DNA of 64,000 nucleotides, taken from Deltaproteobacteria bacterium. GTDB taxonomy: Bacteria; Desulfobacterota; Binatia; UBA9968. Below, in pieces: positions 1-64,000 of this stretch. The position numbers and the translations under genes are program-made. The DNA is taken from assembly GCA_016193465.1 (NCBI GenBank), contig JACPSE010000006.1, forward strand, positions 13,684 to 77,683, in the 5' to 3' direction. The notes below the pieces were generated by a model, which had not been told where the DNA came from, did no database searches, and was given only the letters and a program-made list of their open reading frames with translations. Positions within the stretch are counted from its first letter, which is position 1. Every line of letters begins with the position of its first letter.

Positions 1-358
1 TCACCAGGTTGCGCTTGATCAGCTGGTGCATGTTGAGGAGGCTGACGCCTATCACGTCGACGAGGTGTTGTCCCGCCCGCGCCTCGGTCAGGATCCTGGA
101 CGTGATCCTCTCGCTGCCCCCGGGCCGGACGAGCGCAACGTCGATGAAAGGATATTTCAGCCTGAAGCGATCCACTATCTGGGAATGGTCGGGCACGGCC
201 AGGACGGAATATATGGCCAGCTTACCCTCCTTGCGCGCTCCTTCCAGTATTGGCTTCCGATCAGTGGTTTGCGAAGGGCTGGCAGAAGGATTCAAGAGCG
301 TGACGGCAAGCAAAGCCGCAAAACACCCAACGCCTCTTCTGACATCTCTCATACGCAT
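1..358 (-). CDS. ABC transporter extracellular solute-binding protein (Fe3+/thiamine-like class), N-terminal part; runs off the left edge of the window
   Basis: Absent from the ORF track. Manual reverse translation from ATG 358 gives MRMRDVRRGVGCFAALLAVTLL...ILEGARKEGKLAIYS...FRLKYPFIDV...SERITSRILTEARAGQHLVDV, with a signal peptide and the same motifs as the SBPs at 24837 and 47100. Confidence 0.88.
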   Translation of the reverse strand, partial: MRMRDVRRGVGCFAALLAVTLLNPSASPSQTTDRKPILEGARKEGKLAIYSVLAVPDHSQIVDRFRLKYPFIDVALVRPGGSERITSRILTEARAGQHLVDVIGVSLLNMHQLIKRNLV

Positions 359-546
359 GACACCCCCTAGCGCCGTTGTTCTCGTGGAGCCGAGCTTGGA
401 GAAGGCGGGCCAACCGGCCCCTCGCTTATTGAGCCGGACACTATCCGATAACTAGGGATTACGTCAACTTGCCGTTTAAAGGTCCGGCTTGCTAGCTATT
501 TCCCTTAGGGCTTTTTCTCCAACAGACGCTTTGCTATAGTCCGCTC

Positions 547-723
547 ATGTCTTCGATCCTCGTCAAGAATATAGGCGCCCTGGTCACCGGAGATTTAAAA
601 AACCCGCTGCGCAGTGCCGACTCGATCTATGTCGAAGACGGCATCATCAGGGTCATCGGCAACGGACTTAGCCGCCGGGCACTCAAGATTCTCCCCGATG
701 ACCTTCCGCTGGCCTGCCTTTGA
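547..723 (+). pseudogene. N-terminal fragment of an enamidase-like metal-dependent amidohydrolase
   Basis: MSSILVKNIGALVTGDLKNPLRSADSIYVEDGIIRVIG matches the N-terminal beta-sandwich start of enamidase-type amidohydrolases. The frame then diverges and stops (TGA 721-723) after 58 codons, before the HxH metal motif. Confidence 0.7.
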
Positions 724-1032
724 GATCCCAAAGAGCGCAGCAGAAGGGACCGACTGGCCCTTATCCCCAATTTGGATCGGACAGTATCTAAGAATGACGC
801 GTTATGTGAACTCCAACACGGTCCCTAGGTAGGGATTGCCAAGGAACATAGATAGCGGCTTGGCCTCCTCTTGAAAAAAGGCCGTTAATACGTATTCTTT
901 GACATCAAACACGTGTACCGGAAAGGGGCGCGGAAGAGATGAAGGCTAAATTGACACTGATCAAATCACCGTTGACACCTACGGACATTTAGTCCCCGGC
1001 GGAAACCGAAGGACACTTAACCGTTTAGACGA

Positions 1033-1051
1033 TGGAAACAAAGTGGAAACA
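1033..1051. repeat. Direct repeat TGGAAACA-aag-TGGAAACA downstream of the tRNA 3' end; possible integrase arm-type site
   Basis: Seen directly, about 60 bp beyond the tRNA CCA end. Function is inferred. Confidence 0.4.
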
Positions 1052-1111
1052 TTTGAGGATATTTTGGCCCATGCGGCGCATAGGAGAGAAGTGTAAGTGG
1101 TTGGAAAAGAC

Positions 1112-1187
<76 letters not shown>

Positions 1188-1493
1188 TCAATGAGGACTA
1201 AACATATTGACAAGCATGGCCACGATGAAAGAGCCGATATAGGCGGCCAGCAAATCAAACAAAAGGCGAAACTGGGACACCTCGTCGAGGATCTCCTTCA
1301 AGCCGAAGTAGAGGATGGCGAACTGGCCCAGGAAGACTCCTAACGCCCCGACGATGAAGAAAACCGCCGGGTTGGTTTTTTTCGCCAGGGACACCGATTT
1401 CATCCCTGCAAAACCGGCAAGCGCAGCGATTACAATGCTCAGCAGCAGATTGTCCTGTAAATATTTGAGCGCTTCCTGTGCAACCTCTTTCAT
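1188..1493 (-). CDS. Small hypothetical membrane protein (about 3 TM helices)
   Basis: 101 aa ORF with three hydrophobic segments, starting 4 bp after the thiE stop. Confidence 0.8.
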   Translation of the reverse strand: MKEVAQEALKYLQDNLLLSIVIAALAGFAGMKSVSLAKKTNPAVFFIVGALGVFLGQFAILYFGLKEILDEVSQFRLLFDLLAAYIGSFIVAMLVNMFSPH

Positions 1494-1497
1494 AGCA

Positions 1498-2130
1498 TTA
1501 TCCTTTCAGGACCGCGAGGATATCTCGCGTGGCCGCGAGCGGATCCGCAGCGCTCAAAACCGCTGAGATCAGGGCGACGCCACGGACACCGGTCTCCTTC
1601 ACTTTGGCTATGTTTTCTACCTTAATCCCTCCGATAGCATAAACGGGAAGGGAAATTTTTTCCACCACTTCCTTTAGCAGACCGAGCCCCTGGGGTTTTC
1701 CGTAGAGCGCTTTGGAAGGAGTGTAATACACCGGCCCGAAAAGGATAAAGTCCGCCCCTGCCTGCTCCGCTTCTTTTGCCTCTCCCACGGAATGAGTGGA
1801 AACCCCGATCAGTTTTTTCTCTCCGACAAGTTCCCTCGCAGCCCCGACAGGCATGGAGGCAGTTCCCAGTTGCACGCCATCGGCATCGACTCCGAGAGCG
1901 ACATCGATCCGGTCATTGACAAAGAGGCTTGCCTGGTAGCGTTCGCACAGTCTCCTCACCTTCTCTGCTAAAAGAAACAGCTCCCTTCCGCCTAGATCCT
2001 TCTCTCTTAGCTGAACCGCCCTCACCCCTCCTTCCAACGCCTGCTCGATAACCCAGACGAGATCTCTTCCCCCGGTCTGGCTGCGGTCCGTAACGAGGTA
2101 GAGATCGAACTTGGGGAAGCGCGATGACAA
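1498..2130 (-). CDS. thiE: Thiamine-phosphate synthase
   Basis: LYLVTD, VQLREK, NDRIDVA, DGVQLG, GVSTHS, GPVYYTPSK and AIGGI motifs. Likely TTG start at 2130, just after the thiG stop (ORF track extends it to 2178). Confidence 0.96.
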   Translation of the reverse strand: MSSRFPKFDLYLVTDRSQTGGRDLVWVIEQALEGGVRAVQLREKDLGGRELFLLAEKVRRLCERYQASLFVNDRIDVALGVDADGVQLGTASMPVGAARELVGEKKLIGVSTHSVGEAKEAEQAGADFILFGPVYYTPSKALYGKPQGLGLLKEVVEKISLPVYAIGGIKVENIAKVKETGVRGVALISAVLSAADPLAATRDILAVLKG

Positions 2131-2137
2131 GGGGCCC

Positions 2138-2911
2138 TTAACCCGGAATGCCATCCAGAGGGCTGGAGGCAGCGGCATAGAGTCTTTTCGCGACGCGCCC
2201 GGCCAGGAAGGCCTTTCTCCCCGCCTCTACGGCGAGCTTCATAGCCTCCGCCATCAAGACCGGATCCCTGGCGCCCGCGATAGCCGTGTTCATCAGCACC
2301 CCGTCGCAACCCATCTCCATAGCTATCGAGGCGTCCGAGGCGGTCCCCACGCCGGCATCCACAATCACAGGGACCTTGGCCTGCTCCAAGATGATGCGGA
2401 TGTTGTAGGGATTGCGAATGCCAAGACCTGAGCCGATGGGCGCGGCCAGTGGCATGACGGCAGCGCAGCCCATCCCCTCAAGCTTTTTTGCCGTCACAGG
2501 ATCGTCGTTAACATAGGGCAAAACAACAAATCCCTCCTTAATCAGCAGCCGGGCCGCCTCAAGCGTGGCCGGAATATCCGGGAAGAGAGTTCTCTCGTCG
2601 CCAATCACTTCCAGCTTGACCATCTTGCCCGCACCCGCCTCGCGGGCCAGACGACAGGTCCGGACAGCCTCATCCGCCGTGTAGCAACCCGCAGTGTTCG
2701 GCAGAATGGTATACCTTTTAGGATCCAAATAGTCGAGGAGATTTTCCTTCCTGGGGTCTGTAATGTTGACCCGGCGCACGGCCACGGTGACGATCTCCGC
2801 TCCGGAGGCTTCGATGGCCCTCTGGGTCTCGCGGAAGTCCTTGTATTTTCCGGTTCCCACAATGAGACGCGACTGGTAGCTCTTATCGGCAAGCTTAAAT
2901 AGGTCTTCCAT
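2138..2911 (-). CDS. thiG: Thiazole synthase
   Basis: [37 protein letters not shown] and [10 protein letters not shown] motifs. Confidence 0.98.
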
Positions 2912-2944
2912 TTTTCACCTGAGATCAGGGTTTTAAAACCCTTA

Positions 2945-3145
2945 TTATCCGCCACCGACGAAGTGAACGATCTCGATGGCATCCCCCTCTTTTAAAAAGG
3001 TTGTACCGTGAGCTTCGCGGGAGATAACGCCGCGATTGAGCTCCACGACCACCCTGCCAGGACGAATCCCCAACTCTCTGAGGAGCTGCTCCACGGTGAG
3101 TTCCGGCAGAACCTCTCTATTCTCTCCGTTGATTTGAATGACCAC
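2945..3145 (-). CDS. thiS: Sulfur carrier protein ThiS
   Basis: 66 aa ubiquitin-like protein ending IVHFVGGG, upstream of thiG. Confidence 0.97.
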   Translation of the reverse strand: MVIQINGENREVLPELTVEQLLRELGIRPGRVVVELNRGVISREAHGTTFLKEGDAIEIVHFVGGG

Positions 3146-3151
3146 CTAATG

Positions 3152-3202
3152 AAAAAACCGTATCCGGCATGACCACATGAGAGTGGCCAGGGAATACGGT
3201 TT
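3152..3202 (-). terminator. Intrinsic terminator hairpin (riboswitch expression platform) upstream of thiS
   Basis: Minus strand AAACCGTATTCC...CCGGATACGGTTT followed by a T run, between the TPP aptamer and the thiS start. Confidence 0.7.
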
Positions 3203-3249
3203 AAGTTCGCCCCTTTTCTGATCTAGCTAAGAGAGGGGACAGTGACTCT

Positions 3250-3350
3250 CACGCTTCCCTACGCCGGCACTATCCGGATCAGGTTCAAAGGGTTACCCAA
3301 ACAGTTCTCACGTTGGGCTCTCAGTCCGCCGATGGCGGACACCCCTAGCA
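3250..3350 (-). promoter_or_regulatory. TPP riboswitch
   Basis: Minus strand AGGGGTGTCCGCC...GGCGGACTGAGA...CCCTTTGAACCTGATCCGGATAGTGCCGGCGTAGGGAAG contains the conserved GGGG-G...CTGAGA and CCC-TTGAACCTGATC...GCGTAGGGAA elements, upstream of thiSGE. Confidence 0.95.
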
Positions 3351-3429
3351 TCAAGCAACAACTAGCAGATGGGGAGGGGCAAGTCAAACCGCATCGTGAT
3401 CGTGCTCGCCCACGAACACGAACAACGGC

Positions 3430-4275
3430 TTAAAACTCCACGGCGACGCTGGCGTAACCGACCACTTCTCTCATCGGCACCACGTCGCCGGAATGGCAGT
3501 GCTTCAACAGCCGTGCCTGCTTCGCTCCCAGGGCGTTTGCGGCAAAGAGGAATACGGCCGTAGGGATAACTCCGCACATGCTAATGTCCTCTTCCTCCAC
3601 GGTCTTGAGCAGGCCGACCGGATCGAGAGCGAGGACACGCTCCAATGCCATCCGGTCAAGCCTCTCTGTCTCCTTGGGCGAGAGATAATGGCTCAAGTCG
3701 CTGCTGGCAATTAAGATGATCCTGTTGCCCGCGGGATTCCGCGCTTCGTAGAGGCGCGCTATCGCCTGGCCGAGCTCTCTACACTGCTCCTCAGAGAGAT
3801 AAGAAAGGGATATGGGCAAGAAGGTAAACGCTTCCAGGACGCTCTGGAGAAAAGGAAGCTGGACCTCGATGCTGTGCTCCTGCAAATGGGGCCGGTCGTC
3901 CTTCTCCAGAAAACTGACCTCGGCCGCCAACAGTTCCCTTAGCTCCAGATCCATTGCCACTTTGCCGAGCGGCGTCTCCCAGCAGTCGGCCGGACTCAGC
4001 GCAGCCTTCGCGCCCATTGCCCGATGATTCACTCCAAGAAGAATGACGCGTCCGACATTTTCGGCGAGACTGGAATAAAAATGCGCGGCGCAGGGGCCAG
4101 AGTAGACATAACCGGCATGGGGAACCATTCCGCCCAAAAACGACGGCGAGATGGCCTTCACGCCGCGAGGGCCCAGAGGGCTAGTGACAAAGCAATCCTC
4201 CAACAGCCTTGCCAGCTCTTTGGTCTCTGCGGGGTAGAAGGAGCCCGCTACCGCGGGAGGCCTGACACGCTCCAT
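3430..4275 (-). CDS. amrB: AmmeMemoRadiSam system protein B (MEMO1 family)
   Basis: RPPAVAGSFYP, PHAGYVYSG, EHSIEVQLPFLQ, SSDLSHY and MCG motifs. Confidence 0.95.
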   Translation of the reverse strand: MERVRPPAVAGSFYPAETKELARLLEDCFVTSPLGPRGVKAISPSFLGGMVPHAGYVYSGPCAAHFYSSLAENVGRVILLGVNHRAMGAKAALSPADCWETPLGKVAMDLELRELLAAEVSFLEKDDRPHLQEHSIEVQLPFLQSVLEAFTFLPISLSYLSEEQCRELGQAIARLYEARNPAGNRIILIASSDLSHYLSPKETERLDRMALERVLALDPVGLLKTVEEEDISMCGVIPTAVFLFAANALGAKQARLLKHCHSGDVVPMREVVGYASVAVEF

Positions 4276-4283
4276 AATTTAAA

Positions 4284-4356
4284 AGTTATTAGTTTTAATT
4301 TTTTAATTTTCAGTCGAAATTAACTCAAAACTCAGAACTCAAAACTAAAAACTGAC
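4284..4356. repeat. Intergenic 7-bp-period inverted repeat element (AACTCAA/AACTCAG units)
   Basis: AGTTATTAGTTTTAATTTTTTAATTTTCAGT...AACTCAAAACTCAGAACTCAAAACTAAAAACTGACT. Shares AGTTTTGAGTTCTGAG (reverse complement) with 13781-13805. Confidence 0.75.
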
Positions 4357-4357
4357 T

Positions 4358-5302
4358 TTAAGGGGCGGCGATTTCTACCTGGAGGACACCGATGCCCTCT
4401 ACCTCTCCTTCCACCTTATCTCCCGGTTTCAAGAAAAATGGCGGCACGCGGGCAAAGCCCACGCCCGAGGGGGTCCCGGTGCTGACGATCTCACCCGGCT
4501 CGATGGTCATGCCTTGGGAGAGCGCTTCAATGGTGGTGGGGATGTCGAAGATCATGTCGCCGGTATTGCCGTCTTGCATGACCTCCCCGTTCACCCGGCA
4601 CACGAGCCTCAGTTGGTGGGGGTTCGGCAGGGCGCTCTTATGTACGATCCACGGTCCCAGCGGGCAGAAGGTGTCGAGCGACTTTCCCTTGAACCACTGG
4701 CCGTGCTTGCGTTGGAGGTCGCGGGCGGTCATGTCAAGACAAATCGTGTAGCCAAAGATGTGATTATAAGCCTTTTCTTGGGGGATGTCCCTCCCCCTCT
4801 TGCCGATAATCACCGCCAGCTCAATCTCGAAGTCGAGCTTTTCAGTGGCCTTGTGGTGAACCACTTTTCCCAGGTGGCCGATGACAGACGTTGCCGGCTT
4901 GGTGAAGAAAACCGGCGCCTCGGGATACTTGAACTCGATGGAGCGAGCCCTGGCCCCCTCCTCGATATGTTCCCTGTAGTTGACTCCCAGAAGAGTGACA
5001 TTTTTCCTCGGCCAGGGGATCGGAGCAAGGATTTTGACCTGGCTGAGTTTCCACAGAGCCCCGGCGCGATGGAGCCTCCGTAACCCTTCGGCGTCCTGCC
5101 TGGCCACATACTTGGCTGCTTTTTTGGCCACGCTGAGGGCCTTGCCTCCTCCCTCAACGAAGGCCTGCATACTCCTAAGGTAGGCCGGAGAGCCCCTTTT
5201 AAGATAGCGTTTATTAATCTCGGCGAGATCGATGACCTGATCCTCCCGGCCTATGAGACCTACCCGGGGTTGACCCTTCCGCGCAAAAGTTACGAACCGC
5301 AT
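4358..5302 (-). CDS. Fumarylacetoacetate hydrolase family protein
   Basis: GVNYREH, PVFFTKP, DFEIELAVIIG, DMTARDLQ, WFKGKSLDTFCPLGP and TGTPSGVG motifs. Confidence 0.95.
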   Translation of the reverse strand: MRFVTFARKGQPRVGLIGREDQVIDLAEINKRYLKRGSPAYLRSMQAFVEGGGKALSVAKKAAKYVARQDAEGLRRLHRAGALWKLSQVKILAPIPWPRKNVTLLGVNYREHIEEGARARSIEFKYPEAPVFFTKPATSVIGHLGKVVHHKATEKLDFEIELAVIIGKRGRDIPQEKAYNHIFGYTICLDMTARDLQRKHGQWFKGKSLDTFCPLGPWIVHKSALPNPHQLRLVCRVNGEVMQDGNTGDMIFDIPTTIEALSQGMTIEPGEIVSTGTPSGVGFARVPPFFLKPGDKVEGEVEGIGVLQVEIAAP

Positions 5303-5317
5303 TCTTTCCTCCTTGTT

Positions 5318-5430
5318 TTAAATGCCGATGGACAGAAGCGAGGCAGCGTTCCCGCCGGCGATCTTTTCTTTATCCCTGGCATCGATCCTTAAATTGCTGA
5401 CAGTCGTCCAGGGCTCCGGATCGCCCATAA
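5318..5430 (-). pseudogene. C-terminal remnant of an Amidohydro_2 (ACMSD-like) gene
   Basis: MGDPEPWTTVSNLRIDARDKEKIAGGNAASLL matches the typical C-terminus (MGD...D..KI.GGNA..LL). It lies directly upstream of the FAH RBS and the rest of the gene is absent. Confidence 0.65.
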
Positions 5431-5618
5431 TGCCAATTTTCATCGCTATCTTCGATCCGTTCGGGCGAAGGGGAGATTCATCACCTATAAGAAAGGGGAT
5501 GATGGTTGTCAAGGAGGGCAAGAAAGAAGTTCTTAAAGGCGTTTAAAAAGAATTTGCACGCCGGGCTCGGCGATGTTAACTTTTCCCTATGAAGGAGAAA
5601 AAGGAAGGCCGGGCTGCC

Positions 5619-5816
5619 ATGCAGGTGGGGGACCGCATCTTGGTCAACAAAGGGATCTCCAAGAAGGTATTGATAGTGGCAAGAGTGGACATCCCACATT
5701 CGACGGAAAGGGCGTTCGCCACAAAATCAGGAGGGGATTTCACTATCGGCATAAAGGTCTGGAAATCCGATTATGTTTGGAATGAGAAGAGCCAAATGTG
5801 GGTGCCGAAAAACTAG
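5619..5816 (+). CDS. Small hypothetical protein (SH3/KOW-like beta-barrel start MQVGDRILV)
   Basis: AAGGAAGG RBS upstream of ATG 5619, no overlap with other genes, beta-strand-like pattern. Confidence 0.6.
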   Translation: MQVGDRILVNKGISKKVLIVARVDIPHSTERAFATKSGGDFTIGIKVWKSDYVWNEKSQMWVPKN

Positions 5817-5891
5817 CCATCAGCGATCAGCTGTCGGCTTTCAGCTTGAAGCCTCGATTTCGGGTTTTTCTGGGAGCTGATTGCTGAAAGC
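5814..5891. repeat. Intergenic 7-bp-period inverted repeat element (TCAGC units)
   Basis: TAGCCATCAGCGATCAGCTGTCGGCTTTCAGC...GCTGATTGCTGAAAGC. Similar units occur at 55125-55142. Confidence 0.65.
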
Positions 5892-5908
5892 TTCCGAGCT
5901 AAATAACG

Positions 5909-7261
5909 ATGAAGCGAAATCTGGAAGCCGTCCTTGCCGAGATCCGTAAGGGGAAAGGGCCTTGGTTGCTGCTCCTCCACGGCGACGACTACCAGGTACA
6001 CTCGGCCGGCAAGGTGATCCTCGATCTGCTCGTGCCGCCTGAAAAACGCGACTTTAACCTCGAGCGGTTTGACGGGCGCAACGTCCCCTGGGACGAGATC
6101 GAGTCCGCTTTGATGACCCCGCCCTTTCTTCCCGGCACAAAAGCCGTTTTCGTGGATAACGCACCCTATTTCCTCTCGCGCGAGCACAAAGGAGAGTTGA
6201 GTGCCAGGGTGCTCCAGCTCTGGGGCGAGGGGAAAAAGGAGGAGGGAGCAAGGCTCTTTTTAGATCTTCTCATCTTGGAGGGATGGACGAAAGAACGCTG
6301 GGAGAGGCTCCAGGAGCCATCCTCTGCGACCGGGCTCGCCGAACTATTTGGCGCAGATAAGCGGGAAGTATGGGAGGAGGTAGAGGGGCTTTTGGCCTTT
6401 TGCCGCAGCAGCGGGATGAACCTTAGCCAGCGCAGGGGAAGCGAGGGGCAGAGACTCATGCAGCTTTTAGAGCAGGGGCTGCCTTCCTGGGGTGCCCTCT
6501 TGATGACCGCCTCCCACGTGGATCGCAGGACCCGCCTTTATAAGCTCTTTGAGGAGAGGGGATCGGTGCTGGACCTTGCTCTAGAAAGGGAGCGAAGCGG
6601 CAGGATTAGCCGGGAGATCCTATCAGAGTTCCTCGACCGACGTCTAAAAGAGGCAGGAAAGAAGATCGAGGCTCAAGCGCGAGAGATGATCCTGGCGCGG
6701 GCCGGCGGGGAACTGTGGGCTGTCCACCAGGAGTTGGAAAAGCTGCTCCTCTATGTGGGCGAGGAGCCGTGGATCAAAGCGCAAGATGTGGAGGAGACCC
6801 TTTCGGACCAGGGAGAGGGATGGGTCTTTGATCTCACCAAGGCGCTGGCGGCGCGGGACTCGGTGGCGGCTCTCGGCCATCTGGCGCGCCTGTTGTCCCA
6901 AGGCCATCACCCGTTGGCGCTTGTGGCACCGGTCGCGAGCGAGGTGCGCCGGCTCATGGCAGCGCGTCAACTCATGGAGGGAGAGCTTCGCGAGAGATGG
7001 AAAGCTGGCATGAGCTATCCGCAATTTCAGCAGGGCATGCTCCACGACGGGGCGGCGCCGCTGCCAGGAAATCCCTATTTCGTCTACATGAGCTTCAAGA
7101 GCGCGGAGAACTTCACGCTAAAGGAGCTGGTGCGCTACCTGGACCTCCTCTATCAAACCGACATACGTCTCAAATCGAGCGGCCAGCCACCGCGCCTGGT
7201 GATGGAGCGACTGATCCTGGAGATGTGCCGACCCCTTGGGGCAATGCAAAATGAAAATTGA
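5909..7261 (+). CDS. holA: DNA polymerase III subunit delta
   Basis: LLHGDD...DFNLERFDG...PFL...ELEKLLLY...WVFDL...HPL and C-terminal LERLILEMC architecture. Confidence 0.9.
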   Translation: MKRNLEAVLAEIRKGKGPWLLLLHGDDYQVHSAGKVILDLLVPPEKRDFNLERFDGRNVPWDEIESALMTPPFLPGTKAVFVDNAPYFLSREHKGELSARVLQLWGEGKKEEGARLFLDLLILEGWTKERWERLQEPSSATGLAELFGADKREVWEEVEGLLAFCRSSGMNLSQRRGSEGQRLMQLLEQGLPSWGALLMTASHVDRRTRLYKLFEERGSVLDLALERERSGRISREILSEFLDRRLKEAGKKIEAQAREMILARAGGELWAVHQELEKLLLYVGEEPWIKAQDVEETLSDQGEGWVFDLTKALAARDSVAALGHLARLLSQGHHPLALVAPVASEVRRLMAARQLMEGELRERWKAGMSYPQFQQGMLHDGAAPLPGNPYFVYMSFKSAENFTLKELVRYLDLLYQTDIRLKSSGQPPRLVMERLILEMCRPLGAMQNEN

Positions 7262-7313
7262 AAAATGCAAAATTCCTTTTCTTTTTGCACTTTGCATTTG
7301 GCACTTTGCACTG
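7241..7313. repeat. 7-bp-period inverted repeat (AATGCAA / TTTGCAC units) spanning the holA stop and the PLD gene start
   Basis: GCAATGCAAAATGAAAATTGAAAAATGCAAAATT...TTTGCACTTTGCATTTGGCACTTTGCAC. Confidence 0.75.
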
Positions 7314-7805
7314 TTTTCTCTCGAGGGTTGGGCCGGAATGGCGGTTCAGACATGCTTCAGCCCCTTGGGAAAATGCTCCAACCACATAGCTCGAGAACTA
7401 GCCCAGGCGCAGAAGGAGATTCTGGTGGCGGTCTATGCTTTTACCAGCGACGATCTCGCGTGGGCGTTGTCCAAAGCGCGGCAACGAGGGGTGAAGGTAC
7501 AGGTGGTCTTGGATCAGGAATTCGACGCCGGCAACGGGAGTTCCAAGGGGACGTTCCTGAAACAACAAGGGATTTCAGTCCGGCGCGCCTCCGGCCTCAA
7601 TACCGGGAACCCTGAAAGGGGCCCCGGACTGATGCACCAGAAGTTCGCCGTCATTGACCGCAGGGTGGTCTTAACGGGATCCTACAACTGGACGGCGTCC
7701 GCGGACAACATCAACGACGAAAACCTGCTCATTTTTCGTGACGCCGGACCCCTGGCAGAGGATTACCGCAAGGAATTCTTTCGCCTGTGGGAGAAGAAAA
7801 AATGA
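7251..7805 (+). CDS. Secreted phospholipase D-family nuclease (Nuc-like, single HKD motif)
   Basis: CFSP, ILVAVYAFT, HQKFAVID, GSYNWT and NDENLL motifs, with an N-terminal signal-like segment. Confidence 0.9.
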   Translation: MKIEKCKIPFLFALCIWHFALFSLEGWAGMAVQTCFSPLGKCSNHIARELAQAQKEILVAVYAFTSDDLAWALSKARQRGVKVQVVLDQEFDAGNGSSKGTFLKQQGISVRRASGLNTGNPERGPGLMHQKFAVIDRRVVLTGSYNWTASADNINDENLLIFRDAGPLAEDYRKEFFRLWEKKK

Positions 7806-8278
7806 AACGGTTTTCCGCAGGGACAGTCTTAGTCGCCGCGGCATTCGTGGCCGGCCTTCTCTTCCAACTCCTCTATCAGCGCTGGAGCGCTCCTATTCCC
7901 CCTGGCCAGGGCTACCCGGTTACCTTCTCCCCTCTGCCGCCGCCCGCCGCGAGGTCGGTTGAAGTTCCGCTGGTAGAGGCAAGAGAGGTGGAAAAGATCA
8001 GGGGACTTGCCGGGAATCGAGCCCGGGTAAGGGGAAGGGTTTACCGCGTGGGCCACTCAGCCAAAAGCAATACCTATTTTTTGAATTTCGGTCCTTCCCG
8101 TTCTTCCTTCACGGGCGTTATCTTCGCCTCTGCGTTGGACTCGTTCGAGAAACAAAAGCTCGGTCCTCAGAGCTACGAGGGCAGAGAGGTGGAGCTTACG
8201 GGCGAGATCAGGGACCACCCAAAATACGGCGTGGAGATGATCCTCGAGGAGCCGTCACAGATTAAAGTCCTGGACTGA
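7802..8278 (+). CDS. Membrane-anchored OB-fold nucleic-acid-binding protein
   Basis: N-terminal TM, then VRGRV...YFLNFG...FTGVIF...GREVELTGEI...EMILEEPSQI, resembling the OB domain found after thermonuclease domains. ATGA overlap with the PLD gene. Confidence 0.75.
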   Translation: MKRFSAGTVLVAAAFVAGLLFQLLYQRWSAPIPPGQGYPVTFSPLPPPAARSVEVPLVEAREVEKIRGLAGNRARVRGRVYRVGHSAKSNTYFLNFGPSRSSFTGVIFASALDSFEKQKLGPQSYEGREVELTGEIRDHPKYGVEMILEEPSQIKVLD

Positions 8279-8334
8279 GACTTCCAGGGAAAAAAAGGAT
8301 TGGAAAATTATTTCTTTGGGGTAAAATAGCGTAC

Positions 8335-8523
8335 ATGGAGAAAGCGCCAAAAAAGTGCATGGTATGCGGCCAGCCCACGCCGCTCAAGGGCGGGATCTGC
8401 GAGCCGTGCCAGGAGCGGATACGCAGGGAGGCGATGGGGCAGCAAGCGGATGCGCGCAGCCAGGCGGAAAAAGAGCTAAGAAAGCACGGCGTGGTTCCGG
8501 ACCAGGGGAAGGAGCGTAAATAA
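8335..8523 (+). CDS. Small zinc-finger-like protein (CxxC...CxxC)
   Basis: 62 aa with CMVC and CEPC plus a helical tail; fills an otherwise empty interval. Confidence 0.7.
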   Translation: MEKAPKKCMVCGQPTPLKGGICEPCQERIRREAMGQQADARSQAEKELRKHGVVPDQGKERK

Positions 8524-8595
8524 CGAGCGGGAATTGCGTCCTTTCGACCAACAGACGGGGACAACGAGATGCCCGCCGTCCAGCATGGGAGAGAG

Positions 8596-9081
8596 ATGGA
8601 CGAAAAAGAAAACCTGGAAAGGGCCGTGAAACTCTTCCGCGAGGCCTATCGCCGTCAGATGGAAGGAGAGCTGGAAGAAGCGATGCGCCTCTACCAAGAG
8701 TCGATCCGTTGTTACCCGACCGCAGAGGCCTACACATTTCTCGGCTGGACCTTGAGCTTTCAGGGACGCTACGAAGAGGCGATCGAACAGTGCAAAAAGG
8801 CCATAGCGGTGGATCCAGATTTCGGCAACCCGTATAACGATATCGGCGCCTATCTCCTCAACCTCGGAAGGATAGATGAAGCGATTCCGTGGCTTGAAAA
8901 AGCCACAAAGGCGGGACGCTATGAGGCTTATCACTATCCCCATTGTAATCTCGGCCGCGTCTATTTGGCCAAAGGGATGTTAAAGAAAGCCCTGGAGGAA
9001 TTTGAGAAGGCCCTAGCCATTGAGCCCAACTATGCCTTCGCGCGTCAGGCCGCGGAGGCTATCCAGCAGCAGCTTCACTGA
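8596..9081 (+). CDS. Tetratricopeptide repeat protein
   Basis: Repeated AYTFLG...EEAIEQCKKAI, PYNDIG and HCNLGRVYL TPR units. Confidence 0.93.
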   Translation: MDEKENLERAVKLFREAYRRQMEGELEEAMRLYQESIRCYPTAEAYTFLGWTLSFQGRYEEAIEQCKKAIAVDPDFGNPYNDIGAYLLNLGRIDEAIPWLEKATKAGRYEAYHYPHCNLGRVYLAKGMLKKALEEFEKALAIEPNYAFARQAAEAIQQQLH

Positions 9082-9224
9082 ACGGAAAAGCACTGCAAAA
9101 AACGACTAACCACTACCCGAACGCGTTAAATTGTGATATAAGGAGACATTCTTCGCTGAGGGAAGTAGATGTTAAGGATCTTCCCGGCAGAGTCCCACAT
9201 CAAGCGCAAGGAGGATGGGCGGTC

Positions 9225-10451
9225 CTGAAAGATAAAAGACATCTGGGTTTTTTCCCCATCCTGACCCTTTTTTTCTTATCGTCCTTTCCTTCTCCGCTCT
9301 GGCCCTCTTTCCCCGAGGAGGCGCTCACTGCACGCTCAGCCCTGCTGATGGACGCTACCAACGGGCAGGTCCTTTACCAGCGTGAGCCTGACCTTCCTCT
9401 GCCTCCGGCAAGCACAACCAAAATCGTAACCGCGATTGTCGCGCTAGAGAGCAACCGGCGAGGAACAGACCTTTTGAGCGTGACCAAGACAGCGACGCGT
9501 GTTCCTTCGTCAAAGCTCTTCCTGCGTCCGGGTCAGGCGATGTCCGTTGAGGACCTGCTCTACGGCTTGCTCCTCTCTTCCGCCAACGACGCGAGCCTGG
9601 TGCTGGCTGAAGGTATCGCCGGCTCCGTGGAGCGTTTTGCCGAAATGATGACCAGGAAGGCGCGAGAAATAGGAGCAGCCAACAGCCATTTCGCAAATCC
9701 CCATGGGCTCACGGCCCCGGAACACTACTCGACCGCGAGGGACATGGCCCTGATCTTCAACTACGCGATGAAAAATCCGACTTTCCGGGAAATCGTCCAG
9801 ACAAAAGCAGGCTCCGTCAGTTCCATCGCCACCGGCAAGGTCCAAAGGGTACGCCACATCCAGCTACGCAACCACAACCGGCTCCTTTGGAGCTTCGAGG
9901 GGGCCATTGGAGGCAAGACCGGTTACACCTACGCGGCCCAGAAGTGTTTCGTCGGCGGCGTGTCGCGCAATGGAGTGACTCTGATTGTTGCCATTTTGGG
10001 CTCCAGAGACCTATGGGGGGATGCCGGGAGGCTGCTCGAATATGGACTCAGGAATTACGAGGCTCTGAAGACTGCCCCGACAATCGCCGCTCCCTCCCAA
10101 ACCGACGGCCACGTCGCCCTGGGGCCAGAAAAGCCCTCTTCGCCCCTGTTTTCCTGGGAAGAAGAAAGAAAAGTCCAGTCCCTCAGCGGATACCTCCTGC
10201 AAATAGCCTCTTTCCGCGAGCGGGAGCGTGCAGAGTCACTTCAGAAGTGGATCACTGAGGGAGGCTATCGAGCATTTTTAGAAAAGGTCTCTCTCAATAA
10301 TGGCGACACCACCTACCGGGTCAGAGTCGGTCCCTATGCCGAGCTGGTTCTTGCTCAGGAGGCTGCCCGGGAGATCGAGAACAAAAGCGGTTTCAGGGCT
10401 ATCATCCTGCCGGCGTCTGCTGTAAGCCCATTCCAAGACAAGCCCAGCTAA
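9225..10451 (+). CDS. D-alanyl-D-alanine carboxypeptidase (peptidase S11) with C-terminal SPOR domain
   Basis: ASTTK (SxxK), SAND (SxN) and GKTG motifs; SPOR-like YLLQIASF...YRVRVGPY. The start is probably CTG 9225, behind AAGGAGG, which adds a signal peptide (ORF track starts at 9348). Confidence 0.92.
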   Translation: MKDKRHLGFFPILTLFFLSSFPSPLWPSFPEEALTARSALLMDATNGQVLYQREPDLPLPPASTTKIVTAIVALESNRRGTDLLSVTKTATRVPSSKLFLRPGQAMSVEDLLYGLLLSSANDASLVLAEGIAGSVERFAEMMTRKAREIGAANSHFANPHGLTAPEHYSTARDMALIFNYAMKNPTFREIVQTKAGSVSSIATGKVQRVRHIQLRNHNRLLWSFEGAIGGKTGYTYAAQKCFVGGVSRNGVTLIVAILGSRDLWGDAGRLLEYGLRNYEALKTAPTIAAPSQTDGHVALGPEKPSSPLFSWEEERKVQSLSGYLLQIASFRERERAESLQKWITEGGYRAFLEKVSLNNGDTTYRVRVGPYAELVLAQEAAREIENKSGFRAIILPASAVSPFQDKPS

Positions 10452-10473
10452 TCCCTCATTTTTTTCTTTCCGC

Positions 10474-11214
10474 TCAATCTCGGATCTCAAGCACCATTCC
10501 GTCTTCGGCCAACAGGACATCCACTTCTGCCCTCCGGGCCAGCATCTCCTCGCCCATGTGGGTTAGAATGAGCGTCCTGCACTCCAGGCGGGAGAGGTTT
10601 TGGCGGATTCTCTGATAGTTCATGTGATTGGTTGTCTCGCGATCGAAGAAACTGCACTCGCAGAGAAAGACATCTGTCCCGCGCGCGTGCGTGATAAAAA
10701 GATCGGTCCAGGGGGAATCCCCGGAATAGAGAATCTGTTTTCGTTCGTAATGGACTTTCAGTGCCAAGGAGATGGCGCGGACTTGATGCGGGACGCGAAA
10801 GGGGAAGACTACAATCCCGGCGACCACAGCTTCTCTATCAGGCTCCAAGACATGAAAGAGGGTTGGCGGGAGTTCCTTCGGCTCTGAAACGTCGCCGAAC
10901 ATAGACTGAAAGAGACCACGGACGCGCTCTTCGCTGCCGGCGGGACCCGCAACGTGCAGAGGTTTGGCGCGCGGCTTCTCGTAGAGATATTCCAGAAAAA
11001 AGAACGGCAGTCCGCCACAGTGGTCCCCGTGGAGATGGCTGAGAAAAATGGCATCCAGACGCCGCGTATCAAAGCCCGCCCGCTTCATGGCTGGCAGAGT
11101 AGCGGGACCGCAATCCAACAGAAAAATTCGATCCCCGGCCTCCACCAGGTAACCGCTGTTGTTCCGGCCGCCGCTCCCGAAGGCATCACCGCAGCCAAGG
11201 ATGTGGAGTTTCAT
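10474..11214 (-). CDS. MBL-fold metallo-hydrolase (RNase Z/BN-like)
   Basis: LGCGDAF, LLDCG, SHLHGDHCGG, YSGDS and LTH motifs. Confidence 0.92.
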   Translation of the reverse strand: MKLHILGCGDAFGSGGRNNSGYLVEAGDRIFLLDCGPATLPAMKRAGFDTRRLDAIFLSHLHGDHCGGLPFFFLEYLYEKPRAKPLHVAGPAGSEERVRGLFQSMFGDVSEPKELPPTLFHVLEPDREAVVAGIVVFPFRVPHQVRAISLALKVHYERKQILYSGDSPWTDLFITHARGTDVFLCECSFFDRETTNHMNYQRIRQNLSRLECRTLILTHMGEEMLARRAEVDVLLAEDGMVLEIRD

Positions 11215-11308
11215 GAATCACAGAATATCTGTACCCGCTTCCGATGTAATTTAAGTCCGTTTTCATCTTCCCTCGCTTTCACGAGCACGAGACACGGACC
11301 CCATTCGG

Positions 11309-11935
11309 TTAGAAACGCCGCCAATTTAGTAATGATTTATCGGAGCAGAGTTTCTCGACGTTTAACGGAACGGGTATGCCTCGGCTTTTCAAATAATCGG
11401 CAATCGGCTTTAAAGGCAGACCCACCGCGGCAAGGTAATCACCGTCGATGGATTCGATCAGAGCGCGGCCCCGCCCCTGGATCGAATAGGCGCCCGCTTT
11501 GTCGAGCGATTCGTCGCAAGAAAGATAGTCCTCGATCTCTTTTTCCGAGTAGTCACGCATCTTTACGGAAACTTCTTCGACGATCCTGAGACCCGGCCCG
11601 CCTAAACCATCGAGGATTGCGACACTGGTGAAAATCCGATGCGTTTTGCCTGAAAGAGAGCGGAGAATCTGTTTCGCGTCAGCCATCCCGTTGGGTTTAC
11701 CGATCTTTGTTGCGTTGATCAGAATCATCGTGTCGCTCCCGATGACGATGCTCTTGGGATTGCCCCTGGCGACCGCTTCGGCTTTTCCCAGGGCAAACTC
11801 CAGAACCTCCTCTTCGACGGGGCGATCGGACGATGCGAGTTCGTCAAAACCCGGAGCGATCATTTCAAACGGCAGGCCGAGAAGCGCCAGTATCTCACGA
11901 CGGCGGGTAGAGGTGGAGGCGAGGATGAGTCTCAT
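11309..11935 (-). CDS. maf: Maf family nucleoside triphosphate pyrophosphatase
   Basis: LILASTSTRRREIL, GKAE, IGSDT and DKAGAYSIQG motifs; ATGA overlap with dus. Confidence 0.93.
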   Translation of the reverse strand: MRLILASTSTRRREILALLGLPFEMIAPGFDELASSDRPVEEEVLEFALGKAEAVARGNPKSIVIGSDTMILINATKIGKPNGMADAKQILRSLSGKTHRIFTSVAILDGLGGPGLRIVEEVSVKMRDYSEKEIEDYLSCDESLDKAGAYSIQGRGRALIESIDGDYLAAVGLPLKPIADYLKSRGIPVPLNVEKLCSDKSLLNWRRF

Positions 11936-13149
11936 GAAACTAAACCCGTGTCCGTGATTGGACAAGCTCGCCACCCTGAGCAAAGTCGAAGGGCGATTCG
12001 TGAATCGTGTTCGTGGAGCGGGTGGTCCGTGGGTGCAAACCCTGAACTAACCGACAGCGCGTAGCCCCTGAGGCACTCGACCACCTCGCTCACGTTGTTC
12101 AGTCGAACCATCTGAGATCGCAGTTCCGCCGCTCTGGGGGAACCCTTACAATACCATGCCAGATGTTTTCGCATTCCCAAAAAACCTGGGATCCCCCAGT
12201 GTTTCTCAAAATGGTTGCTGTGCTCCAGGATGACCCTGAACCTCTCCTCCAAGCTGATAGGGGCGTGATGAATGGATACGGCGCCCCTTGAGCGCAGGGC
12301 CTGTTTAACCTGCTCCTTGGTTCTGAAGATCCACGGATTTCCCTGGGCAGAGCGCCCCAGGATCACGCCGTCCACGTTGGTTTCACGCACGCGACGGTAG
12401 ACATCCTGCATATTTTGCAGGTCGCCGTTGCCAATAATCAAGGCTCCGGAATTCTTTGCTATCTGGACGGCTCGAGCTATGGCTTCCCAATCCGCGTTTC
12501 CTGTGTACTTTTGTTTGAGCGTTCGGCCATGGAGGGAGATGACCGACGGCTTTTCCTCGAGTAGAGTTTGAATCCACTCCTCTACGATGATGCGGTCATA
12601 CCCGATCCGAGTCTTGACCGATACCGGGATGAGGCGCCGCCGGCGAGGAGTCTCCAGCCCGGTCCTTAGTCGATTCGAAATCTTGATTTGTTGGATCAGC
12701 TCCGGGTTGATCTTCAGGTCGCGCAGAGTCTGTCCTTCGAACCAGTCTTTGATGCCTTGACCTGCGGTTCGGATAATGGACCGAGCCAACTCCGGGGTGA
12801 GGATCAGAGCGGCTCCGCCGCCCCTGGCTGCAACGTTTTTCGCGGGACAACCCATATTAATATCCAGGCCGTCGAACCCGAGTTCGCAGACGATGTGTGC
12901 GACCTTGTAGAACATCTCCGGCGTATGCCCGTAGATCTGTGCAACCACCGGACGCTCGATCTCAGAATAGGTGAGGTCTTTGATGAGGGTGTGGGGTGCG
13001 TAGAACGCGCTCTCGACATTGACGAACTCAGTAAACGTGACATCAGGGCGGCCGTGCCTGGCCGTGACGAATCGAAAAGAGGCGTCGGTGACTCCATCCA
13101 TGGGTGAAAGACCGATGATGGGCTTATCAATATTTTGCCAGAAGTTCAT
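11932..13149 (-). CDS. tRNA-dihydrouridine synthase family protein
   Basis: SPMDGVTD, DINMGCP, VSVKTRIG, LHGRT, GNGD and GRSAQGNPW motifs. Confidence 0.93.
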   Translation of the reverse strand: MNFWQNIDKPIIGLSPMDGVTDASFRFVTARHGRPDVTFTEFVNVESAFYAPHTLIKDLTYSEIERPVVAQIYGHTPEMFYKVAHIVCELGFDGLDINMGCPAKNVAARGGGAALILTPELARSIIRTAGQGIKDWFEGQTLRDLKINPELIQQIKISNRLRTGLETPRRRRLIPVSVKTRIGYDRIIVEEWIQTLLEEKPSVISLHGRTLKQKYTGNADWEAIARAVQIAKNSGALIIGNGDLQNMQDVYRRVRETNVDGVILGRSAQGNPWIFRTKEQVKQALRSRGAVSIHHAPISLEERFRVILEHSNHFEKHWGIPGFLGMRKHLAWYCKGSPRAAELRSQMVRLNNVSEVVECLRGYALSVSSGFAPTDHPLHEHDSRIALRLCSGWRACPITDTGLVS

Positions 13150-13318
13150 AATCTGCGGATTATGCGTGGGCGAATCGGGGATTGGCGAAGCGAACGGCAT
13201 ACACGTATATAATATTGCATGCGCGAAGCTGAGGAGCAACCGCGATGACCGGCCGTAGCCGATATCCACGCGCTATATCCCAGTTGCTTTTTATCCTCCG
13301 GCAGTCTAAACTTTTGCC

Positions 13319-13771
13319 GTGCTGGTAAACAAGAGACCCTTTTTCACGCGCTATTCCACAAGCCTCTGGATTCGCTTTCTGCGTTTCAATCTCCTTTCCA
13401 ACAAGAAATTGCAGGATGATCTGGAAAAGCTCGATCTTACCCCTCCCCAGTTCTATGTCTTGGCGACCATCGGGTACGCCGGCGAGCTCCCGTTCAGCGA
13501 GATCGGCGAGAAGATGATGGTGACCGTAAGCAACCTGACCGGCATCGTTGATCGGCTAGAGGAAAAAGGATTGGTCACCCGGGAAAGAGACCTGCGTGAT
13601 CGGCGCATAGTCCGCGTCCGGCTAACGGAAAAAGGCTCCAAGCTCTACAAGAACACCATCCCGCTTTTCGAAAAGAGCATTGCGCAATTTTTCGCCCCTC
13701 TCGATAAATCACAACAAAAGGAGCTTTCCTCCCTTTTGCGCAAATTGATCCGCGTATCCTGGGCACACTAA
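13319..13771 (+). CDS. MarR family transcriptional regulator
   Basis: LTPPQFYVL...SNLTGIVDRLEEKGLV.R...DRR...VRLTEKG. Confidence 0.95.
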   Translation: MLVNKRPFFTRYSTSLWIRFLRFNLLSNKKLQDDLEKLDLTPPQFYVLATIGYAGELPFSEIGEKMMVTVSNLTGIVDRLEEKGLVTRERDLRDRRIVRVRLTEKGSKLYKNTIPLFEKSIAQFFAPLDKSQQKELSSLLRKLIRVSWAH

Positions 13772-13780
13772 AAACAGTCT

Positions 13781-13805
13781 TGAGTTGTGAGTTTTGAGTT
13801 CTGAG
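13781..13805. repeat. 7-bp-period tandem repeat (TGAGTT units)
   Basis: TGAGTTGTGAGTTTTGAGTTCTGAG, the reverse complement of the right arm at 4322-4356. Confidence 0.7.
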
Positions 13806-13813
13806 GAGGGGCG

Positions 13814-13842
13814 TTGACAGAGATATTTAACAGATATAAAGT
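13814..13842 (+). promoter_or_regulatory. Putative sigma70 promoter for the 13865-19868 operon
   Basis: TTGACA (13814-13819), 17 bp spacer, TAAAGT (13837-13842), in an AT-rich interval. Confidence 0.55.
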
Positions 13843-13864
13843 TTCAATATTAACGATTTAACCT

Positions 13865-15094
13865 ATGGAAGAAAAAACGAAAAGCCACAGAGCCGCGGGG
13901 CTTGAGCGGGTAAAGAAGTGGCTTTATGCGAAGAGTCTGGAAGAGCGCGGCGCCGGATGCGTTCTCTGTGGCTCCTGCTACGGTCACGGTCCGGCCAACC
14001 CGATGGAGGACCATCCAGGCTTTAAGACCAAATGTCCGCCTTATGAGTTTTACCGCTTCCAGCGTTTCACCCCCAAATCACGCTGGCTCATGGCGCAACG
14101 TGTCTTTCATGGTCTCGACCCCATCACTCCTGAACTAAAAGAGGTTATTTACACTTGCACGACCTGCCTCATGTGCCAGGAGATCTGCGGCGTGCGCAAC
14201 GACGGCTACGGTCCATGGGACATAGCCGTGGCCATGCGCGAGGAAATCACGGCGCAGCAGGGGCCGATCGACGCCCACCGGCCGCTCCTCGAGGGGCTGC
14301 AACACCACAACAACCCATGGGCCCTGCCCAAGAGCAGGCGAGGGCAGTGGGCCAAGGGGCTGGGACTAAAAAAACTCGGCGCTGACAAAAGCCCTACTCT
14401 CCTCTTTGCCGGCTGCTCTGCCGATCTGCCAAGCGGCAGAGCAGGCGCCACAGCCCTCGCCAGGCTCATGAAACAGGCGCGGGAAGACTTCGTCATCTTA
14501 GGAGAAGAAGAGAGCTGCTGCGGCCTCTATGCGAGCGATCTCGGCTTTCGCGGCGAATACTATCGCCTGCAGCAGGAGAATCTTAAAGTGGCAAGACAGG
14601 CCGGGATCAAAAAGATCGTGGTTGCCTGCGGGAGCTGCCGGCGGATCTGGCAGGACTACCCCAAGGAGGAGATGGAAGGGATCGAAGTGCTGCATGGTGT
14701 CGAGTACGTGGATAGGCTCTTGCGCGCAGACCGGCTGAAATTTAACAAGCCCGTGCGGAGAAAAATCACCTACCACGACCCTTGCCATCTCGGAAGGGGC
14801 TCGGGCGTCTATGAAGCGCCGAGAAATATCCTGCGCTCTATTCCTGGAGTTGAGCTGGTGGAGATGGAGCGCAACCGCCGCTGGTCGTGGTGCTGCGGCG
14901 GTGGCGGCGGGGTTCCCGAAGCCTTCCCGGAACTATCTCAGTGGAGCGCTCAGGACCGGCTGAGCGAAGCGGGGCGCACTGGCGCGGACCTCCTCCTGAC
15001 CACGAGCGCGCTTTGTTTGCGCAGCTTCGCCCAACACGGGCAGTCCCGTGTGCCCCCCCAAGAGCTGCTGGAATTCATCTACCAGGCCATTTAA
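13865..15094 (+). CDS. Fe-S-binding oxidoreductase with two CCG domains (GlcF/HdrD-like)
   Basis: CVLCGSC and CTTCLMCQEIC ferredoxin motifs; ESCCG, YHDPCHLGR and WCCGGGGG CCG motifs. Confidence 0.9.
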   Translation: MEEKTKSHRAAGLERVKKWLYAKSLEERGAGCVLCGSCYGHGPANPMEDHPGFKTKCPPYEFYRFQRFTPKSRWLMAQRVFHGLDPITPELKEVIYTCTTCLMCQEICGVRNDGYGPWDIAVAMREEITAQQGPIDAHRPLLEGLQHHNNPWALPKSRRGQWAKGLGLKKLGADKSPTLLFAGCSADLPSGRAGATALARLMKQAREDFVILGEEESCCGLYASDLGFRGEYYRLQQENLKVARQAGIKKIVVACGSCRRIWQDYPKEEMEGIEVLHGVEYVDRLLRADRLKFNKPVRRKITYHDPCHLGRGSGVYEAPRNILRSIPGVELVEMERNRRWSWCCGGGGGVPEAFPELSQWSAQDRLSEAGRTGADLLLTTSALCLRSFAQHGQSRVPPQELLEFIYQAI

Positions 15095-15097
15095 GGA

Positions 15098-15835
15098 ATG
15101 CGAAAAGAGGCTCATTTCACTCCTGAAAAAATGCTTTCTCTCCTGGGAGTCAAGGCCGGATCGCTGGCCCCTTACGCTCTTATCCCCGGGCCCAAGGAGC
15201 GCAGCCAGATGCTCCTGGCGGCGCTAAAAAATACGCGCAAAAATTTTTCCTTCCTGGATTATGAGATGCACACGGGGACGCACGACGGGAGACAAGTAAC
15301 CGTGGGTAACGGGGGGCGGTATGCTCCCGATACCGCGATCACCACGGAGATCCTGTGCGCGGCCGGCGTCGAGTCGCTCATCCGCATCGGGAGCTGCGGC
15401 TCCTTGCAGGAGGATATCAGGATTGGCGACCTGGTCATTGTCACCGGAGCGCTGCGCGGGGAGGGGACGACGAGTTACTATGTGCCAAAAAATTTTTCTA
15501 CCCTCTCCCACCCGGAGATTGTTGGCGCCCTAACCGAGGCGGCAAAGAGTTTGAACGTCCGTTATCACCTCGGTTCGGTTTTTACCACCGACGCCCTGTT
15601 TCAGGAAACCCCGGAACTCATTCAGGAGCTGGAGCAGCAGAAGGTCTCCGGGATCGACATGGTCACGTCAACCTTTCTCACCGTCGCCCAGGTGCGCCAT
15701 AAAAAGGCCTGCGCGATCCTGGCTGTTTCGGACGAGTGTCTCAAGGGAAAGATGGGGTTCCGCGATCCCGTTTTTCTCGAGGCCGAAGAAAAAATGGTCG
15801 AGGTCGCGCTCAAGGCGATCCATCTCCTGGATTAA
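15098..15835 (+). CDS. Nucleoside phosphorylase (hexameric DeoD/Udp type)
   Basis: IPGPKER, LIRIGSCG, GDLVI, RGEGT, TTDALF and AILAVSD motifs. The canonical EME motif reads DMV. Confidence 0.88.
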   Translation: MRKEAHFTPEKMLSLLGVKAGSLAPYALIPGPKERSQMLLAALKNTRKNFSFLDYEMHTGTHDGRQVTVGNGGRYAPDTAITTEILCAAGVESLIRIGSCGSLQEDIRIGDLVIVTGALRGEGTTSYYVPKNFSTLSHPEIVGALTEAAKSLNVRYHLGSVFTTDALFQETPELIQELEQQKVSGIDMVTSTFLTVAQVRHKKACAILAVSDECLKGKMGFRDPVFLEAEEKMVEVALKAIHLLD

Positions 15836-15841
15836 AAAAAG

Positions 15842-17368
15842 ATGAAACCGAAACAGAGTCCGCTTTTTGTCCCGGCGCTCTGGGAAGAGGACCATTTCAA
15901 GATTGTCGATGAAACCCTGCTTCCCTGGAAGGTGGAATACATCACGGTCCGCGCGATCCCCGAGGCGCTGCGGGCAGTCAAGGAGATGAAGACGCGCGCC
16001 TTTGGCCAGGTTCTAACCTTTCTTTACGCTGCGGCCCTGGTGGCGCAAGGCTACAAAGCCAAAGATCTCGAACCGTTAAGATCGCGGCTCGCCCAACTGG
16101 CAGAGGAATTCACTGAGGCGCGCCCGACCTTTGATTTCCAAGGGCTCGCCGGATCTTACACCGAATGGTTTCGTGACTATCCGCCGGGGGAAGAGCCGGG
16201 AAGGTGGTTTTGCACAAAGGCCATTGCCTTCGCGGACACGATTGTGCAAGCGCGAAACAACAGAGCCAGACTGGCCGCCGGGATCCTTCCGGACCCCTGC
16301 CGGCTTCTTACCCATTGCAACATTAGCGGCGAGCTCGTTGCTGTGGCCGAGTGGTGTCGTCAAATGGGCAAGGAGATCCGGATCGTTGCCACGGAAACCC
16401 GTCCCTATCTCCAGGGCTCCCGTCTGACTGCCTGGGAGCTCTCCCGGGCCGGCTTTCGGGTTGCCTTGATTCCTGACTGCGCGATCGCGCAGGTCATGGC
16501 TAAGGGGGAAGTCAATGCCGTGCTGGTTGGCGCGGATCGCTGCGCTCAAAACGGCGATGTGATCAACAAGGTGGGAACCTATCCGTTGGCCTTGATGGCC
16601 AAGGAATACAACGTCCCTTTCCATGCCTTAGTCCAAGAGCCCGGTCTGCTTGCTAAGGGAGAGGACGTCCTGATCGAAGAGCGCCCGGTCTCGGAGCTCT
16701 TCGCCTTTCAAAGCCGCGCGCGCGCGCCCGAAGGCCTGAAAGGCCGCTATCCGGCTTTTGATCTCACGCCTTCCTCTCTGATCACAACGCTGATCGGCTT
16801 CGATAGCGCTCTCACGCCTGAGAGTTTCAGACAAAGATTTCACCAGGACACCCATGCCACCGCAAACAGCAAGAAAGAGGGAGAGCCTTACCTTCTCTTG
16901 TATGGAATTCCCAAGCGCGACAGCTACGCCCATCTCTCCCATGCGCTCAAAGCGGAGCAGGCGTCCGCGGTCCTGGTCCCAGAGATGCGCCCGGCGCTGT
17001 GGGGCGCGCGCGTGATTACTCGTGAGCTCCTTCAGAGGAAAATCCCGGCGACGCTCATCTCCGACAACATGATGGGCGCGTTTTTCGCGCAGGGACAAAT
17101 TAAACGCCTCTATCTCTTCTACTCGGAGCTTAGTGGAGAGAGGCTCGTGGGCATCTGCGGCTCACTGCTGGCGGTGCGTCTGGCGCGGACCCACGCGGTA
17201 CCCATCGAGCTGCTCTCGGCCGAAGAAAGTCAGGACGCTCCGCCCGATCGCGACGTCTCCACTTTCCTGGGCCAGCGGGTCATCTGCGATCGGGTCACCA
17301 TCTATCCCATTGAAAAGGAGGTCATCCCTTGGTCTCTATTAAAAGAGAGCAGGGCTGGCAGCGCATGA
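15842..17368 (+). CDS. mtnA: Methylthioribose-1-phosphate isomerase-like protein with a degenerate duplicated C-terminal domain
   Basis: IVDETLLP, LTHCN, ETRPYLQGSRLTAWEL, GADRCAQNGDVINKVGTY and FDLTP motifs, then a second EMRP..GAR....EL...IPATLISDNM copy. Confidence 0.85.
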   Translation: MKPKQSPLFVPALWEEDHFKIVDETLLPWKVEYITVRAIPEALRAVKEMKTRAFGQVLTFLYAAALVAQGYKAKDLEPLRSRLAQLAEEFTEARPTFDFQGLAGSYTEWFRDYPPGEEPGRWFCTKAIAFADTIVQARNNRARLAAGILPDPCRLLTHCNISGELVAVAEWCRQMGKEIRIVATETRPYLQGSRLTAWELSRAGFRVALIPDCAIAQVMAKGEVNAVLVGADRCAQNGDVINKVGTYPLALMAKEYNVPFHALVQEPGLLAKGEDVLIEERPVSELFAFQSRARAPEGLKGRYPAFDLTPSSLITTLIGFDSALTPESFRQRFHQDTHATANSKKEGEPYLLLYGIPKRDSYAHLSHALKAEQASAVLVPEMRPALWGARVITRELLQRKIPATLISDNMMGAFFAQGQIKRLYLFYSELSGERLVGICGSLLAVRLARTHAVPIELLSAEESQDAPPDRDVSTFLGQRVICDRVTIYPIEKEVIPWSLLKESRAGSA

Positions 17369-18363
17369 AAAAGCTGGAGCGCGAGATGATCTACTTTGGC
17401 AAGCTCCTTTTCGAGCGCCGCCTGATCAGCGGCTGGGGCGGAAACATAAGCTGTCGTCTTGGAAAAGACCGTTTCCTCATTACCGCGCAGCACGCCTCTT
17501 TAGGTTTTCTCAGCCCCGCCGAGCTGCTCCAGATTGACGGGAAAGGGAAACCGGCCAAGAAAAAGCGACAGCCATCGAGTGAAACTCCCCTCCACCTTGC
17601 AGTCTACAGCGGCACCGAGGCCCAGGCTGTGGTCCACGCCCACCCTCCCGGGGTGCTCGCTTTCTCTCTAGGCCACCAAAGCTTTGTTCCTCTGAGCTTT
17701 GAGGAAAAATACACTATCGGGGAGGTTCCCGTTCTGGCGCAGCAGACCCCCACGGTGACCGAAACTGCGAGAGTGGTGGAGCAGCTCAGGCTTTGCCCTA
17801 TCGTTATCCTCCAAGGCCACGGCACCGTTGCCTTGGGGAAAAACTTGCGAGAGGCCTTCCTTTTAACCGACCTCCTGGAAGAGGCTGTCCACTGCCAGTT
17901 TTTCAACAATGAGTCCAAACCCCAGGCCGATCCAAGGCCGACTTCCCTGCCGGGCCGCCATAGCGGCGATCCCGAACTGGGGGAAAAATACGCGCTTTTT
18001 TCTCAGGAGCACATGACGGCCCTTATCAAGAGCGCCAATGGCGATGCCGAATTTCAGAGCCAGGGCGAGGCAACCGGACTGACAACCACCCTCACTCTCT
18101 ACCTGGAAGATGCGGATACCCCCTGGACGGTCCACTTCGAAAAGGGCAAGATCACCCGCCTGGAAGCAGCGGCGGAGGGAGAGTTTATTATTAGCGGAAG
18201 GAGAGAATGGTGGGAGGCGATTTTTCAGAGACGCATGGATCCCTTCCTCGCAACCCAGCAAGGGAAGCTCAGGCTTAAGCGCGGCGAGCTTTGGCAGCTC
18301 TCCCAATGGTTCAAACCTTTTCAGAGAGCTTTCGCGTTATGGCAGACGATTCCCATCAAGTAG
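17365..18363 (+). CDS. Class II aldolase/adducin fused to a C-terminal SCP2 (sterol-carrier-like) domain
   Basis: GNIS, PSSETPLH, VVHAHP and LQGHG motifs; C-terminal IISG..EWWEAI...MDPFLA.QQGKL SCP2 pattern; ATGA overlap with mtnA. Confidence 0.88.
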   Translation: MKKLEREMIYFGKLLFERRLISGWGGNISCRLGKDRFLITAQHASLGFLSPAELLQIDGKGKPAKKKRQPSSETPLHLAVYSGTEAQAVVHAHPPGVLAFSLGHQSFVPLSFEEKYTIGEVPVLAQQTPTVTETARVVEQLRLCPIVILQGHGTVALGKNLREAFLLTDLLEEAVHCQFFNNESKPQADPRPTSLPGRHSGDPELGEKYALFSQEHMTALIKSANGDAEFQSQGEATGLTTTLTLYLEDADTPWTVHFEKGKITRLEAAAEGEFIISGRREWWEAIFQRRMDPFLATQQGKLRLKRGELWQLSQWFKPFQRAFALWQTIPIK

Positions 18364-19868
18364 GATTCTTCGCCGCTGACATCCTGGAGCGGAGCGCGCA
18401 AAAGTTTCCTGAGAAAGTCGCCCTTATCTCGCGGGAAGGAGAGCTCACTTTCAAAGAGGTGAGGGAGAGAGCCGCCAATCTCGCAGGCCACATGCAGAGC
18501 GAGGGGATCCGGCAGGGAGATCGAGTCGGCCTCCTCTTGCCGAATTCCAGCGCCTTTGCCCTCGGCTATTATGCAACCCAAAAAACGGGCGCCGTCACTG
18601 TCGTCCTGGATGCACGGCTTAAGGGGAGAGAGCTCGCCGGGGTCCTCCGTGATGCCGACCTCAGTCTCCTGATGACCCATAAGCGTCTCCTCGCCGATAA
18701 TGACGCGACGCTTGGAGAGTTCGGCCAGCTTGCCCGGTGGGTTGTTGACGGCGAGGGCGAACAGGACTTCGAAAAAAGGCTCTCTCATCCAGCGGAATGT
18801 TTTGTGCCGCCTGAGCCCCAGCCAACGAATGACGCCCTGATCCTCTACACCTCAGGAACAACAGGGGAACCGAAAGGCGTGGTCCTGAATCACATCAATC
18901 TGGCGCAGTTTCCTCGCTGCATGACGGAGGTGTGCAAGACGGGGGCCAATGAGGTCCTAGGCTGCATCCTTCCCATGTCGCATATCTCCGGTCCGATCCA
19001 GTGCAACGAGATTGTGGACAAGGGCGGCACCTTGGTTATATTCGATCAGATGAATCCGGTGACCTTGCTTGAGGGGATCCAGAGACACCGGATCACTGTG
19101 TTTCACGGCGTCCCTGTCATCTTCCAGCTTCTCCTGGGAGCGGCCAACCTGAAGGACTATGACACGACCAGCGTCAGCCTCGCGGCAATGATGGGGACAA
19201 CGGTGCCCTTGCCCTTGATGCGCGCCTTCAAAAAATCCCAGCCCCATATCAAAGTCATCCAGGGATATGGTCTCACGGAGAGCTCCCCTTTGATAACGCT
19301 GACCGATCCCAAAGACGCAGACGCAAAGATGGCGAGCATTGGAAAATCCGCTCCAGGGGTAGAGATAAAGATCGTTGATGAGAGAGGCCGCGAGGCGCCA
19401 GAAGGCGAAGCCGGTGAGATTATCACCCGCGGACCCCATGTGATGAAGGGCTATTTTCGCAGGCCAGAGGTAACCGCGGAGCGGATTCGCAACGGCTGGC
19501 TCTACACCGGGGATATTGGACGGTGCGACAGTGACGGCTACTATTACCACCTGGGGCGAAAAGATGACATGATCATCACCGGTGGGCTCAACGTTTATCC
19601 GGCCGAGGTGGAGAATATGCTCTCTGAGCACCCCCAGGTCCAGGAGGCGGTGGTCTTTCCGATCCCGGACTCCAAGAGAGGAAACATCATCGGCGCCGCC
19701 GTGGTCCTGCGTCCGGGAGAAAAAACAGCAGAAAGGGATCTGCTCACTTTTCTCCGCTCGAACCTGGCAAACTTCAAGGTCCCGCAGAAAATCAAGATCC
19801 GCGATTCCCTTCCCCACACCTCCTCTGGCAAAGCGGTTAGGGATGCCTCAGCCCTGCTCTCGGACTAG
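18339..19868 (+). CDS. AMP-forming acyl-CoA ligase (long-chain fatty acid CoA ligase-like)
   Basis: YTSGTTGEPKG, QGYGLTE, GEIITRGPHVMKGY, YTGD and GRKDDMII motifs. Confidence 0.93.
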   Translation: MADDSHQVGFFAADILERSAQKFPEKVALISREGELTFKEVRERAANLAGHMQSEGIRQGDRVGLLLPNSSAFALGYYATQKTGAVTVVLDARLKGRELAGVLRDADLSLLMTHKRLLADNDATLGEFGQLARWVVDGEGEQDFEKRLSHPAECFVPPEPQPTNDALILYTSGTTGEPKGVVLNHINLAQFPRCMTEVCKTGANEVLGCILPMSHISGPIQCNEIVDKGGTLVIFDQMNPVTLLEGIQRHRITVFHGVPVIFQLLLGAANLKDYDTTSVSLAAMMGTTVPLPLMRAFKKSQPHIKVIQGYGLTESSPLITLTDPKDADAKMASIGKSAPGVEIKIVDERGREAPEGEAGEIITRGPHVMKGYFRRPEVTAERIRNGWLYTGDIGRCDSDGYYYHLGRKDDMIITGGLNVYPAEVENMLSEHPQVQEAVVFPIPDSKRGNIIGAAVVLRPGEKTAERDLLTFLRSNLANFKVPQKIKIRDSLPHTSSGKAVRDASALLSD

Positions 19869-19962
19869 CGACCTCAAGCGAGGAAAAGCCATTGGCAGAC
19901 GTCCGAATTTAAATAATAGGATGCCAGAGGCGTTCCCGCGAAACTCAGATTTAATGCTAGGG

Positions 19963-20030
19963 AATCGCTTTGCAGGCCTGACCCACGCGAATTCAAAAAT
20001 TGTATCAACCCCTGCAAGCCAGCTTACCTC
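19963..20030. repeat. Imperfect direct repeat, copy A (about 70 bp), downstream of the spermidine-synthase-like gene
   Basis: The core 19976-20015 matches 22230-22269 at 36/40 nt, with further similarity on both sides. Confidence 0.85.
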
Positions 20031-20116
20031 TGAGAGCCCAAGTTGGCTTTTAGACAGCATCGACTGGCCGTGGACCATCATTTTATATCCGGGAAGGCGC
20101 TGTTATGTGCCAAATG

Positions 20117-22213
20117 TCATGGTGTGAGTGTCATAGTGCGGGATCCGATCCCCAAGACGCGCGTGTCATTTTTCACCACCAGGTACGACAGCAGATAGAA
20201 AAGAAACGCCAGCAGAAAAAGATAATTGAAGCCGGTTACCAGCGACTGGTATTCAAGCACCCCGCCGACCACCCCTCCCAGGATATTGGAACCCAGTGAA
20301 TAGTCGGGACTCGAAACCTTCTTGAAGGAATCCGCAAAGATGATGCCGGCAAAGAAGAGGGGAGACGCAATGAGTGTGCCGGAGAGAATGACTTTGAGGA
20401 ATACATTCTCGAAGTGGAGCATTTTAAGCGGGATCAAGAAGTTAAGTGTAATGGCGGTACCCAGAAGGGCGTAATAATATTCGACTTTCACCTCCTTGGC
20501 TCTTGATACGTAGAGGTTGGCAAGCAGTATCATGACGAGAATAGAGAAGACAACAATTGAGTTAATTATCCAGGTGGAGCTAAAGAGCAACGCAAGCGAA
20601 GTAATGCTCTTGGTCTCAAGGAGCATGAAGGCGCAACCAAGGTAGAAAAAATGCATATCTATGCCGATTTTTGTCTTGAGATTGCACAGGAATACGACAA
20701 GCGTCGATACGAGGACCACTAGAAGAAGCGTGATCAAATATTCCTGAGGAATAAAGTTGTTTTGGAGATAAAAGAATGGCCAGTCATCGGTGGTCACGCG
20801 GGTATCCTTCCGTACTTCAATGACTGGTTGTTGGGGTAAGTATCTTTCCAACCCCTCACCAACCACCATGCTGTAGCCATAAAAACCGATTGTATCCCAA
20901 AAATAGGGGCTCATAGTAAAAGCCTCTCTCAGCATGAGATACATTCTTTCTGCGTTCCACCGATGATGATTTGACATCAGGAGTACCGCGATGCCATTTT
21001 TCTTCAGGTGTTTTTTTGCGTCGGCAAGAGATTCCACGGTATATACGTAGGAATCGAGCCTTGCGCTCGCCATGGTTGAGAGCACAGTCTGGGAATCGAG
21101 AAGGGCGTATACAATGAGATCGTATTGCTTCTTTGTGTTGCGCAGATAACTCCGCGCATCGTTGATATGCACCGTTACCCGTGGATCGGCGTAAGGTCTG
21201 TCAGGATGCTTTTCTCTTCCTATCCTTACAATGAGCGGTTCTATGTCAACCACATCAATACGTCTGGCTCCATTCCGCATTGCCGCAGCGGCGTCGTTTC
21301 CCGATCCGCCCCCAAGAATCAGCACATCTTCCCGCGGGCCAAATCGGTAGGGGATGTCATACTGCTTGCGCAGGTATTTAAGCGCAGGATACTTCTGTAC
21401 CACCTCGTCGGAGAGCGCGACCGGCGTCTGGTAATAGCTGCCGTTGACAAAGATATTGAAGCCCACGTTCTCAGGCATGCTTTTGTCGCCATCCCAGACA
21501 TCCAGGACATGAGTAGAGGGCTCCTGCTCCCAGGGATATTGTCCATACTTGAGTTCTTTGAGTGTGATTTTATGATAAGGGGACCAGAGGGCATTTTCCG
21601 TGGAGAAAAAAACGACCACCATGGCCAAGATGAGGATCGTTATATTTACCGCACGCCATACTCCTCGGGTTCTGTAAAGCCACAATAAGAAGGGAAGCGA
21701 CAGAGCGAGCCATAGGGTCGGCGGGCTGGAGAATAGGGAAAGGAGTGAGAAGGTGGCAATTCCCAGGATGCTCCCTGAAATATTGATAGAATAGGCGGAA
21801 AGCGAAGTCATTTCTCGCATGAGTGTGCCAATCTCTTGCCCGAAGGGAACGAATGAGAGGGTAATGAGCACGTAGAACAGGGGAATAACATAATAGAGAT
21901 TGATGATCCATTTCTGGCGATCGTAGTTAAGGAAGATCAAATCTGTTGTGGGACCGATGACCCTCACATCCTTAAAAAGTAAAACCACAAGGAGAAGCAC
22001 CAGGAAGAAAATGGGAAAGAAATTGAGCACGCGAATTTTATATCGCGCGAGCAGACATCCCGCCCCTAAGCCCAGGAAACTCGCAATAAGCACGAAATTG
22101 GTATAATACCCGATGATACGCACCTGGGACGGAATATAGCGTATCAGGAGCATTTCAAAGAAGAGCGAGAGAAAGCTTACAATAAATAGATCGAGCGCTA
22201 TTTTCCTGGTCAT
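20117..22213 (-). CDS. Multi-TM protein fused to a spermidine-synthase-like SAM-dependent domain
   Basis: N- and C-terminal TM blocks; WSPYHKI, VLILGGGSGND, DVVDIEP, NDARSYL, YDLI and TTDDWPFFY motifs. Visibly AT-richer than its flanks. Confidence 0.9.
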   Translation of the reverse strand: MTRKIALDLFIVSFLSLFFEMLLIRYIPSQVRIIGYYTNFVLIASFLGLGAGCLLARYKIRVLNFFPIFFLVLLLVVLLFKDVRVIGPTTDLIFLNYDRQKWIINLYYVIPLFYVLITLSFVPFGQEIGTLMREMTSLSAYSINISGSILGIATFSLLSLFSSPPTLWLALSLPFLLWLYRTRGVWRAVNITILILAMVVVFFSTENALWSPYHKITLKELKYGQYPWEQEPSTHVLDVWDGDKSMPENVGFNIFVNGSYYQTPVALSDEVVQKYPALKYLRKQYDIPYRFGPREDVLILGGGSGNDAAAAMRNGARRIDVVDIEPLIVRIGREKHPDRPYADPRVTVHINDARSYLRNTKKQYDLIVYALLDSQTVLSTMASARLDSYVYTVESLADAKKHLKKNGIAVLLMSNHHRWNAERMYLMLREAFTMSPYFWDTIGFYGYSMVVGEGLERYLPQQPVIEVRKDTRVTTDDWPFFYLQNNFIPQEYLITLLLVVLVSTLVVFLCNLKTKIGIDMHFFYLGCAFMLLETKSITSLALLFSSTWIINSIVVFSILVMILLANLYVSRAKEVKVEYYYALLGTAITLNFLIPLKMLHFENVFLKVILSGTLIASPLFFAGIIFADSFKKVSSPDYSLGSNILGGVVGGVLEYQSLVTGFNYLFLLAFLFYLLSYLVVKNDTRVLGIGSRTMTLTP

Positions 22214-22218
22214 AAAAA

Positions 22219-22284
22219 ATCGCTTTTGAGCCGGACCCGCGCGAACTCAAAAATTGTATCAGCCCCTGCGCCCCGGCTTATCTT
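22219..22284. repeat. Imperfect direct repeat, copy B; contains an extended -10 (TG-A-TACAAT) on the minus strand just upstream of the ATG at 22213
   Basis: Minus strand ...GGCTGATACAATTTTTGAGTTCGCGCGGGTCCGGCTCAAAAGCGATTTTTTATG. Confidence 0.8.
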
Positions 22285-22703
22285 GCCGGCGAAGTTTCTC
22301 ATAGGCCCTCCAGCCGCTACCTACACAAAACCCTGCATATGGATGGGGCAATTTCCGACCCGGTCGCTTTCTGAGCGTTTTGTAGAAGATCTTCGGGAAT
22401 CTAACTGCGATTTTTTTAGCTGGCTCCATGGAAAAAATATGCCGCTGAGAACACCATAACTCAATGCGGTGGTTTCTCACTCTTGCCCACCTCAGTCAAA
22501 CGGGAAAAAGCAGGGAAAAAATCGAAGGTTTTCAGGGATCTGAATAGTGATCTTCTTCGCTGTCTGTATAGCAAACATTTACCGGTGACAAGACCATAAG
22601 TCAATAGGGTGCGCCTCGGCCCGGCTTCCGGTCAGTGTTGGACATTTCCTCGCCCTTGGGGTAATAAAGATTTAAACGACTTGAGAGAAAAAAGGATTCA
22701 ACA

Positions 22704-23765
22704 GTGATTTCCAATCCACCAGAAATGCCAACCGGCAAATTGCGCATGGCCCCTGCATGCTATCATGTGCTCCATTTGGTGCCGGTCATGGTTGCCCATG
22801 AGATGAACTTCTTCTACGACGAGGGTCTCAAAGACGCGGAGGGAAATCTCGCCTACGAAATTGCCCCTGGGGGTTTGGTACCCTTTGGCTTCGAGAAGGC
22901 CGGACTGGTCAAAGCCATGGAGGAGAAAGGGATCGATATCGCCCTGGACATTCTGACTCCTACGGTCTTCTTTCAGCGCTCCCGAGGCGCCGACCTTTAC
23001 ATCATAGCAGGGTGGAGAAACCAATCGGCCCATGTCTGGGTGGGAGGCCCGGAAGTAAAGTCGCTTCGAGATCTAAAGGGACGACGCATCGGTGTCATAG
23101 AAATAGGCGGGGTTACCTATCGGGGAATCAAGACCTGGGTGCGGAAGGCCGGGCTTGATCCCGACCGAGACGTGGAATGGATCGCGCCTGTTTATCCGCC
23201 TTCGAACATCGACGCTCTAAGAAAGGGCGCCATTCATGCGGTCTTTGTCCACAGTTGGCAGGCAGAGGAGCTGAAGCGGGAAGGATTTAATATTCTGATC
23301 AGTCTAAAAGAGCAGTATCCCAATGGCCGTCCCGACCGGATCATCGCCGCTAGCGGGAAGACTATTGAGAGCAGGCCCGATCTGGTGAAGGGCTTTCTCA
23401 AGGGGATGATCCGGGCCTACTGGTATATGCGGGATCAACCTAAAAACTTCGAGTACGTCTACAATTTGGAAAGGAGACTGCGCCGTCAAAGCCCCAACGC
23501 GGATGAGAGGAGAAGCAAACAGATCGGCGGATCGCCCCGTCAGATGGAGGCGATGCCCTTTCCCATTGACGGGCTTCCCACCGGGTTCGAAGAGCTCTTG
23601 GAGGAGGAGAAGGAAGCGGGAGAGCTTGACTTTAATGTGCCGGACGTCAAGGATGTGTGTGATCTGAATTTGGTAAAGGAGGCCTTTAAGGAACTCAAGG
23701 AGCGGGAGGAGCTAAAGGCCGAGTTCGAGCGGGTGAGCGCTGTGGTGAGGAGACTTGGCTATTGA
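22704..23765 (+). CDS. NMT1/SsuA/THI5-like periplasmic-binding-fold protein lacking a signal peptide
   Basis: IIAGW...WVGGPEVKSLRDLKGRRIGV...GLDPDRDV...ALRKGAIHAV...PDLVKGFLKG pattern; no hydrophobic N-terminus. Confidence 0.8.
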   Translation: MISNPPEMPTGKLRMAPACYHVLHLVPVMVAHEMNFFYDEGLKDAEGNLAYEIAPGGLVPFGFEKAGLVKAMEEKGIDIALDILTPTVFFQRSRGADLYIIAGWRNQSAHVWVGGPEVKSLRDLKGRRIGVIEIGGVTYRGIKTWVRKAGLDPDRDVEWIAPVYPPSNIDALRKGAIHAVFVHSWQAEELKREGFNILISLKEQYPNGRPDRIIAASGKTIESRPDLVKGFLKGMIRAYWYMRDQPKNFEYVYNLERRLRRQSPNADERRSKQIGGSPRQMEAMPFPIDGLPTGFEELLEEEKEAGELDFNVPDVKDVCDLNLVKEAFKELKEREELKAEFERVSAVVRRLGY

Positions 23766-23826
23766 AATCATTTTGCAGTGAGCGGCCTGGCTCCCCCAAC
23801 GCCATGAAATCAAAGGAGGTAGCGGA

Positions 23827-24780
23827 ATGGAACGGCGGTTTTTAGATTTTTTGGAGATTGCTCCCAGAAGCAGCAAGCCCCGGAGCCGGGGTCTCACCGG
23901 CGTCAACGATCAGGGTTATCCGACCCCATGGCTGCGAGAGATGCTCGCCGCCTACAGCGATCACATCGACGGGGTTAAATTCACTCCTACCACTTTGCCA
24001 ATGCCTTGGGATGTCATCGAGGGACGAGTCAAGGCGTACCGTGATTACAAAGTGGACGTGAAGATCGACGACCCCATTTTTGCCATCGCTTATTACCAAG
24101 GCAAGGCGGATCAGTTGCTGCGCACGCTGGCGCAAATAGGCTTCACCCATGTGCAGATTGACACCGAACATGTCGCCGCGGGCAAAAAGGGCGGGCCGGC
24201 GCGCGCCGGCGAGGACGAGTCGCGCTATATGTCGCTGGCACGGGAATTAGGTCTGCGAGTGGAGGGCGAGGTCGGAAAAAAGTGGAAAGAGGGGGACCTG
24301 GCGAGGGCTGAGGGTGGATTGCTCAACGTCGAAGCGATTGTCTCGGAAACCCGCCGTTTGCTTTCTGCCGGATGTGAAAAGGTCTACTTCGAGAGCCGGG
24401 TGCTTCGGGAGGCGATAGGAGATTACGGCGAGAAGGAGCGGGGCGGCCAGCAGGTGCGCCAGGTCGTAGAGGGTGTCGGGCTGGACAACATCGTCTTTGA
24501 AGTCACCTGGCAAATGCCCTGGGATACCCGCCAGTGCCATCGCTTCTGGCTGGTGAGGAACTTCGGGCCCGACGTCAACATCGCCGGCGCCGGCACGATC
24601 GATGAGGTCCGGTTTATCGAGGCGATCCGTCGCGGCCTGACCTTTGTCAGCGGCCCGAGCAAAGCCTCGAGCAAGCTATGGATCAAGTCGCTAGCCAAGG
24701 GCGGAGGAAAGGCAGCCGAGGATTGGTGGAAGGAGGACTACCCGATTGATCCGAGTTTCGCGCAGCCGCTTCGCTCATGA
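23827..24780 (+). CDS. Phosphosulfolactate synthase (ComA) family protein
   Basis: KPRSRGLT.V.D.G, IDGVKF, EVGKK, L.AG...V..ESR, IVFE and FGPDVNIA pattern of the ComA TIM barrel. Confidence 0.82.
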   Translation: MERRFLDFLEIAPRSSKPRSRGLTGVNDQGYPTPWLREMLAAYSDHIDGVKFTPTTLPMPWDVIEGRVKAYRDYKVDVKIDDPIFAIAYYQGKADQLLRTLAQIGFTHVQIDTEHVAAGKKGGPARAGEDESRYMSLARELGLRVEGEVGKKWKEGDLARAEGGLLNVEAIVSETRRLLSAGCEKVYFESRVLREAIGDYGEKERGGQQVRQVVEGVGLDNIVFEVTWQMPWDTRQCHRFWLVRNFGPDVNIAGAGTIDEVRFIEAIRRGLTFVSGPSKASSKLWIKSLAKGGGKAAEDWWKEDYPIDPSFAQPLRS

Positions 24781-24836
24781 AAGGAAAAGATTTCGCCAAG
24801 ATGACAGAACGCTAAGAAAGCGAGAGGGGGTAATCT

Positions 24837-25862
24837 ATGAAATACCGAGTTTTTTTTGTGATCGTTGGAGCGCTCCTGTTGATCTCGTTACCTCGGGAAA
24901 GCCGGGGACAGGGTTGGGAGCAAACCCTCCAGAGGCTCTACCCGGCAGCCAAGGAGGAGGGCGAAGTTATCTTCAATACGGCGCGCGTCGAGGAAGTCGG
25001 GGGCAAAGAGGGGATTGAGAAGTTTTATAAGAGGTTCCCTGGAATCAAGATTACGTTTACCGCGGTTTCCGCGAGCACGCTCCCCTCGAGGCTCATCACC
25101 GAGGCGAGAACCGGGCGCGTCACTATTGACGCGTTGAGGGGCGGGCCGGAAAACGCCAAACCTCTCGTCGATAGAGACCTGCTGATAACTGTCAATCCTA
25201 AGGAGTTGACGGGTCATCCGGTACGCACGGAGTTCAACAACCGATACATCGACATCAGCCATCATCTCAGCCACTTCGGTTACAACACGAAGCTTGTCTC
25301 TAAGGAGGAGATGCCCAAGCGCTACGAGGACTTGCTGGACAGTAAATGGAAGGGAAAGATCACCCTGGACGCGCGCGGGGGTCAGATTGTCCATCTCCAA
25401 TCTCTGTGGGGAGAGGAGAAGTTCTGGCAATTTGTTAAGGCCTTGGCGGCGCAAAAACCGATATGGGCCCGCCGGGTCACCGACGCTATGTCCAAGCTGG
25501 TTAGCGGGGAAGCCTATATCGGCAACGCCTCCTATGTGGCAGTCCAGCAATTCAAAAGCAAAGGCGCCCCCATTGAATTTCTCTTTCTCAATCCAGTGCG
25601 GGTACAGACAAGAGGAGTCAGTATTTTGAAAGCTTCTCCCCATCCCAATGCTGCCAAGCTTTTCTTGGCGTGGCTGCTCTCGCCGGAAGGTGTGGAGGCG
25701 ACAGACAAGCATGGAGTCGGGCCGGCAGTCCCGGGAACGTCTCTTTACGAGGCCCTGCAGAAGGCCGGGACAAAGCTCTCTTTTGATGAGGGCTTTGATG
25801 AATTGATGGCCCGCGACAAGATCTCAGACAAGATCACCGATCTTTGGGGCGCCTTGAAATAA
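24837..25862 (+). CDS. ABC transporter extracellular solute-binding protein
   Basis: Signal peptide; AAKEEGEV, RLITEARTG, YNTKLV...PKRYEDLLD.KWKGKI and PHPNAAKLF motifs. Confidence 0.93.
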   Translation: MKYRVFFVIVGALLLISLPRESRGQGWEQTLQRLYPAAKEEGEVIFNTARVEEVGGKEGIEKFYKRFPGIKITFTAVSASTLPSRLITEARTGRVTIDALRGGPENAKPLVDRDLLITVNPKELTGHPVRTEFNNRYIDISHHLSHFGYNTKLVSKEEMPKRYEDLLDSKWKGKITLDARGGQIVHLQSLWGEEKFWQFVKALAAQKPIWARRVTDAMSKLVSGEAYIGNASYVAVQQFKSKGAPIEFLFLNPVRVQTRGVSILKASPHPNAAKLFLAWLLSPEGVEATDKHGVGPAVPGTSLYEALQKAGTKLSFDEGFDELMARDKISDKITDLWGALK

Positions 25863-25910
25863 CCAAGAGCTTGCTAAGCGGCGTTTGCCCCTCGTTCGTA
25901 TCGTGATAGG

Positions 25911-27683
25911 GTGCAGATGGCCTTTTTCAACGGTCTGGTGATGTCTGAATCAGCGGCTCAAAGAAGATGGCGCCCTTCGCTTCCCCTCGACAAGCTGATC
26001 TTCGTCCTTCCCGCCGCCGCAGTGACCTACCTGGTAGTGCCGCCTCTGGCGCTCCTCCTGATATCGACTTTCAGGAGCACAGCCGATAGACTGCCCTTCG
26101 AGCCAGGACCGTGGATATTGTCCAATTACGCAACGGTCTTTACCAGCAGTGAAACCTATTTTCTGTTTCAAAATAGCCTGCTCTATGCCCTCTGCACGGT
26201 GCTTTCCGCCTTAACCATTGCCGTCGTATTGGTGTGGTTAATCGAGCGGACGGACCTGCCGGGACGGAACCTGCTTTTTACTCTCGTCTTGATACCTCTG
26301 GCCATACCTGGTCTGATCAAGGCGATTGGCTGGTCTCTCCTTGCAAGCCCTAGAATTGGCGCCGTTAACGTAGCGCTGAGAAATCTTTTGGGCACCAGCG
26401 GCGATTTGGGCCCGCTGAATATTTACTCTCTCCCGGGCATTATCTTTGTGAGCACGCTTTCCAACGTCCCGCCCATGGCGCTCATGATCTCCGGCTCCTT
26501 TCGCAGTTTCGATCCAGCCCTTGAGGAGGCCAGTGAGGCCTCTGGCGCCTCCCGGTCCCAGACTCAGCGCCTGGTTACCCTGCCTCTGCTGCGACCGGCC
26601 CTGTATGCCGCCTTCATTTATTATTTGGCCGATCTCTTGGACGACTTTCAGATTCCTGCCGTGCTGGGGCTCAACGCTGGAGTCCGCGTCCTTAGCACAA
26701 AGATTTTTCTGGCGACCCGTCCGGTGAGCGGGCTGCCAGACTACGGACTGGCGAGCGGTTATGCCATGGTGCTTTTCTCCGTCGCTATGGTCCTCATCCT
26801 GCTCTATCGCCGGATGGAACGCACACACCACAGGTTTGCGGTCATTACGGGCAAAGGATACCGTCCGCGCCGCATCCACCTGGGCGCGGGGAAGCATGTC
26901 GCCCTGGCGGGGATAGGGCTATACCTTCTCCTGGCTGCGATCTTGCCGGTGCTTATTCTTCTCTGGACAAGCCTCCAACCTTTTTTTACGGTTCCTTCAG
27001 CGGAGGGAGTCGGGCGGCTGACGTTGGCAAATTACCGCGGCCTGTGGGGGATGAGCCAGTTCAAGCAGGCTGCGCTGAATACCGGCTTGGTTGCGCTGAT
27101 CGTTGCCAGCGCGACTATGCTCCTCAGCACGCTGACGGCCTGGATGGCGCAGCGCGGCCGATTTTGGGGAAGCTCCGTTCCTGACACTCTCACCTTTGTC
27201 AACACGGCAGTTCCTAGCGTGGTTTTTGGACTCGCCGTGATGTTTGTCTATCTGAGCTTTCCGGTCCTTCCCATCTACGGAACCGTATGGATTTTGGTTA
27301 TTGCCTTTACCACCCGTTACCTGACCTATTCCACCCGTCTGATGGGAGGAGCGGTGGTGCAGATTCACCAGGAGCTTGAGGAGGCTTCGCATACTAGCGG
27401 CGCCTCTTCGTGGACGACTTTTAGGCGGATTACTTTGCCTCTTCTTTTCCCCTCGTTCCTCAACGGGTGGCTGTGGGTCGCCGTGCACGCGCTGCGGGAG
27501 GCAACCATTGCCGTCATGCTGATGACCCCGGCCAATGTGGTCCTCGGCGCCCTGATCTGGGAGAGATTCCAGGAAGGCGGCGAGCACGGACCCGTCGCCG
27601 CCATGAGTATTCTAGTGATGGCAGCCTCTTTCTTGCTCACTTTCATCGGCCGAAAGACCCTTCTGCGAGAGCCAACTTATTAA
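25911..27683 (+). CDS. ABC transporter permease (FbpB-like, double TM domain)
   Basis: Two EAA loops (LEEASEASGA, LEEASHTSGA) and about 12 TM segments. Confidence 0.94.
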   Translation: MQMAFFNGLVMSESAAQRRWRPSLPLDKLIFVLPAAAVTYLVVPPLALLLISTFRSTADRLPFEPGPWILSNYATVFTSSETYFLFQNSLLYALCTVLSALTIAVVLVWLIERTDLPGRNLLFTLVLIPLAIPGLIKAIGWSLLASPRIGAVNVALRNLLGTSGDLGPLNIYSLPGIIFVSTLSNVPPMALMISGSFRSFDPALEEASEASGASRSQTQRLVTLPLLRPALYAAFIYYLADLLDDFQIPAVLGLNAGVRVLSTKIFLATRPVSGLPDYGLASGYAMVLFSVAMVLILLYRRMERTHHRFAVITGKGYRPRRIHLGAGKHVALAGIGLYLLLAAILPVLILLWTSLQPFFTVPSAEGVGRLTLANYRGLWGMSQFKQAALNTGLVALIVASATMLLSTLTAWMAQRGRFWGSSVPDTLTFVNTAVPSVVFGLAVMFVYLSFPVLPIYGTVWILVIAFTTRYLTYSTRLMGGAVVQIHQELEEASHTSGASSWTTFRRITLPLLFPSFLNGWLWVAVHALREATIAVMLMTPANVVLGALIWERFQEGGEHGPVAAMSILVMAASFLLTFIGRKTLLREPTY

Positions 27684-27749
27684 GATCGCGGGGAACCGTC
27701 GAAAGGTGGAAGAGGCATTTCGTTGAAGCCGCCGAGATTTACAATCAGC

Positions 27750-28892
27750 TCAATGCGTAAGGATCTGAATCACGCAGGCATTAGTTTGGATATCAAAGAC
27801 CCCACCGCCAGAGTTGTGCTGCAGCGCAACCTTACACTGGTCGACCTGACGGCCTGCCGCCTCACCGCGCAACTGCCAGACAAGCTCAGCGAGCTGAGCG
27901 ATGCCTGTAGCTCCCAGCGGATGTCCCCGCGACAGCAATCCTCCACTGGTATTCACCGCTACCTTTTCTCCATTGATATCGAAATGGCCGGCCTGGGTAT
28001 ATCGACCCCCCTCCCCCTTCGGGCAAAGGCCCAAGCTCTCGCAGTAGAGCACCTGAGCCACACTAAAAGCGTCATGAAGCTCGCACACGTCGATATCTTC
28101 AGGCCCGATCCCGGCGGCTTCATAGGCCTCGTGCGCGATTCGCGCTGCGGTATCCTCCAAAGCGCAGATCCTGTCCCGCAGCTTGCCCGATCCCATGGCC
28201 GAGGCAACGATGCTTACCGGACGAGCCGTATACTGACGAGCCGCTTTCTCGCTGCCCAGGATAGCAGCCGCCGCGCCGTCTGCGTTAACCGTGCATTGGT
28301 ATTTGGTGATAGGGTCAGCGATCATGCGCGAAGCCAGCACTTCATTCAAGCTTAATTCCTGATGAAAATAGGCATAAGGATTGTGACAAGCATTAGACCT
28401 GCTCTTAACCGTCACCAGGGCGAACTGCTCCGGCGTAGTTCCGTACTCTTCCATGTGCCGACGCGCGGCAAGCGCATAAGCCGCCGGCATGACCAAGCCC
28501 ATAGCGGCAGCGAGGTCGTCAAGATCAAGAGGGATCATTCCACTGGAAAGCGAGCGGCTCAGGCTTTCAACCCCCAACGCCAGCGCTACGTCACACAGCT
28601 CCGCCTTGATCCAAGCATAAGCCTCGCGCATTGCGGTTCCCCCGCTGGCGCAGGAATTCTCAACATTAATGACAGGGATGCCTGTAAGTCCCAGATCCTT
28701 CAGAATCCTCTGCCCTATACCAAAAGGAAGGTAAACCGACCCGACAAACGCCGCCTGAATTTTTCGCCGATCGATCCCGGCATCCCGAATTGCGGCCCGT
28801 ATCGCTTCGTGGCCGAGATCCTCGGGTGTTCGCTCCGGCATCTTGCCGAAGCGCGTCATGCCTACGCCTAAGACAGCAACACCGTGACTCAT
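27750..28892 (-). CDS. Thiolase family protein (SCP-x type)
   Basis: VGMTRFGK, NVENSCASG, ELHDAF and GHPLGATG motifs; lacks the C-terminal CxG. Confidence 0.93.
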   Translation of the reverse strand: MSHGVAVLGVGMTRFGKMPERTPEDLGHEAIRAAIRDAGIDRRKIQAAFVGSVYLPFGIGQRILKDLGLTGIPVINVENSCASGGTAMREAYAWIKAELCDVALALGVESLSRSLSSGMIPLDLDDLAAAMGLVMPAAYALAARRHMEEYGTTPEQFALVTVKSRSNACHNPYAYFHQELSLNEVLASRMIADPITKYQCTVNADGAAAAILGSEKAARQYTARPVSIVASAMGSGKLRDRICALEDTAARIAHEAYEAAGIGPEDIDVCELHDAFSVAQVLYCESLGLCPKGEGGRYTQAGHFDINGEKVAVNTSGGLLSRGHPLGATGIAQLAELVWQLRGEAAGRQVDQCKVALQHNSGGGVFDIQTNACVIQILTH

Positions 28893-28905
28893 CGCCTTTC
28901 TCCCA

Positions 28906-29313
28906 TTATAAAGGGCGGAATTTAAAGCCAATAATCTCGGTATCATCACCATCATGGCGCACAGGCTCCAGGACGAGTTCCACGTCCATGCCGATGCTCA
29001 GCTTGTTTTCGCTCACACCGGTTAACTGAGTGAGCAGCCGAATCCCCTCAGGAAGATCCACATAAGCCAGAATATAAGGGGCTTGAAAGCCCGGCTGTGT
29101 CTGACGAACAATAGCATAAGAGTAAACGGTTCCGCGCCGCGACAAAGCGACGCGCTCGGTCTCCATAGCAAAGCAACTAGGGCATGAGTTCTTAGGAGGG
29201 AAATGCACGCTCTTGCAGGCTTGGCAACTACTTCCCAGAAGATATGGGGAATCAGCGGACTCCGGGAAAAAGAAGATGTCCGGGCGCACCAACTGCCTTT
29301 TCTTCACTTCCAT
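28906..29313 (-). CDS. DUF35-type Zn-ribbon/OB-fold protein (thiolase partner)
   Basis: CQAC...FPP...CPSC, GTVYSY and PY..AYVDL.EG motifs. Confidence 0.92.
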   Translation of the reverse strand: MEVKKRQLVRPDIFFFPESADSPYLLGSSCQACKSVHFPPKNSCPSCFAMETERVALSRRGTVYSYAIVRQTQPGFQAPYILAYVDLPEGIRLLTQLTGVSENKLSIGMDVELVLEPVRHDGDDTEIIGFKFRPL

Positions 29314-29732
29314 AGCAGAACCACCACCCTTCCAGCAGCTACAAGCTGGTCCCGCTGGTTTTCCACGGTCAATTCGCACTCGGCCAAGCCCTGTCCCTCC
29401 TCTTCCCACTTCTTTACCACCCTTCCCTTACAGGCGAGCGTGTCACCGGGAAAAATGATCGCCGTGAGCCTCGCTGAAAACTTCTTAATGTTTTCGATAC
29501 CCGCCCAGTTAGTGAACATCGCAGCTAACAGCCCGACGGGAAAAGCCCCCGACAGTGCTACCGTTGGAAATCCCACAGAGCGGGCAAATTCCTCATCCAC
29601 GTGTAGGGGGTGAGGATCTTTGAGAGCGACCGACATCCAAGCCTGCTGCATACGCTTAAGGGGTCCTCGAGTCAAAGAAGGAATCTCGTCCCCTATATTT
29701 ACATCGTGAAAAGAAACCTTGCGGCTTGACAT
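29304..29732 (-). CDS. MaoC family dehydratase/hydratase
   Basis: DPHPLHVDEEFARSVG and FPGDTL hot-dog motifs. Confidence 0.9.
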   Translation of the reverse strand: MSSRKVSFHDVNIGDEIPSLTRGPLKRMQQAWMSVALKDPHPLHVDEEFARSVGFPTVALSGAFPVGLLAAMFTNWAGIENIKKFSARLTAIIFPGDTLACKGRVVKKWEEEGQGLAECELTVENQRDQLVAAGRVVVLLWK

Positions 29733-29763
29733 GGTGTGCTCGAAACTCTCTTGTGCCTACGAG

Positions 29764-29798
29764 GGGGACAGTCCCTTTTCTTCAGGGGGACTGTCCCC
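29764..29798. repeat. REP-like palindrome GGGGACAGTCCC-N11-GGGACTGTCCCC
   Basis: Perfect 12-bp inverted repeat between the two MaoC genes. Confidence 0.75.
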
Positions 29799-29804
29799 TT
29801 CCTC

Positions 29805-30275
29805 CTAGGTTGAGGCCGGCTTTTCTCCTCCAACAACGTCATCACGCCTGATTAAGGTCACCTTGTCTCTCATGACCTTCTCACCCCTCTGGTTGGTATA
29901 AACCGTCTCCATGATAAAGAACGTCATCTTGCCTTGTCTTCCCTGCTTCTCGTAAACATCGACAACACGAGTCTGCCCAGTGATCGGCTCCCCAGCTTGG
30001 ATGAGGCGATAGAACTCCCATTCGAGGTCGCCCGCCAGAACTTGCTCGAAGGCGATATTGAGCTTCGAGAGCAAACCGGCTGTATCATAGGCGGTAATAG
30101 TCTGAATAAGGCCTAGCGGGACCAATGTCCCCTCATACCCTTCAGCTTTGGCTGCCTGCTCATCTCGGAAAACAGGATTATCATCTTGTAAGGCATGGAC
30201 GTATTCCTGTACCTTTACCTTATCGATAGTTATAGTGAATGGCGGGCGCTCCCACCCAATCAACTCTTTGCTCAT
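29805..30275 (-). CDS. MaoC-like dehydratase, N-terminal type (FAS1/HadA-like)
   Basis: IG......IDK.KV.EY..AL.DDNPVF.D...A...GY pattern, plus a GE.ITG...VVDVYEK motif. Confidence 0.88.
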   Translation of the reverse strand: MSKELIGWERPPFTITIDKVKVQEYVHALQDDNPVFRDEQAAKAEGYEGTLVPLGLIQTITAYDTAGLLSKLNIAFEQVLAGDLEWEFYRLIQAGEPITGQTRVVDVYEKQGRQGKMTFFIMETVYTNQRGEKVMRDKVTLIRRDDVVGGEKPAST

Positions 30276-30286
30276 GGGGTCTTTCC

Positions 30287-31033
30287 CTACAACACCTTTC
30301 GGTTCTTAAGGGGATCAGGTACCCTTAGACCTATCGACTCGATGATAGGACTGACTTCCTGAATATAAGCCTGGCGCCTCTCCTCGTTAGTCCTTTTTTT
30401 CAGTCGCCACTCGATGAACTTCCGACTCCTATCCGAATTGGAGTAACCGAGAGTGTCTAAGGCCCTTGGATACCAGCGATCAACGGCCTCCTGAGCCTCC
30501 TGTCTGCCTTTAGGGTCGCTGGATATCCGCTTTAGCCATTCATATCCGCGGCTCGTATGAGCTGTCTCCTCAGGGAGAATAGTATGCTTGATGAGGCGCG
30601 CAAACGGGGCAAAGCTACAATCGATCTGCTCCCGCTGTTGATGCATGCCGCAACGATCCAGCAGGAATGTAAACGCGGCAAAGTCGCTCCAGGTAGCACA
30701 GGGGTGGCGAAAGGAGTCGAATCCCCGTTTCGTTTTGCTATAAGGCGTAATCTGAGTTATATCGACGTAATTTCTGATCTGATTGAGCAGCTCATAGACT
30801 TTCAGCCCATGACCGATCTCTTCGTGGATCGTCAGCGCCACCCTAAAGCGATCGTCCACGGTGGGGGCGTGCTCGACCCACCGCCCATAAATCTCCTCAT
30901 CCAGGACGACCATCTCATTGGTGGCATGATTAAATACCATCTTAACGACCAGATCCTGATACTCTTGCGGGGTGTTAGGGAAATCCCCGGCTTCTATATC
31001 TCTTCCCGCTTGTATCTCCTGCTTTGTTATCAT
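30287..31033 (-). CDS. PaaA/BoxB-like ferritin-fold di-iron protein (ring-epoxidase-like)
   Basis: NE...EEIGH...LLD...EETAH ligand pattern and a DRWYPRALDTLG...S...EW.LK.RTNEERRQ tail typical of PaaA. Confidence 0.85.
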   Translation of the reverse strand: MITKQEIQAGRDIEAGDFPNTPQEYQDLVVKMVFNHATNEMVVLDEEIYGRWVEHAPTVDDRFRVALTIHEEIGHGLKVYELLNQIRNYVDITQITPYSKTKRGFDSFRHPCATWSDFAAFTFLLDRCGMHQQREQIDCSFAPFARLIKHTILPEETAHTSRGYEWLKRISSDPKGRQEAQEAVDRWYPRALDTLGYSNSDRSRKFIEWRLKKRTNEERRQAYIQEVSPIIESIGLRVPDPLKNRKVL

Positions 31034-31078
31034 GCTGGCACGCCTCCTTAGCGTGTAGGGGCGCAGCGCGCTGCGCCC

Positions 31079-32545
31079 TTACTCCCCCAAATTAACCCAG
31101 ACGCTCTTAACCTGTGTGTAATGCTCCAGCGCATGCATTCCCAGCTCTCTGCCGAATCCACTCATCTTGTAGCCGCCAAAGGGAGAAGAAACATCCAAAG
31201 CGTTATAGGTATTGATCCATACCGTTCCTGCTTTAAGCATCTTCGCCGCCAGATGAGCCTTTTTGATGTCATGGGTCCAGACAGCCGCAGCTAAACCATA
31301 AGGGGTATCGTTACTCTTGCCGATGACTTCGTTTAAATCCTTAAAGCGAATGGTTGCCAGCACAGGTCCGAATATCTCTTCCTGAGCGATCTTCATGCGG
31401 TTGTCGACTTCATCAAAGATAGTGGGATGGAAGAAATATCCTTTCCCATTGCCTGTGCGGTATCGCTGGCCTCCCGCTACCAGCTTTCCGCCCTCAGCTA
31501 TGCCCAACTCTACATAGCGAGATACTTTTTTCAACTGTGATTCAGAAGACAAAGGTCCCAGGCGAGTTTTAGGATCGAGCGGATCCCCCGGCACCAGCCG
31601 CTTTGTTCGCTCGACAAGCTTATCCATCAAACGATCATGAACGGAATCCTCTACGAACAACCTTGATCCTGCACAACAGACCTCGCCTTTGCTATAAAAG
31701 ATTGCCCAGAACGCATGCCTAGCCGCAGCCTCGAGGTCAGCGTCAGCAAAAACAATATTCGGCGACTTGCCGCCGAGCTCCAGGGTGACCGGCTTGAGTG
31801 TAGCGGCGGCATCGCGCATGATCTGCTGGCCGGTTTTGGTCCCGCCTGTGAAAGAGATCTTGTCGACGCCGGGATGCAACACCAGGGCACGCCCGGTCGT
31901 GCTCCCTGGTCCAGTAACAACATTAAACACGCCATCCGGGAGTCCTACCTCTTGGGCAATCTCCGCTATCCGAAGAGCAGTCAGCGGAGTCTGCTCAGAT
32001 GGCTTCAGCACTACGGTATTTCCTGCGGCAAGAGCCGGAGCCACCTTCCCCGCGGCCAGGGATAGAGGGAAATTCCAGGGGCTGATGGCCCCAACCACTC
32101 CTAAAGGCTCACGCAGAGTGTAGTTAAGAAAGTTTCCCCGAACCGGAATCGTTTCTCCCTGAATCTTATCGCACCAGCCGGCGTAGTATTCGAACAGATC
32201 GGCGACGCGAGAAGCATCATGATGGCGAGTCTCCGAGATCGGCTTGCCCGTATCTATGGTTTCCAAGTAGGCTATCTCGTCGCCATATTTGACAACCGCA
32301 TCGGCAATCTTTCGAAGCAGCTTACCGCGATCAGCGCCGCTCATCGCGCTCCACGGCCCCTCCTCAAAAGCCTTTCGCGCCGCGCGCACGGCCAGATCCA
32401 CATCCCTCTCGTCGGCCTCAGCCACTTCGGTGATGACCTCCTCAGTGGCAGGATTGATCGTTGGAAAGACCTTCCCGGAAGCTGCATCCTGCCACTTGCC
32501 TCCAATAAAAAGCTTTTTAGGTCCTATCTTTGTTTCCGCAACCAT
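31079..32545 (-). CDS. Aldehyde dehydrogenase family protein
   Basis: PWNFP, KPSE, FTG, LELGGKSP, GEVC, EEIFGP and PFGGYK motifs. Confidence 0.97.
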   Translation of the reverse strand: MVAETKIGPKKLFIGGKWQDAASGKVFPTINPATEEVITEVAEADERDVDLAVRAARKAFEEGPWSAMSGADRGKLLRKIADAVVKYGDEIAYLETIDTGKPISETRHHDASRVADLFEYYAGWCDKIQGETIPVRGNFLNYTLREPLGVVGAISPWNFPLSLAAGKVAPALAAGNTVVLKPSEQTPLTALRIAEIAQEVGLPDGVFNVVTGPGSTTGRALVLHPGVDKISFTGGTKTGQQIMRDAAATLKPVTLELGGKSPNIVFADADLEAAARHAFWAIFYSKGEVCCAGSRLFVEDSVHDRLMDKLVERTKRLVPGDPLDPKTRLGPLSSESQLKKVSRYVELGIAEGGKLVAGGQRYRTGNGKGYFFHPTIFDEVDNRMKIAQEEIFGPVLATIRFKDLNEVIGKSNDTPYGLAAAVWTHDIKKAHLAAKMLKAGTVWINTYNALDVSSPFGGYKMSGFGRELGMHALEHYTQVKSVWVNLGE

Positions 32546-32611
32546 ACTTAGATTCCTTGTACGGCAGATCGCCTTTTTACCGGCCTGACGACAGAAGCTG
32601 AATACATTCTG

Positions 32612-33535
32612 CTAAGGGCTAGAACCAGCATCTGCCTCGGTAAACCTCGAAAAGGCGGGCATGAAATCAAAGGGCAGCTTTCTTCTCTCGCCTCCCCTGT
32701 TTTTTACCACGTGAAGATCGACGGCCCGGTTGGGCTCGGTCAACTTTTTTGTCCGCTCTGGATTCTCCTCCATCACCAAGATGACGTCCGCGCCGGCGAC
32801 TCTTTCGGCCCACGCTTGAGGCACCGCGCCAGGAAAAGTCCCTTCCTTCCTTAAATCCGGCCAGGTAGCAACAATCGGTACCTTAAGATTGCCGGCCATG
32901 CCGTGCAGCTTTTCTGCAACCAGAGGAAGCCGGGAATCAATAGCAAGCTCTCTCGGCCCCAGACGCTGGCTGTCATCAATGACCGCCATGATCCGCGCAG
33001 ACTTTCCGGCCCCTTGAACACTACGGATCTGTCTCTCGATCTCGCCGAAATCCGTTTTTTCATTGCCCTCGCAAAGATAAACAAGGCCGAGCCAGCTTTT
33101 TGCCTCTTCTGCCGCGCTTTTTACCCTCTCCCAACTGGGAGAGCTGGGGTTGCGCTTTCTCGGGACGCCGTACCAGTGGAGCAGGAAGCCGCTGCCTCTC
33201 AGGATCTCCCCGGCCTCGACACCGCTCAGGCGCGCCAGGGTTCTAACCCTCAGATCCTTTTTGCTTTCGGCAAAGCTAAAGAAGATCGCCGGGACTGAAT
33301 TGTGCGCTGCGATCTGATCGCAAAGCTGTCTGGCGAAGGCGGTCTTACCACAAGACGGCTGGCCGATCAGCAAATAGAGGCCGGGAAGGATGCCGTTCAG
33401 GGCGCGGCTCAAGCTCGAAAAACCGGACTCCAAGCCGGCAATCTCTCTCGCCTCGCCTTCGCTTTCGAGCTCCGCAAGGAAAGATTCTGACTCCTCTCCT
33501 TCGGACAAGAGGGGTGGTTTTTCTGTCATAAGCAC
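32612..33535 (-). CDS. DnaB-like helicase C-terminal (RecA-fold) domain protein
   Basis: SGFSSLSRALNG, Walker A GQPSCGKT, Walker B-like AVIDDSQ, ADVIL and VVKNRGG motifs; no DnaB N-terminal domain. Confidence 0.8.
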   Translation of the reverse strand: MLMTEKPPLLSEGEESESFLAELESEGEAREIAGLESGFSSLSRALNGILPGLYLLIGQPSCGKTAFARQLCDQIAAHNSVPAIFFSFAESKKDLRVRTLARLSGVEAGEILRGSGFLLHWYGVPRKRNPSSPSWERVKSAAEEAKSWLGLVYLCEGNEKTDFGEIERQIRSVQGAGKSARIMAVIDDSQRLGPRELAIDSRLPLVAEKLHGMAGNLKVPIVATWPDLRKEGTFPGAVPQAWAERVAGADVILVMEENPERTKKLTEPNRAVDLHVVKNRGGERRKLPFDFMPAFSRFTEADAGSSP

Positions 33536-33650
33536 TGATAGAGATTACCCACTTTATCTGACCGGGGCAAGGCAAAATTTCTGTTGACAGGGGGCTTGAT
33601 TTTTACTAACCCTTTAACCGCTCCTAAGGCTGTAAGGAGAGGAGGCGACC

Positions 33651-34271
33651 ATGGACAACGAAGTAAAAGGAAAAGGCGTTTCCCGACGCGACTTTTTAAA
33701 GGGGCTCGGAGGCGGCGCTATCGGCAGCGCAGTCATCTCTACCGGGCTCCTGGACCCGAACAAGGCGGAAGCCTACCCCACGGAATCTACAGGAACTAGC
33801 CGCGGCAAATCAACCATCAATCTCAAGGTCAACGGCAAGAGCTACCGCCTGGAGGTGGAACACCGCGACACCCTTGCCGAGGTGCTGCGCGATCAACTCG
33901 GCTTTACGGGCACGAAGGTCGGTTGCAACCGGGGCGAGTGCGGCGCCTGCACGGTGATCATCAACGGCCGCAGCTTCTACTCCTGCAGCCAGCTTGCCGT
34001 CTGGATGGAGGGAAAAGAGATCTTGACGATTGAGGGTCTGGAAAAAGGGGACAAACTCGATCCTATTCAAGAGGCCTTTATCGAAAACGACGGCCCGCAA
34101 TGCGGCTTTTGCACCTCCGGGCAGATCATGTCGGCAAAGGCCTTGCTGCTGCGGAACCCTGGACCTAACGAGGCTGAGGTCAGAAACGCGCTTTCAGGCA
34201 ACCTCTGCCGCTGCGGCAATTACAACCGCGAGGTAGCCGCGGTACTAGCGGTCGCCGGAAAAGGCCGGTAA
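33651..34271 (+). CDS. Tat-exported 2x[2Fe-2S] subunit of a xanthine dehydrogenase-family oxidoreductase (PaoA-like)
   Basis: SRRDFLK Tat motif; GCNRGECGAC, QCGFC and NLCRC motifs. Confidence 0.94.
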   Translation: MDNEVKGKGVSRRDFLKGLGGGAIGSAVISTGLLDPNKAEAYPTESTGTSRGKSTINLKVNGKSYRLEVEHRDTLAEVLRDQLGFTGTKVGCNRGECGACTVIINGRSFYSCSQLAVWMEGKEILTIEGLEKGDKLDPIQEAFIENDGPQCGFCTSGQIMSAKALLLRNPGPNEAEVRNALSGNLCRCGNYNREVAAVLAVAGKGR

Positions 34272-34281
34272 GGAGGTCTCC

Positions 34282-36489
34282 ATGGCACAGCAACAATTTT
34301 CCACTGTTGGAAAGAAAATCCCTCGGATCGACGCTTACGAACGGGTCACAGGACAGGCGCAATACGCCGGCGATGTCCAGCATCCCGGCATGCTCTACGC
34401 CTGTGTGCTAAGAAGCCCGCATCCGCACGCGCGGATCGCAAGCATCGATACCTCGAAGGCTGAAAAGGTCCCGGGCGTAAAGGCGATTATCCACCATAGG
34501 AATGCCGAGGTGCGCTGGTCGAGCGGCGGAGCGACCGCGCCGCGCTATATCTTCAATAACCCCGTTCGCTATGTGGGCGATTCCGTAGCGGCGGTCGCCG
34601 CTACGGACCGCCATATCGCCGAGGACGCACTCGGGCTCATCGAGGTGAAGTACGAAAATCTCCCCTATGTGCTGGATGCCAAAGAGGCGCTCAAACCCGA
34701 CGCTCCCAAGATCTATCCCAAAGGAAACCTCTCAGTCGGGGACGGCAGCACTAGCGCCCCCATTACAGAGCAGTGGGGCGACCTGGAGAAAGGGTTCAAA
34801 GAGGCCGACAGGATCTTCGAAGACACCTACATCACCAAGCACGTCAACAACGCGCAGCTCGAGCGCAGGGCAAGCGTGGCCAAGTGGGAGGGAGGCAAGC
34901 TCACGGTCTGGGCTTCCACTCAAGGCGCTTCCAACGCTCGTAGGGATATTGCCAAGGACTTGGGCCTGCCCCTCAGCAAAGTGCGGGTGATCTGCAAATA
35001 TATGGGCGGGGGCTTCGGCAACAAGAATCAGGCCCAGGACTACGATCTCATGGCTGCGGTTTTAGCCAAAGCTACCGGCCAGCCGGTGAAGCTCGAATTC
35101 ACCCGTGAAGACGATTTTATCGGCATGCATGGCCGCTGGGCGTCGGAGCAACACTACAAGGCTGGAGTCAAGAAAGACGGCACGATCACTGCAGTCGAGC
35201 TAAATGCCGTCACCAACGTGGGCGCCTACCGAAAATCAAGCGGAAACTTAAGCGGCACCGACTTCTACCAGATACCTAACTTCAAAAAGGTGGTAAACCC
35301 GGTCCATACCAATACCGTGGTTGCCGCCAACTACCGCGCGCCGGCATATCCGCAGTCGGTCTTCGGCTTTGCCTCTTTTCTCGATCAGATTGCCCACGAT
35401 ATGGGGATCAACCCGCTGGAGATGTTCCTGAAGAACCGGATTCGCATGTATAAGAGCAAGAGCCCTTTTACGTCGAACGCCTTGGAGGAGTGCATCGTCG
35501 AGGGGGCGAAGAGGATCGGCTGGAATGAAAAATGGCACAAGCCCGGGGCCTCTTCCGGAGCCAAAAAGCACGGCATAGGAATGGCCCTGGGCGGCTATCC
35601 TTTCCGGCCTGGTCTTGGCGCAGCTACCATCAGGGTTAATGCGGACGGGACCGCCCATCTGCTTGTCGGCGTCGTCGACATCGGCACCGGGGCTAAGAGC
35701 ACTATGGCGATCATCGCCTCGGAAGCCCTGGGGATCCCCCTGAATCAGATCCAGGTCACCAACGGCGACACGGATGTCACGCCGTATTGTGTAGGCGAGT
35801 CTGGAAGCCGCTGCACCTCCTTCACCGGACCGGCTGTGATCGCCGCAGCAGAGGATGTTAGGAGGCTGATCTTTAACGCCGCCGCGCCGCAGCTAAAAGC
35901 CAAACCGGAAGATTTGGATTTGAAGGATGGCAAGGTCTTCATAAAAGCCAATCCCTCCCAAAGCCTCCCTTTGAGCCGGGCTGTTGCAAGATCCGGCGAG
36001 CTTATTGGCCGCGCGACAACCAATCCTGCTTTTAAGGGCGTCCAGGGGAAGAGCTTTGCCGCCCACTTCGCTGAAGTAGAAGTGGACACCTGGACCGGCC
36101 ACGTCAAGGTTACGAGATACGTCGCCGCCCACGACAGTGGGACGATTCTCAATCGGCTCCCCGCTGAAAGCCAGATCAAGGGTGGCGTGGTGCAGGGGAT
36201 CGGCATGGCCCTGACCGAGGAACTCCTCATCGACAGGCCAACTGCGATACCGCTGAATCCGAGTTACCGTGATGCCAAGGTCCCCACTCACCTAGAGGCG
36301 CCGGAGGTTGAGGTGATCTTCATCGAGCCTTATGATCCCTACGGTCCTTTCGGGGGCAAGTCACTCGGAGAACCTCCGATCACGGCAGCCGTGGCCACAG
36401 TTGGCAATGCCATCTTTAACGCGACGGGCAAGAGATTCAAGGAGCTACCCATTACGCCGGACAAGATCCTGCATGCGGTCCAAGTCTGA
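34282..36489 (+). CDS. Xanthine dehydrogenase-family molybdopterin-binding subunit
   Basis: RSPHPHARI, MGGGFG, YRAP, DIGTG and GGKSLGE motifs. Confidence 0.95.
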   Translation: MAQQQFSTVGKKIPRIDAYERVTGQAQYAGDVQHPGMLYACVLRSPHPHARIASIDTSKAEKVPGVKAIIHHRNAEVRWSSGGATAPRYIFNNPVRYVGDSVAAVAATDRHIAEDALGLIEVKYENLPYVLDAKEALKPDAPKIYPKGNLSVGDGSTSAPITEQWGDLEKGFKEADRIFEDTYITKHVNNAQLERRASVAKWEGGKLTVWASTQGASNARRDIAKDLGLPLSKVRVICKYMGGGFGNKNQAQDYDLMAAVLAKATGQPVKLEFTREDDFIGMHGRWASEQHYKAGVKKDGTITAVELNAVTNVGAYRKSSGNLSGTDFYQIPNFKKVVNPVHTNTVVAANYRAPAYPQSVFGFASFLDQIAHDMGINPLEMFLKNRIRMYKSKSPFTSNALEECIVEGAKRIGWNEKWHKPGASSGAKKHGIGMALGGYPFRPGLGAATIRVNADGTAHLLVGVVDIGTGAKSTMAIIASEALGIPLNQIQVTNGDTDVTPYCVGESGSRCTSFTGPAVIAAAEDVRRLIFNAAAPQLKAKPEDLDLKDGKVFIKANPSQSLPLSRAVARSGELIGRATTNPAFKGVQGKSFAAHFAEVEVDTWTGHVKVTRYVAAHDSGTILNRLPAESQIKGGVVQGIGMALTEELLIDRPTAIPLNPSYRDAKVPTHLEAPEVEVIFIEPYDPYGPFGGKSLGEPPITAAVATVGNAIFNATGKRFKELPITPDKILHAVQV

Positions 36490-36506
36490 TCTAGGAGGGA
36501 GAGGCC

Positions 36507-37490
36507 ATGAAAAGCTTCGCAAATATCGATGTTAAGAGCGTGAGGGAGGCGGTCACCCTTTTGCAAAAGTTACATCAGGAGAAAAAGAGCGCCGAGATCG
36601 TCTCTGGCGGGACCGAGCTCTTGCAGCTCATGAAGGATCGCGTTGCCACGCCTCAATACCTGATCAACCTAAAGACCATTCCCGGTCTCAACTACATCAA
36701 AGAAGAGAGAAGCGGCTTTCGCATCGGCGCTCTGACAACCTTGACGGAGATCGAAGAGCACAAAGGCGTTCGAGAAAAACTCCTCTTTCTCTCCCAGGCC
36801 GCCGGCGAGGCCGCCTCCCCTCAGCTACGGAACGCCGGCACCATCGGGGGAAATATCTGCCAGCGACCTTTCTGCTGGTATTTCCGCTCCGCTAATTTTC
36901 CCTGCCTGCGCAAAGGCGGCGGGATCTGTTACGCTGTTGCCGGAGATAACCGCTACCATGCCATTTTAGGGGGCGGGCCGAGCTATATCGTTCACCCCTC
37001 TGATACCGCTCCAGCCCTCATCGCCCTGGGGGCAAGAATAAAGATCACCGGACCGGCGGGAGAAAAGACGATCCCATTAGAAAAGTTCTTCGTCCTCCCG
37101 CAGGTGGATTACAAACGAGAAAACATCCTCCAGCCGGGGGAGATTCTAACTGAGGTTCAGATTCCCCATCCCAAGCCCGGGAGCAAGGGCTTCTACCACA
37201 AAGTGCGCGAGCGGCAGGCTTGGGACCACGCCATCGTGAGCGTGTCGACCGTGGTTCAGAGCAAAGGCGGGATTTGTCAGGATGCCCATGTAGTCTTAGG
37301 TGGCGTGGCGCCGATTCCCTGGCGCGCTGCCAAGGCGGAAGCATTCCTGCGCGGGAAAAAGGTTGACGAGGGCACAGCCCGGCAGGTGGGTGAAATCGCC
37401 TTGGACGGCGCAAGACCCATGAAAGACAACGTCTACAAAATAGGCATGGCAAAGTCCTTGATCCAAAGGGCGCTGCTGGCGTCTGTGTAG
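36507..37490 (+). CDS. Xanthine dehydrogenase-family FAD-binding subunit
   Basis: SGGTEL, RNAGTIGGN, CWYFR, HPSD and GGVAPIPWR motifs. Confidence 0.95.
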   Translation: MKSFANIDVKSVREAVTLLQKLHQEKKSAEIVSGGTELLQLMKDRVATPQYLINLKTIPGLNYIKEERSGFRIGALTTLTEIEEHKGVREKLLFLSQAAGEAASPQLRNAGTIGGNICQRPFCWYFRSANFPCLRKGGGICYAVAGDNRYHAILGGGPSYIVHPSDTAPALIALGARIKITGPAGEKTIPLEKFFVLPQVDYKRENILQPGEILTEVQIPHPKPGSKGFYHKVRERQAWDHAIVSVSTVVQSKGGICQDAHVVLGGVAPIPWRAAKAEAFLRGKKVDEGTARQVGEIALDGARPMKDNVYKIGMAKSLIQRALLASV

Positions 37491-37538
37491 CTTTGGGGTT
37501 GTCCTGTGCCTTCTACCTTTAAGTAAGTCACGTCCCCG

Positions 37539-38708
37539 ATGAGCAAGCCGTCCCACGATCCCGATGCATTTGCCGAACTGCGCGACGCGGTGGCCGCGCT
37601 CTGCAGCCGGTTTACCGGCGAATACTGGCGCAAGATTGACGAGGAGCGCAGCTATCCGGAACTATTCGTCAAGGCACTGACCGATGCAGGCTACCTCGCC
37701 GCGTTGATTCCGGAGGAATACGGCGGCTCCGGGCTCGGGGTAACTGAGGCCTCGATTATCCTCGAAGCGATCAATCGGTCGGGCGGTAATTCCGCCGTGT
37801 GCCACGGCCAGATGTACACCATGGGCACGATCCTGCGCCACGGCTCGAAGGAACAGAAGGCGAAATACCTGCCTAAAGTGGCCAGCGGGGAGCTCAGACT
37901 GCAGGCCTTTGCCGTGACCGAGCCTACTACCGGCACCGATACCACCCGGCTCAAGACCGCGGCGGTGCGCAAAGGCGACCATTATGTGGTCAATGGGCAG
38001 AAGGTGTGGATCTCACGCGTGCTGTATTCCGATATGATGCTGCTGCTCGCGCGCACCACGCCCTTCGACCAGGTGAAGAAGAAATCCGACGGTCTGTCGG
38101 TGTTTCTGGTCGACCTGCGCGAGGCGGTCGGCAAGGGCCTTACCGTAAAGCCGATCCGCAACATGATGAACGCGCAGACCAACGAGCTGTTTTTCGACGA
38201 TCTCAAGGTGCCGGCAGAAAACCTGATCGGCGAGGAGGGCAAGGGCTTCAAGTGCATCCTCGACGGCATGAACGCCGAGCGCGTCCTGATCGCCGCCGAG
38301 TGCATCGGCGACGGCTACTGGTTCGTCGAAAAGGCGACCAACTACGCCAAGCAGCGCGTGGTGTTCGGCCGGCCGATCGGCCAGAACCAGGGCATCCAGT
38401 TCCCGATCGCGCGCGCCTACGTCAACGTGCAGGCGGCGGATCTGATGCGTTACAAGGCGGCGCGGCTGTTCGACGAGGGCAAGCCGTGCGGCGCGGAGGC
38501 GAATATGGCGAAATTGCTCGCGGCCGATGCTTCGTGGGAAGCAGCCGACGTCGCCATGCAGACGCACGGTGGTTTTGGCTTTGCCGCCGAATACGACATC
38601 GAGCGCAAGTTCCGCGAAACCAAGCTGTTCCAGATCGCGCCGATCTCAACCAACTTGATTCTGTCCTACATCGGCGAGCACGTGCTTGGCCTTCCGCGGT
38701 CATTCTAA
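37539..38708 (+). CDS. Acyl-CoA dehydrogenase (methylsuccinyl-CoA dehydrogenase-like by context)
   Basis: FAVTEPTTGTDT, NGQKVWIS, VFGRPIGQNQGIQF and HGGFG motifs. Confidence 0.93.
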   Translation: MSKPSHDPDAFAELRDAVAALCSRFTGEYWRKIDEERSYPELFVKALTDAGYLAALIPEEYGGSGLGVTEASIILEAINRSGGNSAVCHGQMYTMGTILRHGSKEQKAKYLPKVASGELRLQAFAVTEPTTGTDTTRLKTAAVRKGDHYVVNGQKVWISRVLYSDMMLLLARTTPFDQVKKKSDGLSVFLVDLREAVGKGLTVKPIRNMMNAQTNELFFDDLKVPAENLIGEEGKGFKCILDGMNAERVLIAAECIGDGYWFVEKATNYAKQRVVFGRPIGQNQGIQFPIARAYVNVQAADLMRYKAARLFDEGKPCGAEANMAKLLAADASWEAADVAMQTHGGFGFAAEYDIERKFRETKLFQIAPISTNLILSYIGEHVLGLPRSF

Positions 38709-38712
38709 AGCG

Positions 38713-38815
38713 TTCACCGCAGAGAACCTGGAGGACGCAGAGTCTATGAATCATTCTGAAAAAGTCTTGGCGTCCCTGGCGGCTCGCCGTTTGCCGTTTA
38801 CCGTTCACAGTAGCT
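38713..38815. repeat. Intergenic short-period repeat element (9-bp CGCAGAG-type and 7-bp CCGTT-type units)
   Basis: TTCACCGCAGAGAACCTGGAGGACGCAGAG...GGCGTCCCTGGCGG...CGCCGTTTGCCGTTTACCGTTCAC. Confidence 0.6.
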
Positions 38816-38818
38816 GAC

Positions 38819-39997
38819 ATGCGCCCCCTAGACGGCATCAGGGTAATTGCCTTCGAGCATGCGGTGGCGGCGCCGTTCGCCACGCGCCAGCTTGCGGACC
38901 TGGGCGCGCGCGTCATCAAGATCGAGCGCCCCAAAGTCGGCGATTTCGCGCGCGACTACGACAACACCGTTAAGGGCATGTCCTCGCATTTCGTGTGGCT
39001 TAACCGCTCCAAGGAAAGCCTTACGCTCGATCTCAAGCACCCGCGTGCCACGCAAATCCTCGAACGGCTGCTTGAGCGTGCGGACGTGGTGATCCAGAAC
39101 CTCGCGCCCGGGGCGGCGCGACGGCTCGGGCTCAGCGCCGAATCGCTGCTGCCGAAGTATCCCCGGCTCATCGTGTGCGACCTGTCGGGCTACGGGGATG
39201 CCGGGCCGTACGCGACAAAAAAGGCATACGATCTGCTGGTGCAAAGCGAAAGTGGCGCGCTGTCGGTAACCGGCACCGCCGACACCCCGAGCAAAGTCGG
39301 CATTTCCATCGCCGACATCGCGACCGGCATGTACGCCTATTGCGGCATTCTCACGGCGCTGTACCAGCGCGAGAAATCTGGCAAAGGCATACGCATCGAG
39401 GTCACCATGTTCGAGGCGCTGACCGAGTGGATGGGTTACCCGCTTTATTACACGCATTTCGGCGGCAAGGCACCGGCCCGCACTGGTCCCGACCACGCGA
39501 CGATCGTGCCGTATGGCCGTTATCAAACTGGCGACGGCAAGAGCGTGATGCTCGGGTTGCAGAACGAGCGCGAGTGGGCGGTGTTCTGCGAGCAAGTGCT
39601 GCTGCAGCCCGAAGTCGCGCAAGACCCGCGCTACGACTCTAACTCGAAGCGCGCTGCCAGGCGGGCCGAGATTAACGCGCTGATCGGCAAGGTCTTCGCG
39701 ATGCTTACTGCCGAACAGTTGAGCGAGCGTCTTGATGCGTCAGGTATCGCCAATGCGCGCATGAACACGCCGGACGAAGTGTGGGAGCATCCGCAATTAA
39801 AAGCCCGCAATCGCTGGCGCGAGATGGACTCGCCGGCCGGGCCGTTGGCGACGCTGCTGCCGCCGGTGACGATGCCGGATTTCGAGGCGCGCATGGATGC
39901 GGTGCCCGCGCTGGGCGAACACACCGAGCGCATCCTGGACGAGTTGGGTTACAGTAGCGGGGATATCGCCGCGCTGCGGGAAGCAGGCGCGGTGTAG
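38819..39997 (+). CDS. Class III CoA-transferase (CaiB/BaiF family)
   Basis: PLDGIRVI, LADLGARVIKIE, NRSKESL, IADIATG and PALGEHT motifs. Confidence 0.95.
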   Translation: MRPLDGIRVIAFEHAVAAPFATRQLADLGARVIKIERPKVGDFARDYDNTVKGMSSHFVWLNRSKESLTLDLKHPRATQILERLLERADVVIQNLAPGAARRLGLSAESLLPKYPRLIVCDLSGYGDAGPYATKKAYDLLVQSESGALSVTGTADTPSKVGISIADIATGMYAYCGILTALYQREKSGKGIRIEVTMFEALTEWMGYPLYYTHFGGKAPARTGPDHATIVPYGRYQTGDGKSVMLGLQNEREWAVFCEQVLLQPEVAQDPRYDSNSKRAARRAEINALIGKVFAMLTAEQLSERLDASGIANARMNTPDEVWEHPQLKARNRWREMDSPAGPLATLLPPVTMPDFEARMDAVPALGEHTERILDELGYSSGDIAALREAGAV

Positions 39998-40032
39998 GTT
40001 GCATCAGCGCCAGGACAGTCTGGAGGATCAAC

Positions 40033-41436
40033 ATGGACTGGCCGGTCGGAGCAAAGAAGCAGCAGGCCGCCGTGCCACCGACCCAAGTGCTGTCGGAATT
40101 CCTTGCGGCGATCCGCTATGAGGATCTGCCGCAGGACGTTGTAGCGCGCACTGAGGAACTCTTTCTCGACTGGTTTGCTTCGGCGCTTGCCGGGAAAGGC
40201 GCGCGGCCGGTGCGGGTGCTGGAAAAATTTGCCGCACAGATGGGACCGGCGAGCGGGCCAGCCGAGGTCCTGACATCGCGTAAACGCACGTCGTCGCTAT
40301 TCGCTGCGCTCGTGAACGGCGCAGCGTCGCATGTGGTGGAGCAGGACGACATCCACAACGGGGCGGTGCTGCATCCCGGTGCAGTTGTTTTTCCTGCGGT
40401 GCTGGCTGCAGCGCAGGAAACCGGCGCCTCAGGCAAGGAATTCATCGCAGCAGCCGTCGCCGGATATGAAGCGGGCATTCGCATTGGCGAGTTTCTGGGC
40501 CGCTCACACTACAAGGTGTTTCATACCACCGGCACGGCGGGCACCCTTGCCGCCGCCGCGGGTGCGGCACGGCTGCTCCATCTCGATGCCAGGCGATTGC
40601 AGCACGCATTGGGTTCGGCGGGCACACAGGCAGCCGGACTGTGGGAATTCCTGCGCGACGCCGCCGACTCGAAGCAATTGCACACCGGAAAAGCCGCCGC
40701 CGACGGGTTGCTCGCGGCCTACGTCGCGCGCGACGGCTTCACCGGCGCGCGGCGCATCCTCGAAGGCGAGCAGGGCGTGGCGGCGGGCATGTCCTCCGAC
40801 GCCGAGCCGGGCAAGCTGACCGACGGGCTCGGGTCGCGCTGGGCTTTGCCGGAAACTTCATTCAAGTATCACGCCTCGTGCCGCCACACGCATCCGGCGG
40901 CGGATTCGCTGCTGGAGCTGATGCGCGAGCACAAGCTCAAGGCCGAAGATGTTGCGGCCGTAACTGCACATGTGCATCAGGGCGCGATCGATGTGCTCGG
41001 TCCCATTACCGATCCGCAGACCATCCACCAGTCGAAGTTTTCGATGGGCTTCGTGCTGGCACTGATCGGAAATTACGGTCGGGCGGGACTTGCCGATTTC
41101 ACTGACGAGGCGCTGCGCAACCCGAATCTGCGCGCGTTCCAAGACAAGGTGAAGATGGTGCTCGACCCGGAAATCGACAGCGCCTATCCCGGGCGCTGGA
41201 TGGGGTGGGTGACGGTCCAGACCTACGACGGCCGGCAGCTCGAAAAACACGTGACTTCACCCAAGGGTGATCCCGACAACGCGCTGACGCGGGAAGAGCT
41301 GCAGGAAAAGGCGCTGCGGCTCGCCGCCTACGCCGACGGCGCAACCGACGCTGAAATGGAAAAAGTGATAGTTAGGATCTGGCGGCTGCGTGATGAAGCC
41401 AACGTGCGCGATTTTTTCAGTGCCAATGGATCGTAG
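40033..41436 (+). CDS. MmgE/PrpD family protein
   Basis: AALVNG...DDIH...HPG, FHTTG, K.LHTG and FKYHASCRHTH motifs. Confidence 0.94.
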   Translation: MDWPVGAKKQQAAVPPTQVLSEFLAAIRYEDLPQDVVARTEELFLDWFASALAGKGARPVRVLEKFAAQMGPASGPAEVLTSRKRTSSLFAALVNGAASHVVEQDDIHNGAVLHPGAVVFPAVLAAAQETGASGKEFIAAAVAGYEAGIRIGEFLGRSHYKVFHTTGTAGTLAAAAGAARLLHLDARRLQHALGSAGTQAAGLWEFLRDAADSKQLHTGKAAADGLLAAYVARDGFTGARRILEGEQGVAAGMSSDAEPGKLTDGLGSRWALPETSFKYHASCRHTHPAADSLLELMREHKLKAEDVAAVTAHVHQGAIDVLGPITDPQTIHQSKFSMGFVLALIGNYGRAGLADFTDEALRNPNLRAFQDKVKMVLDPEIDSAYPGRWMGWVTVQTYDGRQLEKHVTSPKGDPDNALTREELQEKALRLAAYADGATDAEMEKVIVRIWRLRDEANVRDFFSANGS

Positions 41437-41498
41437 CCTTGTTGACGGCTGTCAGTGACCTATGTTAGGCAGGATTTCACTCATGAGAGGAGAAACTA

Positions 41499-42647
41499 AT
41501 GTTAGTGTTAACGAATGAGGACGTCGAGCAAGTCCTTACCATGGACGTTTGCCTGCAGGCGGTAGAGGATTGTACGCGCGAGATAGCCCTCGGCAACGTC
41601 ATTCCATGTCTTAGCCGCACGGTGAATCAACCGCTCCCAGGCGCATCTCCAGGTCCAACCGGCCCGGAAAGTACCTCTGCATCCTACATGTTACGCCTGA
41701 TGCCGGTGATTGACCTCCCGGACAATGCTGTGGTCCTCCGTGTGAACTCTACCACGATGCACGTGGTCGAGATGTATGGCGCCAAGCGGCATGTTATTGG
41801 CCGGCCTGGCTCTAAGATGGCAGGTCACCATCGCAGCGAGAAACCTGGCTGGTTATTGCTATTTGATCTTTCTACTGGCTACCTCTTAGCTATGGTGCAG
41901 GACCGTCACGTCCAGACCATGCGCGTCGGCGCTGTGGGAGGTCTAGGTGCCAAGTACATGGCGCGCTCAGACGCCCACACCATTGGGCTTTTAGGCGTCG
42001 GTTGGATGGCAGGGCCACAGCTGCTGGCACACTGTGCTGTACGGAGAATCTCTTCAGTGAGAGTGTTTAGTCCTAATCCCCAGCATCGGCAGATTTTTTC
42101 TAAGCAGATGAGCGAACGGCTTGGAATCGAGGTTCGCCCGGCTCCATCGGCTGAAGAGGCGGTTCGTAGGGCAGACATCGTTATTTCAGCGACAAATAGC
42201 ATTGATCCTACCTTTGATCCTGACTGGGTGGGACCAGGCAGTCACGTCTACTGCGTCACGCCGGGAGAATATGACGAGCGGATGATCAGAAAGGCAGACG
42301 TGATTGCTTGGGCGTATCCTGGTCAGTCAGAACACTCCCATGGAGCTCCTACCAACGTGGCGGACCCGGCCAAGGTCCCCGGTGACCAACGGTACCGCAC
42401 CCACATATGGGGTTTATTGGAGAAGCATACAGGCAAACGCGTGTATTTGACAGATCTCGTGACCGGACGAGCGAAGGGGCGCACCGATGACGGCCAGATT
42501 ACTTTCAATCCCTCTCCTGCTGGAGGCACCGCCGGAATTGCCCGGTTCGCAGTCCTAGTACCGAGGCTATATGAGCTTGCAAAAACGAAGTGTGTTGGAC
42601 ATGACCTGCCGGACGATTGGTTTCGACAGGAGGCGGAACTTTATTGA
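41499..42647 (+). CDS. Ornithine cyclodeaminase/mu-crystallin family protein (copy 1)
   Basis: MLVLTNEDVEQVL, LLFDLSTG..LA...D..VQTMRVGAVGG and ADIVISAT motifs. Confidence 0.85.
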   Translation: MLVLTNEDVEQVLTMDVCLQAVEDCTREIALGNVIPCLSRTVNQPLPGASPGPTGPESTSASYMLRLMPVIDLPDNAVVLRVNSTTMHVVEMYGAKRHVIGRPGSKMAGHHRSEKPGWLLLFDLSTGYLLAMVQDRHVQTMRVGAVGGLGAKYMARSDAHTIGLLGVGWMAGPQLLAHCAVRRISSVRVFSPNPQHRQIFSKQMSERLGIEVRPAPSAEEAVRRADIVISATNSIDPTFDPDWVGPGSHVYCVTPGEYDERMIRKADVIAWAYPGQSEHSHGAPTNVADPAKVPGDQRYRTHIWGLLEKHTGKRVYLTDLVTGRAKGRTDDGQITFNPSPAGGTAGIARFAVLVPRLYELAKTKCVGHDLPDDWFRQEAELY

Positions 42648-42675
42648 ATGAGGAGAAATCGGGCTTTAACGTGGA

Positions 42676-43737
42676 ATGGATAGAAAGGAGACTTCGATGA
42701 GAGGCGCGCGCATGGTCTCAGCTCTGGCAATGGCTCTCTTCTTAGAGGCGATCTTGTACAGTTTCTCTCAAGGGGCCGAAAAACCATTCTATCAAGGGAA
42801 AACGGTCACCATTTTCACTACAGGTTCACCGGGAGGGGGCTTCGACCAATATGCGCGGCTCTTAGCTAAGCATATGCCTAGGTATATCTCTGGACAGCCA
42901 CAGATCATTGTTTCCCCTCTTGGCGGATCCTCAGCCATTATAGAGGGCAACCTAATACAGAGTGCCAAACCGGACGGGCTCACTCTTTTGATGATGCACA
43001 ACCAGCTTTATTTGGAACAGCTTAAAAGAACAGAGGGGGTAAGATTCGACCTCAGTCGACTGACCTGGATAGGAAATGCCGGAACTGACTCGCTAGGCCT
43101 TGTGATGAGGGATCCGTTTGAAACTCTCGAAGAGGTAAGACGCGCCAAAAACCCTCTCAATTTTGGGGCCTCCGTCGGCGGTGCCAGCTATATGTTGCCT
43201 GCTCTTCTTAAAGAGGCTCTCGGGCTGAATTTCAAAATCATCACAGGCTATTCCGGTGGCGAGCGACGGCTAGCGTTGGCGCGGGGCGAGCTGGACGGCA
43301 TCGCTACTTCAGTTGGCTCGGCTTACAGGGAGCTGCGCGACGAGCTTTCTACGGGCCGTGTTCAGTTTGTCATTCAGACAGGCCTGCCAACGAAAGGGGG
43401 TGGCCACGAGCCAGATCCCCATATTTCGAAGGTGCCGCTTGTGCGGGATATGAAGATGTCCCCTGAGGCTGTGGCTTTGACAGAGCTCGTTTTGGGAGCA
43501 CACCTTTATACTAGGCCTTTAGTCGGGCCGCCTGGGATGCCGGAGGACCGAACACGAATCCTTCGAGAGGCCTTCATGAAGGCTCTCGGTGACCCAAATC
43601 TCCTGGCGGATGCCGAAAAGCAGAGGATGAATGCTCTGCCAGTGGATAGCGCAACCATCCAAACCTTCTACCAGAAGCTTATTAATCAACCTCCATCTGT
43701 GGTTAAACAAATAGAGAAAATTTTCGGACCCGGATGA
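42676..43737 (+). CDS. Tripartite tricarboxylate transporter substrate-binding protein (TctC/Bug)
   Basis: FYQGKTV...PGGGFD.YAR, KPDG.TL, GY.GG and PPGMP.DR..ILREAF motifs. Confidence 0.92.
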   Translation: MDRKETSMRGARMVSALAMALFLEAILYSFSQGAEKPFYQGKTVTIFTTGSPGGGFDQYARLLAKHMPRYISGQPQIIVSPLGGSSAIIEGNLIQSAKPDGLTLLMMHNQLYLEQLKRTEGVRFDLSRLTWIGNAGTDSLGLVMRDPFETLEEVRRAKNPLNFGASVGGASYMLPALLKEALGLNFKIITGYSGGERRLALARGELDGIATSVGSAYRELRDELSTGRVQFVIQTGLPTKGGGHEPDPHISKVPLVRDMKMSPEAVALTELVLGAHLYTRPLVGPPGMPEDRTRILREAFMKALGDPNLLADAEKQRMNALPVDSATIQTFYQKLINQPPSVVKQIEKIFGPG

Positions 43738-43800
43738 CGCCCTTGCCCGTCAACTGTAGAGACATGGACTTCTGTCCTCTTAGGGGGGGCGAGTAGCTAT

Positions 43801-45276
43801 ATGATCGAGGCAATGTTCTCCGGGCTGGTCCAAGTTTTCGAGTGGCCAACGTTCGGATTTATGTTAATGGGGATCGCAATTGGGTACGTAGTTGGGCTCT
43901 TGCCCGGTCTCGGTGGTTTGCCCAGTCTGGCGCTGATGCTACCCTTCACCTATACAATGGAGCCTATTGCTGCCATTGCATTGCTGCTTGGTGCGCAGGC
44001 AGTCTTTTCCACTACGGGGGACGTGACCTCGGTCCTGTTTGGTGTGCCCGGCGAGGCTGCCTCTGCTGCGGTCATCCTGGATGGCCACGCCATGGCTAAA
44101 AAGGGGGAGGCTGGGCGTGCTCTGGGAGCGGCCCTTTTCAGTTCCCTGGTCGGCGCAGTGTTTGGCGCACTGGTACTTGCCGCTTCCATTCCCATCGTGC
44201 AGCCCCTTGTCCTTTCATTGGGGACACCCGAGCTCTTTATGCTGGCTGTCCTTGGGATCACATTCATCGCTTCGGTCAGCGGCCGGTCCGTCATTAAAGG
44301 GATCGTTATGGGAGGATTGGGCCTTTTGCTCTCTACCGTCGGAATGGACCCCCAGCAAGGTGTACTTCGCTACACCTTCGGCCAACCTTACCTGCATAGC
44401 GGGTTGTCTCTAGCAGTGATCGCGGTGGGGCTCTTTGCCATCCCGGAGCTTCTTGAACTCGGCGTTAGGCGTTCAAGTATTGCCAAGCCGGGTTTCGGGA
44501 AGACGAGCGGTGCCCTAGAGGGCATCAAGGACACGCTCCGGCATTGGGGACTCGTTCTTCGTTGTAGTGCCATAGGGGCACTGATTGGGATTTTACCCGG
44601 CTTGGGATCCGGCGTCGGGCAATGGCTTGCATACGGTCACGCCGTGCAGAGTTCCCCCAACAAAGAGAGATTCGGCACCGGTGCTGTTGAGGGGATACTG
44701 GGGCCCGGTGCTGCCAACAATTCAACCACAGGCGGCTCACTGCTTCTTACGATCTCCTTTGGAGTTCCAGGTGGCTCGCATATGGCTCTGCTCCTTGGAG
44801 CGTTTCTTATACTCGGACTGGTCCCTGGCCGCGATATGCTCTCCACGCACCTGGATCTTACCTTTTCCATGGTTTGGGTGATAGTGATCGCCAACATTAT
44901 CACTGTTGGCCTGAGCCTTCTCTTTATTGATCAACTCGCCAGGATCACGTTTGTCAAGAGCACTCTTCTGATTCCGTTCATTCTTCTTCTGATCTACCTG
45001 GGTGGCTTCGCCACGCATAACATGATTGCTGATCTGGTTGCCGTTGTCGTGTTTGGCATTTTAGGAACGCTGATGGTCTGGCTGGACTGGCCGAGACCTC
45101 CCCTGATCTTGGGGCTGGTACTCGGAGACCTGGCGGAAAGGTATTTTCATATCTGCATCGCCCGATACGGGTGGACATGGCTACTACGTCCAGGCGTCAT
45201 CATTATTATTATTCTAATTATTGTAGCGCTTCTCTATCCCTTATGGCACCGGCGATGGGGTCCGGCTAGCACCTGA
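43801..45276 (+). CDS. Tripartite tricarboxylate transporter large permease (TctA)
   Basis: GLLPGLGG, GVPG, DGHAMAK.G.AGRAL, AANN and RPPLILGLVLG motifs. Confidence 0.94.
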   Translation: MIEAMFSGLVQVFEWPTFGFMLMGIAIGYVVGLLPGLGGLPSLALMLPFTYTMEPIAAIALLLGAQAVFSTTGDVTSVLFGVPGEAASAAVILDGHAMAKKGEAGRALGAALFSSLVGAVFGALVLAASIPIVQPLVLSLGTPELFMLAVLGITFIASVSGRSVIKGIVMGGLGLLLSTVGMDPQQGVLRYTFGQPYLHSGLSLAVIAVGLFAIPELLELGVRRSSIAKPGFGKTSGALEGIKDTLRHWGLVLRCSAIGALIGILPGLGSGVGQWLAYGHAVQSSPNKERFGTGAVEGILGPGAANNSTTGGSLLLTISFGVPGGSHMALLLGAFLILGLVPGRDMLSTHLDLTFSMVWVIVIANIITVGLSLLFIDQLARITFVKSTLLIPFILLLIYLGGFATHNMIADLVAVVVFGILGTLMVWLDWPRPPLILGLVLGDLAERYFHICIARYGWTWLLRPGVIIIIILIIVALLYPLWHRRWGPAST

Positions 45277-45327
45277 GGTGCTTCCTGTGAAAGACTGAAT
45301 AAATAGTCTCAGCGAGATTTTTTTGTT

Positions 45328-45807
45328 ATGAAGCGCAAGCTGGAGCTGGGGTTTAGCGCGTTCCTGATCGCAACGTTTGGGTTTGCCGTACTGAATGCTC
45401 GAGAGTGGCCATTCTGGACACGGCTGTTCCCTTTAGTCATCGCCATTCCCTCATTTGCTCTGGCCCTGCTCCATTTGGTTCTGGATGTACGCGTGACTAG
45501 AAAGAATAGTAGCGCCCTGAGCGGCATCGAAGAAGCAGCCGCTGAACTGCCCATAGCAGAGGCGCGGCGGCGGGTTTTCTCTATGGTCACCTGGATCCTT
45601 TGCTTCTTTCTGGCCATCTGGCTTTTAGGATTCGCTATTGGCGTTTCGCTGTGCACGTTCCTCTATTTGAAGTTAGAGGCAAAAGAGAGTTGGTGGCTTG
45701 CTCTTTTCCTCGGTGCGGCGGCATGGGGCTTCGTCTTCGGTTTATTCGATTGGGCCCTACATGTGCCTTTCCCGGAAGGGCAGCTCTTTCAGTGGGTCGC
45801 TTTTTGA
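45328..45807 (+). CDS. Tripartite tricarboxylate transporter small subunit (TctB)
   Basis: Four TM segments, FP.VI motif and C-terminal LHVPFPEG. Confidence 0.88.
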   Translation: MKRKLELGFSAFLIATFGFAVLNAREWPFWTRLFPLVIAIPSFALALLHLVLDVRVTRKNSSALSGIEEAAAELPIAEARRRVFSMVTWILCFFLAIWLLGFAIGVSLCTFLYLKLEAKESWWLALFLGAAAWGFVFGLFDWALHVPFPEGQLFQWVAF

Positions 45808-45842
45808 TCGTATGAGGTTTATAAGAGAAAGGAGGGCTTAAA

Positions 45843-47009
45843 ATGCTTCTGCTCACGAATCAGGATGTTTTGCAAGTTTTGACGATGGAGAAATGCCTGG
45901 AGGCAGTGGAGGAGAGCACTAGGAGAATAGGCCGGGGTCAACTCGTCAAGTGGAACGCCGGGCGCGTTCTAGAGGAAAAAGGTGGCTTTGGAGGAGGCGC
46001 CTTGTTATATACCCTTCGCTTGCGCCCCATGTTCGACTTGGTGGACAGTGTTGCAATACTTCGCTTAAACTCTTGGGCGAATGTAGCGGTTGATATGTAC
46101 GGAAAGACACGTCACGTGATAGCCCCAATTGCTGGCGAGAGGAATCCTCATAACAGCGAAAAGTCCGGTTGGCTGCATTTATACGACATGGGAACGGGCA
46201 GGCTCCTAGCCATCGTACAGGACCGCGATATCCAGGTCATGCGTGTGGGCTCAGTGGGCGGTCTGTGTGCCAAGTATATGGCAAGGTCTAATGCTCGGAC
46301 TATCGGACTTATTGGAGCGGGCTGGATGGCAAGAACGCTGCTTCTGGCACACTGCTTGGTGAGGGATATTAAATCGGTGAAAGTTTTTAGTCCGAACCCG
46401 AATAACCGCTCCAAATTTTGTGAGCAGATGAAGATGCAGCTTAAGATGGAAGTGGCACCGGTTTCTTCAGCCCAAGAGGCGGTTCGAGGGGCGGACATTG
46501 TAATCTCTGGGACGAACTCTGCCGAGCCGACGTTCGATCCTGAGTGGATAGAGCAGGGGATGCATGTATACTGCGTCACAGGGGCGGAGTACGACGAACG
46601 GATGGTTAAAAAAGCGGATCTGATCGCTTGGACTTACCCGGAGTCATCTCAGTATGATTATGGCGGAGATGAAACGGAGATCACAGGGGATCCTCAAGAA
46701 GAAAAGCTAGCTGCTCGAAAGCGCGGCTATTCTGGCTATCGCACCGCCGGGTGGAAATTACTCGAGAAGTATGCCAGCGCGCGGGTTTACCTGACGGATA
46801 TAATAGAAGGGCGGGCTAAAGGGCGCAACGACGAGAAGCAGATCACTTTCAGTCCCTCACCTGCGGGGGCTAGCTCGTTGGTCATACGGTTCGCGGTCTT
46901 ACTCCCGAGGTTATATGAGGAAGCGAAGCGGAGGGGGATTGGCCATGACCTGCCGGACGAGTGGTTTCACCAAGAGGAGGAAACGTATCCAACGTATCAG
47001 TTTAGATAA
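45843..47009 (+). CDS. Ornithine cyclodeaminase/mu-crystallin family protein (copy 2)
   Basis: Clear paralog of 41499-42647; shares RVG.VGG..AKYMARS and the C-terminal GHDLPD.WF. Confidence 0.85.
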   Translation: MLLLTNQDVLQVLTMEKCLEAVEESTRRIGRGQLVKWNAGRVLEEKGGFGGGALLYTLRLRPMFDLVDSVAILRLNSWANVAVDMYGKTRHVIAPIAGERNPHNSEKSGWLHLYDMGTGRLLAIVQDRDIQVMRVGSVGGLCAKYMARSNARTIGLIGAGWMARTLLLAHCLVRDIKSVKVFSPNPNNRSKFCEQMKMQLKMEVAPVSSAQEAVRGADIVISGTNSAEPTFDPEWIEQGMHVYCVTGAEYDERMVKKADLIAWTYPESSQYDYGGDETEITGDPQEEKLAARKRGYSGYRTAGWKLLEKYASARVYLTDIIEGRAKGRNDEKQITFSPSPAGASSLVIRFAVLLPRLYEEAKRRGIGHDLPDEWFHQEEETYPTYQFR

Positions 47010-47099
47010 CCGCCTTTGATCTCCTTAGACCCAGCAGAGGTCATAGGGGCTGAGAGCTATTGTGTTGGGATAAGCCAAGCTGTCCAGAGGAGAAAAAAA

Positions 47100-48182
47100 A
47101 TGAAGACACGACCACCCCGCTCTTTGTTAAGTCTCGCTGCTATCTGCTGCATGGAATTATTTTTTTGGGCCCAATCCTCATCTGCGCAATCTGCTCAGGA
47201 GATACTGGCGCAGATCAGCCGGCTAGCCCCTCAGGAGCGAACCCAGAAGCTCATCGAAGGGGCTCGGAAAGAAGGGCAGATGGTGTGGTATACCACTACC
47301 AACATCGACCAGGGCGCCAAGATTCTCAAGACATATCAAGCAAAATATCCTTTTATTCAAGATAAACAGTACCGCGCCAGTAACGAGAAGCTAGGTCAAA
47401 GAATAATCCAGGAGGCTCGGGCGGGAAAGTTAGAGGCGGATGTGATTGCCATCGGGATTCCAGAAGGCCCGATACTAAAGAACAGGAACATTTTTTTAAA
47501 GTATTCCTCGCCTGAGGCGAACGCATATGCGGACTTTGCCAAGGACCCTGACGGGTACTGGATGATGTGGCAGATGATTCCTATTGTGTTGGGCTATAAT
47601 ACCAAGCTAGTTCACCAGGGTGAGGTCCCCCGTACTTATGAAGACCTTTTGAAGCCAAGGTGGAAGAAAAATATAGCTATTGATTCACAACCTTACGGCT
47701 GGTTTGTGGGCGCCCTGAAGGTTCTTGAAAAAAAGCTCGGTAGTCAAGAAAAGGCGATCGCCTATTTCGAAAAGTTAGCCCAACAGGAGCCTCAATATCG
47801 GTCAGGGCACACGCTGCTCAATCAGCTCCTCGCAGCGGGAGAATTTGAACTAGGGCCCGAATTGCGAGCCCATACCTTAGAGCGTCTAAAGCAAACCGGA
47901 GCCCCTGTGGATTGGGCTGTTTTAGATAACATGATTATAATCCAACCCCATTATTTGGCGATCAGCACCCAAACCGCCAGGCCATACTCTGCGGCGCTAT
48001 TTTTCGACTTCATCCTCTCCAGGGAAGGTACCAACGTCCTTCGAGAGGTCCGGATGGTTCCTACCAGATCTGATATGTCGACAGAATATCTAAGGGGATA
48101 CAATGTTACGCCTGTGGATTCCTATGGGGAGAGAGAGGTTAAGCTATTTAGGGATTTGATGCTTAAGGGTCAGAGTAGATAA
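47100..48182 (+). CDS. ABC transporter extracellular solute-binding protein
   Basis: Signal peptide; LIEGARKEG, QRIIQEARAG and YNTKLV...PRTYEDLL motifs. Confidence 0.92.
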   Translation: MKTRPPRSLLSLAAICCMELFFWAQSSSAQSAQEILAQISRLAPQERTQKLIEGARKEGQMVWYTTTNIDQGAKILKTYQAKYPFIQDKQYRASNEKLGQRIIQEARAGKLEADVIAIGIPEGPILKNRNIFLKYSSPEANAYADFAKDPDGYWMMWQMIPIVLGYNTKLVHQGEVPRTYEDLLKPRWKKNIAIDSQPYGWFVGALKVLEKKLGSQEKAIAYFEKLAQQEPQYRSGHTLLNQLLAAGEFELGPELRAHTLERLKQTGAPVDWAVLDNMIIIQPHYLAISTQTARPYSAALFFDFILSREGTNVLREVRMVPTRSDMSTEYLRGYNVTPVDSYGEREVKLFRDLMLKGQSR

Positions 48183-48300
48183 GCGTGAAGCTCTGGTTAA
48201 AGGAGTAACAAATTTCCGGCTTCTTCTGGAGTCAGAGAAACTCCATTGCGACGTAAGCCGGCCGGTCTACTTCTCTCGCAGGGTGACACCTGAAAAGAGA
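48181..48300 (+). pseudogene. Internal fragment of a NUDIX hydrolase paralogous to 51063-51794
   Basis: KREALVKGVTNFRLLLESEKLHCDVSRPVYFSRRVTPEKR vs KRESLVEGNIDFRSLLESEGLYCDLRRPVYFSHRVTPEQR (28/40 aa identical). Confidence 0.85.
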
Positions 48301-48354
48301 GGGAAAAGGGGGACATTGTACTTTTCGGATGTTGGGTCGAATTTCAAAGAGGGG

Positions 48355-48497
48355 TCTTTCCACGTGACCCACAGCATGAGCTCGGGGCGCTGTCTATCTC
48401 CCCGCGGCCATAAAGGCTGATGCCACTGATTGATCACCAGACAATATTCGGCAACGCGGATGCCAGGCTCGCCCAGCCGATCCCGGCAGCTTGACAA
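48355..48497 (-). mobile_element. Degenerate fragment of a REP-associated/IS200-like HUH (Y1) transposase
   Basis: GIRVAEYCLVINQWHQPLWPR...ELMLWVT resembles the IRxLAYCLMPNHWHLVLWP...FMxWLT consensus, with the HxH motif eroded. Confidence 0.55.
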
Positions 48498-48613
48498 TCT
48501 TCAATTTAGTCCCGTAAAGTTTGTGATTGCGAATTCAGTGTCAGACTTGACAGACAGGAAAGTTATTCTACGTGGTGCGGTTCCGTGCCAGGAATCATTC
48601 CATTTCACAGTCT

Positions 48614-48850
48614 CTACCTTACCATCTCCGTCATCTTTTCGGCAAGGCCAATAGCCTCCACAGCATCTTTTTCGGTGTAGGTTTTGCACGGCGGGGCTTG
48701 CCAGGGCATCAGGATAGCGCGTGGGAATATAATAGCGATCCAGAAATTTTGCGCCCTCGTTGAGCCAGTCACGAAAACGTTTCTCCGTCTGTTTGATAAC
48801 AACTACATCTACATTGCTCTGCTCGAGGTGGCTTCGTGTACTGAACTATC
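48614..48850 (-). pseudogene. Chimeric MNT/HEPN toxin-antitoxin remnant
   Basis: EQSNVDVVVIKQTEKRFRDWLNEGAKFLD (MNT-like) continues in frame into RYYIPTRYPDAL (HEPN Rx motif), then a frameshift precedes KTYTEKDAVEAIGLAEKMTEMVR*. Confidence 0.8.
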
Positions 48851-48859
48851 AGCAGCGAG

Positions 48860-49303
48860 TCAAGAAGTCTGCAAATGATGGCTAGGCCGGCTTAGAATCT
48901 GAGCCACAGACCCGTAGGCAGTACCTTCTAGCCCTTCGAGACTGTGCTCGATGTCTTCTGACCTTCCAAGCTTACTTGTCCATCTTCCGTTTGCCAGTTG
49001 TCTCGCAGCGTGAGTTGGCCTACCTTGTGCGTTGACGTAGATCGCGATCTTTTCGAATCCCGCCTCCAAGGCAGCGGTGTCAGAGGGAGTGTAGCCAAGG
49101 CTTAGGAATGCTTGGAGATATGCCTCCAGTGTGAACTCACGGGGTGAAGTTTCTGGCCAATAATAGAGTCCTTGTGGATCGGGCTCCCACCACCGGCTGT
49201 CTTCCGTTGCAGCCCAACCAATACAGTTATAATCAGGACTAGCAGGGCTAGTAACTTGGTATCCAGTGGTTTTCAGGTGTGGAAACCATTCCTCGAGCGG
49301 CAT
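48860..49303 (-). CDS. Hypothetical protein with a putative Cys-His catalytic pair (DUF7689-like)
   Basis: TSPASPDYNCIGWA...WWEP...YYWP...KIAIY...THAARQ...WTSKLG..EDIEH. Family assignment from memory of the motif; needs an HMM check. Confidence 0.75.
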   Translation of the reverse strand: MPLEEWFPHLKTTGYQVTSPASPDYNCIGWAATEDSRWWEPDPQGLYYWPETSPREFTLEAYLQAFLSLGYTPSDTAALEAGFEKIAIYVNAQGRPTHAARQLANGRWTSKLGRSEDIEHSLEGLEGTAYGSVAQILSRPSHHLQTS

Positions 49304-49312
49304 GTTCAGGAT

Positions 49313-49765
49313 TTACAAGTGGCCTTCTTCTTTTCCCCAACGCAGCCACGCCTCTACCATTTTTCTAATCTTGCCCCGCTCCGATGGCTTTACTGGGTCT
49401 ATCCCAGTAATGGCTTTCAACGCCCAGAACCAGTGATCTGGTTTGTTTTCAAGCTCACGGAGTATGAGCGGGATAGCAGCAGGCCCCATTCCAATAATCT
49501 GCTGGTACGCGGGATGCATAGCCATTTCGGTAACAGAAGATGATGCTTGCGTTTCATTCCTCCACGTATCTACAAGGCCCCGGAATTTTTGTGCGGGCGT
49601 TTCCCTGCTAACAGGGAAAAGAGAGTGATTGGTTGTTTCAAACCATCGAAATACGATAACGTTGGACTCTTCACTTAGGCCTTCGGTATTCACGTCTAGC
49701 AAATATGCCCGTGGGGTATACTGCCTCCTCAGGGGCGACGCAAGGTCGGTATGAGCTAAGTTCAT
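49313..49765 (-). CDS. Hypothetical helical (HEAT-like) protein
   Basis: KF..L...WRNET...SS..EM.MHPAYQQIIGMGP.AIPLILREL...PDHWFWALKAITG.DPV; ATGA overlap with the upstream gene. Confidence 0.8.
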   Translation of the reverse strand: MNLAHTDLASPLRRQYTPRAYLLDVNTEGLSEESNVIVFRWFETTNHSLFPVSRETPAQKFRGLVDTWRNETQASSSVTEMAMHPAYQQIIGMGPAAIPLILRELENKPDHWFWALKAITGIDPVKPSERGKIRKMVEAWLRWGKEEGHL

Positions 49766-50553
49766 CGGAGGAAAAGCTCCTTCGTTTTATCTGTTATGCT
49801 TTTAAAAAAGATATTGTTCTTCAAATCTCGGAGATTTTCAAATACTTGCCACAACGCTCTATCTTTCACTTCGAACACCTTTAAGCAGAACACGTCAATG
49901 TCAAGTATCAAAGGAACTTTCGTAGAGTCTGCGCTAGGCTCCATGGCCTCCGTGATTATCGCCGTAGCAGGTATCTCCGGCTCCGGAATAACCAACTGCA
50001 TAAAGTACTTTACTGGCCCTTGAGGTAACGCGGCAGCTATTTCTGGCACAGTAAGGATATAGTCCTTGAAATCCCGCATCGGTAATGGAATCTCCATACG
50101 GTTGATATATCGCAGCGCTGTGCGCGTGATTTGTCTAGGCTGTGCCACCTCGACGTAGAGCTGCCAAAGGTCCCGTGCCTGGTCTCGAAAGGTTTCCCAT
50201 CTATCATAAGGCTTTAGTCTGTTGAATGTAAACCCATCCAGACGCGCCTGAACAATTTGCTTCCCGTCCGAGGAAGTAAATAGGTAGCCATCTGGCCCGC
50301 TGTGTGACTGAAGGACTTCAAGCTCACCTCCTCCAGCCAGCTTCAAGCCACCCCGCCATGACTGTCTCTCCCGTTTATTCGGATAGCGCGCTTTCACAGA
50401 ATTGTAGAAGGTTGCTAACTGAGCCAAATTTACGTCTTCAGGTAGTTGGACCCTAATGTCCAAAAGCGCTTCTGTGATTGGCGCATTTGGAAATGTTGTC
50501 CAGTCGGCCACGCTTACCTTTATAGTCGATTCTGAGTAGTCTAACAAGCTCAC
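49762..50553 (-). CDS. TIGR04255-like sporadically distributed protein
   Basis: FPNAPITEALLDIR...GYLFTSSDG..IVQ...DGFTFN.L.PY..WE.F...RTALRYINR...ILDIDVF pattern. Confidence 0.8.
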   Translation of the reverse strand: MSLLDYSESTIKVSVADWTTFPNAPITEALLDIRVQLPEDVNLAQLATFYNSVKARYPNKRERQSWRGGLKLAGGGELEVLQSHSGPDGYLFTSSDGKQIVQARLDGFTFNRLKPYDRWETFRDQARDLWQLYVEVAQPRQITRTALRYINRMEIPLPMRDFKDYILTVPEIAAALPQGPVKYFMQLVIPEPEIPATAIITEAMEPSADSTKVPLILDIDVFCLKVFEVKDRALWQVFENLRDLKNNIFFKSITDKTKELFLR

Positions 50554-50629
50554 TACCCAGGGTTCAGATCTTGAACTTTATGCTCCATTCCAGGGCAGTC
50601 TGCTCATACGCTGCAGGGCATCTTCTCTA

Positions 50630-50959
50630 TTAGCCTGGATAGATAACCCTCCCCTCAGTTACTACTTTTTCAATAAACGGATTTTCCCGCCGCCGCATCT
50701 CTTCAAACTCCTCTCTGGTATAGACAAACACGTCCACCTTTCCCAGGTCATTATCCAAAAATTTCGCGACCTCAAGGAGCCGATCAAGAAAGCGCGCCTG
50801 CGTCTGCTTGATGACTACTACATCCACATCGCTCTGCTCGTCAGCCTCCCCTCGGGCACACGAGCCAAAGATGATGATCTGTTCTGGATCGTAGCGCTTC
50901 AGGCAATCCACCACTTTTTGTACCTTATCCATCAAGCCGAAATATACCACCACATCCAA
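50630..50959 (-). CDS. Minimal nucleotidyltransferase (MNT) antitoxin-family protein
   Basis: IIIFGSCARGEADEQSDVDVVVI (GSx10DxD) and VDVFVYT.EE motifs. Confidence 0.93.
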   Translation of the reverse strand: MDVVVYFGLMDKVQKVVDCLKRYDPEQIIIFGSCARGEADEQSDVDVVVIKQTQARFLDRLLEVAKFLDNDLGKVDVFVYTREEFEEMRRRENPFIEKVVTEGRVIYPG

Positions 50960-51062
50960 TGATCTGCCAACGCCGCCGACTCTATTTCTATTGCACGTGC
51001 CGCCCTTGCTGTGCTCTCATAAAGGACCGTAGAGCGCTGGAGCGTATCTTTCAGTCCCCTAT

Positions 51063-51794
51063 ATGGAAGCTTCACTGCCCAAAAACGCCTCCACCATCAT
51101 CCTGGTTCGCCCTGAGGCGGGCGGCAAGTTCGAAGTTTTTCTGACCCGTCGCCCTCCTGACATGGATGTCCTCGCGGGCTTTTACGTTTTCCCAGGGGGC
51201 ACCGTGGAAGAAGAGGACTACTCGGAGGAGATGCTCAAGCGCTGCCGGGGGCTTTCGCGAACCGAGGCTCAGCAGATGCTCGGAGGGAAACTCAGTCCCG
51301 AACTTTCCGTGGGCCACTCGGTGGCGGCAGTTAGGGAGCTATTCGAAGAGACGGGGATCCTCTTGTCGGTCAGCGAAAATGGCGAACCCGTGGATACGAG
51401 AGAGGGGAAAATTAAGCACAGCCTAGCTGGCAAGCGTGAGTCTTTGGTTGAAGGAAACATCGACTTTCGGTCGCTTCTTGAGTCGGAAGGACTCTACTGC
51501 GACTTGCGTCGCCCAGTCTATTTCTCCCATCGCGTCACCCCTGAGCAGCGCGCCTTCCGATTCGACACCCGATTCTACCTCGCCCGTCTGCCGGAGCATC
51601 AAAGCCCGCTCGCATACTCGCAGGAGGTAACGGAAAGCCTTTGGTTGACGCCGGAGCAGGCGCTGCGACATGCCGAGGCGGACGGGTTTCCTATGATGCC
51701 GCCTACGCTCGTCGCCCTTCGGACCCTGGCGGCATTGGGTTCTTGGCAAAAGCTCCGCGAGCAATATCAACTGGAAACGCGCCAGGTTTTATAA
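51063..51794 (+). CDS. NUDIX hydrolase (NUDT19-like)
   Basis: ASTIILVR, VFPGG, AVRELFEETG, RFDTRFY and MMPPT motifs. Confidence 0.93.
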   Translation: MEASLPKNASTIILVRPEAGGKFEVFLTRRPPDMDVLAGFYVFPGGTVEEEDYSEEMLKRCRGLSRTEAQQMLGGKLSPELSVGHSVAAVRELFEETGILLSVSENGEPVDTREGKIKHSLAGKRESLVEGNIDFRSLLESEGLYCDLRRPVYFSHRVTPEQRAFRFDTRFYLARLPEHQSPLAYSQEVTESLWLTPEQALRHAEADGFPMMPPTLVALRTLAALGSWQKLREQYQLETRQVL

Positions 51795-52784
51795 GGAAAA
51801 GGGGTCTTGCTCGGAGGTGTCCGCTGTTTTAGCCTTTACCATTTCGGATCTCGGCCTTCTGCCGTCGCGGTGAAACCCGAGCCAATTCCACTGATCCGGG
51901 TAGCGCCGCACCATAGCTTCCAGATGGCGGGTGAAAAGGGAGGCATTAGCAGCTATATCCTGCTGGAGATCGCCGCTTTTGATGAGATCAATCTCCGCCC
52001 CGATGTGAAGCGTCAGACGATCCTCATGGTCGCGCGTAAGAAAGGCGGGGAGGACCGACGCGCCGGTTCGTAGCGCCAGGGTCACAGGGCCGCGAGGGGC
52101 AGGAGCGGTGCGGCCCAAAAACTCCACCGCTACTCCCCCGGATTTGAACTCGTCCGCGATGACAAGAATCACCTCATTTCGCCTTAAGGCTTTCAGGATC
52201 TGCCGCGCTGCTTCGCGCCGGGGCTTGGCCGAGATGGTTTTGACGCCGACCATAGCCCGGTAGTGGTCGACCAAACTCGCAAATCCCCGATCCTTGGGCT
52301 GTTTTACGACAGCACTGAAAGGGTAGCCCGCCGCTGCCAAGCGGGCGCCGATCATGGTGAAATTCCCCAAATGGGCGCTGAGCGCGATAACCCCTTTCTC
52401 CCTTTGCAGCGCCCGTCGCAAGCGCTCCTCGCCTTCCATAGCGACCCACGAGCATATCTCCTGCTTGGAGCTATACAGGGTGCAACTAGTCTCATAAACG
52501 CCCTGGGCGAAATTCCTCCACGCCCTCCAGACCACGGACTTTTGCTGCTCTGGCGTGCCGAACTCCCTGCCCATAGCCGTGGAGAGATTTTCTTCCATAC
52601 GTTTGCGATATTTCCACAGAAGGAGAAAAGTTAGTCTTGCGGCTGCCAGGGTAAAGAGCATAATCAAGCGGCGGGGAATCCACGGCAGGATCGCGACAAA
52701 TCCCCTCAGGCAATACTCGCCGATGCGGTATCGCAGCCAATAGAAAAACGCTTTTACCGGAAACCTCTTTTTCTTTTTAGCCAC
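51789..52784 (-). CDS. Lysophospholipid/lipid A acyltransferase (LpxL-like)
   Basis: KGVIALSAHLGNF, IAD, VEFLG, GP..LALRTGA and YPDQW.W motifs. Confidence 0.9.
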   Translation of the reverse strand: MAKKKKRFPVKAFFYWLRYRIGEYCLRGFVAILPWIPRRLIMLFTLAAARLTFLLLWKYRKRMEENLSTAMGREFGTPEQQKSVVWRAWRNFAQGVYETSCTLYSSKQEICSWVAMEGEERLRRALQREKGVIALSAHLGNFTMIGARLAAAGYPFSAVVKQPKDRGFASLVDHYRAMVGVKTISAKPRREAARQILKALRRNEVILVIADEFKSGGVAVEFLGRTAPAPRGPVTLALRTGASVLPAFLTRDHEDRLTLHIGAEIDLIKSGDLQQDIAANASLFTRHLEAMVRRYPDQWNWLGFHRDGRRPRSEMVKAKTADTSEQDPFSL

Positions 52785-52846
52785 GGCGCTCCATTTAGAA
52801 ACTTTTTATACACTCTTTCCGTCGAAATCGGCAAGGGGGCAGGGGC

Positions 52847-52885
52847 AAATAAAAGGGCGGTGGAAAAACATGCCCACCGCCCTTC
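52847..52885 (-). terminator. Rho-independent terminator ending the Fe-S operon
   Basis: Minus strand AAGGGCGGTGG-gcatgttttt-CCACCGCCCTT followed by TTATTT. Confidence 0.8.
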
Positions 52886-52909
52886 ACGCCGTACAAAATA
52901 GCAGCGAGA

Positions 52910-53368
52910 CTAGCGACCAACTGCCTTGAGCAATTTCTGTCCTGTCCGGGCCGTAACCGCCGCGCCGGCTTTGTGTTTGTCGCCTCTAGGAGTTAAGCGA
53001 TAGATCTTCGCCTTGGGCCGCTGTGCCAGTTGCTTCTCTTTCCAACGCACGAGTCCCTGCCGCACATAACGAGGATCCAACCCCAAGAGCTCGCAGATGT
53101 TCTCAAAAGAAAACAGCCAGTCGCTGCCCTCCTCTAAGATCCATTCCTCAGCCTCTCGAAACAGCGTTCTGCCCTTGCTGTCCCGAGCAAACAGATACTT
53201 CTGAAAACAGGCTATCGCATCTTCCAGCACCGCCAACAGCAGCCTCTTCTCTGGCTCTAAATGTGCTTTGCGCCGGAAGGTCTCCAGATACTGAGCAGGC
53301 AGAAGCGTGTCCGGCTGAAACAAACACGCCACCCTCTCTTCTATACTGAGTCCTGTTTCATAAGTCAT
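52910..53368 (-). CDS. Conserved-looking hypothetical protein
   Basis: 152 aa; LFQPD.LLP.QY...PEKRL.LAVLEDAI.CFQ...AEEW...FSFENIC..LGLDP.Y.R; plausible composition. Confidence 0.8.
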   Translation of the reverse strand: MTYETGLSIEERVACLFQPDTLLPAQYLETFRRKAHLEPEKRLLLAVLEDAIACFQKYLFARDSKGRTLFREAEEWILEEGSDWLFSFENICELLGLDPRYVRQGLVRWKEKQLAQRPKAKIYRLTPRGDKHKAGAAVTARTGQKLLKAVGR

Positions 53369-53430
53369 AAAATCACCTCCCTATCGGGTGCGGCCTGCAC
53401 GAGGTTGGACGTTCCAAGGGACGATTCCAT

Positions 53431-53886
53431 TCATGCCGCACTCGAAAGAGAAGAGGAAGCCGCCAGCGCCGGGCGAGGGAACCGCCGCAAATCCGCTAAA
53501 GTAGTGCGCGTAAAAACCTCGACTATCTTATACTGGATCTCGCTCCATACCCCTGACATGGCGCATTGAGAAAAATGACCGCAGCTCAAGTGCTGATCCA
53601 TACAGACATTGATAGCGATAGGACCCTCGATCGCCTCAATGACGTCCTGAAACGAAATTTCGTCAGGCGCCCTCGTTAGCGTGTAGCCCCCGTCCGGGCC
53701 TCGTTTGGATTTGACCAGTCCGCTATGGATCAAATGCTGGATGATCTTCTCCAAAAACTTCCGCGGAATCCCCTGATGCCGCGCGATCTCCGCAAGGGAG
53801 CAGCTTCTGTCCGGATCCTGAGCGGAAAGATAGATCGCGGCGCGCAGGCCATAATCGACCCTCCGAGGGATCTGCATAACACCCAT
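53431..53886 (-). CDS. Rrf2 family Fe-S transcriptional regulator (IscR-like)
   Basis: DYGLRA, FLEKI, S.RGPDGGY and C-x6-C-x5-C Fe-S ligands. Confidence 0.92.
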   Translation of the reverse strand: MGVMQIPRRVDYGLRAAIYLSAQDPDRSCSLAEIARHQGIPRKFLEKIIQHLIHSGLVKSKRGPDGGYTLTRAPDEISFQDVIEAIEGPIAINVCMDQHLSCGHFSQCAMSGVWSEIQYKIVEVFTRTTLADLRRFPRPALAASSSLSSAA

Positions 53887-53891
53887 AGTTT

Positions 53892-55118
53892 TTACCTCCT
53901 CGCCCCGATCCGGTCTCCTGCGTCGTAAGTGCCACGCCGATCCTTCTGCCGATCAGCGAGCTTACCCAGAGCGGAAAGCCCCTGGAGACGCTCAACGATC
54001 AAGGGCACCTTTTCACTGACAAAGCCAATTTCTTCCTCGGTATTATAACGGCTCAAGCTGAAACGCACGGCGCCTTGGATCCAGTCGGGGGGCACCCCCA
54101 TGGCCCGAAGCACATGGGAAGGCTCCACCGACCCTGCGCTACAGGCGGACCCGGTCGAGGCGCAAATGCCGTATTGGTCAAGCAAAACCAGTATCGCCTC
54201 CCCTTCTAGAAACTTAAAACTCACATTCAACGTATTAGGAATACGTTTTTCTCGATGACCGTTGATCCGCGCACCAGGACAGGCATCGAGCAGAAACTTT
54301 TCCAGTCGATCACGCAATGCCCGCACTCGAGCCCCTTCCTCTCCCAGGCGCTTGCCGGCAACCTCTGCGGCCTTGCCCATCCCGACAATACCCGCGACGT
54401 TTTCGGTCCCGCCTCTGCGGTTGCGCTCCTGGTGTCCGCCAATCATGAAGGGACGAAACGTTATCCCCCTCCTGACGTAAAGAGCCCCCACTCCCTTAGG
54501 CCCATGAAATTTATGGCCCGATATCGTTAGCAGATCGACCGGGCTCCCCTTGAGATCTAGAGGAATCTTTCCTGCTACTTGCACCGCATCCACGTGGAGC
54601 GGGATCCCTTTGGCCTTGACTATTTCGCCGATGGCTTCAATCGGAAAAATCACCCCGGTCTCGTTATTGGCATACATGATCGAGACGAGTGCCGTATCCT
54701 CCGTCAGCGCCTCCCTCAACTGGTCCAGATCCAGCATCCCCTCGCCGTCGACTCCGAGCCAAGTCACCCGGTAGCCCTTCTTCCCCAAATGCTGGCAAAG
54801 GGCCGTGACAGCAGGGTGCTCGACTTGAGTGGTCACGATATGGCGTTTGTCGGGGCTGGTTTCCAAAATCCCCCGAATCGCCGCGTTGTCCCCCTCGGTG
54901 CCGCAGCTTGTAAATACAATCTCAACCGGATCCGACGCGCCCAGAAGAGCCGCCACCTGTTCTCTCGCTTCCTGAATCTTGCGGGCCACCTGGCTCCCGA
55001 AACGATGGATGCTGGAAGGATTGCCATAGAATTCCGCCAAATAAGGTTGCATGGCCTCTCGCGCCTCGGGCGCGAGACGCGTAGTGGCGTTGTTATCGAA
55101 GTAGATCACGGAATCCAT
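53892..55118 (-). CDS. nifS: Cysteine desulfurase, NifS-type
   Basis: YFDNNATT, GNPSS, SGHKFHGPKG and STGSACSAGS motifs. Confidence 0.92.
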   Translation of the reverse strand: MDSVIYFDNNATTRLAPEAREAMQPYLAEFYGNPSSIHRFGSQVARKIQEAREQVAALLGASDPVEIVFTSCGTEGDNAAIRGILETSPDKRHIVTTQVEHPAVTALCQHLGKKGYRVTWLGVDGEGMLDLDQLREALTEDTALVSIMYANNETGVIFPIEAIGEIVKAKGIPLHVDAVQVAGKIPLDLKGSPVDLLTISGHKFHGPKGVGALYVRRGITFRPFMIGGHQERNRRGGTENVAGIVGMGKAAEVAGKRLGEEGARVRALRDRLEKFLLDACPGARINGHREKRIPNTLNVSFKFLEGEAILVLLDQYGICASTGSACSAGSVEPSHVLRAMGVPPDWIQGAVRFSLSRYNTEEEIGFVSEKVPLIVERLQGLSALGKLADRQKDRRGTYDAGDRIGARR

Positions 55119-55124
55119 AGAAAT

Positions 55125-55229
55125 TAGCTTTCAGCTATCAGCCATTTATAAACGTCTCAAGCGTCTTGAACGCCTTGAACGGCTTAAACTTGTTAAACGG
55201 TTCAAATCGTTCAAAATGTTCAAACCGTT
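55125..55229. repeat. 9-bp-period inverted repeat (TTGAACG / CGTTCAA units) with adjacent TCAGC units
   Basis: CGTCTTGAACGCCTTGAACGGCTTAAAC...CGGTTCAAATCGTTCAAAATGTTCAAACCGTT, between sufB and nifS. Confidence 0.75.
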
Positions 55230-56688
55230 ACCCTACGCTGCCCTCCAGACTCACGCCCAGGAGCTTTTGCGCTTCGACGGCAAACTCCATCGGCAACTCG
55301 CGAAACACCTGCTTGCAAAAGCCGCTCACGATCATGGTAACCGCATCCTCAGCCGATATCCCGCGCTGCCGGCAGTAAAAAAGCTGATCCTCGCCGATCT
55401 TGGAGGTCGAGGCCTCGTGCTCCACCTGCGATGAGTTGTTCATCACCTCGAGGTAGGGAAAGGTATGCGCGCCGCACTGATCGCCCAGCAGCAACGAGTC
55501 GCACTGCGAGTAGTTGCGCGCGTCGGTCGCGCCCTTCATGATCTTCACCAGCCCGCGATAGGTATTCTGTCCGTGGCCTGCGGAGATCCCCTTCGAGATG
55601 ATGGTGCTCTTGGTATTCTTCCCGATGTGGATCATCTTGGTGCCGGTGTCTGCCTGCTGATAATTGTTCGTGAGAGCTACCGAATAAAACTCCCCCACCG
55701 AGTTTTCTCCCAGCAGGATGCAGCTCGGATATTTCCAGGTGATTGCCGAGCCGGTCTCGACCTGCGTCCAGGAGATCTTCGAGTTCTTTCCAAGACACTT
55801 GCCCCGCTTGGTGACAAAGTTATAGATGCCGCCTTTGCCCTCCTTGTCGCCGGGATACCAGTTTTGGACGGTGGAGTACTTGATCTGGGCATGGTCTTGG
55901 GCAACCAACTCTACCACCGCCGCGTGCAACTGATTGGTGTCGCGCATCGGCGCCGTACACCCCTCCAGGTAGCCCACGTAACTGCCTTCATCGGCGACGA
56001 TCAACGTGCGCTCAAACTGGCCGGTCTCAGCGGCATTGATGCGGAAGTACGTCGACAGCTCCATCGGACAGCGCACCCCTTTGGGAATGTAACAGAAGGA
56101 GCCATCGCTGAAGACCGCGGAGTTCAGCGTCGCGAAGAAGTTGTCGGTGTACGGCACGACCGAACCCAGATACTTCCGGACCAGCTCCGGGTGATTATGC
56201 ACCGCCTCGGAAAAGGAACAAAAGATGATTCCCAGTTCGGCAAGCTTTTCCTTAAAGGTCGTCGCCACCGAGACGCTATCGAAAACCGCGTCCACCGCCA
56301 CCCCGGCGAGCAGCTCCTGCTCCTTAAGAGGAATCCCCAGCCTGTCGTAGGTCGCGAGCAGCTCCGGATCCACTTCCGCTAAGCTCTCGGGCCGCTGAGA
56401 CTTCGTCTTCGGCGCGGCATAGTAGATGATCTTCTGGTAATCAATCGGCGGAAAATGGACATTGGCCCATTTGGGCTCTGCGTCCGACTGCTGCAATTTC
56501 TCCCAGTGTCGGTAGGCCTTCAGGCGCCAGTCCAGCATCCATTCAGGCTCCTTCTTCTTAGCCGAGATCATGCGGATGACCTCTTCGCTCAGTCCGGGAG
56601 GAATGGACTCCTCCTCGACCGCAGTGACGAAGCCATACTTGTATTCGCGGTTTGCCAGCTCTTCTACTGGATTCGCTGCCGAGCTCAT
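55228..56688 (-). CDS. sufB: Fe-S cluster assembly scaffold SufB
   Basis: [46 protein letters not shown] and [10 protein letters not shown] motifs. Confidence 0.97.
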
Positions 56689-56744
56689 TACCTTGCCTTT
56701 CCTATGCTGCTTTTACCTCGCATCAAAACCAAATCTGCTCCTAG

Positions 56745-57074
56745 CTAGACCGTAAAGGAGGTGCCACAGCCACAGGAGCGCTTCACATTGGGGTTCTGAA
56801 AGACAAACCCCGATTCCATCAGCCCCTCTTTATAGTCAAGCTCGGTGCCGTTTACATAAAGCAGGCTCTTCATATCCACCAACACTTTGGCCCCCTCTTT
56901 CTCGAAGACCCGATCGCCGGCCCGTTCCGCATCAAGGTCGAACTTGTACTGCAGGCCCGAACAGCCGCCTCCCACAACTTTAAGACGCAATCCCTGCCCC
57001 TCCCGACTCTCAGCCGCAAGGATCTCCCTGATTTTTTTAGCAGCGCGATCGGTAAGGATTACTCCTGTTGTCAT
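56745..57074 (-). CDS. iscA: A-type Fe-S carrier (IscA/HesB family)
   Basis: GGGCSG and SCGCGTSF motifs. Confidence 0.93.
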   Translation of the reverse strand: MTTGVILTDRAAKKIREILAAESREGQGLRLKVVGGGCSGLQYKFDLDAERAGDRVFEKEGAKVLVDMKSLLYVNGTELDYKEGLMESGFVFQNPNVKRSCGCGTSFTV

Positions 57075-57102
57075 AGTTCATACCTCCCAAAACTACGCAG
57101 GA

Positions 57103-58335
57103 CTAGGAAACCCGGTCCTGAGCCTTAAGTTCGCCTTGCTGTCTTCCACGCAAATCCGCCTTGGCCAGCCCGTAGAGCGGAGAGAGCTGGCGCAACCGCG
57201 TTACCTCCTCTTTAACCCGTTGGATGGCGTAGTCCACCTCCTCATCGGTATTGAAGCGTCCCACGCCGAAGCGGATCGCGGTGTGGGCTAAATCCTCTCG
57301 AACCCCCAGAGCGCGAAGCACATACGAAGGCTCCAGCGAAGTCGAAGTACAGGCTGAGCCCGAGGAGAGCGCAATCTCTTTTAGGCCCATCATCAACGAT
57401 TCTCCCTCCACATAGGCGAAACTAACGTTCAAATTTCCCGGAAGGCGCTCGGTGGGGTGGCCGTTGATATAGACTTCATCGAGTTGGCGCAGAATTCCGT
57501 CCTTGAGTCGCTCTCTTAGCTCGGTCAGGCGCGCTGCCTCTTCAGGCAGCTCTTGCTGGGCGATCTGGCAGGCCTTTCCCAGCCCGACGATACCCGGCAC
57601 ATTGAGCGTGCCAGAGCGCATACCCCTTTCATGACCACCCCCATCAATAATCGGGTGCAGTCGGACCTTCGGCCTCTTCGAGCGGACATAAAGAGCCCCA
57701 ACTCCTTTGGGGCCATAAATCTTGTGCGCCGACATCGAGAGCAGATCGATGCCCATCTCCTCCACGTCCATAGGGATTTTCCCGACTCCTTGAGTCGCAT
57801 CACAGTGAAAGATAACCCCTTTCTCCTTAGCCACCCGGCCGATCTCTTGCACCGGCTGTATGGTTCCAATCTCGTTATTGGCTGCCATGATGGAGATGAG
57901 AATCGTCTTGTCCGTAAGTGCCTGGCGGAGCTGCCCGACATCAACCAACCCAAAGGGGTTCACCCGGAGATAAGTAACCTGGCACCCTTTCCGTTCCAAA
58001 GCCTTACAGCTATCCAGCACCGCTCTGTGCTCGGTAACGCACGTAATAATATGATTCCCTTTTTCCTTATAAGCTTCAGCTACCCCTTTAATCGCCAGGT
58101 TATCCGACTCCGTAGCTCCGCCAGTAAAAATGACCTCTCTTGCAGATGCGGCATGAATGAGCTGCGCGATCTGCTCCCGTGCCTCATCCACCGCCGCTTC
58201 AGCCTCCCAGCCAAAAGCATGATTACGGCTGGCTGCATTGCCAAACTTTTCACTAAAGTAGGGCAGCATCGCCTCCAGCACCCTCGGATCGACGGGCGTG
58301 GTAGCGAGGTTATCCATATAAACAGGAATTTTCAT
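57103..58335 (-). CDS. iscS: Cysteine desulfurase IscS
   Basis: [36 protein letters not shown] and C-terminal LRQLSPL motifs. Confidence 0.96.
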
Positions 58336-58401
58336 TCTCTGGGCTCCCTACAGCTTGGCGCCTCCCTCCCTACCCGGGCATGGGATATCCTTAACTAAGC
58401 C

Positions 58402-58426
58402 AATCCAGACTGAAACAGTCTGGATT
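58402..58426. promoter_or_regulatory. IscR type-1-like operator (perfect 11-3-11 palindrome)
   Basis: AATCCAGACTG-AAA-CAGTCTGGATT; the core matches the IscR type-1 GACTRwwwYAGTC consensus. Confidence 0.85.
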
Positions 58427-58427
58427 A

Positions 58428-58456
58428 AAGTTACCCAAAATATTTGCCCCTGTCAA
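58428..58456 (-). promoter_or_regulatory. sigma70 promoter of the iscS operon
   Basis: Minus strand TTGACA (58456-58451), 17 bp spacer, TAACTT (58433-58428), immediately followed by the operator. Confidence 0.8.
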
Positions 58457-58539
58457 GGGCAATTTCGCTCTTCGTCAAAAAGTGCGGTTCCTCGGGAGTC
58501 AACCTACCGGCTCAAGTCAGTAGGTCGGCGCTTCGGGAC

Positions 58540-58592
58540 TTAAACGATTTCAATGGCTTGGACCGTTCCAATCGTTCAAAACGTTCAAAAGC
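58540..58592. repeat. 9-bp-period repeat (CGTTCAA units)
   Basis: TAAACGATTTCAATGGCTTGGACCGTTCCAATCGTTCAAAACGTTCAAAAG; same family as 55125-55229. Confidence 0.65.
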
Positions 58593-58599
58593 AGCGTTT

Positions 58600-61143
58600 C
58601 TAAGCCGCCTTAGATTTTAATACCCCTTTAAGAAATTGACCAGTATAAGAACCCCTTACCAAAGAGACCTCTTCTGGAGTGCCACAGGCGACAATCTCTC
58701 CACCCAATTCACCCCCTTCCGGCCCCAAGTCCACAACATAGTCAGCCGATTTGATGACATCCAGGTTATGCTCGATCATTACGACAGTATTGCCTGCATC
58801 TATGAGACGACCGAGAACCTCCAAAAGTTTCCTGATGTCATCAAAGTGGAGCCCGGTGGTTGGCTCGTCAAGGATGTACAGCGCGCGTCCGCTCGATCTT
58901 TTGCTCAACTCGCGAGCCAGCTTTATCCGCTGGGCCTCGCCGCCGGACAGAGTCGGCGCGGCCTGACCGAGATGGAGATAGCCGAGACCGACATCCCTCA
59001 GGGTCTCGAGCTTGTCACGGATGGCGGGAAAGTTTCCCATGAGTTCGAGTCCTTGAATTACGGTCAGATCCAGAATAGCGGCGACGCTTCGCCCCTTGTA
59101 GAGGACCTCTAAGGTCTCGCGGTTATAGCGCAGGCCGGCGCAAACCTCGCAGGTCACGAAGAGATCCGGGAGAAAATGCATCTCGATTTTGATGACGCCG
59201 TCTCCTTCACACGCCTCACAGCGCCCCCCTTTGAGGTTGAACGAGAACCTTGCCGGTTTGTATCCTCTCACGCGTGCCTCCGGAAGCTGGGCAAAAATCT
59301 CCCGAACATGGCTAAATAATCCGGTGTAAGTGGCCGGGTTGGAGCGTGGGGTGCGGCCAATGGGGCTCTGATCGATAATGATCACCCTGGCGAAATTCTC
59401 CCACCCCAGGATCTTTTCGAACAACCCGACTCTCCCGTCACTCGAGCCATTCAGACGTTCAGCCATCGCCCGCCACATGGTATCTACCACAAGGCTGCTC
59501 TTGCCCGAACCAGAAACGCCGGTGACACAAGTCATGGCGCCGATGGGAAATTCTACGGTAATGCCCTTAAGGTTGTTCTGCCTCGCTCCTTTTAAAACCA
59601 GCGCCTTTCCGCTTCCGCTGCGACGCTGGACAGGCAGAGGAATCTCCGCCCGCCCGGCCAGGTACTGTCCGGTGAGGGAGCGTCCTTCGCTCATCACATC
59701 ATGCGGTGTTCCCTGTGCCACCACAGCGCCGCCACTGACTCCCGCCCCCGGTCCCATATCGATGACGTGGTCCGCCGCCAAAATCGTGTCACGATCGTGT
59801 TCTACAACCAGCACGGTATTTCCCAGATCTCTCAGTTGTTGCAGGATGGCCAGGAGCCGGGCGTTATCTCTTTGATGGAGGCCGATGCTCGGCTCGTCCA
59901 GAATGTAAAGGACGCCGACCAGACTTGAGCCGATCTGCGTCGCCAGACGAATCCTCTGCGCCTCCCCTCCGGAAAGGGTTGCCGAGGGCCGATCCAGGGT
60001 TAAGTAGTCGAGACCAACCTCTACCATGAAGTCCAAGCGGCTCTTGATCTCTTTGAGGATCCTTTGCGCGATAGCGCCCTCCTGCGGACTAAACTGGAGC
60101 CCGGCAATAAACCCGGTGCTCTCCCTGATTGCCATCGAGGTTACTTCCGCGATGCTCTTTCCAGCAATCTTCACGTGAAGGCTCTCTCTTCTCAGGCGCG
60201 CGCCATGGCACCGCTTACAGGGACAAAGCCTCGAAAGCTGTCCAGGATCCTCGGCTCGCGAGCTACCATGCTCCTCGCTGCCCAGTCCTCCGCACGCGGG
60301 ACAGGCCCCGTGGGGGCTGTTGAAAGAGAAGAGCCGGGGAGTCAACTCAGGCAAGGAGACGCCGCAGTAGACGCAGGCATATTTTTGGCTGAAGATCATT
60401 CCTTCGCTTTTGCCATCCTCTCCCTCGGGAAAAACCTCTACCTTGATCACTTCGTTGCCATAACGGGAGGCTATCTCGAGCGAGTCCGCCAGCCGTTTTT
60501 CTATGCCTTCCCGGAGCACGACACGATCCACGATCAGATCGATGTCATGAGACTGGCTCTTGCTGAGCGCGATTTCCTTTCCCAGCTCGTATTGCCTGCC
60601 ATCGATCCGAACCCGAGAAAAACCAGCCTGGGCAAGCTCTCGGAGTTCGCGTCGGAACTCGCCTTTCCGCCCGGATGCAATCGGGGCCAGGATATAGAGC
60701 TGCGTTTGTCGGGGGAGAGCGAGCAGTCGGTCCACGATCTGCTGAACGGTCTGGGCGGAGATCTCTCTGCCGCACTGATAGCACTCGGCTCTACCGACCC
60801 GGGCAAACAGGAGCCTCAGATAGTCGTAGATCTCCGTGACCGTGCCCACTGTGGAGCGAGGGTTGTGACCGGCGCTCTTCTGCTCGATGGAAATGGCCGG
60901 TGATAGCCCTTCGATGGAGTCCACATCAGGCCGCTCCATCTGCTCCAAAAACTGCCGCGCATAGGCGGAAAGTGACTCGACATAGCGCCGCTGGCCCTCG
61001 GCGTAGAGGGTATCAAAGGCGAGCGACGATTTTCCCGAACCGGAAACGCCGGTGATGACAACGAGTTGATCGCGCGGGATCTCGAGGTCTACATTCTTGA
61101 GGTTATGCTCCCGCGCCCCTTTAATGACGATCTTGCCCGGCAT
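58600..61143 (-). CDS. uvrA: Excinuclease ABC subunit A lacking the insertion domain
   Basis: GAREHNLKN, two Walker A motifs (GVSGSGKSS), two LSGGEAQR signatures and Zn fingers; only about 20 aa between CPACGGLG and CKRC; 847 aa. Confidence 0.95.
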
Positions 61144-61150
61144 TTCTGCC

Positions 61151-62506
61151 TTACACGTTTTGCAGTTCCTTCAGTTTGCCCTCGACGATATTGCGATACT
61201 CTTTCAGCTTCTCGGCGCTTTCGGCCTCGAAGCGCAGAACCAGGGCGGGCTGTGTGTTCGAGGCGCGAATGAGTCCCCAACCTTTGGGGAATTGGATGCG
61301 CACCCCATCCACATCGATAATCGGGTAGTGTTTGCGGAAGAACTCCTTGGCCTTTTCTGCCACATGGAATTTCCTCTCGTCAGGACACTCCACGCGGATC
61401 TCCGGGGTCGAGAAGCTCTTGGGAACATCCGCGAGAAGCGTTGAGAGCGGGCGGTCCGTGCCGGCCAAAAGCTCCAAAAGACGGACCGATGCGTAGATGG
61501 CATCGTCGTAGCCAAAATAGCGGTCGGCAAAAAACATATGTCCACTCATCTCTCCGGCCAAAAGGGCATGGGTCTCTTTCATCTTCGCCTTGAGCAGCGA
61601 ATGGCCCGCCTTCCACATGATGGGCACGCCTCCATGGAGCGATATATCGTCAAACAATCTCTGGGAACACTTCACTTCCGAGATAACGACAGCTCCGGGG
61701 TGGCGCTTGAGAACATCGCGCGCAAAAAGGATCAAGAGCTCATCTCCCCAAAGGATATTACCCTGCTCGTCCACAACCCCAATGCGGTCGCCATCGCCGT
61801 CATAGGCAATCCCCACATCCGCCTTTTCTTTTTCGACCTCGCGAATGAGATCTGCGAGGTTCTCCGGAACCGTAGGATCCGGATGATGTATTGGAAAGGC
61901 CGCATCCGGGATACAGGCGAGCTCCCGAACCGTGCATGCTATCCGACGGAGGATCGGCGGGGCCACGGGACCTGCCACCCCGCTGCCGGCATCGACAACG
62001 ACTTTGAGAGACTTGGCGAGCGCCGGGACATCCCGCAGCAAACACTCCTCGTAAGGCGGGATGATGGAATAATTTTCTCGTTTTCCTCCCGTCCTCTCCC
62101 TAAAATCCCCTTTCTCCATCCTGATCCTGAGGTCTTGAATCTGCGAACCGTAGAGCGTCTCCTTGCCGACGCAGACCTTGAAGCCGTTGTACTCCGACGG
62201 ATTGTGACTGGCGGTAATTTGTACCCCTCCGTCTAAATCGAGATGAAAAAGGGCAAAATAAAGAAGAGGAGTAGGACAAACCCCGATATCGTAGACCTTA
62301 AGCCCGGCAGAGAGAAGTCCCTCCATCACCGCCTCCGCATAGCCATCGGATGTGAAGCGGCAATCCCGTCCCACAGCGACTCGTCTCCCTCCGTTCTCAG
62401 CGACGATGGTTCCGTGAACCTCGCCGAGACGCCGCGCAAAATCCTCATCAAAGTCCTTTTCCGCCAAGCCACGAATGTCATACTCGCGAAAAATCGTTGG
62501 ATTCAT
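61151..62506 (-). CDS. Phosphomannomutase/phosphoglucomutase
   Basis: [27 protein letters not shown] and RASNTQP motifs; ATGA overlap with pdxA. Confidence 0.96.
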
Positions 62507-63525
62507 GCCCTCCTCCACCCCCTTTTCCGCCGTGCCAACTCTGCCGCCAGGAGGATCGCCTCTCTCATGCTGGAGCTGTCGGCTTGATGCTTTCCCGCAA
62601 TGTCGTACGCCGTTCCATGATCCACGGATGTTCGAATAATCGGCAGGCCGAGCGTCAGCGCACACGCTCCGAAAAAATGGAGCAGCTTGAGAGGGATCAG
62701 CCCCTGATCATGATACATGCAGACAACCGCGTCGTAGTCTCCGCGCGCAGCTTGATAAAAAAGGCTGTCTGCCGGCAAAGGGCCTTGGACACGCATCCCC
62801 TCTGCTTTGGCCTCCCGAACCGCCGGAAGAATAACTTTCTCTTCCTCCGGCCCGAAGATGCCCCCTTCCCCGGCATGGGGATTGAGGGCCGCTACCGCCA
62901 GCCTCGGGCGATAGATGCCAAAATAGTTCTGTAGCGCTTGATACGTCAGCTCCAGAGTAATTTGAATCCGCTTGCGCGTGAGCACGCGGCTAACCTGAAC
63001 CAAAGGGAGATGGACGGTAACCAGAACAACCCTCAAGCCCTTTCCCAAAAGCATCATCCGCACCTCGCGCGTGTGCGTCAGCTCAGCGAGCAGTTCCGTG
63101 TGGCCCGGATAACGATAGCCAGCAAGCTGGAGGATCCTCTTACTAATAGGAGCTGTGGTCATTGCATCGGCCACCTGTGCCACGGCCAGTTCCGTGGCTG
63201 CTTTAATATAGCGGTAAGCAGCCCCGCCACAGGCCCTCGTGGGATGTCCTGGCCTGGACTGCGTAGGCGAGAGAGAAGAGAGGCAGTAGAGTGGCACCGT
63301 ACCGGCGTTTTGAGCCACCGGTTGCCCCCCCTCCCACGGCACGATTTTCGGATAGCCGGGCCTCCGGTCCCGAGTTCGATGAAGAACCCCCCAGTCACCT
63401 AAAACCAGAGGATGGCACACTTTCCTAATCGCAGGGTGGGCCAGGGCTTTGAGGACCACCTCCGGTCCCACTCCCGCAGGATCGCCCATGGTCACAGCCA
63501 CAATGGGTTTGGCCATTTTTACCAC
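62503..63525 (-). CDS. pdxA: 4-hydroxythreonine-4-phosphate dehydrogenase
   Basis: TMGDPAGVGPE, GHTE, NPHAGE, MYHDQG and RTSVDHGTA motifs. Confidence 0.97.
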   Translation of the reverse strand: MVKMAKPIVAVTMGDPAGVGPEVVLKALAHPAIRKVCHPLVLGDWGVLHRTRDRRPGYPKIVPWEGGQPVAQNAGTVPLYCLSSLSPTQSRPGHPTRACGGAAYRYIKAATELAVAQVADAMTTAPISKRILQLAGYRYPGHTELLAELTHTREVRMMLLGKGLRVVLVTVHLPLVQVSRVLTRKRIQITLELTYQALQNYFGIYRPRLAVAALNPHAGEGGIFGPEEEKVILPAVREAKAEGMRVQGPLPADSLFYQAARGDYDAVVCMYHDQGLIPLKLLHFFGACALTLGLPIIRTSVDHGTAYDIAGKHQADSSSMREAILLAAELARRKRGWRRA

Positions 63526-63598
63526 TAAAATTCTCTAAGAAGCCTTTTTGGGCAATTATCCCAGATGAGTGCCGGGAGACAAGAGATTAAGAACTGGC

Positions 63599-64000
63599 TT
63601 AAAAAGGATTGAGTTTTTTCCAGATCGAAGAAAAGAACCCCCCCGACTCCTCGGATTTCTCGGACTTCGGCGTCGGGCTGTTGATCTCATCCAGCGTTGG
63701 GAGATTGTCGGGCGCATCATCGGAATCCGTCTTGAACAGAGGGACACCGAAGACGCTGACAATATTCTGACCGCTCAATGGCCCTTGGGCATCCTCTCCT
63801 TCTATGGGAGTCTCGCTAACGATATAAGAAAGAGGATTCAGATAACTTAAAAAACTAGGCTCCCTTTTACTCCTCCTGGAGCTGGAGGCCATCAAAGAAT
63901 CTACGGTCCCCTCTTTCGTCTCTTCGGGACGGAAAACTACTCCGGGGAGTTTGACATCTACCCGATGTCTCTTTCTCAAATCGCTCTTGAGCCATTTCTG
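63599..64000 (-). CDS. C-terminal part of a probable SurA-like peptidyl-prolyl isomerase with a long extension; runs off the right edge
   Basis: The frame is open to 64000. QKWLKSDLRKRHRVDVKL resembles SurA C-termini, and surA-pdxA adjacency is a common arrangement. Confidence 0.5.
   Translation of the reverse strand, partial: QKWLKSDLRKRHRVDVKLPGVVFRPEETKEGTVDSLMASSSRRSKREPSFLSYLNPLSYIVSETPIEGEDAQGPLSGQNIVSVFGVPLFKTDSDDAPDNLPTLDEINSPTPKSEKSEESGGFFSSIWKKLNPF

Follow-up and report, generated by a model that had tools for sequence, protein, structure and literature searches.

A mobile gene pair with an optional TIGR04255 partner as a possible toxin-antitoxin or abortive-defense module

Among toxin-antitoxin (TA) systems, tripartite variants include omega-epsilon-zeta, the toxin-antitoxin-chaperone (TAC) modules and paaR-paaA-parE, and in modules such as HigBA, HicAB and MqsRA the toxin gene comes first. 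Hydrolases of the NlpC/P60-CHAP type also come with immunity partners, for example the T6SS effectors Tae/Tse1 with Tai/Tsi1 and LytE with IseA, and the NlpC/P60 superfamily includes metabolic members. In the cases of PrrC with EcoprrI and of RloC, a type I restriction enzyme keeps an effector latent.

Here, we analyzed a 64,000-nt stretch of contig JACPSE010000006.1 from a Deltaproteobacteria bacterium (hereafter the window), in which a cassette of three genes, named A, B and C, recalls each of these arrangements in part. The features of the locus are as follows:

48614..48835, minus strand: chimeric remnant MNT'::HEPN', an internal MNT fragment plus a HEPN C-terminus, frameshifted in the window
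48619..50969, minus strand: 2.35-kb block MNT-A-B-C-MNT'::HEPN', from blastn of the window against a related locus (L125) and gene tables
48860..49303, minus strand: gene C, 147 aa, DUF7689, start 9 nt past the stop of B
49313..49765, minus strand: gene B, 150 aa, its ATG overlapping the TGA of A as ATGA
49762..50511, minus strand: gene A, TIGR04255, 249 aa; longest ORF from a GTG at 50553
50630..50959, minus strand: intact MNT-type nucleotidyltransferase, 5' of A and in the orientation of A; probable ATG at 50932, giving 100 aa
50941..50970, minus strand: sigma-70-like promoter match (TTGGCA-18-TATATT with TG) 5' of MNT, from a consensus scan

A sequence-only reading of the window had placed here three co-oriented and tightly coupled genes in an AT-richer cassette, between an intact MNT gene and a decayed MNT/HEPN copy, and this layout stands. 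All three ORFs were found on the minus strand, the ATGA coupling of A to B and the 9-nt spacing between B and C could both be seen in the sequence, and the GC content of the cassette was 0.47-0.52 compared to 0.55-0.61 in the flanks. Its placement between the two MNT copies was supported by Pfam matches and by a direct repeat of 88 nt with 78% identity between 48738-48825 and 50753-50840, which shows an MNT fragment 3' of C, joined to the HEPN C-terminus. The transposase relic proposed by the same reading was not recovered, its ORF (48267-48497) being without any Pfam match. In the region of this ORF, we detected a repeat of ~170-200 nt that is high-copy in metagenomes (depth bin 48309-48509); Rfam, tRNA, folding-signal and plasmid searches were all negative for this element beside the block. 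The sigma-70-like match is a possible promoter for a four-gene transcript, the number of such sites found by the consensus scan being not above the shuffled expectation; a look for RNA runs that contain the locus found none.

The flanking genes recall the MNT/HEPN type VII TA systems, since MNT and the HEPN remnant bracket A-B-C and move along with it. The intact MNT matched NTP_transf_2 (E = 6.7e-12) and Polbeta (E = 8.5e-12) in Pfam, as well as the PADLOC candidate families PDC-M05A and PDC-S09. However, its score against the MntA equivalog was 39.4 bits, under the cutoff of 60, and HEPN was present only as a remnant with a weak match (0.005) inside a chimera of 67 aa, whose ORF carries a frameshift in the window and is intact in L125, so that the flanks differ from an MntA/HepT system on both counts. 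The 2.35-kb block was 82% identical at the nucleotide level between the window and L125 (positions 4800-7148, blastn) with different flanking genes, and the arrangement of MNT plus cassette was repeated in L125-L127. MNT, MNT'::HEPN' and A-B-C thus travel together as a single block, in the window lineage only. Since NTP_transf_2 was absent among the recurrent neighbor families listed for the other loci, MNT lies outside the general module.

What recurs across genomes is above all the B-C pair. B was found directly 5' of C in 79 of 80 genome loci and in 29 of 31 viral-contig loci, the two genes lying 9 nt apart or overlapping by 4 nt, in many phyla and at GC contents from 0.33 to 0.69. The pair thereby shows the gene arrangement of type II TA systems, that is adjacent small genes in fixed order and coupled; as in type II and tripartite systems, the genes are co-oriented and overlap or nearly so. 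A was present in ~40% of the loci and was gained or lost ~11 times. The earlier proposal that the three genes are conserved as a unit therefore holds insofar as A-B-C recurs, even in a low-GC contig where A is just 25% identical, but the obligatory part is the B-C pair, A being absent from ~60% of the loci. The two genes of the pair also decay differently. C was disrupted beside an intact B in 6 of 111 loci, some of them from MAGs, and nonsense mutations in C were found in several genomes, whereas a disrupted B beside an intact C was seen in none of the 111; all 45 A genes were intact. At one divergent locus (L120), C stood without a detectable B. A harmful C would be expected to decay in just this lopsided way, with B kept, and a presumed toxin that decays beside a retained partner, with an optional third gene, is a further likeness to type II and tripartite TA systems.

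C matched Pfam PF24738 (DUF7689) over positions 1-117 of 118 with 139.1 bits (E = 1.4e-40), the gathering threshold being 22.6 bits. In an alignment of 32 sequences, N26, C27, H98, W108-T-S-K111, D117 and H120 were invariant, which bears out the Cys/His signature noticed beforehand; among 201 C sequences, C27, S110, K111 and D117, the four positions checked, were invariant as well. In the AF2 model (pLDDT 90.5), a helix spanning residues 27-31 begins at C27 and a strand at 96-102 carries H98, which is the papain-like placement of a Cys at a helix N-terminus and a His on a downstream β-strand. Foldseek matches were weak (E of 0.03-0.3 in PDB and 0.004-0.2 in BFVD, all at or above 0.003, with TM at most 0.5), and the named families among the top ones were mostly papain-fold hydrolases (NlpC/P60, CHAP, AvrPphB, Josephin). 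Together, the invariant C27 and H98, their position in the model and these weak matches are in agreement with the papain-like reading and suggest that C is a protein of papain/NlpC-P60-like fold with Cys27 and His98; D117 or H120 are candidates for a third catalytic residue.

C resembles the NlpC/P60-CHAP effectors with immunity partners not only by its Cys at a helix start and His on the following β-strand, but also by its weak structural neighbors, which include NlpC/P60, CHAP, LytE and a Tse1-like protein, and by the dedicated small partner gene adjoining it. In contrast to these effectors, C has no sequence-level membership, the Pfam scan giving neither NLPC_P60 nor CHAP; neither a signal peptide nor a marker of secretion systems was evident by eye, and its partner B is helical and encoded 5' of it.

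Scans of B against Pfam, NCBIfam, PADLOC and PHROG were all empty. HTH, RHH and AbrB domains were absent in the Pfam scan, so that B, unlike most type II antitoxins, has no recognizable DNA-binding domain. The protein is built of a conserved C-terminal helical domain of ~100 aa and an N-terminal extension of ~50 aa. We found this domain in 9,566 representative clusters (50% identity), and in the best 150 of these cluster matches it was C-terminal, behind variable N-termini. At one locus (L073), the HsdR protein of a complete hsdM-hsdS-hsdR operon ends in an in-frame fusion to the B domain, with C encoded directly after it; at another (L052), the domain is fused in frame to a ResIII/Helicase_C helicase, again followed by C. 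One B-domain protein was fused to HU, and 52 long B-domain proteins matched just Response_reg (two), DUF7387 (one) and, weakly, Unstab_antitox (one). From its C-terminal position, its variable N-termini and the HsdR and helicase fusions, we propose that the B domain may act as a portable docking module. The N-terminal extension measured 49-65 aa in 43 of 45 loci with A, while an extension of at most ~29 aa was possible in ~24 of 58 loci without A, and this difference suggests that A docks on the extension. The start of the B HMM match did not by itself cleanly separate loci that carry A from those that lack it; a better separation came from how long the extension could be.

The HsdR fusion brings the L073 locus close to PrrC and RloC: with the B domain on the end of HsdR in an hsdMSR operon and C directly after, an effector could be tethered to a restriction enzyme. 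However, the HsdR fusion was found in one locus and a helicase fusion in one other, C has no relation to the ABC-ATPase/anticodon nuclease PrrC, and the module in the window has A instead of HsdR.

The TIGR04255 likeness of A, already noticed before, was confirmed by the NCBIfam model, which matched over positions 2-251 of 252 with 145.9 bits (E = 1.8e-42; curated cutoff 30 bits). The GTG at 50511 is the likely start, given the 247-250 aa of homologues and the 249 aa obtained in some gene calls. The AF2 model of A (pLDDT 84.9) consists of two repeats of a sheet and a long helix. Foldseek aligned it to TBP chains with a probability of 0.99-1.00 and an E of 2e-4, but with a TM of 0.28-0.39 and an rmsd of ~11 Å, and AdoMetDC and McsB/arginine kinase domains scored about level with TBP. 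A is thus predicted to be a duplicated TBP-like α/β fold with two lobes, in which the polar residues RYIN and D203 are invariant and E11 nearly so. This separates it from the third components of tripartite TA systems, as A is the first gene of its operon and a TBP-like protein of 250 aa, neither a SecB-like chaperone nor an RHH repressor.

In other bacteria, TIGR04255 was the first gene of start/stop-overlapping operons with Xre-HTH proteins, and in one case a second protein was followed by a genuine zeta toxin, which thus closes a TIGR04255 operon much as in a TA system. Since the downstream genes of these operons differ, the third position appears to be an effector slot. In Rhodococcus and Thermus, A had a single obvious partner behind it, either an HTH protein or one of 147 aa, and the Rhodococcus operon, which directly abuts an IS element, may be truncated. 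The second and third genes of the Crinalium operon were considered as relatives of B and C and belong to different families, as hhalign against the B and C profiles showed no homology. A diverse TIGR04255 profile found one IMG/VR contig only, and a metagenome scan with the Vibrio A protein returned the same sequence alone.

At least 586 genome-contig matches were obtained. Homologues of C were absent from the plasmids of PLSDB and from a set of 50,697 isolated phage genomes. The module was common in cyanobacteria, Nitrospira, anammox Planctomycetes and Chloroflexi, and also occurred on prophages. Its neighbors were highly varied (386 neighboring proteins fell into 315 clusters) and many of them were housekeeping genes. 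In Nostocales, the pair was wedged between hyuA and hyuB, a neighborhood constant within one clade only; elsewhere in cyanobacteria it adjoined asparaginase, amidase or amine-oxidase genes, and in Pseudanabaena it lay between housekeeping genes. In Brocadia, it sat inside a HinfI/BglII/SNF2 restriction island, and in one context between Y1/Y2 transposases. On phage contigs from IMG/VR, the module adjoined tape-measure, terminase and portal genes, and no phage genes were near the chromosomal loci examined in detail. The surroundings of the module ranged from islands of restriction-modification or TA genes to IS elements and the tail regions of prophages. This patchy and mobile spread, often in restriction-modification, TA or prophage surroundings, agrees with the sporadic distribution supposed at the outset and resembles that of type II and tripartite TA systems; the association with defense islands is suggestive, coming from a survey of neighbors without a control set.

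A, B and C had no match in PADLOC-DB v2.0.0 at E ≤ 1, profile searches of the three against PDB sequences gave nothing significant, and they lie outside the known toxin, antitoxin, chaperone and omega families of type II and tripartite TA systems. The literature searched held no relevant paper for TIGR04255, DUF7689, PF24738 or IPR026349, nor for papain-like or NlpC/P60 TA or defense systems. The module is therefore widespread, mobile and so far undescribed in PADLOC and in the searched literature, as had been anticipated.

Reading these observations jointly, we lean slightly toward a mobile, self-contained TA or abortive-defense module with an obligatory B-C core, in which C is the effector, B the neutralizer and A optional. 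C would be a cytoplasmic Cys-His hydrolase of divergent NlpC/P60-CHAP fold, harmful when free. B, translationally coupled, would bind C via its C-terminal helical domain and hold it inactive, and the variable N-terminus of B would connect the pair to a partner, which in the window would be A. A itself may serve as a sensor, regulator or stabilizer, and elsewhere it heads unrelated antitoxin-like or effector operons. Whereas the gene order, conservation, distribution, fold class, fusions and asymmetric decay were observed, we infer the binding, the toxicity, the trigger and the substrate of C. The roles of sensor or scaffold, inhibitor and protease assigned to the three proteins by the sequence-only reading are plausible in the same conditional sense. 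More speculatively, B might tether a latent DUF7689 hydrolase to swappable nucleic-acid or infection sensors, TIGR04255 being a widespread, so far unrecognized TBP-fold sensor at the head of a whole class of tripartite abortive-defense operons; we regard this extension as tentative and rather doubtful. Under such tethering, the sensor in the window would be TIGR04255, with a directly fused HsdR or helicase in its place at other loci, and the swappable effectors would comprise DUF7689, the zeta toxin and others.

The roles within the module could also be distributed otherwise. A itself might be a toxin or an enzymatic effector and the next gene, B here and Xre-HTH elsewhere, its antitoxin, so that two effectors would share one neutralizer. 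That A always comes first with its stop overlapping the start of the second gene, that it has a single obvious partner in Rhodococcus and Thermus, and that its polar residues RYIN and D203 are invariant (E11 nearly) in a fold neighboring the enzymes AdoMetDC and McsB/arginine kinase all speak for such a role. Yet ~60% of the loci have the B-C pair without A, the 45 A genes are all intact while C decays, the single-partner operon of Rhodococcus, with an IS element directly after it, is perhaps a truncated one, and a known toxin fold or motif was not found in A, so that we consider a toxic A unlikely.

Alternatively, the module might serve its carrier phages, with C as a peptidoglycan or host-protein hydrolase for lysis, entry or counter-defense and B as its intracellular inhibitor or chaperone. 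The tape-measure, terminase and portal genes beside it on IMG/VR contigs would fit, as would the nearest folds of C, which include NlpC/P60 and CHAP lysins of phages as well as the lysin segments found within tape-measure proteins. However, accessory cargo genes, or morons, typically occupy such places in phage contigs; the matches on at least 586 genome contigs, the detailed chromosomal loci clear of phage genes and the absence of C from the isolated phage genomes point away from phages, C has no signal peptide or virion-protein fusion evident by eye, and the enzymes to which B is fused are restriction and helicase enzymes of the host. We judge a phage function quite improbable. Very improbable in our view is the reading of an ordinary amidase or peptidase in the cytoplasm, with a regulatory subunit, acting for example in the turnover of murein peptides or small amides and playing no part in conflict. 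The metabolic members of the NlpC/P60 superfamily and the cyanobacterial pairs between the hydantoinase A and B genes, or by asparaginase, amidase and amine-oxidase genes, would favor it, but close relatives carry the pair in unrelated contexts, the hyuA/hyuB neighbors are constant within a single clade, the distribution is patchy, prophages and IS elements carry the pair, and C has acquired nonsense mutations in several genomes.

If the preferred reading of a TA or abortive-defense module with a B-C core is true, a cytoplasmic NlpC/P60-like cysteine hydrolase would be a new effector class in TA and defense biology, a large family of neutralizer or adaptor domains without a Pfam entry (~9,500 clusters at 50% identity) would be added, and TIGR04255 would gain its first functional context after years of being annotated without a known role. 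The HsdR and helicase fusions would provide a direct link from restriction enzymes to a latent effector, and should the tethering reading be true as well, both the B domain and the TIGR04255 sensor class would be new to the defense field. The module is moreover frequent in groups whose defense is poorly explored, namely cyanobacteria, Nitrospira, anammox Planctomycetes and Chloroflexi.

The conserved unit is a B-C gene pair to which A is added in part of the loci. In the window, the three open reading frames that the sequence-only reading had taken for a candidate defence or toxin-antitoxin (TA) cassette were all found on the minus strand, in the following setting:

50630..50959: intact MNT-type nucleotidyltransferase gene (MNT), upstream of the cassette
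49762..50553, minus: gene A (longest ORF, GTG start), NCBIfam TIGR04255
49313..49765, minus: gene B, 150 aa, ATG overlapping the TGA of A
48860..49303, minus: gene C, 147 aa, Pfam DUF7689 at 1.4e-40
48614-48835: internal MNT fragment joined to a HEPN C-terminus, a chimera (MNT'::HEPN') downstream of the cassette

Gene A scored 145.9 bits against TIGR04255 (cutoff 30) and had no family in the Pfam scan. Given that its homologues are 247-250 aa long, that 249 aa is the length in several independent gene calls and that AAGGT lies 5 nt before a GTG at 50511, this GTG is probably the true start. Gene B had no match in the Pfam, NCBIfam, PADLOC and PHROGs scans. Its proposed ATGA coupling to A was confirmed, with AAGGAG preceding the ATG, as were the 9-nt gap between the B stop and the C start and the AT-richer composition (GC 0.47-0.52 in the cassette against 0.55-0.61 in the flanks). 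The proposed position between an intact MNT and a decayed MNT/HEPN copy also stood, since a direct repeat of 88 nt (78% identical, 48738-48825 and 50753-50840) and a weak HEPN match support the chimera.

Clustered at 90% identity in a public protein collection, A, B and C each yield over 1,000 clusters, often on shared contigs. A C profile, run on a single genome from each species, gave at least 586 loci, of which we typed the best 80 with our own HMMs. B lies directly upstream of C at 79 of these 80, the sole exception being truncated by a contig end, and A precedes B at 26 (Nitrospira, Planctomycetota/Brocadia, deltaproteobacteria, Methylomirabilota and Caldilineaceae), whereas nearly all cyanobacterial loci are without it. 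Conservation as a unit, which the sequence-only reading had set as a check, is thus near-constant for the pair, while the full triad recurs in part of the loci. In IMG/VR, C is on 31 contigs, 21 with A-B-C and 8 with B and an intact C; on one of them (L091, GC 0.39), A is merely 25% identical, yet the triad and its ATGA overlap are kept. On a neighbour-joining tree of C, A presence requires about 11 gains or losses, which indicates that the triad is ancient and A dispensable.

The papain-like Cys/His signature claimed for C was borne out, with C27 and H98 invariant in 32 diverse sequences together with N26, W108-T-S-K111, D117 and H120; among 201 sequences, C27, S110, K111 and D117 are invariant. 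The AlphaFold model (pLDDT 90.5) places C27 at the start of a helix (27-31) and H98 in a strand (96-102), a predicted layout that is the papain/NlpC-P60 arrangement. Foldseek matches were weak (PDB E >= 0.03, BFVD E >= 0.004, TM <= 0.5), and the named families among the top ones were mostly papain-fold hydrolases: Josephin deubiquitinase, AvrPphB, NlpC/P60 proteins, LytE, CHAP lysins, a Tse1-like protein and the lysin segment of a tape-measure protein. A PDB sequence search related C to no solved structure, and inspection by eye revealed no signal peptide.

The conserved part of B is a C-terminal domain of about 100 residues (motifs HPAYQQIIGMG, PDHWFWAL and AWLxWG), whose profile retrieved 9,566 representative clusters. 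In the best 150 of these, the domain stands at the C-terminus after 0-165 other residues. Of 52 long family members, just 4 have a Pfam domain in the N-terminal part. The B domain is at times duplicated in tandem, and in one protein HU (Bac_DNA_binding) comes after it, possibly through gene-call read-through (P0126, P0361-P0364 and P0220 for these cases). At one locus (L073, 4651-7971), it stands in-frame at the end of a full HsdR (HSDR_N, SWI2_SNF2, T1R_D3), in the order hsdM and hsdS, HsdR::B, C directly after, an ORF of 112 aa and a gene with a PIN domain. At another (L052, 4496-7975), it ends a ResIII/Helicase_C helicase in-frame, directly followed by a DUF7689 gene, and DNA homology with a helicase-free relative (L050) resumes exactly where the domain starts. 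From its placement behind variable N-termini and from both fusions, B behaves as a putative docking domain for C. In 43 of 45 loci with A, 49-65 residues separate the A stop from the B domain; of the 58 loci that lack A, about 24 leave room for at most 29 residues ahead of it, from which we infer that A may bind this N-terminal extension.

In the model of A (pLDDT 84.9), a unit of β-sheet and long helix occurs twice. TATA-binding proteins were its top Foldseek matches (probability 1.0, E 2e-4, TM only 0.28-0.39), closely followed by AdoMetDC and the McsB/arginine-kinase domain, so that the fold class is likely TATA-binding-protein-like. Distant members conserve an RYINR-E-P motif, a D-D pair and F..SIT. 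On other replicons, TIGR04255 is the head gene of different operons, with these partners or settings:

Crinalium plasmid: weakly HEAT-like protein and a protein without assigned family
Vibrio plasmid: uncharacterised protein and zeta toxin
Thermus megaplasmid: adjoins vapBC
Ralstonia: prophage end
Rhodococcus: HTH protein
Methylocystis: adjoins AbiJ-like gene
Acinetobacter: Xre-type HTH protein and uncharacterised protein
Coordinates, plasmids and prophage end: L083 158-2105; L124 2989-5165; L123 2983-4511; L122 2983-4444; L081 5001-6831; L090 374-2061

Except in Thermus and Vibrio, the TIGR04255 stop overlaps the next start by 4 to 14 nt. Partners in the six operons with coordinates are unrelated to B and C; the Crinalium ones, considered as homologues, were rejected for lack of homology. 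At the end of the Ralstonia phage YO139_2 record (L090, 2317-3442, flagged 'UNVERIFIED_ORG'), ORFs judged from sequence alone resemble PAAR-type and DUF4123-type T6SS effector-loading genes, and this end may belong to the host chromosome instead of the phage.

The module's surroundings vary widely, with 386 neighbouring proteins falling into 315 separate clusters. Among 218 representatives, Pfam counts (raw counts rather than a measure of enrichment) are mixed, with housekeeping families next to PIN (4), Fic (2) and further families including ResIII, N6_Mtase, Methylase_S, Uma2, AbiEii-type AAA_21, BrxL, nSTAND1 and EcoO109I. In six Nostocales loci (L013, L018, L020, L022, L041 and L075), B-C sits between the hydantoinase/oxoprolinase A and B subunit genes, usually one operon, and in Pseudanabaena between ffh/asparaginase/amine-oxidase genes and purA/rplY. 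In four Brocadia genomes, a HinfI/N6_N4-methylase pair borders the triad on one side and an MT-A70/BglII/SNF2 group on the other, with differing right flanks, and on one contig Y2 and Y1 transposases flank the module. Neighbours on viral contigs include tape-measure, terminase, portal, head-protease, integrase and repressor genes; at L095, L106 and L111, one of the three nearest flanking genes encodes the tape-measure protein, a position typical for phage accessory cargo.

The block MNT-A-B-C-MNT'::HEPN' (48619-50969) aligns at 82% identity along 2.35 kb with contigs whose flanks are wholly different and whose chimera is one intact ORF of 67 aa. In the window's lineage, the cassette therefore moves nested within a broken MNT/HEPN locus. 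NTP_transf_2 is absent from the recurrent neighbour families listed for other loci, indicating that MNT is not a general neighbour. On one related contig with the same block (L125), another MNT copy follows 1.5 kb downstream, and a HEPN_Toprim_N protein is encoded as well (8432-8737; 9281-10567), placing the block there inside a larger TA/defence cluster. Just past the block in the window, 48309-48509 (edges about 48300-48472) has an assembler depth ~150x the genome average (e.g. 2163 against about 15; four groundwater and soil metagenomes) and contains many contig breaks; it is thus a high-copy repeat or mobile-element end, in which we found no Rfam family, tRNA, folding signal, Pfam match or plasmid match.

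C is disrupted at 6 of 111 loci, by nonsense codons (L017, L034, L059) or by frameshifts or truncations (L118, L119, L121), and B is intact at all six. Among the 111 loci, no disrupted B was found beside an intact C; one divergent locus (L120) has C and no detectable B. In these small numbers, the direction of decay is that expected of C as the costly partner. With moderate confidence, we favour a TA-like or abortive-defence module in which C would be the effector hydrolase and B would both neutralise it and act as adaptor, with A as an optional sensor, regulator or stabiliser. The A genes are full length in 45 of 45 cases, and that A itself is the toxin and B its antitoxin seems unlikely to us. 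That the module serves phages, in lysis or counter-defence, would be a more doubtful reading still, and least probable is an ordinary metabolic amidase.

Zeta toxin, whose target is a peptidoglycan precursor, holds the operon position of C in one TIGR04255 operon, and fold relatives of C cleave peptidoglycan peptides; by analogy, cytoplasmic wall precursors are, speculatively, a candidate substrate of C. A literature search found no mention of TIGR04255 or DUF7689, and the check for an already described system returned no PADLOC model matching A, B or C. Mobile TA/defence modules are known as a kind; the components of this one are so far undescribed, as is its tripartite architecture, headed by a promiscuous TIGR04255 gene.
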